Source: the human T2T-CHM13v2.0 reference genome, Homo sapiens
Length of the DNA stretch: 64,000 nucleotides
NCBI RefSeq assembly: GCF_009914755.1
Contig: NC_060933.1
Reading direction: 5' to 3' (one strand)
In this document: one piece after another, positions 1 to 64,000 of the stretch
Layout of the letters: every line of letters starts with the position of its first letter
Numbering within the stretch: the first letter of the stretch is position 1
Notes under the pieces: model-generated
What the model was told of the DNA's origin: nothing
What the model saw: the letters and a program-made list of their open reading frames with translations, nothing else
The model's database searches: none
Position numbers and translations under genes: made by a program

Positions 1-1589
1 AATACATTTCAACTATTGGTTCCACATTGGAAAAATGGCATCTTTAAGGTCCAAAGTTTTACTTGATTAAATTCTTATGCTATTGTTATTTTACCTGTAT
101 AATTTATAAACTAACTGGGCAAATATTGGTTTGAGTAAATGGATTTTATTCAACATTCTCTTACTCTCCAAACGCATCCAATCTTTGTTTCCATCTCATT
201 TTCACACACACACACACATACACACTAGAAATGATAAGGGCAAAACATATTGTATGTTCAATGATTGTGGGATTACTCAAGTTAAAAGGAAAGGCATCAC
301 TGGAAAGTTCCTTTCAGTAAGTAATGGTCAATAAAGTCAAGTCTGGGTGGAGTCTTCTGGAAGCTTCACTCAGATCCAAGAGATAGAATCTTGGGCCATT
401 AACTCTGTTACAGAATCAAAGTTGCCATAGCAGGTATGAGATGGTCATTAGGTTTCACTCCCTTAAAATAATGCATTTGTAACTATGGAAGGAAAAAATA
501 TATATATTATTAAAAGTTTCATGTTGCTTATATTAGTAACACAAGTATAATAATGGATTTTGGGGTCATTGCATCGTGTGTGTGTGTGTGTGTGTATATA
601 CACTTTGTTTAAAGTTGGTTTATATATATAATTTTATATATATATACTTTGTTTAAAGTTAATTTGAATGCTTAAATAAGACTGATACTACATTTATAAA
701 TGTTTTATTATACTTACAAGCATGGCTTAAATTCGTAGTACTATTTTCCTCATAAAATCTACATATTTTCCTCGCTAAATGTTTGAAGTGATTAATATAA
801 TCAGGTAAATAAATTTTTGATTGTAGATTGAAGTGTAAATCAATTTAATTATGTAAGTAGAAATAGATGTTTAAACAGATTTTAATTTCTCAAATATATA
901 ACCTAAACATAAATTGAAACCAGTAAAATGACTAATCTTATTTTACCAGTTAATTATGAAATTAGAATAAGTTTAACTTCTCAAGAATAACTAAATTTTA
1001 AAATTAAGTGTAATAATTGAAATATCTATTTTAAAAAGTAACCCGACCTATTTCTTCCATGTAAAAATCATCCCCTCCTATATTACAAAAAGACCAAGTA
1101 GACTTAAGTTTAAATATCTTACCATATGCTATGATATATATTTTTGCATTATAAGCATATAAATTTCATTTTTTAATGTGCACAGCAACAATGATATTCA
1201 ACCATTATTTGAAAACCCCCAGATTTCTAACTGTAAACTTTTCTCAACCAAAATCTTCACATTTATATTCTGTGACTGAGAAGACACTCAGCCATAAGGT
1301 AAAGCGTACTAAACGTCCCTTTGAATCAAGCTAAATGTGAAATGAACAAGTAACAAAAGATGAATTGTTTTTAAAATAACCCCAAAAAACTACTGTAGGA
1401 TCTGTTGTTTAATAAGATGAAACAAAAACTAAATATTTCATAGCTATTTCAGAAAAAAATAAACAAAAAGCATATTATTTCATTTTTATACACTTTAGAT
1501 ATCTTACACTTCATGACTGTTATTTCCAGTTATTTCAAGACTTAGTCTAAACACTACTACTTTATTCCAAGAAGAATATTATATCTTTT

Positions 1590-1792
1590 TTCCTTCTCTC
1601 TACCCTTTCCCTTTATTCCTTTCCCTTCTCGCTTTCCCTCTTTGTCTTTTTTCTTCCTTCACTTCTATGGTTTTTTCTTCTTTCCATCATCCATTTCTCC
1701 ATTTCTCATCTTCTCTTTCCTCCCCACAGGTATCCCTCCTTCTTTCTCTCACATTCCTACTTTCCCTCCCCACCTTTTCTCATTTCCTTCCC
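1590..1792. repeat. CT-rich low-complexity polypyrimidine tract
   Basis: About 200 bp made up almost entirely of C and T. Confidence 0.8.
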
Positions 1793-1849
1793 CAAATACA
1801 TGTTTTTGTTGATGTGCAAGACATTGCATTTTAAAAATCAATTTGGTTT

Positions 1850-1975
1850 TGCAGCTTTATTGAAGTATAATTGACAAAAGAAAATTGTATATATTGAAGC
1901 TGTACAACCTGATATTCTGATATATGTGTATGCACTTTATAAAATGATTGCCATAATAAAGTTAATTAACATATA
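1850..1975 (-). mobile_element. L1MA/L1MB 3'-end fragment
   Basis: ctttattgaagtataattgac...aattgtatatatt...gttaattaacatat resembles the antisense 3' terminus of old L1MA/MB elements. Confidence 0.7.
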
Positions 1976-2839
1976 AAGCTATAGTAAATCAAACAAAATG
2001 ACATTCTTATTAAATACCTCTCAATGTTCAAATATTCAATATTTTGGGACTAAGATTTATTTTGAAAATATTATTCATAAATGGATGTATTTCTCTAATA
2101 ACTGCTTACATGCTGGGAAAATAGCATCTTTTAAAGTTGAGTGCTGTATCTGATGGAATCCTTTTCCTTTTTCCCTTGCATAATGTAGAAAATAAATAGC
2201 TAAATATTGGTTGAGTCAATTATTTTATTCAACTCCCTGAACACATACTCCAGAGATAGAAGAAAAAATAATTTTTACTAACATTAAATTAATGCAAAAA
2301 TTTATTAAGTGTAGTTGCCAATTACTATAAGGCCTTCACAGAGAGAAACAAGGTAAGGTGAATACATCACCTTAGATTTTAAACTGTTTAGGAATTTTCT
2401 ACACATTAACCAATTTATTTCAAAAGGCAAATCTAATAAAACTCTGATTGCAGCAGTGACTTCTCGCCATACCATTGGAAAGGAAGGACATATCGTAATA
2501 GTGACTTAGCTCACCAGTTTGGAATGACCATATATGCTGTTTATCCTCATGCCTCTTAACTAATAAGTAAGACCAGAAATTCATTTCAGAATGGAAAATA
2601 AGTAAGTAAAATATATAATTACATCATTTAATATACTTTGGATATTGTCCCTGTACCGGCCCAGAGTAGAGAAAATTGTTAGACTATGGATATTTTTAAA
2701 ACAATAAGCCAGAATCTATATACTGACCCAGTTGACTCTTCTCTCCCTTTCCTCTCAACCTCTTTGATCTATTTATGGCTTAAAAGAGAGCATACACTAA
2801 CTATTCCACAGAAGTTTTAAAAAATAGAATAAAAATGGG

Positions 2840-3535
2840 ATCTACCAAGGTATTATCTCTCAACTCGAAGCCCACACTCTGTTTTGTGCGAATAAAGGGA
2901 GACAGATCTGCAAAACACATTTCTTCCTTGCCAGCTGGTGCTTTGTTAGACTCTACCAACAGGAGACAGAGTATAGGAATGGTGAAGCCAGCAAGAGTGA
3001 AAGGGAACATACTTTTCTTGTTTCCTTGCTCTTCCTGTTTTTGCTCCCAGTTCTTTATGCCTCCTATCAATATCACCAAGGCAATGTTTCCTCATTTGAC
3101 AGTAAGAATTTGTCTGGAAGTATCAGTGGATTTTAGCCTGTAGTTTCTCCAATACTCACTGAAACAGACACAGCACACACCTTTAGCAAGACCTTATTCT
3201 CAGAGGTGTGATTTCCAGGCCTGTAGAGTCTCTTTTCCAATCTGAGAGACATCAACACAAAGGGAGCAGCATCCCCTACTTATAGGACCAAGTTCCAACT
3301 TTCTGAAGTTGCCTCCTAAAAACATCCTAGTTTCAATATTTCTCATGTCTTCTCCTTGTTCCCACAGTTCTAAAGGAAATAGTTGTTTTTTGCAGTTGCT
3401 ATGCTGTAATATGTTAATGCTGCTTTTTACTCTTCTCAGATCTTCAAAACCTAGTGAAACATTTCTTTATAATACATTCTCTCTCTTATAATAACTGGTA
3501 TGTTTATGTCTCTTGACTGGATCTGGGCTCATAAG
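2840..3535 (+). mobile_element. Old ERVL LTR (LTR41-like)
   Basis: ctgcaaaacacatttcttccttgccagctgg and the terminal ataactggtatgtttatgtctcttgactgga resemble the recalled LTR41-type consensus; boundaries approximate. Confidence 0.55.
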
Positions 3536-3574
3536 CCACCTAATTAAAAATAGTATTTCCTCTGATTCTTATAT

Positions 3575-3790
3575 TTCCTATTTCCACTCTATTTTATTTC
3601 TCTTCATATTAATGATCTTTAGTTGAAGTACTGTGTTTTTCCACTTATTAATATTTTTCTTGCATCTCCTACTAAGTTTCAGGGAGGCAAAGATTTCTGT
3701 ATGCTATGTTCACTGCTATTCTTGCAATCACTAGAACATTGACAAACAATAAGTAAACAGTAAACATGTATTGTGTAAATAAATAAATGG
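3575..3790 (+). mobile_element. L2a 3'-end fragment
   Basis: gaggcaaagatttctg...tgttcactgct...ctagaaca...aataaataaatg is a typical L2a tail. Confidence 0.65.
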
Positions 3791-5604
3791 ATATATGGTA
3801 AAAAAAAAAAACTCAGTGAAGAAAACTATGAATCAAAAAAGGGATAATAATTATCTGAAATCTTCCACCTCGAAGTACAAATTATCATAATTAATATTGA
3901 GAAAACACCTTTCTTAGCCATCCTAGTATATAAAAACTTGATGAAACATCAATGTAGATAGAAAGCACTTATGAACAGAAAAAAATAAAAAATAGAAAAT
4001 AAAAAAATTTTAAAAAGATTATTTTGATAAAATATTAAATCCATTTTAAGTGAAGGTATAAGAATGAAAAAGGCCAGAATTACTGAACGAGAGTTAAGCG
4101 TGTACCATATGAAATATTAGTTATTAAAAAAGCTTGAAAATTGGCAAGCAGATTGCTTAAATAATTTTCCCTACTGACCTTTTTACGTGTATAGTGTTAT
4201 AAGTTTTTAAAAATGTCCTCATAATAAGCATATGGACTCCAGTTCCTCACAGTTCCACCTACTCCCAATTGCCTTAAATCCAATTATTTCATTCCCTTTA
4301 CTATGTGTCTGGCATCTGGTAACATTTGAGTTTATGGCCAAATGAGTTTATGTTTAAAGATATCTGTAAATTTAATGAATATGCTTTCATGGATACTTGA
4401 AGTAGTTGAGGCTTTATCATTTGATAGATGTCTCAGGAACAGGATTGAAGATGTACAGTCCTTTAAAAATTAAAAGCTGTCTCTGTAATACTACCAATAT
4501 GACAAAATACAGCTGGTTTGCTACATGACACAGAAGAGTGATTCATTTCCTCAAATTTCCTTAGCAGAGATGTGCCTTTATTCGGGTTGCAATATAAAAG
4601 TAAATTTTATTTATGGAAACTTTATTTTAAATTACTTCTCATGATCTCAATGTCCCTTCATAATTTACAAATATCTATCCTGGGAGTAGATCTCTGTATG
4701 CTAGTCCTTGTACTAAGAATAGGCAACACAACCTAGAATTGAATGTCTTGGTCCTCAAGGAACTTACTGAAATTTCTCTTTAGAGATCTTATATGTTTAT
4801 AAAGTAATCTAAGAAAACTGCCATAAATTAGACATCATAGTGTGTAAGTCTCCCTTGAAAAGGTCTATTATAAATCTCCCCTTCAATATAGAGTAGATGG
4901 AATAAATAATCAAGGTAATCTTTTTCACCAAAAAACTGCAGCCAGCATACTTGTTTGTCCTATTATATATCTATATCTGTATCTATAATCTCCATGAATC
5001 ATTCAAATATCTATCTTTTGAGAGAGACACACAGAGATATGAGATAATAATATTGATACATTTAATTTGGGATATTATTTATCAATGAAAATAATGTACT
5101 AATTGGACATTAGGATAGATCTTCAATTTATATTCCAAGAAAACCGAAAAGAGAAAAGGGAGAAGCAGCTCAGCAATCACTCTTAGCCCATCTCTCAGTT
5201 ACTAGTCTTTGCTTGGGGAGGGTTGTTGGTGTTAGATCCTAAGTAGCCTCCTTCTTAATACTTTCCATGAATGAAAAAGTATTTTCTTTTCTAGCTCAGA
5301 GATTTCAAAATAGGGCACCATATAGTGCTGGTGATATCAACCATTATAGTAAAGATAGGAGATCAGGAAAAAAGCATAACCTGATTTGAACTGGGTCTTT
5401 TGCTTTTTATTTGTTTTTAAATTTTAAAACAATTTTTAATCCAGGTGTAGAAACCCCATGTTTATTATCCCTAAACTGGAACAGCTTCAGATAGCAACTT
5501 TTTTTTTTTAATTTAAAAGCAGTTTCAAAACTTGAAAGTATATGGAACCAATTTAACTACTATTTGATAATATCTGGAACAGAAAAAAGATCCAGTATTC
5601 ATAA

Positions 5605-5800
5605 ACTACTCAATGCTGAGTACTGAGCTATGTTGCTTGAATAAATTTTGTTTCATTTACTGATTATAACAACTCTGTGAGGAGAGTTATTTCTATTCAA
5701 AATGTATAGCTGAAGAAAGTGAGATTTGAATATTTTAACTAATTTCCCAAGGTATATATTATACAGTAGAGGTGGGACTAAACTAAGGAGAGGCTAGAAG
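5605..5800 (-). mobile_element. MIR SINE fragment
   Basis: aacaactctgtgagg...atagctgaagaaagtgag...aactaatttcccaagg matches the antisense MIR core. Confidence 0.6.
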
Positions 5801-6296
5801 CCTCGTCCATGATTTTTTCTTTCTCTTTGCCCAGCTGTAAAATTAGGGAAAAAAACCTCTTAAGTTTCTTCCAGCTCTGAAATACTGATTTCCATTTAAA
5901 TAATATCTCAAATAGATATTAATTAGTAAAATTCTGTATATCTTTTTCCATTCTTAGTAAGTTGATTTATTCATATCTTCAATATAGACCTAGAAGAGTA
6001 GAATTTGAATTGGGCTAGTCAAAGACATATATTTCTTACATGTTCTCCCTAATGCCTCTGGATATCTTTTCACATTGTAGTAATAAAAAAATGGAACATT
6101 AGATATACCTTTAATATAGATTGACCCTATAATCTCCTTTAACTAAAGGATCTTATGCTAGTGACTCTCTAAACATTTATATTGCTGCTTAGAGGCCCAG
6201 TCAACAAAAGAAGTCTTCAGTAGCTGGAGACATCACTCCATCATTTCTTTTTCATTTACTAATTCTATATTTTTATTTATGCATGTATGTGTCTGA

Positions 6297-6627
<331 letters not shown>

Positions 6628-6825
6628 ACAGCAGGGCTCTTAATAAAGCTATTGCCACCTGTTTTACTGTTACACTTTTCCCCTGCTTCTCATTTCCTCT
6701 TAACCCAAAGTTATCTGTGGCATCAGACAGACTTTGTACAGAGTTTATATTATTATAAGATATTATCTTTATTAATATTTAGTATTTGTCTGCAGAGCTA
6801 GTGACACCAGAAAACTTAGAGAAAA

Positions 6826-6862
6826 CACACACACACACACACACCCACACACACACACACAC
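6826..6862. repeat. (CA)n microsatellite
   Basis: Near-perfect CA run. Confidence 0.9.
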
Positions 6863-7559
6863 CAGATTAGCCAGAGGGTATTTTTATTTATTAGGTTCCT
6901 GGTGTGCAATTAAAATGAAAATAACATGTTAAAACAAGTGCACATTGCTGATTCCAATCTGCCTGAACAGTAACCATCTGTTAAAGTAAAATTCACACTG
7001 ACTTTCCCAGCAATGAAAGTCCTTTCATAATGTATGTGACAACAGAAGGGGAATCTAAACTGAGAGAGAAATATTGGGTGAGAAATAGTGAATGTCCTTT
7101 GAACAGGTCAACAGTCAATTCTATAATCTTCTTGTCTGAGAATAGACATACACTATTTACAATATGTCATTGAAAAATTTCTTTACTGATTTAGAATTCA
7201 AATGGCTGTGATCTCCTCAAAAGACCAAGAAAAAAATTCCTAAGTATTCATATGTTCTTTATGTGTTTCTTAGTATGGTTATCTCTTTCTTGATTTGTTC
7301 TGTAAGGGACATGTTGGATGAAAAATTTAAGGCCTTTCAATGGTCCCTGATACCTTCTTTAAAAGAGTCTAACACTGTTTTGTACATTTCATTGTTTGAC
7401 ATTATTTTAATACTTTGGGCAGCCCCATTCCTCTGTTCATGTTTTTCTTCCTGTGTCTGCAACACCAGAAAGTTCTAGTTCTTTCGTGACCTTCCTGAAT
7501 TTCCTTTTGTGGTAATACTTTTTCTCTTCTTATCTGATAAATATAGGCATTGCTCATTC

Positions 7560-7864
7560 TTTTTTATTTATTTATTTATTATTATTATTTTTTGAGACGG
7601 AGTTTCACTCTTGTCATCTAGGCTGGAGTGCAATGGCATGAAAGATCATGCCAAGAGGCTCACTGCAACTTCTGCCTCCCGACTTCAAGCAATTCTCCTG
7701 CCTCAGCCTCCAGAGTAGCTGGGATTACAGGCACGCACCACCACGCCCAGCAAATTTTGTATTTTTAGTAAAGATGGGGTTTCACCATGTTGGCCAGGCT
7801 GGTCTTGAACTCCTGACCTCAGGTGATCCACCTGCCTCAGCCTCCCAAAGTGCTGAGATTACAG
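7560..7864 (-). mobile_element. AluSq/Sp-like, slightly 5'-truncated
   Basis: gagtttcactcttg and caatggc diagnostics; TSD tgctcattcttttt starting at 7551 and 7865. Confidence 0.9.
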
Positions 7865-8219
7865 TGCTCATTCTTTTTTACTATCTTTTTCTCTTTAACT
7901 ATTATACTGGAAATACTATTACCCCTACATTTACCTCTGAGAATAAAGATCTACATTTGTGCTATTATTCCTGACTTATTTTCTGAGTTTCAGCATTTCC
8001 ACGTAATAGTTAGTTCTACCTTAAGTAGAACTGATAATCCACTGACATCTCAATTTAATGATTCATCTTAGATATCCAGTTACTCCCAATTAATTGAGGT
8101 TATTTTGTTCATAAAGTTGCTTACATAATAACTCCAGAGGTATGTTGAGCCCCAGAATTGGTTACATCAGCTACACAATGTTCTCTGTGTTTCCACCCTA
8201 CATGTCTTGGCTTTGACTC

Positions 8220-8480
8220 TTTAAGCTGGTACTAAGATAGCTTCAGTTGTTCTGGGCATCACATCTAGACATACAATTGTTGAAAGTAAGGTGATGAACG
8301 AGCTTTTCCTATGACTTTGTGTTAGAGACAAGTACCCTTACACAAAGCTAGCTCCAACCTCACACCACCAATAGATTTCCCTTCATTTGTCTCTGGCCGT
8401 AACTGAGACTAATTCTCTTTTCTAAGCCAATTATTAACAGAGAGAAATGAAAATCATGACTGGTTTAAACTAATAACCTG
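8220..8480. mobile_element. Old MaLR/ERVL LTR fragment (MLT1K/L-like) within L2 remnants
   Basis: ctgggcatcacatc...agatttcccttc...ctggcc...aagccaatta...catgactggtttaaac; heavily diverged. Confidence 0.45.
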
Positions 8481-10874
8481 GGGTTGAATGAATATTGGGG
8501 AGGCAATAAGAATGTCCTTGATTATATTACCTCCTTTCTATTACTAACTAGCAAAATTCTATTAATCTTTAAAGCATATATCTTCTAAATCTTTTTATGC
8601 CTACAAAACCTCCATATTTTTTGTCTACACTGTTTATATAAATTTTACCATGTGCAGACTTGCTGACCAATATTTCTGTATGTCTTAGCTAACCTGAATA
8701 CTTGCTTTATTTATTTGTAGAGGAAAATGTTACATTGAGATTTAGATATCAAGTCCATTGGCCCCGTAGGCCCTACGAGCCCTCACTCTAATCTGGGGTT
8801 TACCGTACACCCCAATATCTCTGTATAAGTCCCAACAGGGACTACCGAAAGTAGTCTTTGGGATTACCACTACCTGATCCTCTACCATTTCTATGTTCTT
8901 GTATCATCAGTGTCTGACTGGCTGACTGACAGAAGGTCAAAATGTTTTCTTATTCCCAGTTAAGTCAACAGCCTTACTATAGGAGCAAATCCAAAAGATA
9001 ATATAAATGATTCATTTTGAAATATAGAACTTATATTGATGATATGCATCTATGTAGACTTCATTGGGAATATATAAGGAAATGTAGATAAGCATTTAAA
9101 GAAAAAGATTATATGATATTTAAAAATCACAAAACTTCAACGATGGTAAAGTCGTTTCATGGACTAATAATAGTCCATAATGGCAAAGAAGGAAAACAAT
9201 CTATATATCCATTCATTACATACTTACTCTCTCTATATAAAATATTGGATCAATTTTTTTTCTAGGATGTTTCTAGCTTCTAGACACAGGTAACTCATAT
9301 ATTCACATGAATGCACTTTATCCATTTTCACTTTTTATCATTTTTCTGAAAAAATATAGTTTGTCTCAATTATATTTAAAAAGAGCCATTATTTCATATA
9401 AGAACAAGACATTTGGAAACAATGAATTGAAAGCATACATGATTTTACATAGGAAAATGCCTGCTTTTATGATAAGAGAGAAATAAGTAATTTTACATGG
9501 CAATAGAATGAAATTCACATCATAACTCTTTCTGAGAATCTCTGAGAATCATACTCATTTGCCATATGTAGATGAAAATTAAATAACTGTCAAAATGTCA
9601 GCTATATAGACATATAAGCTAAGAAATAAAAATTCTATATTTCAATAAAAAATGTGTTCTTTTCCTGGTAATGCAAAAGTCTCTAGGAAGTTTTATCTGT
9701 TCACAACTATAGACACCTTGGTTTAACTGAGTCTTTGATGAAAAAATGAGAAGACAAAGCACTTGTCATCCATTCAGGCTTGTTGTTTCATTGATGTCAC
9801 TGAATACAGTATAAATAATAATAAGCCTCTGACTACTTACAGCTTTTCTCAGCATTAAATATGCTGCTTGATGAATGGCTGAAATAAACTGTACTTAACT
9901 CTTGTATGTCATATTTTTAGTATCTAGGCTCTATTACCTTCATTATTTTCTGAGTGGGACCTCTGAATTTTCCCTGGCATCTGGGAAGCTAGACTCCATG
10001 GTAGAAGAAGACATGTAGGATTTAACCACGGAACACTGAGAAGAATAAAGTTAAAAATCATGTGTTTCTCTTTAAGAAACAGAACACAAGAACTCATTTG
10101 GGAGAAAATATGAGTGTTCTGTAGATGAAGACACAAAATAAAATAAAAAGCAGTTCAGATAAATTATCTGAAACTTGTTGAAGTGACTGATGGTAATTAC
10201 TACAACACTAAATTGATTTTGATATTTTTGGTAAAAAGAAGCGAAGACTGCAAAGACACTATGAGCGGGGGATGTTTGCCTAGAAATTTCAATCATGGGC
10301 ACACTGTAGAATCAAGAGTCATACAATGATTTTAGGAACCAATTAAACCAACACAAACCAAAGTTATTCAAAACAAAACAAAAAACAAGCGACAAAACTA
10401 CAAGTAAACATTTCACAAAGTCTCTGAGAATGCTCTATAGAATTTGTATGTGGAATACATTAGAAGCTTCAGCCTGGGGCAGATGGTTGCCAAAAGGCAG
10501 CAGCGAGGGCGGAAAGAAAGCTTTAGATTTTGTTCCTGCTTTTCGCCTATTCACTTGCCTGGGATAATCAGTGCCTCTCCTCACTGCAGGGAACTACCAG
10601 GGCTGATATCTGCATAGGAAGGATAAGCAAAAGCCCTGCTAAGGTAAAGTACTGATAAAATTAAAACTAAACAACAAGCTACACTGGGACATTCATTCCT
10701 TACCATCTCCCTGAAAATGGCTAGATTATAATCTAGAGTGTTGCTATAATTTCTACTATGACATATAATTTAGCACTGAATATATTTATTTGTGTATATG
10801 TATACAACATGTATGCATATAAATATGTATTTGTAGTATACATACATGTAGCACTATATATAGATATATATGTA

Positions 10875-11308
10875 CAGGTGACTCTTGAACAACATAAGGG
10901 TAAGAGGCACCAACTCTCATGCATCGGAAAATCCATGTATAACTCTTTACTCCCCCAAAACTTAACTACTAATAGTCTACTGTGGACCCAAAGTCTTAGC
11001 AAAAACATAAGTAGTTAATTAACATGTATTTTGTATGTTACGTGGATTATATAATGCATTATTACAATAAAGTAAACTACAGAAAAGAAAACGTTATTAA
11101 GAAAATCATAAGGAAGATAAAATATTCTTGCTATTTATTTGGTGAAAGTGGATTATCATAAAGTTCTTCATTCGTGTTGTCTTTATGTTGACTATGCTGA
11201 GGAGGAAGAGGAGGGGTTGGTCTTACTGTCTCAGGGGTGGAAGAGGATGAAAATTTGTGTATAAGTGGACTTGCTCAGTTAAAATCTGTGTTGTCCAGGG
11301 GTCAACCA
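10875..11308 (+). mobile_element. Tigger2a (TcMar-Tigger MITE), complete
   Basis: Terminal inverted repeats caggtgactcttgaacaaca / tgttgtccaggggtcaacca, TA on both sides, 434 bp. Confidence 0.9.
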
Positions 11309-11525
11309 TATATATATACACACATTATGGTGTATATATATATATATATATACACACACACATACACATTATGGTATATATATATACACACACATTATGG
11401 TGTATATATATAGTATATACACACATATCTAATGTATATATACACAATATATAACGTATATATACACACACATATATGTGTATATGTATATATATAATGT
11501 ACACACATATATATAATATATATTT
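11309..11525. repeat. Compound (TA)/(CA) microsatellite with three cacattatggt units
   Basis: Seen directly. Confidence 0.85.
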
Positions 11526-11559
11526 ACACTACAAACTAAAGTTAATGGTGATACTGAAA

Positions 11560-12840
11560 AACTATGCATTTGCAGACATTCATATTATTTATTAAAACAA
11601 ATCTTAGAATTAGTAAAATATGCCTATAGAGATATTATCAAGACATAAATAAAGACAAATAGCTAAGTCAACCTTAAAGAGAGACTATAAAATGAAAATG
11701 GGCAGTAGAATACTGGTTGGCTTATGCACAAGACGCCAAGATATGCTGTAAAGCCACAGCAGTAGCGATGGCGTTAAAACAAGAGGAGAGAAGCAGCCAC
11801 AGGAAGCAGCAGTGAGAACGAGAGGAGAGAAGCAGCCACAGGAGGCAGCCGTGAGAACGAGAGGAGAGAAGCAGCCACAGGAGGCAGCCGTGAGAACGAG
11901 AGGAGAGAAGCAGCCACAGGAGGCAGCACCAAAACTTAACAGCACATCTATGTGTATGTGAAAATTTCATACAACATAAAATTGACACCATAAGTTATTA
12001 AGAAAATTATGAGTTCTTTAGTAGGTAGTATTAGATTGCTGACTCATTATAGAGAAAAAATATAAAATGGAATTTCATATGCAAACATGGACTACATAAC
12101 ACAAACTCCATGTGAAAAGTTAAAGAATTAATAGAAAAAACCATAGGAATTTATATCCATCAATTATGAAGAATGAGGAAAGTTTTTTCATGTTTTCTAT
12201 AATGAAGAACTCCATGACAAAGTTAATAATCATATTAGAGAATATAGAAGACATTTGTAGTATCTGAAAGCAACAAGGGAGTTATTATTGCTTCTACTGT
12301 GCAAGCAACTTCTACATATTCACAAGAGCAAAATAGCAACTTCAAAACATTAATGGATATTGTATACAAACAAGTAGTTTTTAAAGAATATCAAAATCTA
12401 GCAAAAATATCACCAAATTCTTTAGTAATGAGAGGAATACAATAAAGGAAAGTTAACTATTATTTTATACCCAGGGTATTGGTAAAAATCAAAAAAAGGT
12501 AATACCAAGTATTGATGTAGAGTATAGGTAACCTCACATCCTACAGATGGCAGTCACTCCAGAGAGCAAACTAAAACTATTTAGTCTATAAGTATATTAA
12601 TAGCCTATGAACCAACAATTTCACATTCAGGTACACAGCACAAATTTTTACACTATTCCAAAAGGTGCAGGCACATGCATATTCAATGTGCAGTTTTATT
12701 CATGGAAGCAGAGAGGTGAAGGCAAATAGAATCAGCCATCACTGGGAGTGTGAAGAGTCAGAGTCAGACCATGGACTATTATTAAGCAGTTAATTACAAC
12801 AGGTATATGTGATATTGGCAAACAAACTATATTAAACCAC
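11560..12840 (+). mobile_element. Ancient L1M(E) ORF2/3' remnant
   Basis: A-rich degenerate L1 motifs (caagatatgctgtaaagccacagcagta; aataccaagtattg; cctatgaaccaacaatttcac). Confidence 0.55.
11782..11927. repeat. 39-bp minisatellite, ~3.7 copies
   Basis: Unit agaggagagaagcagccacaggaggcagccgtgagaacg starts at 11782, 11821, 11860 and 11899. Confidence 0.95.
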
Positions 12841-13073
12841 AGTTTAAATAGAGAATGTAAAATTCAAGCTAGAAAGTAAGGTAAAATCAAAGATATATTT
12901 ACAGCAGAAAATTCAGAGTATGACATCCTTTTCATCTACTTTTGGTAGAAGACATATTAGTCTACTGGTGGAAAGAAAATATTTAGTTGTATATTCAGCA
13001 TCCATACAGTAAAAATCAAAGTAATTACTGATAAATGAGTAATGAGATTTGAGCAATAAGAAATGAGATTTGT

Positions 13074-13402
<329 letters not shown>

Positions 13403-15100
13403 TCATCTTAGAGAAAATACTTTAGTGTGATAAACAAACAACATCATTCATTATATAATCATGAGTTTTAAAGGGCCGTACTTTATTGGAAACTCATGTC
13501 TCAGTCAAAAAGCTAACACCAAAGTACAGTTCAAAGTACAGTTGGTCAAACCTGGTGTATGGACAATCAAGACTCAAGACAAGAGCTTGGCTTTTAGCAT
13601 TCAGCTTAGCTTTTAGTGTTCTTTAGAAGAGAGAGTAGAACACACAGTCTTAGAAAACCTATACACACATATATGTTTTACTGTTTCCCAGACATTTAAT
13701 AGGTATTGAACAATCAGGTCAAAGGTTAAAAATAAGTTAAGAGTAGTTCTCATGCTTTAATATCAGCCAAAAAGAGGGGAGAGTTGACATTTTGTTTTGA
13801 ATCTTGAAAGCTTAGAAAGGTTAGTGTGTTATTGATGACTATTGATTCCCCAAAATACCATCAAAAAAGTAGGCTAAAAATCAAAGATAGGGCTATTAGT
13901 CCTACCAGGAAATAACATCATCTTGAGAGAGAGGAAAGTCAGAGATTACTTGAAGGATTTTAGGAGCTAAGATAAATAAGTTTAAGATGAGTCCTTCAGG
14001 GAGAATGGATTGTGATTTGACAGAGTTTACGATATAATGCATTTGGATTGGTGGAAACAAATTGAAAATATAGTAGTGAGTCTTAATGATTAGTGAGTAA
14101 TACATTCATTTCCAAAATAAAGCAATATTAGTTTATAGTCTAATCTCTGGAAGTATGTAAGTCCTGGAACAAATATTTAATACTTTTTCTCAGTGCTTTT
14201 GAGCAAAGAAACAGAAATGTAGGCCCAGTCCAAATATCATCTAAATTAAGAAACGGAATTATATTGGTTTCCCTGCCAGCCACTTTGTTCCAAAATTTAT
14301 CATTGGAGTGCAAAAAGGAAAACACTCAGAATCATTTCAGAAAGTAATTTTTAAATACTTTAATGCATACAAAAGATAATTATGCAAATTAAAATGATAA
14401 TGAGGTACCATGACATACCTATTACAATGGCTAAACCTATCACATTTCAGCATAAATAACTAAAGAAAAAAAAGTCTAACCCTAAAAAATTGACATAGCA
14501 ATTCCTGGCAAGGATATGGAAGAGCAATAACTCTCATTTATTACTGCTGGTAATACAAATGGTATAGTACTTTGGAAGACAGTTTAGCAGTTTCTAACAA
14601 AGCTCAACATGTTCTTACCATGTGACTTAGCAACTGTCTTCCTAAATATTTATGTAACTTATTTGAAAAGGTATGCAAGTACAAAAAAACTATGTAATTT
14701 ATTCATAATCAATGAAAATTAGAAATAAATGGATATTCATCAATAGGTGAATAGAGAAATTAATATATGTGCATTCTTACAATGGAATATTTTTCAGTGA
14801 TAAAAATTAGATGAATGAGCATATTTCTAAGTAAAATAAATAATCCCGAAAAGACTACATAATGTATTATTTAATTTATATGAAAGTCTGAAAAAGGCAA
14901 AAAGATAGAGATAGTCAAAACATCAGTGGTTGCCAGGAATTTGGGAGAGGGAGAAAATTTGAATAGACAAAGTACAGGGGATATTTTAGGGTGATGAAAC
15001 TATTCTGTATTATGCTGTAATAGTAAGTGCATGACACTAGGCATTTGTCAAAAACTATAGAACTTAGGACCACAAAAAAGTGAATATTAATATATGCACC

Positions 15101-15399
15101 TTTTTTTTTTTTTTGAGATGGAGTTTTGCTCTTGTTGCCCAGACTAGAGTGCAGTGGTGTGAACTTGGCTTACCGCAACCTCTGCCTCCCAGGTTCAAGC
15201 GATTCTTCTGCCTCAACTTCCTGAGTAGCTGAGATTACAGGCACCTGCCACCACACCCTGCTAATTTTTTTGTATTTTTAGTAGAGAAGTGGTTTCATCA
15301 TGTTGGCCAGGCTGGTTTTGAACTCCTGACCTCAGGTAATCCACCTGCCTCAGCCTCCCAAAGTCCTGGGATCACAGGCGTAAGCCACTGTGCCCAGCC
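15101..15399 (-). mobile_element. AluSp/Sq
   Basis: Poly(T), gagttttgctcttgttgccc, accgcaacctc. Confidence 0.9.
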
Positions 15400-15795
15400 A
15401 ACTTTTTCTTTTTAAAATGTTAGGGGAGTCCCTGGACAGAATGTAGATATCATTGAAGAAACTTGGAGAAAAGGTGCTGCTGAATTTAGTAACTTTGAAA
15501 ATGACTGGACTTTGTGACTAAAACAAAAATAAAGAATACATAGCCCTATACTCTAACTGATATGTATTTTTTCTCATGGGGTACGCTTAACAATTCTGAT
15601 GCAGTATACATATGTAATGAAATTGAAAAATCAAATAATTGAATGGAAGATGGTGAGGACAAAAGTTCCTACTTTTGCGGAGTGAGATTACAGATGAGCA
15701 AGGACAAGAGGCTGGAATTATCTATGTAGTCATAAACTACAGTTAGAGACATCAAAATGAGCCCATGCTTAGCTTAATAAAGATTCACATGTTCT

Positions 15796-16108
<313 letters not shown>

Positions 16109-16409
16109 TTACACATCGAAATAATCATAGGCATATGTGTATACATGGTTTAGTAGATATACTCATACTTTCCTGCTCTTTCACTGAGAAAACCCAGAAG
16201 CAAGACTTCCCCAGGAGAAGCAAGCATATCTAGCATTGAAATCTTGGTTTCTAATGTAGCTCAAAGGAATCAGAGCTCCTTGCAGAAATGGCCAAATCTA
16301 GGGAGGGGGCAGAAGATGTACAAAGGGGCATGGAACATTTGGTACCGACAGAATGTATAGACATTCCACAAAAATTCCATAATGATGAACTCCTTAAGAT
16401 TTGTACAAA

Positions 16410-18275
<1,866 letters not shown>

Positions 18276-19890
18276 AAATAAAGCTAAAAGGTAAAATAAG
18301 GAAATATATCAAAGTAGGTTACTTTATTATGAAATATGATTTTGTGAGCTATAAACAAAGAATAACAATGTTGCAAAACATAAAGTAAAAACAACAATAA
18401 AAGAATAAGTTAATAAAGAAAAAAACCCACAATTACAAAGAAAATCCACAAGGATTAAAATATGGAAAAGAGACACAGGAGCCAACTGAAAGACTCTCAA
18501 TGGACAAAACTGAAATAATTTTGGCAATAAAATATAGTATTATTAAATTATAAGTCAAGGTATAAAATGTTTGTAATATCATATGGACATTAATAGTTGA
18601 ATAAATATATAAATGAGGGAAAGTAGAAAAATTCTCTTTGCAGAAGAATTTCAAATATTTTATGTAGCTAAGCATCACTCTCAAATGTTTGGCATAATTC
18701 TCCACTCCTTAAATGTGAGCTGTACATAGCCACATTTATTCCACCTTATTCCAGAGTACAGTATGGAAGATGCAAAAAGTAACTTCAAAGCGGAGAAACT
18801 TGGAAAACACTGCCTCAACCAAGTGATTTAAGTTACATCAACAGAATGTATTATGAATATGACGTGTTAGAAGTGGAACTTTACTTCTCTGTCCTTCCTC
18901 CCGCCCAGAATATAACCCTTGCCTAATCATCAGAAAAGTATCAAACAGAACCTGACTGAGGGACATTCTATAACACATCTCACCAGTACTCCCCAAAATT
19001 TTCAACATCATTAAAAACAAGGCGTCTGAGAAAATATCACATTCAAGATGAAACTAAGGAGATAAGATTACTTAAATGTGATTGTCTTACTGTTTCACAT
19101 TAAGACTAAATCTAGATTGTAGTTAGAGCTTCCAGAAACTCCTTTTGCTTTACAGGTAAAATGACTTGAAACCACCTCGCCAGGCAAATAATTATTTGCT
19201 TAGATAGAAATTCCAAATTAAGCATCTCCACACCTTTGATGCGGTTTTAACTCATACATGTAACAAGCAGGTCATTAGTAAGCAGGTCATTATTCCTGAA
19301 GTCACTACAGATAGAAGTCTATAGACTTCTATAGAATTCACCAAGGTAAAGAGGCCATTCTGAAAAAAAAAAAAAGGATTAAATCATACATGTAGTGCAT
19401 GGTTAACTGTAAGCACACACATGATATTACTAAAAGTCAATTTATCATTGTAATTCTTTAACGTGTTATGTCCCAGAGGATGTGTGCCAGGAGAACCAGG
19501 CGAAGTATCTTCAGAATACGTTTTAAATATTCTAGAGATGCTTTGCTGACCTATTTAAAACTCTTAAGTGCTTTGTTGTGACAAAGTTAATAGCTGAATC
19601 CATTTCACACGTATATTTTAGAACAGACTAACTGATGGTCTGACTACTGTCTGTTAATATTGCTGCCTGCTTACAAACAGCTTCTGGGGAATCCTAAGAA
19701 TCTTAAAAATAGAAAATGGCATATTTCTATAGAAACTACAAAATGATATTGCCAGAGTTTTGACTTTTGTCCACAGGTAGAAAAATATATACATTGTTGA
19801 CATGACATAGCAAATAAACACTTCACAGATGACTGAGTGGTTCCATGCTAACTGCTAGGTTATCACAAAACACAATTACTCATCTACTAC

Positions 19891-20405
19891 TGTATTAGGG
19901 TTCTCTAAAGGGACAGAACTAACAGGATAGATGTATATACATAAAGGGGAGTTTATTAAGGAGTATTGACTCACATGAACACAAAGTGAGATCCCAGAAT
20001 AGGCCATTTGCAAGCTGAGGAGCAAGGAAGCCAGTCTGAGTCCCAAAACTTGAAAAGTAGGGAAGCCGATAGTGCAGCCTGCAGTCTATGGTCGAAGGTC
20101 CAAGAGTCCCAAAGCTGAAAACTTGGAGTCTGATGTTCAAGGGCGGAAGCATCCAGCACAGGAGGAAGATGTAGGCCCGGAGACTAAGCCAGTGTAGTCT
20201 TTTCACGTTCTTCTGCCTGCTTTTAGTCTGGCTGCACTGGCAGCTGATTTAGATTGTGCCCAAACAGATTAAGGCTGGGTCTGCCTTTCCCAGTTCACTG
20301 ACTCAGCTGTTAAGCTCCTTTGGCAACAACCTCAAAGACACAGCCAGGAACAATAATTTGCATCCTTCAATCTAACTGAGTTGACACTCAATATGAACCA
20401 TCACA
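19891..20405 (-). mobile_element. MLT2A-type solo LTR (HERV-L)
   Basis: tgtattagggttctc...gttgacactcaatatgaaccatcaca is the reverse of MLT2A. Confidence 0.9.
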
Positions 20406-20843
20406 ATGACCAAATGTCAATGTGCTATTAAAAGTATATTTTCTCTTAGGTAGGTAACATGTCGGAGATACTGTTCTAGCCACAGTTTCAAGGGCCATGT
20501 TTATATTCTGAGAACAGGGAGAGAGACAGAGAGAGATAATGCGTTTTAGAAGAAAGTTGGGATTTCGTAAAAGATAAAGACACTAGAAATCAATTACTTC
20601 TTTCTCTTATTTGCAAAAACAAAATTTAGGTGAATATCAGAATATTAGACTTAACTGGGTATCAAAAACACACCATGTTATCTCTATATCATAGTGTATG
20701 GTTAAAAAATTTTCAATGAAAGTTTTATCAAAATAATTTTTGATGGTCAAAACAGTTATTTATGTATAAATACATAGTTTTATTTTTTCCTTAATGCAAT
20801 TTTTGTTTATAAAAAGTACAACATTCATCAGTAGACAACTTGC

Positions 20844-21620
20844 TGAGACAAGAAGTCTTTTCCTGATGGAAGGTCTTTTCTCAATCGAAGGGTTCGTGGT
20901 CCCACGGGCTTCAAGAAATGAAGCGGTGGACCACAGTGGCGAGTGTTACAGCTCCATTAGAGAAACGTGCGGACCCAAAGAGCGTGCGGCGGCATAATTA
21001 AAGCAAAAGTGAAAGCGAAAGTAAAGCTTCCAGGCGGTGGAAGGGGACCCGGAAGGGTTGCCATTTTTGGCTTGGGTATCTTATGCTTATATCTCCTTAT
21101 GACCCCTCCCCTTTTCCTTTTTCTGTCCTATAGAATTAGCTTATTTTCTATCTGCTTGTGGGTTGGCGGGCCTGTTTGGTTAAAAACATCAGGCTGCAGC
21201 TAGAGCTTAAACTTCCTATATGATTGGTTGAAGTGTCCATCCCTTGGCTTGCAGCTGTGACTCATTTTGGCTTAGTGGAAAGTGCCCCTTGATTGGTTGA
21301 AGTTTCCATCCCTTGGCTTGCAGCTGTGACTCATTTTGGCTTAGCAGAAAGTGCCCCTTGATTGGTTGAAGTTTCAATACCTTACCTTGCAGCTGTGACT
21401 CATTTTGGCTTAGCGGAAAGTGCCCCTTGATTGGTTGAAGTTTCAATCCCTTACCTTGCAGTTGTGACTCATTTTGGCTTAGGTGAGAATCCTCTTTGAT
21501 TAGTTGAAGTTTCAATCTCTTAGCTTGCAACTATGACTCATTTTGGCTTAGGGGAAAGTCCCCTTAGGGAAGTCCCTATTGACCCAGGAAATCCAGCCAA
21601 CTTAGCCACTTAGTCCCTCA
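20844..21620 (-). mobile_element. ERV1-class solo LTR, HERV9/LTR12-related
   Basis: TG...CA termini, ttgc/ttcc near-TSD; R/U5 (gggttcgtggtc, gagtgttacagctc, ggacccaaagag, aaagcttcca...ggaaggggaccc) resembles LTR12; exact family not identified. Confidence 0.75.
21221..21565. repeat. 69-bp tandem array (5 copies) in the LTR U3
   Basis: Units start at 21221, 21290, 21359, 21428 and 21497. Confidence 0.95.
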
Positions 21621-22033
21621 TTCCCAAATAAAAACTATCAATTGGTGCATCCACTTGGAAGAAAATAAACAATATTTCTCAGTAGACGTTTGATACACAT
21701 TGTAACAAGATTGTGTTACTTGTACAATTGCTCAATTGTGTTTATTACCAACACTGTTAAGTCTCTGAACTGTGAAATGTTTTCTCTTATTTCAGACAAA
21801 TGTCCACAGGTTTTCTTAGTCTCATTGCTCCATTTTTCTATTACCTGTATATCAAAAGCAGTGTCTTAATTCATTTTTGTTCAGCTTATCACTTCAATTC
21901 TATGAGCTCGGCTGTTTTTTTATGTTAACTCTTTAAACAATGCTTTGTAAGGCTTCAAACAAGTTGGAAAAAACTGGCTATTACTTTTTAATTAATAAAG
22001 AAAATATAATTGCCCTTTTTGATTTAAACTACT

Positions 22034-23424
22034 TGTATAAGGATCCTCCAGAGGGACAGAACTAATAGGATACGTGTGTATATGAAAGACAGTTTATTAA
22101 GGAGAATTGGCTCACACTATTGAGGACTAAACTCTGATTTTTTTTAAATCTTGCACAAATTCCTATTTAAGGGGTCTGGGGAGTCATGTGCTACAAATCA
22201 TAAATTCTCATCAGAAGGGTTTTATTTAACCCTGTATATCATGACTTATTTTCCAACCTGATTCTAGCATAACATTATGAGACAAGGAAGAAAATCAAAA
22301 TATTTTACACCAAAACCTGTTTCGTAGCCATATTTTGAAATGACCCTGCACATCTGTTCTTTGTGGGGTATACTTTGCATCTGTAAAGAATCTCTATTAA
22401 CATACCTAGATCTTTTTCTTCCAGACCCTCCCAATCCTAAAGAGATTAACTAAGATCTGAATAGGAAACATTTGTCATTTATTGTCTCTAAGGGCAGCCA
22501 CTGTACGACTTCACAAGAACTTTGGACTCCACAATCTTTATCTTAACCTGAATATTCCCTTTCTATGAATCCCAGGTCTTTAGACAAATGCAACTAATTG
22601 TCAACCAGAAAATGTTTAAATTCACCTATAGCCTGGAAGCCCACCCACCCCACCCCCACCTCCCCACACCTCCCCGCACCCCCCTCCACCGCCGCCCTGC
22701 TTTGAGTTATACTGCCTTTCTGGACTAAACCAATGGTATTCCTTAAATGTATTTGATTGATGTCTCCTGCCTGTCTAAAATAGGTAAAACTAAGCTGTGC
22801 CCCGACCACCTTGGACATATGTTCTCAGGACCTCCTGAGGGTTGTGTCACCGGCCATGGTCACTCATATTTGGCTCACAATAAATCTCTTCAAATATGTT
22901 ACAGAGTTGGACTCTTTTCGTCCACACTATCACAAGGTGAAGTCCCATGATAGGCTGTCTGCAAACTGAGGAAGAGAGAAGGCAGTAATGTCTCAGTCTG
23001 AGTTCAAAAGCCTCAAAAGTGGGGAAGCTGACAGTGCACCCTGCAGTCTGTAGCTGAAGGCCCAAGAGCTCCCGGCAAAACCACTGGCATAAGTCCCAGA
23101 GTCCAAAGGCTGAAGAACCTGGAGTTTGATGTCCAAGGTCAAGAGGAACAGATGGAACCATCCAGCAAGGGAGAAAGATAAAAGCCAGAATACTCACCAA
23201 GCCAGCTTATTTCACCATCTTCCGCCTGCTTTGTTCTAGCCACACTGGCAGCCAACTGGATGGTGCCCATCCACATTGAGGGTGGGTCTTTCTCTCCTAG
23301 TGTGCTAACTCAAATGCTAATCTCCTCTGGCAACACCCTCACAGAGACCCAAAAACAATACTTTAATCAGCTACCTAGGCATCTTTCAATCCAATCAAGT
23401 TGACACCTAATAATAACCATCACA
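22034..23424 (-). mobile_element. MLT2 (A2/B-like) solo LTR split by a MER4 LTR
   Basis: MLT2 termini; 5-bp TSD ctact at 22029-22033 and 23425-23429. Confidence 0.9.
22121..22926 (+). mobile_element. MER4D/E-type ERV1 solo LTR
   Basis: tgaggactaaactctg...aataaatctcttc...ttttcgtccaca; 4-bp TSD ctat at 22117-22120 and 22927-22930. Confidence 0.85.
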
Positions 23425-23478
23425 CTACTCTACTCAAGTATCTTTTTTTTTCCAAGACATTATTTTCCTCCACCTCTC

Positions 23479-23730
23479 TGTTGTTGTTGTTGTTGTTTTG
23501 AGACAGGGCCTCCCTCTGTCTCTCAGGCTGGAGTGCACTGGCATGATCATAGCTCACCATGGCCTCAATTTCCTTGGCTCAAGTGACCCTCCTGCCTCAA
23601 CCTTCCCCAAATATCTGGGACTGCAAGTGCCTGCCACCATGCCTGCCCAGCTTATAGTAAAAAAAAAAAAAAAAGAAAGAAAGAAAGAAAGAAAAAAGTA
23701 AAGATGGGGTCTCACTATGTTACCAGGGCT
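23479..23730 (-). mobile_element. AluJ, truncated, with a (GTT)n tail and an A-rich linker
   Basis: gagacagggcctccctctg...gatcatagctcac...ggctcaagtga (J diagnostics). Confidence 0.85.
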
Positions 23731-24419
23731 CCTCTTCTTATAGATGGGGACAATGAAGCCTATAAATGTCAGATGACATAGCCTGATCAGACCAGGCAGA
23801 GCGGAGCCAGGAAGAGTGCCTGATACACCAACTTCGAATTCAGTGCTCCTGCCTCTGTCTTCTCCCAGGGCCAAGGCTTTTTCAGGCTAATGGACATGGG
23901 GTGGTCGACATGGGAGAAGGACAGAGAGAAGCCTGGGGAGGATGCTGAGAAGTAATAAAAGGGAGGAGAGAACCTTTGCAAGAAAACTGTCCCTAGCTTA
24001 GAGAAGTAAAAACAGAGTGGGTTGGGCAGGTGTTGGATGTGATGGAGTGGAGGTGAGACCAGAAACCCAGGAAGAAGGAACCACAGCTCTGGTCAAACCA
24101 GCACTGAGAGAATGAGACAGGAAGAGCGTGGTGTTGCCACCACAGCAGGGCTTTGTGAAGCCAGTGAATTTCCTGCTTCACAAGAGTTCAGCAGAGTTTT
24201 GTCTTCCTGGACAGAGAGAGGTGCAGTAGGAGGTCACAGAGGGTGAGGAAGGTCAGAAGGCAAGTCCCAGGTCTGCCCTGAGCTAGCGCAGGACTGGAGT
24301 GGGGAGGCATTTCCCCCTTGAGCCACAACCTTACCTTTTGTGCAATGGGGAGATGATAAGAACCCTGTCCTGCCCACAACATCCAGCTGGTGATCTGGTC
24401 TATAAATGAAGATCCTGTG

Positions 24420-24560
24420 CCAACCACCTAGAGGCAGTTACCATAGTTCCCATTTTACAGGTGAGGAAATTGGGCCTGGTAAGTTGTCACGCCTCAGATC
24501 ATGCAACTGGCAAGGCCCAGGTGAGTCAACCTCAGTTTTCAGTGACCATGTAGGCTGCCT
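24420..24560 (-). mobile_element. MIR
   Basis: cccattttacaggtgaggaaattggg. Confidence 0.7.
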
Positions 24561-24809
24561 CTCAATGTTGGTTCTTGGGAGGCTGCTTAATAGGGTCCCC
24601 TTCCAGGGAAGTAGCAATGCTGGGAGATAACCTCTGAGGCTTCATACAACTTTGAGAGCCCATGAATGTATTAAAATGAGGAGCAGGGAGACATGAAGGT
24701 TAAGTCCAAGTTCCTTGCCCAACCACCAAGACCCTTAGCACTTGGCCTCCCCAGCCTCCCCTCAACATGCTCCTGCTCTGGAGCTCTGGTGCCACACTTC
24801 AGGGCACTT

Positions 24810-24925
24810 CCAAGCTCTGTGACCTTGGGCAAGTGGGCCTCAGCTTCCTCTTCTGTACAATGAGAACAATAAAGTCCTCACTTTATAGGGCTACTGTGAG
24901 GATCAGAGAAAGTGCTTGGCAGATG
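24810..24925 (+). mobile_element. MIR
   Basis: tgtgaccttgggcaagt...cctcagcttcctcttctgtacaatgag...atagggctactgtgaggat. Confidence 0.8.
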
Positions 24926-25519
24926 GTGGCTGCTGTTGTCGCTAGGACTTCCAATTAATTACCGGGCTCAGGTTGCTGTCACTTGCCCTTACCTCCTCTG
25001 AGATGTCTTGCCCAGAGTCCCTATTTCTTGAAGCTGGGATCCTGGAGCCCTTGGGCTCACTCCCTCAGCCCTCAACACAGACTGTTGTTTTCTGCTTGTT
25101 TGTTTGCCTTCAAACACCCTGGGCACCAGTTGAACTCAGGAATGTCTAGCCCTGAGCCTAGCCGAGAGTGAGTGTTCTAGAAGCATGGCTAGATTCCGTC
25201 ATCCAGCAATGTTTGAGAATCCATGCTCTGCTAGGCCTTGCCCATCATGGTGATGTCCACGCTCAGAGTCCTGCTACCCTCAGGCTTGGACTTGAGTGAA
25301 GGAGATAGGGTGGCACACAGTGATAATGGCATGTGGTAAGTGCCACTGTGGGGGCTGTGGGGCCGAGAGGAGGACCAGACCCTACCATGCCCAGTGGAGG
25401 AGTGGTGGTCCCTTACTTCTGTAGTGCCTGCAGCATCCCAGCAGCTAGCAATGTGCCATTCTCCATTTGCCTGCCCCTTCCCATCATGATAAAAGATGGT
25501 TGCAACAGTAAATGAAACC

Positions 25520-25700
25520 CCTATTACCAGAAACTTGCAAGCCAGGCCCTGCTCTGGGAACTTTAGTGCATTTACTCTGCCCCTCAGAGGAGCCAATGTG
25601 GGAAAAGAGGTCTTGAGGGGCTGGTCATTGCTGGCACACTCAACCATCTTGTGGTTGTGTAGGATTTGAACTCGGGCCTGCTGGAACTCACCTTCAGCTC
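25520..25700 (-). mobile_element. MIR
   Basis: gccaggccctgctctgg...aggatttgaactcgggcctg. Confidence 0.55.
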
Positions 25701-26226
25701 ACTCTGCCCCATGCCATTGAGCTTCAAAACTCTCTGTCCACACCTCCTCCTGTGCAGCTGATTGTCCCAATGTGCTCAAGTATCTTAGTCTAAATCAAGA
25801 TATTCAATAGGAGGAAAATTCATATACTTCATTTCAAACACCTACTTTTGAAATGAGTAAAGTGTTACTGAGTTGAAAAAAACTGTAAAATGTTTACAAA
25901 ATATTTTGTAATACACTATATATGCACACATATTCATATTATATAGATATACAGATATATGTGTGTATACACAATGCAATGCAATGGAATATAATATAAT
26001 GGTAAGAGGTAATATATTTTTAAAATATTTTATTCTTACTCTCTTACTCAACATACTATTTTCTGCTCTGCATTATTATTCTTCTCTTGTAATTTTATAC
26101 ATTTTTCTTTTCTCTTTAGTTTACCTTTGCTACCCTCTCACATTTTTTTCTTTGCTTTATTATTTTTTGAATTTTCTGAACTTAAACGTTACCTCAACTT
26201 TAAATTTTCCAGTGTTTCAAGAAATA

Positions 26227-26560
<334 letters not shown>

Positions 26561-26593
26561 CTAACAGTGTAAGAAAATATTATTTTGGGGAAA

Positions 26594-26900
26594 GGCATTG
26601 TGGCTTACATCATGATCCACCAAGTGGCTCACAAAATACCAGCACTTTGGGAGTCCAAAGTGGGAGGATCACTTGAGGTCAGGACTTGAAGACCAGCCTG
26701 GGCTTAAAGTCCACCATGAGAGTCTCACATGGTGAGACTCTCTCTCTTAAAAAAAAATTATCTGGGCATGATGGCCTGTGCCTGTAGTCTCAGCTACTGA
26801 GGAGGGTAAAGTAGAAGGCTTACTTGAGCCCAGGAGTTTGAGGCTGCAATGAGCAATGGCGGAGGCACTGCACTCCAACCAGGGTGACAAAGACCCTGTC

Positions 26901-26916
<16 letters not shown>
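26594..26916 (+). mobile_element. AluJ with internal rearrangements
   Basis: Diverged dimer, cttgagcccaggagtttgaggctgca; A tail. Confidence 0.85.
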
Positions 26917-26931
<15 letters not shown>

Positions 26932-26976
26932 GTGTATATATACATACATATATATGTATGTGTGTGTGTATGTGTA

Positions 26977-27015
<39 letters not shown>
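26917..27015. repeat. (TA)n/(TG)n compound microsatellite
   Basis: Seen directly, grown from the Alu tail. Confidence 0.9.
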
Positions 27016-27021
<6 letters not shown>

Positions 27022-28994
27022 CCTGGCTATCATATCATGATCTGGTGGCATATATCATGGATAAATCATGGGTAGTAGACAAATGTACATATATATTTTA
27101 TTTACATGAAATGTATATGTATATACATATATATGTAATTTGAAGATGTGTGGGATTAAGACTAAGGATAAGAAAGAATAGGACCATCATATAATCATAC
27201 ATATAATTTCACTAGACAGAAAGAAGAGAAACAGGATAGCTGAGCAAACTGGTAGAATGGCCAACGAAACTGAGAGCACAAATATCCAGTATTATTTTAA
27301 AATCACTTACAGTGTTGTAATATAACCAGAAATTCATCTCCGAATCGCTTTTAAATAAATCATGCTATTTATGCAAAAGATGCATGTGTATTTTGAAAGA
27401 TTTTGTTGGCTTGTATTATAAATCAAGAAAATGGGTTGTTTCCCTTGTTATGTTTTCCCAGAGATAAAGGAATATTCTGAAAAACAGATCAGGGAAAAAA
27501 CATCTGCTAGAGGCAGATACAAGCCTGAAGAATTTGAAGAAATCTTCTGTAGAAAATAAATGGACCTTCTACTGGGGTTTTTCTCCATCTTACCTGAATA
27601 TTAGTATCAGGGAGACATAAACATTGGGTCTGTTTAATATTTCTTACATCTGTTTTAGATTTTTCCCAATATGATACATTCTAATATATGTATGTATCAT
27701 AATATGATAAACTTAATACTGTGACAGATCAAGGCAACTATTCTTTGTTTCTCCACAGGTATTAATTTGTGCTTTTCCAGGAAACATTCCGAATTTGAAG
27801 ACTTCAAACTGATCTTAAGGGGCTTGTTTAAGTGCAAATAAATCTGTGTATTGTGATGACATTAATCCTTTCATTACCATAAAATTCTATTTTAAAGTAT
27901 ATTATTTATTCCTCAATATTAAAGCCTTGTGAATTTATTTGTAACTTTTTTTTTAATTTTAAGTACACCTACCTTCTATTGCAAACTATGCACTTCAACC
28001 TCCGTATGATTTTCTAGTATAGTGAAAAATTACCACATTATCATAGATAGAAGAGCATGAAATTACTATGTCCAGGAGTACAAAATTACTAAACCTTATT
28101 TTAAAATATGATAAATCTAATAAAAACTTTGAAACCTAAAGTCATATACATTTTGAAGTAGCAGATATTATTTATTGAAAACAATAAAATGATAAAGCAT
28201 TTATTTTACTGACTACCTCATATGAAATAGAATAAGAGTCAGCATTCTGTTACAGAGTAAGAAAAAGTAGTTCTTTTACTGTATTGTGAAATAGAAAACA
28301 GTAAAACAAATATTTTGTTCTTGTTTCTCCTGGAAACTCTCTGAGTGGGAGGTTTGTGAATTAGAAGATGTTCAGCAGTCCTTAACCTAAACACCTTGAA
28401 TTGTACTTTTCTCATTCAGAAATATAATACTGAAATTGAATGAACATGAGCTCAAATAAAATGGAGTATTTTATATAAATGACCACCAGTAACAGTATAA
28501 CATGGTCATTTGTTAACATTGTAGATTTTATCTCAATTACAAAAATAGTCTTCCAAATTTGGACAAAGTGAAAGCCCCCTGTAAATACGTTTATGGTTGG
28601 AAAAATTAAAGAATCGGCATTCTGTAATAAATTCTTTATAAAATCTAGAGTTTAGATTTTTTTTAAAGGCTTGGCCTAGAATCCTTTGATATCTGAAAGC
28701 ACAATTTTAAATCAGAGACAGCACAACTCAATGGGTGAAGGCAGAATAGGAAGCTGCTTATTAAGAAAAAAAAAACACTTTATGTCATTAGTCCCTCCTT
28801 CTACCTAATATAAATGTATTTGATTTTGTGTAACTTTTATAATTAGTAGGAAAATACTTGGGAGGTTTTTGCAATTTTAGAGATAATAAAATATATGTGA
28901 AAACCTCACTCTGAGTGAGATTTAGCTGGAGACATAGTTTGCTCTCATAATGTGAGATTGTAAATTGATCCAAACTCCGAACCATTCAAGCAAA

Positions 28995-29425
28995 ACATAT
29001 ACCTGCCTGTGATGTAGCAGTCATGCTCCTAAATATATACCTAAGAGAAAGGTAAGAGTATTCATAGCAATTCCATTGGTAATTGCCAAAATCTGGAAAT
29101 AATCAAACTTCAGTCAACACAAGAATGGAAAAACAGATTGTAGTATATTCACACAATAGAATATTACTCAGCAACAAAAAAGAAAAACCACAGATTCACA
29201 TGACATAGAAGATGTTACATTTATAATGATAAATAAAGGAATATAGCTATAAAAGGGTATATGATGTCTAATTCCATTTATATGAAGTTTAAAAAAGGCA
29301 AAAGTAATTGATGATAATAGGAGACAGATTAGTGCATACTTCTAAGTGGAATAAAGGTGCACGAGACAGCCTTCTGCAGTTGTTGAGATTATTCTATTTC
29401 CTGACCTACAAGGTGTGTACACATA
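28995..29425 (+). mobile_element. L1ME 3' fragment
   Basis: gtatattcacacaatagaatattactcagca; attccatttatatgaagtt...aggcaaaa. Confidence 0.65.
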
Positions 29426-30254
29426 TATGCCACATATATACACACAAACACATACACACACAAACAAAATAAACACATGTATATATGTGGCAGGAAGTGG
29501 CAGAATGGCATCAAAACAATTTATAATATTAAGAAATGCTCGACAATGTCATTTTTAAAATCCAGATTCTTTAATGTTTCTAGTCAAATAATTTTTATTA
29601 ATGCTTTATCCTAAATTTAAAATTAAAATTGCAACTTTATTTGAAATTGTAAGTACAGTAACATTTTACCTTGCATTAGTAGCTTGTTAAAGAAACAAGC
29701 TATTTGGAAAGATTTGCCCTACTGAGTTATATTTGAGAGATGTTTAGCAAGTGAAGATTTTTTTGACAGATGTATCAGCTCAGGGTGGTTTGCTATTAAA
29801 AATAAATTTTGATAGTTTATAGTTATAAAATTTCAAATAATTGAATTCCATAAAATTAAAAGATTTTATCTCTATATTCATTGAATTCATTCCACAGCAC
29901 CTTAACACATATTCGTTTTTCCTTATATTACCCTCATACTGTTGATAAACATTCTACTTCATTTTTGTCAATCTGTAAGCTAGTATATTTTTTACATTGT
30001 CTAAACACATATTTTTATCTCCCTGTGGTTTATGTATCAAGTGTTTTACAAAGAAAAGTATGTTCTGTTTATAAACACATCATGGAAAAACAAGTTAAGT
30101 GGAGAGAACTTGAAGTTCAGTATACTTGAATAGAAAAGACTGCATATGATCTTGATTTTTGAACCATTGCAATGTTGGGTAAATGCCCTTGGATAGCTCT
30201 CAGGAGTATGTTGTCAGAATATACACTAATTGTGGGAGCGTCATTGAAAATTGC

Positions 30255-30533
30255 TGTCTTAGTCAGTTTGGCCTTCCCTTACAAAATACCACAGACTGTG
30301 TGCCTTAAACAGCAGAAATTTCTTTTTTCACAATTTGGGAGACTAGAAGTCTGCAATCAAAGTGTCAGCATGGTTGGTTTTTGGTGAGGGCCCTCTTGCT
30401 GGCTTGCTGATGGCCCTCTTCTCACTTTTTCCTCACATAGTACAAGGAGTGAGAGAGACCGCAAGCTCTCTGGTGTTTCTTCTTATGAAAGCATTAAGCT
30501 CATCATGAAATTTTCATTCATATTCTCATCTTA
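30255..30533 (-). mobile_element. MLT1A-type MaLR LTR fragment
   Basis: tgtcttagtc...acaaaataccacagactg...ggtgagggccctctt. Confidence 0.8.
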
Positions 30534-32882
30534 ACTGGTACAATTGCACCATGGTGCACAACTATTGATAAACTGTGATGGGTTTATTAATAGATCAACG
30601 ATACTACAAATATCAATATAGTTCCTGCTATACACATAATTATGTGCAAAGTCCTGAGTAGTGTTTACATTTAAAATCATTCTAATTTTAAAGTAACCTC
30701 TATTTTCCATTATTATAAATGCTAGGGCTTTCAGAAAATATGCTGATATATTTATAAATTTACACATAAAACACAAACACAGAATAAAAATGGAAAGAAA
30801 ATTCCTTAAAATGTCATTATTTTAACTTGTTTATCTAGAGTTCAGCTTTGTAATTGGAAGTTAGTCACACAATATTAAAATTTCCTTTGTAAATTGAACA
30901 TAGGAAGTTCTGTTTTGTTTTGTTCAAAGCTAGCACAAATGCCTACCCATAGTTATACTGAAGAATTTTTAGGAAAATCTGGCTACTACAACCATTAATA
31001 AGATAATCAGAAGTTAAAAATATCACTGAGGAATTGGTACATGGTGAGGTAACTAAGGTTCATTTGATTTCCATAAAAATCAGTGTTAAAGAGGAAAATA
31101 GCTTCCTAAGATATTAAAATCCAAAGTGAAGTCAGAAAATGGCAGAATAAGAATATTCTATATGCCAGATTGGCCTTCAAATAACCTTTAGATATCTATA
31201 TTTTAAGATTTTTTTCCTGCTCTTTTCCAGTTAAGACTTAACCCTATTGCAGAGTAAGCAAAACAGTATGTGTTTCATTCATGAGCTTTCTAGATCATCT
31301 TCAAAAATTAGAGTCTAAGGAGTAATCATTGCAAAGTAAGTTTTATAATAAATCCCTTAATTTTTTTTTACATTTACCTAATATTTAAGTATGGAACTAT
31401 CTCCAATGCAATTAAAAGTAAACATTTATCCAAAAGAACTACAATTTGTATTTAATATTGTGTCATAACATCTTTGGGGTAATAGCAGCAGTCTCCCAAA
31501 TTCACACATAGACATATTCACCTTTACTCTTTTGCACATATTGTTACTTCTGTCTGGAACATTCTTACAGTTTTTTCTGCCCAATAACTTCTACTGGTTA
31601 AGTTTCTTCAAGAGTGAATTATCCCTTTGAATAATTTTGAATGTGTCTTAGGATAACTGTTTACATAGATAAAAAGATGAATGCCTTTGCCTCAGTATTA
31701 CTCTGTGAAGCACTTCATGCAACATTTTACCTAAGAACACAGTTTTGTGCTAATTTTTTCCTTTTTCTATGCTACTCTAATTGCTTACTAAGTCAAAAGC
31801 ATCTGAATTTCTGTCTCAGGCTCCTTTACTAGAGAATCCGACCCTTATAGTTCTAACATTTTTAAAAACAGTAATTCAGCAACTTTTCTTATTCTAGCCT
31901 TTGGCCACCTACCCTTAGATGTCAGGACCTTCAGCTGCCAAGTCCTTTTTGTTTTGAGATTTCTGTGATACAGATTAAGGTGGTTCTTTGTTTTCCCCTC
32001 TGCAAATTAAATATTTGTATTTTATGGATCTTCTTAGTCAATCTTCTTTCTAGCTTCCACAATGCTACTGTTGTCCATTTTCTCATTTCACTGTTATTTT
32101 TTGGGGGGGATAATGCCTTTAAAGATAACCCGCTGTTTTAGTATTAGTTTCAAAAGAAGAAAAAAGTGGATGTGTGTGTTTAGTTTGATATGTTTACTCA
32201 ATTACTTTTTAAATATAAAAAGAATGTATTTAATTTTTCTGTGTATCTATAATGTGATATAAATTTAAGGTTAATTAGAGAAGGGAATATTGCCACATGA
32301 AATTCATGAAATTTGCAGTTAACTCCAAGTCTTTTATTAATTGTTATAGGGCTGAAATATTTGTTTTTGCCCTGGAATTGGAATAAACATTAAAGTTACT
32401 ATAAAATTTATATTAACAGGTTTACTTCCTCACACTCATGTATTCTGGCATTTACAGCTACTATTCAGAAGTTTTCTAGCAACCAAATTGTCATTGTTTG
32501 TAAGTTCTGTGTATGTGTGTGTGTACATACATATAGTTTAAGATTTTTATTATTTTGTCTCATTGTGGCAGGTAGAATGGTCCCTCATATTCCCAGCATT
32601 TGGTATATACACACCTTCTACCAGTTACTCAGTTAAACACAAATCTAGGTATTGATGTTAAGGGATATTACAAATATAATTAAGGTCACAAAGCCACTGA
32701 CCTTAAAATACAGAAATTAACTGGGTGTGCCTCAGCTAATTATGAAAGCCCTTTAAATAAGCATCTGCAAATCAGAAATAGAGAAGTCAAGAAATTTAAA
32801 GCACAGAAAGGATCTCATGCACCATTGCTGAATGGAAGATGGAGAGGGACATATGACAAGGAGTGTGAATAACCTTTGGAAG

Positions 32883-33425
32883 TATATTAGTCAGGGTTCC
32901 CTAGAGGGTCAGAACTAATCGGGTAGATGTATATATGAAGATGAGTTTATTAAGGAGTATTGTCTCACACAATCACAAAGTCCCACAATAGGCCATCTGC
33001 AAGCTGAGGAGCAAGGAAACCAGTCCAAGTCCCAAAACACCATACTAGGGAAGCTGACAGTACAGCCTTCAGTCTGTGGCCAAAGGCCTGAGAGCCCCTG
33101 GCAAACCACTGGTGTAAGTCCAAGAGTCCAAAAGCCGAAGAACTTGGAGTCTGATGTTCGAGAGCAGGAAGCATCCAGCCTGGGAGAAAAATGGAGGCTG
33201 GAGGAGTCAGCAAGTTTTCTCTTTCCACTTTCTTCTGCCTGCTCTATTTTAGCTGCAATGGCAACTGATTAGATGGTGCCTACCCAGATTGAGGGTGGGT
33301 CTTCCTCTCCCACTCCACTGACTCAAATGCCAAATCTCCTTTGGCAACACCCTCACAGACACACCCAGGAACAAAACTTTGCATCCATTAATTCAATCAA
33401 ATTGACACTCAGTATTAACCATCAC
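32883..33425 (-). mobile_element. MLT2A 3' LTR of HERV-L
   Basis: MLT2A sequence; on the minus strand it is preceded by the polypurine tract aaggggtggatt. Confidence 0.9.
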
Positions 33426-35821
33426 AAATCCACCCCTTGTCAACTTGAACCCAACACATCTCCTGAAATCATACAAAATCTTCAAATAAAGACAATAACA
33501 AGATCATAATTATGCCTAACATAATACAGCTATCTTTCATACAACCAGAAGTGCACCAATCCTTAACCTAAATGCTATTACATAATGTTAACACTTAAAT
33601 GCTGATATGATGTCAGTAAACCTATGTCACATGATAAAGGAAAAAGAAAGAAAATAAAATGAAGATATTTTCTAATAAAAGTGTATACATGCACAAACAT
33701 GTTTTTAACAAAATAGGGAAGATATACACAAGACAATTACAGTCGTCCTTTCTGCAACTGGTCACACGGTCGTAGCTGGTATTGACACTGCCTTCTTTGA
33801 CTATCCATTCTGTATTCCCTTTGCCTTCTGCAAGCTCCTAAGCAGGTCATGAATTTTTACCTGGTGGAGTGACCCAAACCTTCATTCCTGAAGGATCTGG
33901 GCCAGTTGTAGTCTAGCCTGGATTGGGTTGTTGTAGTTTCCCATTGACCTTAAGCACAGGGGATGTTAATACTAAGAGATGTCCTAAGGGATCTTCTGTA
34001 CTTCACACATACTCTTCCTTACCTCCATTGTGAATAGTAAACTGATTTCATCTTGATAGTCTGGGTCAGTTACCCAGCCAACACTGTAACTCCCTTCTTA
34101 GTCTGTTGATTTGAGGTAGGAGAAGCCCAAAGTGTCCAGGTGGCAACCTTAACTTCCAGTTTAATGGAATCGTTGTTGTGTCTCCTGGTGTCAGCGTTCC
34201 TCCCTCTGGAAATGAGATCTCTAAGCCAGCAGAATGTAATGTCGGAGGAACACGAAGCAAAAATTTTGCTAGTGGATCACTAGGGGTGATGGTGAGTGGT
34301 GCCATGTCCACTTCCACCTTTTGATTCTGGGACCTGTGAATCCTGGTGATGGGAGAAACAGTACCATACATTGAATGCTGATTCACGGCATACACAGCCT
34401 TCTGAAGAACTTTGCCCCAGCCCTGCATAGTATTGTCACCTAGTTGGCATTGTAATTGTGACTTCAAAAGTCCATTCCACAGTTCTATCAATCCAGCTGC
34501 CTCAGGATGATGGGGAACATGACAAGACCAGTGAATTCCATCAGGATGAGCCCACTGTCACACTTCTTTAGCCATAAAGTGAGTGCCTTGGTCATAGGCA
34601 AGTCTATGTGGAATACCATGATGGTGAATAAGGTATTTCAGGAGTCCACAGATGATAGTCTTGGCAGAAGCATTGTGTGCAGGATAGGCAAACCCATATC
34701 CACAGTAAGTGTCTATTCCAGTGAGGATGAACCACTGCCCTTTTCCTGATGGAAGAGGTCCAATGTAATCAACCTGCCACCAAGTAGCTGGCTGATCACC
34801 CCGAGGAATGGTGCCATATCGAGGGCTCAGTGTTGGTCTCTGCTGCTGGCAAACTGAGTACTCAGTAGTGCCTGTAGCTAGGTCAGTCCTGATGAGTGAA
34901 AATCGTGGCTGAACCCATGTATAATCCCCATCCCTTCCACCATAGCTACTTTGTTCATGGGCCCATTGGGCAATAATGAGGTGGCTAGAGAAAGAGGCTA
35001 ATTAGTGCCCACACAATGCATCAACCTATCCACTTGATTATTAAAATCATCCTCTGCTGAGGTCACTGAGCATTCACATGGGATACAAATATCTTCACAG
35101 TTTTTGACCACTCAGAGAGGTCCGTCCACATACCTCTTCCCCAGATTTCTTTGTCACCAATTTTCCAATGATGCTTCTTCCAAGTCCATGACCATCCAAC
35201 AAAACCATTGCCTACAGCCCATGAATAGGTATATAATCACACATCTTGTCATTTCTTCTTCTAAGCAAAGTTTGGCAGGAGTGGAGACCACGGGCATTTT
35301 TAAGCCACTTCCTCATGTAACTTAATTGTACCTTCAGGACCTGCTGAAGCCCGATCACATATATACCACTTTCATTTGATAATGGAATGCTGTTGTGCAT
35401 GCCCAACTTTATGGCTAGATGAGTCAGAAAACACCCAGTTTATGATAGGCAGTTCAGGTCGCATGGTGACTTGATGACCCACAGTCAAACATTCAGTTTC
35501 TACCAAAGCCCAGTAACAGGGCAAGAGCCGTCTCTCAAAAAGGAGAATAGTTATCTGCAGAAGATGGCAGACGATGGCCTTGCTCCAAAACCTAGGGGCC
35601 CCCACTGTGATTCACCTATAAGGGCCTGCTTAAGACTCCAAACAACATCCCTATCAGCCGCTGATGCCTCAAGCACAATTGGATCTGCTGGATCATATGG
35701 CCCAAGTGGCAGAGGAGCTTGCACAGCAGCCTGGACCTGTTGCAGAGCTTTCTCCTGTTCTGGATCCCATTCAGAACTGGCAGCCTTTCAGGTCACTCAA
35801 TAAATGGGGCCAAATAACACA
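33426..35821 (-). pseudogene. pol: HERV-L internal remnant (RT connection, partial RNase H, integrase, dUTPase)
   Basis: WQVDYIGPLP integrase motif (~34752-34781); ORF 34066-34491 IELWNGLLK...LNWKLRLPPGHFGLLLP; YWALVETE in ORF 35372; many stops and frameshifts. Confidence 0.9.
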
Positions 35822-36562
35822 GGCGGCTATGCACGGCTCCTGGCTGATAGCAAGGAAACAGCAATCTTAACCCTACAACCTAGTAACTTAATTCTGCCAA
35901 TAATAGGAAAGAGTTTGGAAGCAGATTTTTCCCCGGAGCCTCCAGATGAGAACTGCACCTGACCCAACACCTTGATTTCAGGCTTGTGATGTCCTGAGAA
36001 GAGAACCCACGCACACTGCTGGACTTCTGACCTAGAGAAATTCACACTTCTCTAGATTATTGATAAATGCTTGTTTATTTAAGCTGCTAAGTTTATGATA
36101 ATTTTTTACAAGACAATAAAAAACTAATACACTGATATCCTGCAGTTTTTCTACACTGCTTTTATTATAATTTCATTTGTATTTATCTTTCTCATTACTG
36201 CTTGCAGACGTTCAATATGAAGGCCTATGTGCCTCTTCCATTAAAGAAACTTATTATCTAGAATCTTCTAAATATTGCTTGTCTATTTATTCCTTCATCT
36301 TCTAATCTATTTTTCATTTACTCCTAGTGAATACAAATTTCTTTTAAATGTTCCTTTATATATCTATCTCTTTATATTTTTGTTCTGGGATCTGGATCTA
36401 TTTTATAGTATTCTCTTTCCACATGAGTCCAAAGTGAGCATTTCTCTTTAGTTTCTTCTTTTTTTTTTTTCTCCTTTAACATGTTCCTTTTCTATATCTG
36501 AGCACTCTGTTTATACCTTATTTTTTGCTTTGTTGATGTCATTCATTTCTTTATAACTGAGA

Positions 36563-36862
36563 TTTTTTTTTTTTTTAATTGAGACAGAGTCTGGCTCTGT
36601 CGCCCAGACTGGAGTGCAGCGGCGCCATCTCGGCTCACTGCAAGCTCTGCCTCCCAGGTTAAAGCCATTCTCCTGCCTCAGCCTCCAGAGTAGCTGGGAC
36701 TACAGGCGCCCACCCCCACGTCTGTCTAATTTTTTTGTATTTTTAGTAGAGACGGGGTTTCACCGTGTTAGCCAGGATGGTCTCGATCTCCTGACCTCGT
36801 GATCCACCCGCCTCGGCCTCCGAAAGTGCTGAGATTACAGGCGTGAGCCACCACGCCTGGCC
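36563..36862 (-). mobile_element. AluY
   Basis: actgcaagctc, caccgtgttagccaggatggtctcgatctc; near-TSD at(a/c)actgaga. Confidence 0.92.
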
Positions 36863-37498
36863 CATCACTGAGAATTTTTTAAAATTCTTATCTTAAACCC
36901 CTCTTCAAGATAGCCCATTTATTTTTATTTTCTCAGGAGTGAATTATTCCATTGGTTGATTTAGTTTTGTATCTGTTTTGATGTTGTGTTTTCTTGGTTA
37001 TTTAGAAATGTTAATATGTAGGATCAGTTTATCTTAAATGGCCGTTTAAGTTTTTTTTTTTCTTCTCTACTGCTTCCTTTGTATGTATAAGACTTTTATA
37101 TTTGCATTTCATGCCAGAAGGAGGACATATATTAGGAATTTAACATTCTAATTCTGAAGAAAGAGGATAGATCTGTTTCCTAAGATGCTGTATGGCTTGG
37201 TCCTGGTCTTGGTGGCTACAGAGCAAATAAAAAGGCTGCAGCCTCAGGCAACATCACAGAAATTTACAGTTTCCATTCACAGTGGTTCCATGCTCTGAAA
37301 ATGACTCCAGTGCTCCACCAAAAAAATACATTTTTTACTATACCCTGAAAGATCTGAATTTTTTTTTTTAAATTACCTCTGCCTATTTGTATTACTGGAG
37401 TTCAAAGGACTGAGACATCAGGCCTCCATGTTTCCAAATTATTTTTGTTCTAATTCTAGTCAAAGGAGTTGTTTGCCCTTTTATGGTGGAATTAGTTC

Positions 37499-37996
37499 TG
37501 AAACCAGCCCAACTGTCCCACAGAACTGATGTTTATGATTTCTTTTAAATAAACATAGAAATTGACCCTCACAGTTGTAAAACATAAGAAAATTACATTT
37601 GTTTTATTTGACGTCCTTTCTCAGGAAACCAAGGATTAGGCCTCTGAGATAGTATCAAGGAACTGAAGCTTATCAGATCACAGCTCTAGGATATTGGGAC
37701 CCCAGAACCCTCACCCATCATGATTGCCTAACCAACCACCAGCTTCCTATTGGCCAACTCTCTTCCTTACCTCTCCCAATTTTCTATTTTTCCACACACG
37801 GTTACATTTCTTCCCAACTATATAAACCTCCAACTTTAGTCCATCAGGAAAATGGGTCTGAGACTCATCTTCCATTCTCCTTGGCTGCAGCATCCGAATG
37901 AAACCTTCTTCTCCGGCAAGACTTATTGCCTCAGAGATTGGCTTTCTGTGCAGTGAGCAGTAGGATTTACACCGAATCCCTGGCTTTTTGGTAACA
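37499..37996 (+). mobile_element. ERV1 solo LTR, MER66-like
   Basis: tgaaaccagcccaactgtccc...tatataaacc...ggtaaca; gttc/gtta near-TSD. Confidence 0.75.
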
Positions 37997-38439
37997 GTTA
38001 CCCATTTTAATATATTTTAAAATCATTTTTGTTGTAGCTTATGTTTGAAATGGGTTTCATATGAACAGATAGTACAATATTTTGGCTAAGAGTCTCTAGT
38101 ATTACGTCTAGTATAATGTCTTTTTGACTCAAATAATCTCTATATATAATAGAAGAATTGGAAAATTGACAGATTGAAAGAAAGTCTCATTATTTTTTAA
38201 CAAAGTAATAGACGTTAATTCTCACCATAATGAGTTAGACGTATCCAGTCCATTACAGATTTCCTACTTTGCCTTCTTCCTCTGCATATGTAAGAAAACA
38301 TGACTCTGGACTGCTACCATTTGGGGGAAAAGTATGATAGAATCTTGGTTTCTCCAGGAAGGAATGATGTTTCAGCAACACAATGATTATTATAATCACT
38401 ATAATAATAGATTGTGATGATAACTATAATGCTATTTAT

Positions 38440-38600
38440 TCTATGGTTATCATGTACCAATAATTAACTATTTCATCTTAATAACTAACCTGTGGAACAG
38501 GAATTATTCTGCCCACCTCATGCAAGAGCAGTTGAGAAGAGTTTAAGCAGTTTGCAAAAGTTAACAAAGCAAGAATTTAAATCATGTCTGTTTGACTAAA
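38440..38600 (-). mobile_element. MIR fragment
   Basis: Degenerate antisense MIR (taacctgtgg...aagaatttaaatcatgtctgtttgact). Confidence 0.45.
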
Positions 38601-40145
38601 AGAAAAGCTGTGATACTCCTGTTAGTTATTCCACAGTACACCTGCCATATCAAGTTTAAATGTCTTTTCCCTTTTTATTCAGCAGACATTTTATAGACTG
38701 AACCAAACCCAACTTCATCTTAAATAGAATAACTACCAACTGCTTTGATGTGATGTTGGAAATTGCATGTGTACTTTGTTCTTTTCTCTTGAATAACATT
38801 TTAGAGATTTTCATAGTTTTATATATTAAAATAATTCTGTGTATTAGTAATCAGCTGATGTCTTAGTATACTTAACTGACATAATGCCATTCCTTGAATC
38901 ACAAGAAAAGACAATACTTCATAGAACATTGGAAAATCCTAGAAATTAATAATTTCTTATTTTATGCTAGGTCCTCTGCCAACCACTTACAGATATTATG
39001 TCATTTACTCTTCAGCAACCTCTCAATTAGAGAAAAACTGTGTTTATCACAAGACAGGCGAGGAAGCTGGGGTTGGCTTATGTGTAAAGCACCCAGGTCA
39101 TACAATTTTATATATTTAGATTATATAATTAGTAAAAGTCACAATTAATAATTGGCTCAATGACTCCCAAGTCCATGATTTTATCACTAAAGTATTTAGT
39201 GCAATATTTAGGCAATTCTGAGCAAGAGACATTTACAATTTTTAATTTAAAGTATTCTACATGAAAGATGACATTTGTTCTGGCATCAATAATAAGAAAT
39301 CCTAGATACATTTTGAAAAATAAAAATGTTTACCCTCACTTCTCTACTTACCCAAATAAAGAATAATTACCAGAAATAATTGATTATAGGACCTGACTGT
39401 ATCATATAATCAATGTATTAAATTCTTGTGAAATTTTGCTTTGAGTGTTGTGACCATGACTGATACAGTCATCTTCTTGTTTATCATTTAAATGTTAACA
39501 CAACTGATATAACTTAGTAGGTATGTAGAAGCAATAAGGCTATTTTTTTAGTGATTATGATTCTCGAGGGTCTAAGACTATGAGGCATTTGTGTGCCTGA
39601 GATTAGAAAATTTCATATCAATGCCATTTTACATTATCTAATATTTGAGGATACATGTTAACTGTTTATGAAAATATAGTTCATGTTAATTATAGAATTT
39701 TGTGAAACTAGATTTCATCCCTTTCTGAAGTTTATGGAAATTAGGTGATCTTAAAATATCCTTCTAGCCCCAACAGAACTATGCCACAATATGTCTTCTT
39801 CACTTACTCTACTTCTCAACAATATGTCTTCTCTTCTTACTGAAAGGGTTGTTATAGACATTTCAATAGTTTTATTCCTTATAGCTCAATCCATTTTCCT
39901 GTCTGTAAATACATGGAACTTTAACACACCACAGTTAACTGTAACAAATTTCATTACATATTGTTTCATTCACAGATGGTTAATGGCTTCCAAACCAGGA
40001 GATTTATTAATAATTTAGTATTCTACTGAAATAATTGATCCTTGTTGCACAGTTCAACAGCTTACCTTTGGAAGATCTCTGTTCTTAATCAATATCAAAT
40101 AACGGCCTGTGTATAATGGGAGATGTTGAAACAGATAGGATCAGG

Positions 40146-40348
40146 TGTTTTAGTTTTCTAGGGTTGCCTTAACAAAGTAACATGGACTGGATGACTTAAA
40201 TATTACAAATTTATTTTCTCATAGTCCTGCCGGCTAGAAGTTCCAGATCAAGGTGTTAGGAAGGTGAGTTTCTTCTGAGAACTCTCTTTCTAGCTTGTAG
40301 ATGACTGTCTTCTCCATGTCTTCACATGGTCTTTCTTTTGTTTATGTC
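40146..40348 (-). mobile_element. MLT1B-type LTR fragment
   Basis: tgttttagttttctagggttgccttaacaaagta...ggctagaagttccagatcaaggtgt. Confidence 0.75.
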
Positions 40349-40439
40349 TATGACATAATACCAAAAAATAAAAACACAATAAAATCTCTTTTTGACTCTG
40401 CTTGCTAACTCATTCTCTTTTATTTATATTTTTGTGCTA

Positions 40440-41200
40440 TGGCTTCTAGAAACCCAAATCCATTGTATATGAGCTTTTTTACCTCCTTTGTACCTCCACA
40501 CATGTTTTATGGTCCATTATGCCCCAACAGAACGAGGCTTTCCCATTGAGCTTTTATTTCCCTGTGGCCCATGAGGACCAGCAACACATTCTCTCCCATA
40601 TTATATATCAGGGTTCATATTTTCTGCTTGGTGTATTTCTACACTGCCAATTCCAGATTATTAAGTCCTAGAAGACTATCATCTTCCTTTTCTGATTCTT
40701 CTTATAATTGGCCTCCTGGGCCCTCGCTGATGTCCACTATAAGACTCACCTTTACCCTTTCTGTCCAGGCCCCTTCCTTTATCTTCTGCAACTTCAGTGT
40801 TCATGTGGATGACAAATCCACTTTTATGTAAAAATATTCTCATTTATCACTTCTTGAACTAATAATAATAATACTCAATTGAATCTACAACTCCTTTTAG
40901 CTATTATCCCTTTGCCCTTTTTTCATTAATAAGGACTCTTACTTGTCTTATTCTTGCCCCAGTCTAGTTTGGGGGGCACTCCTTTGTTGATCTACAATCC
41001 AGAGCAAGTTTTAATTGTATATTTCTCTGGACTGTGATTTTCTTAATAATTTACATATTAGTATGTCTGGAACACCTTCCAGCAATAGGAACACATATAA
41101 TTCCTCCATACTGCCGATCCTTTTGGCAAATGGTATCTGCTTCTGTTTTAAATACCATTCACACAGAACCTTAAATTTTTATTTCCCTAACGTGTTCTCG
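40440..41200 (+). mobile_element. L2 ORF2 (endonuclease region) remnant
   Basis: Pyrimidine-rich; CNFSVHVDD in ORF 40571 resembles the L2/CR1 GDFNIHVD motif. Confidence 0.45.
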
Positions 41201-43343
41201 TGCAGACTCAATGGCTAGCACTTTTCTTGGACCATTTTAAATGTCGATTTTCATTTAGTCAAGATACACTATTGGAAGACCTCGCTGAGAATTCTATATA
41301 TAAACCAATCCCACAAATTAGAATCTACAAAAACCTTCTATGTTGAGACAAATTTTAGAATTATACAATATTATAATAGCCTAAATATTTGGGTATTCTT
41401 TTATAATTTACCATTTTCTTTGACGTTCAACATAATATTTTATCTTACCAACAGACTCGAGAAGAAACTATGTGAGGTATTATTTCCCACTTACTGATAA
41501 AGACATTGAGCCTCAAAGAGGTTTCAAAATAAATACTAGAGTTTACATTCTAGACTACCATGCATTCCTAAGCCTCAGAGAGCTCACTAAATTAAATGAT
41601 ATATTGTATAATTACAGATAAAACATTATCTAATAAGCAGTATCACGAGTTCATAAATACTGTATAGAACATGAGCGGATGGAATGTGCTTGGACCTCAA
41701 GCTGTCAGCATGCTACATTTCAATGCATGCAATTGTCAGTGGAGAAGTATCAACATACTGACTGGATATACAAAAAAAATTCAAAGCATATGGATGTTAT
41801 AAAACAGAGTATTATCAAATGCTAATAAATGTTCATTAACATCAATGAAAAGTTTACTGTTGTTTTAAAATTAAGACTCTACAAATATATAGTGAGTATT
41901 TCACTTTACTCAAATATTTTGTATTGCATTCAATCTTTAAGTCAAAACTATAAGATATGTGTTGCTATTCGACTGTACAGATGAATAAACTAAACCTTGA
42001 TAAAGGAAATAACAGCCCTATATCATCTAGATTGCAAATATGAAAATAAAATATGCATATTTTAATTATTTTTCTATATGTCACAAAATGTTAAACAAGC
42101 CCATGCTAGCTCCTAGATTCTGCGGGGCCATAGCATAAATGCTTTTTAACTTAAAAAGTAGTTCTTTGTATACTTTTTTTTTGACAATACTATTGAATCT
42201 GGTGTTCCACTATGCTAAATTAAAACAAACTGAACTTTTCTATGATACATTTAAAGAATATTTAGTGTGATTATTTTTAAAAATAATTTAATTTTCCTTT
42301 TTTTTCTGTGAAGTTAAAACTATTAGAATTTAAACTTTCTATATTACAAATGTGCAGTATGTTGGATTTAAGATAGCCAGACCCTTTTCCTTTAATAGGA
42401 GGATAAATCTTAGTTTTCTTTTCCTTTTGAAGAGCTGCCTGTGAGAGTCTTTGGATGGTGCTGGACTAAAGAAGGTCAGTTTTCCTTATCAGACTTGTTA
42501 AAACCAGCATCTTAAACTGCAGAGAAACAATTTTGGTAAACATGGCATTTTAATGCTGCATTCCTTGTTGGCTCAATAGAGGAAAGATTCACAGACTGAA
42601 AACAATCAATAGAAAGCAGCAGGCTAGTCAGCAGCTAATGTTCACTCTCTTTACAAGTCCCGATAAAAGCTTACATCAGCGAAGAAAGTCATGGCAACTG
42701 CAAAATCAAAAATAAAATGGCAATCTTCTGCTCTTAAAGTATCTGAAGCCACTTAATGGTCTTGTTAAATCTCTCCAGACTCCACATAATTCTGGATTAT
42801 TGCTTTCAAGTTTAGGGAACTATTTTCCAGCTTACCAACTCACCCGACATTGACTTATACTGATAGAGCATCTTCTAAACTTGATTCCATTTCATACTAT
42901 CTTCTGCCACTTTTCAGGAGAATCTGAAATTTTTCTAGTATAAATTGCTAAGGTAAAACATGGCAGAGTGAGTTCAGGTCTGGGAACAAGACTCAGCTCA
43001 TTTTCAGAAAGAAAATATCTTTACACCTGCTATGAATAAAGGATTTTACTGTGAATATTAACAGAATGTTATATAACTATGGTGTTATGTTTGCAAAAAC
43101 AATTGCAATGATAATAAATTTCAGTATTTTGTTATTCTCATTTTTAAAATTTTTGTTTGTGATTCAGTGGTTGTAATCTCCATAAAGACTCATTATATCT
43201 GTCAATGAAGAAAGTGTAATTTCTCCCTCCAGCCTGCCACACTGAGAGCTGTGTGACTCTGGAAAAGAAGAAGGCAATCAGCATTGCTTATCAGGCATTA
43301 ACTTCTAGCAGGTACTTACTGTTCTAGAGACTCATAATGCCAT

Positions 43344-43515
43344 CTCTTCTAGTTATGTTGAAATATACAGTACATTTTAAGGTAATTAATATCCTAACAA
43401 CCCAGATTTGATCATTCCAGATTGTATACTTGTATGAAAATATCACATGTACTCCATAAAAAGGTACAGTTATTATGTATTCATAAAACTTAAAAAATAA
43501 AACTATAATAAAATT
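43344..43515 (+). mobile_element. L1MA 3' end with a short inverted 5' piece
   Basis: cagatttgatcatt...tatcacatgtactccataaa plus A tail; 43344-43376 is antisense L1MA. Confidence 0.7.
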
Positions 43516-44690
43516 AAGAGGGAAAAATGCAATCTAGAGCAATTCTTACAACTTCCAGAAGCTCTAGGCATTAATAATATCTCTAATTTACAGATGATGA
43601 AAGTCAGGAGATCTAAGAACCTTAGTCAATTTACCCAGTGGTATAAAGAAAAAACACAACTCCTCTGGACATTTGTTTGTTCATCTGAATAAGTTAAACT
43701 AGGTTGCTGCTAATAATTTCTTTATTTTAAATCACTATCCTGAGTGGGGTGTGGGTGGAGAGCTTCACTGATATATTTATGAATCTAGATAAATTACTGA
43801 ATATATGAACATATAATTTGTGTCATCCGTTACATGGGCATTCATTACATGGGCAAAACTTAGTATCTATTAGATATTTGAAAACATATCTAACCCTATG
43901 ACCTTTGCTTTTCTTGCTCTGTTTAGAGTAAAACTTGCAGGAAATATGAAGTTATCTCTTCTAATTTGAAAGCTGTTTATTATTTTTTGAGATAGCTAAG
44001 AGGAAATTTTAATATAGAAAATTTAATTACTGAATGATCCAATTTCTGTCAGATGAAATGATAGTTATAATTATACAATAGAAATATTTTATTTTTTCAA
44101 AATATACTTACCAAGTGAAGATAAAGTCAATGTGATAAAGACTCAATAAAACTCATTTCAATCTATAATACAGATATAATCCATGTTATTTCAATGGCTT
44201 CCATTTGTTTTTGGATGCATACATGTTATATGCCTATTATCTATCCACGTAGTTACTGCATGTACAATTTGGTATGCTATTTTGTTGACTTCATATGAAA
44301 TTATGATAATTTTCTGAAAGAAGATGAATACATAAAAATAAAATATGCACATTTTAATTTTAATTATTCTTCTCTATGCCACAAAATAATGAACAATCCC
44401 ATGCTAATTCATGCAATGACATATTAATGAAAATATAATTTTAAAAAACTACTATTTTATAATATAAAAGCATACTATTTCATTTCACATCCCCAAGTTT
44501 ACACTATTGTGTTAACTTAATATTTCTGCTACCATAAGTTATTCCTAACACCATTGCAAATAAAATATCCCTATGGAAACTGCTTTGCAAGCAAAGACTG
44601 ATCAGCCATTCGCTAAAAAATAATCTCTCCCTCAACTGGGAAAAAGCATAGACTCAAAATTTTGTCTCTGATACACGGTAGCTTATAAGA

Positions 44691-47012
44691 GTGAGTTTAT
44701 TTCTGTTCTCTTAGTCTATATGTTTGTTATTATGCCAGTACCATACTGTTTTGATTATTGTTGCTTTATAAATATACTTTGAAATCAGAAAATGTGATAA
44801 CTCCAGCTTTGTTCTTCTTGCTCAGCAGTGCTTTGACCATTCAGTGTCTTTGTGGTTTCATACAAATTTTAGGATTGTTTTTTCAATTCCTTTAAAAAAA
44901 TGGCAAAATAGAAAATTTAACAATATTATCATTCCAATATTGGAACACAAGATTGCTTTCTATTTATGTGTGTCTCCTTTATTTCTTTCATCAGTTTTTA
45001 ATAATTTTTAGCATATAAGTCCTTCACATTTGTAGTTATATTTATTCGCTAATATTTTATTGTTTTTGATGCTATTTTAATGGAACTTTCCCATTGAAAT
45101 TCTTAATTTTTAAAAATTTCCTTCCTGGATTGGTCTAAAAAAGCACATCTGATTTTTGTGTGTTGACTTTTTTATCCTGTAACTTTGCAAAATTTGTTTA
45201 TTAATTCAGGCATTTTTGATAGAGTTTAAATTTTTTCATAGATAAGTTTATGTACTCTGCAAACTGAGATAATCTAACTTTTTCCTTTCTGATGTGAATG
45301 TTTTAAAAATTATTTTTCTGATGTAATTGTCTGGTCTAGGACTTCCAGTAATATGTTGAGTAGAAATGGTGAGAGTGAACTTAAATGGAAGACCTGAAAC
45401 TTTGGAACTCCTAGAATAAAACACAGGGGACAAGCCTTCTGACATTGGGCTATGGAGATGATTTCTTAGATATGACACCAAAAGTACAGGTAGTAAAAGC
45501 AAAAATAGACAAGTGCAATAACATCAAATTAAAAATCCTTCTGCACAAAAAAGAAAACAACAAAATGAAAAGGCAATCTAGAGAATGGGAGAAAATATTT
45601 CAAATTATATATTTGATAAAGGGTTAATATCCAAAATATGTAAGTAACTCACACAAATAAAAAAACAAAAGAAATAATAACCTGATTAAAAATGAGCAAA
45701 ATAACTGAAGAGACATTTCTCAAAAGAAAACATACAATACAGCCAATTGGACATGTGAAAAGGTGCTCAGGCCAGGCACGGTGGCTAACGCCTGTAATCC
45801 CAGCACTTTGGGAGGCCGAGGCGGGTGGATCATTTGAGGTCGGGAGTTGGAGACCAGCCTGACCAACATGGCGAAACACCATCTCTACTAAAATCACAGA
45901 AATTAGCTGGGCATAGTGGCGGGCACCTGTAATCCCAGCTACTCGGGAGGCTGAGGCATGAGAATCGCTTGAACCCGGGAGGCAGAGGTTGCAGTGAGCC
46001 CTCGGCCATTGCACTCCAGCATGGGCAATGGGATGAGACCCTGTCTCAAACAAAAAAAAAAAAAAAAAAAAGAAAAAAGAAAAGTTGTTCAATATCACTA
46101 ATTTTAGGGAAATGGAATTCAAAACCATGATGAGATATCGTCTCTCCCCTGTTAATATGAATAATACGAAAAAACAAATTATAACAATTGTTGGTGAGGA
46201 TAGAGTAAAGGAAATCTTTTTGTGGGAATGTAATTGGTATAGTTACTATGGAAAACAGTATGGAGGTTCCTCAAAACATTAAAAATAGAACTACCACATA
46301 ATCCAGCAATCCCACTAGTGGGTATGTATCCAAAGAAATTAAAATTGGGATCTTGAATAGATGTTTAAACATCCATATTTACTGCCACATTATTCACAAC
46401 AGCCCAAACAGGGAAGCTACCAAATGTCCACTGAAGGATAAATGCATAAACGAAATGTGGTATATACATGAAATGCAATATTGTTCAGCTTCAGAAAGAA
46501 GGAAATTCTATCATTTGATAATATGGATGAACCTGAAGAACATTATACTAAGTGAACTCAGGCAGACCCAGGAAATACAAATATTACATGATATCACACA
46601 TATTAGGAATATCAAATAGTCAAATTTCTAAAAGCGGAGAGTGGAATATTTGTTGCCAGAAGCTGGGGGGAGCAGAAAATGAGAGTTATTAGTCAAAGGA
46701 TACAAAGTTTGAATTATAGAAGATGAATATGTCCTAGGAATCTACTGTACAGTGTCATGCCTGTAGTTAACGCCATAGCAATATAGATGTAAATTAATAT
46801 AGATATTATAGAATAATAGTATATTGTATACCTGAAATTTTGCTGAGGATGTATTTCATGTTAAGTGTTCTTCTCATAAAGTAAAAATACTAATAAATAG
46901 AGTGCGAAGACATTTTTGAGGTAAATATGTTTATGGCATATGTTTTGGTGATGGTTTCATGGGAATATACTTATTTCCAAGTTCATCAAGTTGCATACAT
47001 TAAATATGTATA
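44691..47012 (+). mobile_element. L1MB2-like element with 5' inversion (44691-45377 antisense, 45378-47012 sense)
   Basis: Antisense ORF2 up to gagagtg|aacttaaatg, then sense ORF2 and a 3'UTR ending catacattaaatatgta. Confidence 0.8.
45770..46078 (+). mobile_element. AluSq/Sp-like
   Basis: Full dimer; TSD gaaaaggtgctca / gaaaagttgttca. Confidence 0.9.
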
Positions 47013-47470
47013 TCTACAGGACAGTGGCAAACATATTAGATAGGGTTCCTTTATTCACTACACCACTGTTAGAGGTTCTCCTATTGTTAACCTTTTTTGT
47101 GAATATGATTCACTTGTCACCATTAAATAAGTAATACATTATTATTAATAAACAATATATTATTAAATTATTATTAACTTAAAAGTTACTGTTGCTCTGC
47201 ATGCTGACCAGTAATTGATAATGTTAGTTTGTTTAGATGTTAACAATGTGTGGCAGTATCTTTTTTTCACTAAAGTTTTTACCTATTTTCTTATTATTTT
47301 TGCATGTCTGGTGTACATTTGTCAATTTCGTTAGTTTGAGCTTTTCAGAGTCACTTTAGTTTAGACATATTCTTCGAATACAGAATATATTGCAGCCATG
47401 ATTCATGAAACAAACAAAATCTTTTTTTTCTTTTAATAGGCAAGTTGAGCTCATTAATATGACTGACATA

Positions 47471-48137
47471 CCGTTGACCCTTGAACAACACAGACTTGAA
47501 CTGTATAGGTTCAATTATATGCAGATTTTCTTCTACCTCTGCCACCACTGAAACAGCAACAGCAAGACCAACTCCTCCTTTTCCTCCTCCTAAGCCTACT
47601 CAACATAAAGACAATGAGGATGAAGATCTTTATAATGACCCACTTCCACTTGATGAAGAGTAAATATATTTTCTTTCTTATGATATTAAGTTTTTTCTCA
47701 AACTTGTTTTATTATGAGTACAGTATAAAATACATACACCATACAAAGTATGTGTTAATTCATAGACACATGTGTACTTGAAGATGGACGGTGGGAGCAG
47801 GGAGGGGATTGAAAAACTGTCTGTTGGGTACTATGCTTATTACCTGGCGATGAAATAATCTGTACTCCAAACCCCCATGACATGCAATTTACCTATATAA
47901 CAAACCTGCACAAGAACCAATTACCCTTGAACCTAAAATGAACTTTACAAAACAAACCAATAAACAAACAACATAACAAAGTGTGTGTTAATGTATTGTT
48001 TGTTATCAGAAAGGCTTCCAGTCAAGAGTAACTCTTAGTAGTTGAGTTTTGGGAAGTGGGGGCAAAACTTACACACAGATTTTTCACTGTATGAGTGGTT
48101 GTTGCCTCTACCTCCCATGTTGTTCAAGGATCAACTG
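47471..48137 (-). mobile_element. Tigger2a interrupted by an L1 3' end
   Basis: TIRs ccgttgacccttgaacaaca / tgttgttcaaggatcaactg, TA flanks. Confidence 0.88.
47761..47975 (+). mobile_element. L1PA15/16-like 3' end
   Basis: gatgaaataatctgtac...aaacccccatgaca...; 17-bp TSD acaaagt(a/g)tgtgttaat at 47743-47759 and 47976-47992. Confidence 0.85.
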
Positions 48138-50727
48138 TAATTAACTTAGCTCTGTTACTTAATAATATTTTATATGATTTTCATTGGCCATGTTATTGGC
48201 TCTATGATGTTGTGTGACTACTGTATTTTTAAAAAATTATTGTATTTAGAAAGGTTTTAATATTTGTTTTAATGCCTATTTATACGTATAAATGTCATTA
48301 GACATCTATATTCTTATGTAACTTCTTATCTGCTGGTTTGCCAAGTTTAATTGTGTACTTTACTTCCCATACATTTGCTATCCAATAACGTGCTTTTACA
48401 ATTGTCTTTTTTACTTTCCCTTCTTCTCCCATTGTTTACATGCATTATTTCTAGTTTTGAATAGCATAACGTTGATACATTGTTCTTCCAATTTTATTCT
48501 CATTTTATTTTTAACCTTAGATCTATCTTGATATATATTTAAATGTTCACATCAGTCCTCTCATTGAAGTTTGTCTAGTCATTTTTGGCTGAATGATGCT
48601 TAACCTCTAATAGTTCCTGTGGAAGGGTATATAGAACACTGTATGTTCATGCATGTCCAAAAATGTTCTATAGTATGATAATTAAAGGAGATTTGGGATA
48701 AAAAAAGACATCTTAACTCATATTTTAAATCTTTTATTTACGTTTTTTTGAAATATTGATCCATTGTGGTCTTGTTTTACGTGATGATTTGAAATGTCTG
48801 ATGCCATTCTGATTCTTTTGCCTTAGTAAATTATCCTCATCACCATCCCAACCCCTGAGAAAACTTATCGAGAACACCAAGAAAAAGAAAAATAGGATAC
48901 TTTTCTTTATAATTGTATTCAAATACTTGTACTAGGCTGTGCTTCAGAGTTGATTGAATTTAATTTGCCTGTCTATCTGATGGGTCCTTTTAAGATGTAG
49001 GCTTAGGTTTTCTTTTTTTTTGAAAAGTGTTCTTGGGTACAGTTTTACATTCTAGTGATATCCATTGTTTGTTTTTCTTCTTCAGAGACCCCAGTTATAC
49101 GAAAATTATTTCTTCTTTGTTCATTTTCCATTATCGAGATGTTCTGTTCTATAATTAATGCTTCATTCTTTATCTCACTTTAAATTTCTACCTGCTTTCT
49201 TGCAGATTAAATATTTCTTTTTTATGTTTCTTATTTTTCTCAACTACTCTTTATATCTTCATTTTTTATTGATTTATTTTCTACTTATTAATTCAAATTT
49301 CAGGGTAGTTTTCAAATACCCAAAATGCTTAGGGTATAATTTTACAATTTTCTTTTACTTGATGTTTGGGGGAATGGGAAAGACTCTCATTGGTTGATGG
49401 GTCTTTAAATGATTTTCTGATTTTTATTGATAACTTTTAAAAGACATATTGAGTTAAAAATTAATATTGTAATTTCTTGGTAGTTTACAATATTTTTAGT
49501 TCAAGGACACCCTCTTCTTACATTGTTGCAAAGTCTAAACTCTTGGACTAGATTGTGGGTTATGTTTTGTTTTTTTTCAAGTGGGGAGAGAGGTTATGTG
49601 TCAGCATTTTTCCTTTCTTGTTTGTCTTGTAGAACACCTAAAGTGTCCTTTTTGCTTCTCTTCCCCATTAACCATCAAATTGCCAGAGGAGGCCTCCCTT
49701 GTCTTTTTTTTTTTTTTTTTCTCTGCCTCAAACTTCAAATCACATTTACATGGAAGCTCTTTTCATACAGTCCAGGCTCTTACATAGCCATATGCATTTT
49801 TAATATTTTTAATCTCGCAGTGGACCTAGTGATTCTGTGATCTGTCATTAGCTCCCCATTTCTGTCTTCCTTGCTTTATTTTTTTAAGTACTTTTGTTCA
49901 CAATGAATACTTGTGGTTGGGTGGATATACCAGGATCTGGTGCTATTTCCTTTATTTACTTTCAGTTACTTCTATATTTGGGCATTCTATGACCTTAGGT
50001 TATGCTGAGTCAGTATGTATTTGTTCTTTTTATTATTCTGTATTTTTGTAGAAAATACTGAGAGTTATGAGGAAGGATTGGATAAACCCTCTTAAGAAAT
50101 ATATCTGCAAAGTCTGTCTCTGTGTATCCTTTTATTATACATCTCTATCTTTCTGTTTTCATACTTTAGCGGGGTTTGTTTTGGTTTTGCTCATACAATC
50201 AGTTCTCACATTTGGCTTTTACCTTACTGGGTACTTGAAATATTTTTACTGCCTCCAGTATAATTTTGTGCTCAGTAGTATTCTGTTTTTAGACAAATTA
50301 TCTGGATATTTATCATCCTGTTTCCAGTTCCATAACCCTAGTATATTCTCCATTCAGTTGAAAGTTTAAATAATAATTCCAAATATAAAAATTTTTTCTT
50401 GTTTTTTTAATATGTATATTTCTGAGAAGAGAATAAAATTTTTCTTATTTTTTGGTATTGTTACCTCTTATTTACTTGCAGTATCTTTGATAGGTTTGCT
50501 GATTTTTATCTTTTTATTTTAGAGACATTTCCTTGATTGTGATTTTCTGTTTATTATATCTGACTACTCTGGGGCAAAAGATTGCTATTCTTTCGTTACA
50601 TATTTTATAACTTTATGTAACGAGGGAAAATCTAAGATGACACTTTTGCAGAGAAAATTATGTTCTAAATTTAGTTCTGGTATTCAACTGAAATGACTGA
50701 GTCTTTTCCTCAGGTTACAATCATTGA

Positions 50728-51115
<388 letters not shown>

Positions 51116-52632
51116 TGTCCAAATATTCTTGATTCTACATAACTAGACATCATTTCTCATGTTCAGAGACACTTCTAAGCATAATTCATCCTTAGAAAGA
51201 TCCGGAACCATTGGGACCAGAAACCTTTCTTCCTTGTAATAAAATTTCCCTATGTAACAGGAAGTAAGATATTTTGAAACTTTAAAATAACAGAAATTAT
51301 TTTAACACTCTCTTTTAAAAACAATAAAAATTTCTCTACAAGTAATTTTTAAATAAAAGGAATATTTGCCTTAAGGTAATTTTCTTTTAATGTTTATATC
51401 GTGTAGTAAGGAACAACTTCTCTGCTACAGAAGAAAAAACACATACATTTGACTTGTAGGTGCCACCCCTTGACCAGTGAGCTGAATTATGCAATCTTAG
51501 TTTTGCCATGTATTCAAACAATAATACATTTTATGATTTTTAATAGTTTGAAAATTGTGATTATTTTCATCTGTGAAAAAAATGAAACAGAAACTTTTAA
51601 AATAATTCAACCAAATATTGGATTATCACCGCCCAGTGCTCTGTGATCATCCCTCAAAAATTATGGCATAAAGAGAATTACATTGTCAATGCATTCTTAC
51701 CAAATGAGCATGAATTATGATAATGAGAAGATTAGAATAATATGAATCTCTCATTTAATTTTCTATTTTTCTACATTTAAAATGTAAATTATAAAACCCA
51801 GTAGAGACACTTTCATAATACTACATATATACATTGGAAACTTTCAAATACAAGTGTTAATATAGGGTAGACAGCCCTACTCTCATTTCCTATCTTTAAT
51901 TTTCTCATTTAGTGATGCCCATGCATCCTGAAGAAAGCTGTTCAAGATGCCACAACTCCACTGGTAAAACAAAAGATATCTATACATAGACTTTCCATTG
52001 CCTCTTTTACATTTTAGCAGCTGGCATAGGCAGATGTTTGCTGTTTCTTTCTTTTTTTTTTTTCTGGCATTTTATTGAAAGGAACAATAAAAAGGCTGTA
52101 GCTCAATCAAAAACCTGTGTTTTCTATCATTTGCTTAACTGCAAGCCGAGGTAGAGAGTTGAAATCTTAAATTTACAACTAAAAATCAAAATACCAGATG
52201 GTTTTATAACTGGATATTTCTTTTCCCCTAGAGCAAACCAGACTTTCTGAAAGATGAAGATACAAGCTAAAAATATCTATGGATGTAATATCCAATCCCT
52301 GTACGTACTTGAAAGCAGGTAACTTGAAAGAAAAAAAAAGAAGGGAAAAATACCCATTCGTTTAATTATTGAAAACTGTAGACTTAGCAAACTTACACCT
52401 GTGTGAGTCATTGTGTATTGGTTTATGGTCAGCCATTTTGAATATTTTATTTAACATAATAAATCATAATTTTTGAAAAAAGTATATATTTAAGTAAATC
52501 TTATGGCATTTTAGATTTCATTTGAGGTAATAATGGCAATACAATTATAAATTTTAGTTAGGATATTTTACCAAGAACACAAGATAGTAAAACAAAATCA
52601 AAGAAAAATATTATATTAAATTAAAGATAATT

Positions 52633-53540
52633 GGGGGGAGGAGCCAAGATGGCCGAATAGGAACAGCTCCGGTCTACAGCTCCCAGCATGAGCGACACAG
52701 AAGATGGGTGATTTCTGCATTTCCATCTGAGGTACCAGGTTCATCTCACTAGGGAGTGCCAGACAGTGGGTGCAGGTCAGTGGGTGCGCGCACCGTGCGC
52801 CAGCAGAAGCAGGGCGAGGCATTGCCTCACTCAGGAAGTGCAGGGGGTCAGGGAGTTCCCTTTCCTAGTCAAAGAAAGGAGTGACAGACAGCACTTGGAA
52901 AATCGGGTCACTCCCACCCAAATACTGCGCTTTTCTGACAGGCTTAAAAAATGGCGCACCAGGAGATTATATCCCGCACCTGGCTCAGAGGGTCCTAGGA
53001 CCACGGAGTCTCACTGATTGCTAGCACAGCAGTCTGAGATCAAACTGCAAGGCAGCAGCGAGGCTGGGGGAGGGGTGCCAGCCATTGCCCAGGCTTGCTT
53101 AGGTAAACAAAGCAGCCGGGAAGCTCGAACTGGGTGGAGTCCACAACAGCTCAAGGAGGCCTGCCTGCCTCTGTAGGCTCCACCTCTGGGGGCAGGGTAC
53201 AGACAAACAAAAAGACAGCAGTAACCTCTGCAGACTTAAATGTCCCTGTCTGACAGCTTTGAAGAGAGCAGTGGTTCTCCCAGCACACAGCTGGAGACCT
53301 GAGAACAGGCAGACTGCCTCCTCAAGTGGGTCCCTGACCCCTGACCCCCGAGCAGCCTAACTGGGAGGCACCCCCCAGCAGGGGCAGACTGACACCTCAC
53401 ACGGCCGGGTACTCCAACAGACCTGCAGCTGAGGGTCCTGTCTGTTAGAAGGAAAACTAACAAACAGAAAGAACATCCACACCAAAAACCCATCTGTACA
53501 TCACCATCATCAAAGACCAAAAGAAGATAAAACCACAAAG
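52633..53540 (+). promoter_or_regulatory. L1 5'UTR internal promoter (YY1 site caagatggcc; antisense promoter region)
   Basis: Intact 908-nt 5'UTR with partial CpG decay. Confidence 0.7.
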
Positions 53541-54558
53541 ATGGGGAAAAAACAGCGCAGAAAAACTGGAAACTCTAAAAAGTAGAGCGCCTCTCCTCCT
53601 CCAAAGGAACACAGTTCCTCACCAGCAGCGGAACAAAGCTGGACGGAGAATGACTTTGACGAGCTGAGAGAAGAAGGCTTTAGACGATCAAATTACTCCG
53701 AGCTACAGGAGGACATTCAAACCAAAGGCAAAGAAGTTGAAAACTTTGAAGAAAAATTAGAAGAATGTATAACTAGAATAACCAATACAGAGAAGTACTT
53801 AAAGGAGCTGATGCAACTGAAAACCAAGGCTCGAGAACTACGTGAAGAATGCAGAAGCCTCAGGAGCCGATGCGATCAACTCAAAGAAAGGGTATCAGCG
53901 ATGGAAGATGAAATGAATGAAATGAAGCGAGAAGGGAAGTTTAGAGAAAAAAGAACAAAAAGAAATGAGCAAAGCCTCCAAGAAATATGCGACCATGTGA
54001 AAAGAGCAAATCTACGTCTGATTGGTGTACCTGAAAGTGACAGGGAGAATGGAACCAAGTTGGAAAACACTCTGCAGGATATTGTCCAGGAGAACTTCCC
54101 CAGTCTAGCAAGGCAGGCCAACATTCAGATTCAGGAAATACAGAGAATGCCACAAAGATACTCCTCGAGAAGAGCAACTCCAAGACACATAATTGTCAGA
54201 TTCACCAAAGTTGAAATGAAGGAAAAAATGTTAAAGGCAGCCAGAGAGAAAGGTCGGGTTACCCTCAAAGGGAAGCCCATCAGACTAACAGCGGATCTCT
54301 CGGCAGAAACTCTACAAGCCAGAAGAGAGTGGGGGCCAATATTCAACATTCTTAAAGAAAAGAATTTTTCAACCGAGAATTTCATATCCAGCCAAACTAA
54401 GCTTCACAAGTGAAGGAGAAATAAAATACTTTACAGACAAGCAAATGCTGAGAGATTTTGTCACCACCAGGCCTGCCCTAAAAGAGCTCCTGAAGGAAGC
54501 GCTAAACATGGAAAGGAACAACCAGTACCAGCCCCTGCAAAATCATGCCAAAATGTAA
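53541..54558 (+). pseudogene. L1 ORF1p, disrupted
   Basis: ATG GGG AAA AAA at 53541; TAG at codon 15 (53583-53585); +1 frameshift near 54365. Confidence 0.92.
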
Positions 54559-54621
54559 AGACCATCGACATTAGGAAGAAACTGCATCAACTAACGAGCA
54601 ACATAACCAGCTAACATCATA

Positions 54622-58445
<3,824 letters not shown>

Positions 58446-58782
58446 ACAATGAGAACACATGGACACAGGAAGGGGAACATCACATTCTGGGGACTGTTGT
58501 GGGGTGGGGGGAGGGGGGGAGGGATAGCACTGGGAGATATACCTAATGCTAGATGACGAGTTAGTGGGTGCAGCACACCAGCATGGCACATGTATACATA
58601 TGTAACTAACCTGCACATTGTGCACATGTACCCTGAAACTTTAAGTATAATATAAAATAAATACATAAATAAATTAATTAATTAATTAAAGATAATCATC
58701 ATCTTTGCCACATACAAGGTCCAGTAAAATAATAATTAACCAAAATTAAGAATGTTATATTTATGGTTTCAAATTTGCCTTT

Positions 58783-59283
58783 CGTGGTGTGCTGAATAAT
58801 GCCCACCCCTCCATAACCAGATTCTAATCTATAGAACATGTGCATATTACTTTGTACAGCAAAAAAGACTTTGCATATGTGATTAAATTAAGGATTTTGA
58901 AATAGAGAGATTATCTTCTATTAGCTGCATGGCACAAAATATATTCACAAACATTAGAGAGGGAGGTATAAGCAGCTTTAACTACAAAGATAGAGGACAA
59001 TGTGACTACTGCAGCAAGATGCTATGCTACTGGCATAGAAGTCGGAGGAAAGGGCTGCAAGCCAAAGAATTCAGGTGGCCGTAAGAAGCTAGAAATGTCA
59101 AAGGGACTTTCTCCCAAAGCCTCCAGAGAGGGAGTGAAAGTGGCTCTGCTGAACTTTGATTTTGGTCCAGTGAAACTGATTTTGGCCTTCTAATCTGTGG
59201 AACTGTAAAAGAATGTGTGCTGTTTTACACCATCAAGTCTGTAGTTATTTATTATATTAGAGCAGACACATAAAACTAATATA
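58783..59283 (+). mobile_element. MLT1D-type MaLR solo LTR
   Basis: gactttgcatatgtgattaaattaagg; ccagtgaaactgattttgg; aaactaatata. Confidence 0.8.
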
Positions 59284-59457
59284 GTGTTTAAAACAAAAAA
59301 TTACTTTTAGTAGCTTTTACGTTCATGAAGATTACAAAACATTTTTTAAAGTATTATAATGCCTAATTTATTTAGAGACTAAAACATAAATATTTCTTCT
59401 AAAAGAATTTTTATATGACTGAACTCAGCATAAAAAGCAACAGACACATATAACCAC

Positions 59458-59570
59458 ATGTGTAGCTTAAGATATATGTATATGCACACATACAATGTGT
59501 AGCTTAAGATATATGTATATGTGTACACATACACATGTGTAGCTTAAGGTATACGTATATGCACACACAC
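59458..59570. repeat. 37-40-bp tandem repeat, 3 copies
   Basis: atgtgtagcttaag starts at 59458, 59495 and 59535. Confidence 0.85.
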
Positions 59571-59717
59571 GTTGTCTACGCTCTTTTCTTTAAAATATTG
59601 TTTTAAAATGTATCATCATCTTTCCATGCATTTTGATCTGAACATAGATATTTTAAGATTTAACAAATTAGTCATAATTATATAAAAATATGCTTGTCCA
59701 AACTTTGATCCATCTAG

Positions 59718-60068
<351 letters not shown>

Positions 60069-60616
60069 GTTATAGCACTATTGTATTCAAAGTACTTTGG
60101 ATGTGTTGGGTAGTTGAATGTTCACACTTTTTGGATAAGTACTATCATTACCCGAATTTATGGTTGAAAAAAATTAAGTATAAGGAAATAACATTAGTTA
60201 TCTATAAATATAGCAAGAAAACTGCAGTGCCTATACAAAAACCCTATCTCATTCATTTGTAACTATGAGAACCATTATTTACAGAATATATCATTTGACG
60301 AGTAATCAAAAACAGTGTTTGATTTTTAGTCTCATGTTTTATAATAATAAAGTGTGTTAACCAGTTTTCAAATTTTGTACATTTCCAAATTTATTGTCTT
60401 GGTTAATTGCATTTTACTCTTTCAAGTTTATAAAAGTTAGGTATACTTTAGTTGATTCCATCATTTTTTAATACTTCTACTAATAATTTGTCTTTTTCCT
60501 TGCTTTTAATCCTGACTTGATTTTAGTTAACTTCCATTTAGCAAAATCATATTTTGTATGTATCTATGCTTAGTAGTATTTTTACATGAGATAATCAGGT
60601 AGTCATTTGCCAATAT

Positions 60617-60985
60617 TGTTACGGTGTGGCTGTGTCCCCACCTAAATCTTATCTTGAATTGTAACTCCCATAAATCCCACATATTGTGGGAGGGATCCAG
60701 TGGAAGATAACTGAATCGTGGAAGTAGTTTCCGTTATAGTGTTCTCATGATGGCGAATAAGTCTCATGAGATCTGTTGGTTTTGGACAGGGGTTTCTCCT
60801 TTAGCTTGTTTTTCTTTCTCTCTAGTCTGTCACAACGTAAGACGTGCCTTTTGCCTTCTACCACGATTGTGAGGCCTCCTCAGCCAGTGGAACTGTGAGT
60901 CCATTAAACCTCTTCTTCTTTACAAATTACTCAGTCTCCATAATGTATAAAGAAATTAACAGCAGCATGAAAATGGACTAATACA
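60617..60985 (+). mobile_element. THE1 (B/C) solo LTR
   Basis: ggctgtgtccccacc...gtccattaaacctc...aatggactaataca; perfect 5-bp TSD aatat. Confidence 0.92.
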
Positions 60986-61451
60986 AATATGATACTTCTT
61001 TCCTCTTTAGTAATTATTTTTCAGGTTAATATGTAAACATTTGTCAAATTTAATGCTAGCTTTGGCATATAATATACAGTTAGGACATCATAAGGTCTTT
61101 GAAATGATCAATTGTCAACTTCAAAATGCTTAATTGTCAACTTCAAAATGCTTCGCTTATCTACTAATTTTTTCTATCCCGCTTTATTCAGACCTCGATG
61201 ATAGGGTTTTATTTACAGAGTTGCTGTTGTTGCTGCTCATATGGCAGCTGTTGTTTTCGTATTTGCGTTTACTATTTTATTAGATGCTTCAAGGCAGAGT
61301 TACATCTCAAACAACTTTGAACATGCAGAAGTAAAGTAAGTTATTTAAAGAACACTTTCATATATTATATGGACTATCCTGATCGTTTTAATTTAAATAT
61401 ACTTTATGATAGAGCCAAGCATGTACTATGCTTCTTTAAAGTAGCATATCT

Positions 61452-61804
61452 ACATAATGATTTCATTTCCTTTGGGTAGATATCCAATAGTGAGAGGCCA
61501 TTGTTTTCAGTGAAATAATACAGAAACAGAAAGTCAAATACCACATGTTCTCACTTGTAAGTGGCAGCTAAATAATGGGCACACATGGATATAAGCTATG
61601 GAATAATAGACATTGTAGATTAGTAAGGTTGTGGGGTAAAGGAGGATGGATGAGAAATGTGAAATTACCTAATGGGTACAATGTAAATTATTCAGGTGAT
61701 GGTTACACTAAAAGCCTAGGCTTCACCGCTATGCAATATATCTAAGTAACAAAACTGCACTTGTACAACTTACATTCATATGAATTTAAAAAATAAAAAA
61801 AGTA
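61452..61804 (+). mobile_element. L1PB4-like 3' end with 5' inversion
   Basis: aaattacctaatgggtacaatgta...cactaaaagcc; 61452-61492 is antisense L1; TSD aaagtagca at 61438 and 61805. Confidence 0.8.
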
Positions 61805-62328
61805 AAAGTAGCAAAATGTCTTGAGTAACAGGATCAACATTTATTTTATTTGCATAAACATATAACTATCAACATTAGCATTTTTATTGTTAAATAGTTG
61901 ACTACAGTGTTATAGTATTCAAATTATTTTAATTTAGATAAACTCCCTGTATTTTCAATGTTTATTAACAACCTCAATTTATTGCATCTAGACAGGATAA
62001 TATGACTATCACAAATTTAGAACTTATTCTTGAATATGTATTTTGTTTTCATTTTATAATAATCAATTTGAAAATAACTTTTTTTACAAGTCAAATATAA
62101 ATCATGCACAATAAGTCATAAATAGGATTTAATATACTTTGTAAGTTTATGCATCAAAATAAAATTTTGTTTTAATAGCCACGCTAAAGTTGAATAAAAT
62201 TAAATTCATATATAATATTTAAATGTTTTTGAAAAATTTGCTTTATTGTTACCAGAGAATCATATTTTAAACAAGAAGAGAGTAATATTAGTCAAATATT
62301 TAGTATCTTTTCATGATTAGTACCTTAT

Positions 62329-63068
62329 TGCTGAAGAGTCAAACTCTGTAAAATATTTATCATTAATGTATAATTTATAATTTATTATTTATAATTTATC
62401 ATTTATTTATTATTATTATTATAGAGATATATTCTGAGCTAAATATGAGTGACCCATAACACAGCCCTCAGGAAATCCTGAGAATATATGCCCAAGGTGT
62501 TTGGACTATAACTTGGTTTTATACGTTTTAGGGAGACATAAGACATCAATCAATATACGTAAGATGTATATTGGTTCAGTCTGGAAAAGCAGGACAACTG
62601 GAAGTTGGGGGTTGGTTGGGTAGGGGGTGGGGAGGTAGGAGGGGCTTCCACGTCATAGGTAGATTAATAGATTTTCTGATTGGCAATTGGTTGAGAGAGT
62701 TAAGTTCTTGTCTAAAGACCTAGAATCAATAGAAAGGAATGTCAGGGTTACAATAAGAGCTTGTGAAGACCAAGGTTTTATCATGCAAATGATGCCTCCA
62801 GGTAGCAAGCTTCAGAGACAATAGACTGTAAATATTTCTTATCAGATTTAAAGGGTCTGTTCTATAAGTCTTAAGGTCTATGTTGATGTTAATGCTGATC
62901 AGCTTTTCCTGAATTCCAACAAGAAGGAAGGCATAATATGGCATGTCTGACTCCCCCTTCCCTGAACTAGGTTCTACAGGTTAATTTTGGGATGCCCTTT
63001 GCTGAGAGGAGGGGTCCATTCAGATGGCTGGGCTGGGGCAGTGCTTAGAATTGTATTTTTTGTTTAAT
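62329..63068 (-). mobile_element. MER4A/B-type ERV1 solo LTR
   Basis: aagagtcaaactctgtaaaatattt...gggtccattcagatgg...cttagaatt; AT-rich insert at 62359-62422. Confidence 0.85.
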
Positions 63069-63080
63069 GAAAATAATATA

Positions 63081-63770
<690 letters not shown>

Positions 63771-64000
63771 TTACCCTTTCATGTTACTGCTAAAGAGCAT
63801 TCAGTACATTTACTCTAATGCTTAATCCACCCAGCCATTTAGAGAAATATTCACTTGACAATAATTTCGAAAGTTTACATATGTAAACTTTCTGTGTAAC
63901 TTCATCCAGAAATTTTTCTCATCATCCCCTACAATCTGTCATTATTAGATTAGGATTTTTGTGGTCCATTGTTACTTCCTGAGAACTAGTTTGACTAAAT

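What the first reader, a model, noticed from the sequence alone, without database searches (positions are those of the whole stretch)
23433..25786. 2.3-kb foreign non-coding block with L1-type insertion hallmarks (retrocopy or orphan transduction)
Seen in sequence: an exact 12-bp direct repeat ctcaagtatctt (23433-23444 and 25775-25786) brackets ~2330 bp. A T9 run sits at the left end, which is a poly(A) on the minus strand. The reconstructed empty site reads TCTT/AG. By eye the interior is about 50% GC with several MIRs and an AluJ, whereas the flanks are strongly AT-rich and L1-rich. Established: a TSD, a poly(A) and a TTTT/AA-like nick site are the signature of L1 target-primed reverse transcription. 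Inference: an unspliced, 3'UTR or lncRNA-like RNA from a GC-rich locus was copied here with no L1 sequence attached, potentially importing regulatory DNA. Repeat annotation would miss it. Only a weak AATAAT lies 7 nt from the tail, so priming may have been internal.
Basis: partly seen in the sequence, partly recalled or inferred. Interest (0 to 1): 0.8.

Follow-up and report, generated by a model that had tools for sequence, protein, structure and literature searches.

The report
Old retrocopy of a UBXN11 intron
A 2.3-kb GC-rich block in a chromosome 9 gene desert is an ancient, L1-style reverse-transcribed copy of part of an intron of the UBXN11 gene on chromosome 1; it is a well-supported but ordinary kind of genomic fossil.

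Summary
The 12-bp direct repeat ctcaagtatctt sits at 23433-23444 and 25775-25786, with a T9 run abutting the left copy.

A 12-mer repeat alone is chance-level: there are 194 such pairs in the window. The decisive evidence is a whole-genome search, which found exactly one long paralog, at chr1:26,125,358-26,127,586.
- It is colinear over the whole block, with about 79% identity and K2P 0.25.
- Homology stops at the two repeat copies; flank identity falls to 42-44%.
- The chr1 copy has no T-run and no flanking repeat.

The chr1 copy lies inside an ~8.1-kb intron of UBXN11, in the gene's sense orientation. An old Alu is shared by both copies at the same position.

So chr9 holds an L1-type (TPRT) retrocopy of unspliced intronic UBXN11 RNA. 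It was made about as long ago as the oldest Alus.

Orphan L1 transduction is disfavoured: no L1 lies within 8.4 kb upstream of the source. Nothing here shows function.

It is a new member of a known kind, of low to moderate interest. Orthologous empty sites could not be tested.

The parts
23433..23444 (+). Left copy of the 12-bp target-site duplication (ctcaagtatctt). Its 3' end (…TCTT) is the inferred primer end of the first-strand nick, TCTT/AG.
   Evidence: exact match to 25775-25786. (10 of 8739 random positions give a >=12-mer repeat at this spacing).
23445..23451 (-). Remnant poly(A) tail of the retrocopy. It reads A7 on the minus strand, or A9 if the two T of the TSD are counted. It has no counterpart in the chr1 source.
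   Evidence: chr1 has no T run at the corresponding place.
23452..23479 (-). The 3'-terminal 28 nt of the copied RNA, downstream of the Alu tail. It holds AATAAT 7 nt from the tail. The last ~15 nt align with chr1 just left of the Alu tail. The first 8 nt (CCAAGACA) match chr1:26125258-26125265 exactly, which would imply a 71-bp indel.
   Evidence: The choice between the two mappings is not significant: 207 of 2000 shuffles reach the observed score.
23480..23735 (-). Old, 5'-truncated Alu whose sense strand is the minus strand. It is present at the same position in the chr1 source, so it was copied as part of the RNA. It carries an (A)n(GAAA)n expansion at about 23660-23697 that chr1 lacks.
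   Evidence: Identity between the two copies is 67%. Polarisation against 12 other Alus gives 31 chr9-derived, 27 chr1-derived and 23 shared changes.
23736..25774 (-). Non-Alu body of the retrocopy. It is collinear with chr1:26125585-26127583, inside a UBXN11 intron.
   Evidence: the only long paralog in the genome; 77% over query 1-2035. (79.3% identity, K2P 0.25, even along six sub-blocks at 0.20-0.30).
25775..25786 (+). Right copy of the target-site duplication. Its first 3 nt (CTC, 25775-25777) also match the chr1 source. That is a 3-nt microhomology at the 5' junction, so the true duplication is 9-12 bp.
   Evidence: chr1 reads ...CCAATGTGCTC then diverges.

Best explanation
Window 23445-25774 is a roughly 2.3-kb retrocopy on the minus strand. 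I infer the following sequence of events.

1. An RNA was made from one intron of UBXN11 (chr1, minus strand), in the gene's sense orientation. It was either unspliced pre-mRNA that ended at a cryptic intronic poly(A) site, or a separate intronic transcript.
2. The RNA carried a sense-oriented old Alu 28 nt from its 3' end.
3. It was polyadenylated and captured in trans by L1 ORF2p.
4. The + strand of chr9 was nicked at TCTT/AG, and the T-rich 3' end primed reverse transcription on the poly(A) tail (target-primed reverse transcription).
5. The cDNA was 5'-truncated or ended at chr1:26127586, and joined the target through a 3-nt microhomology (CTC).
6. The staggered second nick left a 12-bp target-site duplication.

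The event dates from about the time of the oldest Alus, in early primates. The copy has since decayed neutrally and drifted towards AT.

Shown here: the repeat, the tail, the single collinear paralog, its exact boundaries, its intronic position and its orientation.

Inferred: the RNA intermediate, L1 as the enzyme, the nature of the RNA's 3' end, and the age.
For: 1. There is exactly one long paralog in the genome, at chr1:26125358-26127586. It is collinear on the same strand. With the non-Alu part as query, 4 of 4 candidates were scored and only this one is long.
2. Homology is about 79% inside the block and 42-44% in the 66 aligned flank positions on each side. It ends within 0-13 nt of the T run on the left and 3 nt into the right repeat copy.
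3. A 12-bp exact duplication brackets exactly this block. Only 10 of 8739 random placements show such a repeat.
4. An extra T7 lies between the left repeat copy and the start of homology, and chr1 has none. That is a poly(A) tail on the minus strand.
5. The chr1 copy has no such hallmarks. The longest repeat shared by its two edges is a 7-mer, which chance would give.
6. The chr1 copy lies in the intron between UBXN11 exons at 26131615-26131782 and 26123277-26123495. The tail strand equals the gene's sense strand. None of 120 UBXN11 proteins has a credible coding match in that intron; the single HSP has E 0.005 and is on the wrong strand.
7. The shared Alu shows the copy was made in primates, where L1 is the active autonomous LINE (established knowledge).
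8. Papers:
   - TSD, poly(A) and TT/AAAA are the L1 hallmarks, and microhomology occurs at 5' junctions (PMC2912911, passages).
   - Retroposed pieces of host-gene introns with an A-tail and a ~14-bp TSD are documented as type-2 snoRNA retroposons (PMC1687206, passages).
Against: - The copy has no splice junction, so no feature proves an RNA intermediate independently of the tail and the duplication.
- The tail is only 7-9 A.
- The nick site TCTT/AG departs from TTTT/AA at two of six positions.
- Neither copy has a canonical AATAAA or ATTAAA near the 3' end. chr9 has AATAAT. The 3' end maps ambiguously on chr1, at about 26125330 or at 26125258.
- A perfect 12/12 duplication is somewhat unexpected at this age. 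With 80.7% non-CpG identity between the copies, 0.807^12 is about 0.08. The Alu polarisation shows no slower rate in chr9 (31 against 27 derived changes).
- No outgroup genome was available, so the empty site was not seen.
Confidence: 0.85

Rival explanations
1. Orphan L1 3' transduction. A read-through transcript from an L1 upstream of the chr1 segment was retrotransposed and truncated so severely that only the flank was inserted.
For: It would leave the same hallmarks: duplication, tail and nick site. Orphan transductions are documented in tumours and in the germline (PMC7058536 and PMC4862182; search listing and abstracts only).
Against: No L1 was found in the 20 kb around the source, which includes 8.4 kb upstream in RNA sense.
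- blastn of the chr1 stretch against the whole window, which holds a 5.8-kb L1, found only Alus and the block.
- tblastn with four L1 ORF pieces from the window gave only E >= 1 noise. The same probes found old L1 fragments in the window at E 1e-5 to 4e-23.
- UBXN11 exons lie upstream, and the segment is in the gene's own sense, which gives a simpler source.
Confidence: 0.05
2. DNA-level event. A chr1 DNA fragment was captured at a chr9 double-strand break, or moved by duplicative transposition. The flanking repeat and T run would then be repair by-products or coincidence.
For: The copy is collinear with genomic DNA and has no splice junction. The tail is short.
Against: A 12-bp duplication, an untemplated T run on the inner side of one copy only, and a Y4/R2 nick site are the specific TPRT signature (PMC2912911, passages). 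A repeat at this spacing is rare by chance, 10 of 8739. At 77-79% identity and 2.3 kb, it is not a segmental duplication by the usual thresholds of >=1 kb and >=90% identity (recalled).
Confidence: 0.07
3. No insertion at all. The block is ancestral chr9 DNA between younger AT-rich insertions, and the 12-mer repeat is chance.
For: The window holds 194 direct 12-mer pairs at 300-6000 bp spacing. The left flank is a separate high-copy repeat.
Against: The paralog's homology ends at the two repeat copies. The right flank is unique sequence, not a younger insertion.
Confidence: 0.02

Closest known systems
5'-truncated mRNA retrocopies (processed pseudogenes) made in trans by L1
   Same: A target-site duplication, a 3' poly(A) tail next to one copy of it, a T-rich/purine nick site, microhomology at the 5' junction, and a single parent locus elsewhere (PMC2912911, passages).
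   Different: The template is not a spliced mRNA. The copy is collinear with one intron of UBXN11 and holds no exon. It therefore lacks the 'intronless' hallmark and would be missed by searches that use protein or coding sequence (PMC5470649, passages).
Type-2 snoRNA retroposons (snoRNA plus part of the downstream host-gene intron, A-tail, ~14-bp TSD)
   Same: A retroposed piece of a host-gene intron in sense orientation, with an A-rich tail and a TSD. This implies polyadenylation of an intronic RNA species (PMC1687206, passages).
   Different: No snoRNA or other Rfam family was found in the block. All eight matches in 22000-27500 at E <= 0.1 lie outside it. At 2.3 kb the copy is also much longer.
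Orphan L1 3' transduction
   Same: A unique, non-L1 sequence inserted with L1 hallmarks.
   Different: No L1 lies upstream of the source within 8.4 kb.
Alu-bearing 3' ends as facilitators of trans-mobilisation (Farre et al. 2016)
   Same: The copied RNA carries a sense-oriented Alu 28 nt from its 3' end. That paper reports that Alus embedded in 3'UTRs are over-represented in parent genes of processed pseudogenes (PMC5199112, abstract).
   Different: Here the Alu is in an intron, not an annotated 3'UTR. A facilitating role is inference only.

Membership tests
L1-mediated (TPRT) retrocopy | A target-site duplication of about 7-20 bp flanks the insert | tested here: met
   A 12-bp exact repeat at 23433-23444 and 25775-25786. 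It coincides with the ends of homology. At random placements the rate is 10 of 8739.
L1-mediated (TPRT) retrocopy | An untemplated poly(A) tail at the 3' end, next to one TSD copy | tested here: met
   T7 at 23445-23451 (T9 with the TSD overlap). The chr1 source has none. The tail is short.
L1-mediated (TPRT) retrocopy | A first-strand nick site like TTTT/AA | tested here: inconclusive
   The site reads TCTT/AG. It fits pyrimidine4/purine2 but matches only 4 of the 6 consensus positions.
L1-mediated (TPRT) retrocopy | A parent locus elsewhere whose homology ends at the TSDs and which lacks the hallmarks itself | tested here: met
   chr1:26125358-26127586 is the only long paralog. Flank identity is 42-44%. 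The chr1 edges share only a 7-mer.
L1-mediated (TPRT) retrocopy | An empty site with a single TSD copy in an outgroup | not testable with these tools
   No primate or other mammalian genome is held. The left-flank repeat ends 9 bp before the TSD and the right flank is unique, so a test against paralogous empty sites is not possible either.
Processed pseudogene (spliced mRNA retrocopy) | Introns are absent: exon-exon junctions of the parent are present | tested here: not met
   The copy is collinear with one intron of UBXN11 and holds no exon.
Orphan L1 3' transduction | The source segment lies downstream of an L1 in the same orientation | tested here: not met
   No L1 similarity in chr1:26116000-26135999 by blastn or by tblastn with L1 ORF pieces. 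The positive control worked. Only 8.4 kb upstream was examined.
Segmental duplication (DNA-mediated) | >=1 kb at >=90% identity, without a tail or TSD (thresholds recalled) | tested here: not met
   Identity is 77-79%, and a tail and TSD are present.

The most novel reading that the evidence does not exclude
The block is a fossil, tens of millions of years old, of an intronic-polyadenylation transcript of UBXN11. Its 3' end lay 28 nt beyond a sense-oriented Alu tail. The Alu may have both helped define that RNA end and helped L1 ORF2p capture the RNA. If so, 'intron-only' retrocopies are an uncatalogued class that records ancestral transcript ends and Alu-assisted trans-mobilisation.
Probability: 0.2. 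Interest if true: 0.45.

Novelty: new member of a known kind. Interest (0 to 1): 0.27.

Why it matters
It shows that a purely non-coding, intron-derived retrocopy can be recognised from raw sequence and then confirmed by its parent locus. Standard retrocopy catalogues start from coding sequence and tend to overlook such copies (PMC5470649, passages).

This single case changes no principle. L1 is known to mobilise other polyadenylated RNAs in trans.

Its modest value is threefold:
- It is a dated marker of an ancestral RNA 3' end inside UBXN11.
- It is an example of a GC-rich segment decaying in an AT-rich desert. GC is 0.519 in the copy against 0.575 in the source, and sites that are weak (A/T) in chr9 but strong (G/C) in chr1 outnumber the reverse by 236 to 122.
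- It is a test case for systematic searches for such copies.

No evidence here points to a regulatory role.

Tried and rejected
- **Paralogous empty-site test.** I searched the genome with the 400 bp on each side. The left flank is a high-copy repeat that ends at about 23424, 9 bp before the TSD (40 matches scored of 3989 candidates). The right flank is unique (5 of 5 candidates scored, only short hits). No other copy can therefore span the site.
- **Exact 3' end of the source RNA.**
  - The contiguous mapping gives 17 of 28 matches (hand count).
  - The alternative is an exact 8-mer anchor at chr1:26125258, the only occurrence in the 20-kb chr1 stretch and one of 3 in the window. It scores better (4.8 against <=0).
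  - The difference is not significant: 360 of 2000 shuffles and 207 of 2000 reach the observed score. The question is left open.
- **Rfam scan of 22000-27500.** All eight matches at E <= 0.1 lie outside the block, and all are below their gathering scores.
- **Pfam on intron and other ORFs of the chr1 stretch.** 0 families for 6 ORFs. Exon ORFs gave partial SEP and UBX matches below the curated cut-offs. The gene was then named by protein search.
- **Literature on UBXN11 retrocopies.** One search for UBXN11 with retrocopy, pseudogene or retrotransposition was run. None of the 10 listed papers holds the word UBXN11. This is weak evidence that the copy is not in print.

Full report
**Observation**

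The window reads ...ctacta|ctcaagtatctt|ttttttt|ccaagaca... at 23433-23451 and ...ccaatgtg|ctcaagtatctt|agtcta... at 25775-25792. A script confirmed that the two 12-mers are identical.

- The T run is 23443-23451. Seven of its nine T lie beyond the repeat.
- On the minus strand, AATAAT ends 7 nt before the tail.
- GC is 0.49-0.54 inside the block and 0.28 just to the right. It is 0.41-0.48 for more than 1 kb to the left, so only the right flank is strongly AT-rich.

**Is it more than chance?**

The repeat alone is not. The window holds 194 maximal direct repeats of 12 bases or more at 300-6000 bp spacing. At random positions with the same spacing, however, only 10 of 8739 have such a repeat within +-30 bp of both ends. 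What settles the matter is independent evidence that a discrete block ends at these two places.

**The parent locus**

A search of the window's own genome with 23452-25774 returned the window itself and one long match, at chr1:26125526-26127583. The rest were short Alu-like hits; 40 of 5641 candidates were scored.

I repeated the search with the non-Alu part, 23740-25774. All 4 of 4 candidates were scored:
- the window itself;
- chr1:26125580-26127583, at 77% over the whole query;
- two short hits of 35 and 75 bases.

The genome therefore holds exactly two copies.

A sensitive blastn extends the match to window 23487-25777 against chr1:26125358-26127586. A global alignment shows what happens at the edges.
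- On the right, homology runs through ...CCAATGTGCTC and stops. It therefore ends 3 nt into the right repeat copy.
- On the left, it runs through a shared Alu and at least ~15 nt beyond the Alu tail. It ends 0-13 nt from the T run.
- Inside, identity is 79.3% (K2P 0.25; 0.228 without CpG sites) and is even along six sub-blocks (0.20-0.30).
- In the 66 aligned flank positions on each side, identity is 42-44%.

**Which copy is derived?**

The chr9 copy has the duplication and the extra T run. chr1 has no T run there. The longest repeat shared by the chr1 edges is a 7-mer, about what chance gives for that search space. chr1 is therefore the source and chr9 the insertion.

**What the source is**

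Stop-to-stop frames on the chr1 minus strand look coding.
- Pfam gave partial SEP and UBX matches, below the curated cut-offs.
- A protein search with one exon frame returned UBX domain-containing protein 11. Human and ape entries are 100% identical over the exon part; 267 proteins had E <= 0.001 among 898 candidates.
- tblastn of a human UBXN11 protein places consecutive exons at 26131615-26131782 and 26123277-26123495, on the minus strand.

The source block (about 26125258/26125330 to 26127586) lies wholly inside this ~8.1-kb intron. None of the 120 UBXN11 proteins returned has a credible coding match in the intron. The single HSP has E 0.005 and is on the wrong strand.

The chr9-chr1 alignment is plus to plus, and the tail is on the chr9 minus strand. 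The copied strand is therefore the UBXN11 sense strand.

**Mechanism**

These features together are the signature of L1 target-primed reverse transcription (PMC2912911, passages):
- a 12-bp duplication;
- an untemplated A-tail next to one copy of it;
- a pyrimidine-rich/purine nick site (TCTT/AG);
- a 3-nt microhomology at the 5' junction.

The shared Alu places the event in primates, where L1 is the active autonomous LINE (established knowledge).

The template was an unspliced intronic RNA with a 3' end inside the intron. One paper argues that retrocopies come from the polyadenylated end of a transcript, not from an internal intron (PMC7692494, passage). On that view the source was a transcript ending at a cryptic intronic poly(A) site, or a separate intronic transcript. 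This step is inferred.

Neither copy now has AATAAA or ATTAAA near the end. The 3' end maps either contiguously at about chr1:26125330 or, through an exact 8-mer next to the tail, at 26125258 with a 71-bp indel. The second mapping scores better but is not significant.

Internal priming on the Alu tail is excluded, because 28 nt downstream of that tail were copied.

**Orphan transduction**

The chr1 20-kb stretch shows no L1.
- blastn against the whole window, which contains a 5.8-kb L1, found only Alus and the block.
- tblastn with four L1 ORF pieces gave only E >= 1 noise. The same probes detected old L1 fragments elsewhere in the window at E 1e-5 to 4e-23.

Only 8.4 kb upstream was examined, and UBXN11 exons lie in that stretch.

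**Age**

K2P is 0.25 between the copies. In the Alu, 31 changes are derived in chr9 and 27 in chr1, against 23 shared changes relative to the majority of 12 other Alus.

The two copies have therefore evolved at similar rates. Each has changed by about 14-16% in Alu sequence since the event. That is the level I recall for the oldest Alu subfamily. From recalled neutral rates I estimate very roughly 40-65 million years.

A perfect 12/12 duplication at that age has a probability of about 0.08 (0.807^12). This is a mild tension.

**Comparison with known kinds**

It works like a 5'-truncated mRNA retrocopy. It fails the 'intronless' criterion of a processed pseudogene, because its template was intronic.

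The nearest documented relatives are type-2 snoRNA retroposons, which carry part of a host-gene intron with an A-tail and a ~14-bp TSD (PMC1687206, passages). No Rfam family matches inside this block.

A sense-oriented Alu near the RNA's 3' end recalls the proposal that embedded Alus favour capture by the L1 machinery (PMC5199112, abstract). Here that is only a suggestion.

**Function and verdict**

The block overlaps none of the RefSeq functional elements listed for the window, and nothing found here indicates activity.

The finding is a new, unannotated member of a known kind.

The main gap is the missing outgroup test of the empty site. No primate or other mammalian genome was available to me.

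Noticed in passing
window 23045-23424: A high-copy interspersed repeat. 40 matches were scored of 3989 candidates, at 81-85% identity. It ends about 9 bp before the left TSD copy. It accounts for the raised GC of the left flank. Its family was not named, as no repeat library is on hand.
   Followed up: partly
window 23660-23697: An (A)n(GAAA)n microsatellite inside the linker of the copied Alu. The chr1 source has only a short A run there, so the tract expanded after the insertion or shrank in chr1.
   Followed up: no
window 52894-58694: A near full-length L1 with long stop-free frames on the + strand: 275, 332, 542 and 279 aa at 53586-58094. I used its frames only as probes.
   Followed up: partly
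window 26916-27022: Matches to the microRNA families mir-297, mir-3149 and mir-1277, all below their gathering scores (45, 36.7 and 28.7 bits against 90, 100 and 81). This stretch overlaps the interval 26817-27026 masked as repeat in NCBI's file, so the matches are probably repeat-driven.
   Followed up: no
window 22630-22700: A C-rich low-complexity tract made of ccccac-like units, in the left flank. It sits just upstream of a stretch containing aataaa (about 22880) that looks like the end of an LTR-type repeat. That reading is by eye only.
   Followed up: no
L011/L012 (chr1:26125266-26125337): About 71 bp in the UBXN11 intron, just 3' (in RNA sense) of the shared Alu tail, may have no counterpart in the chr9 copy. 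This would be an indel in one lineage, if the 8-mer anchor mapping is right.
   Followed up: partly
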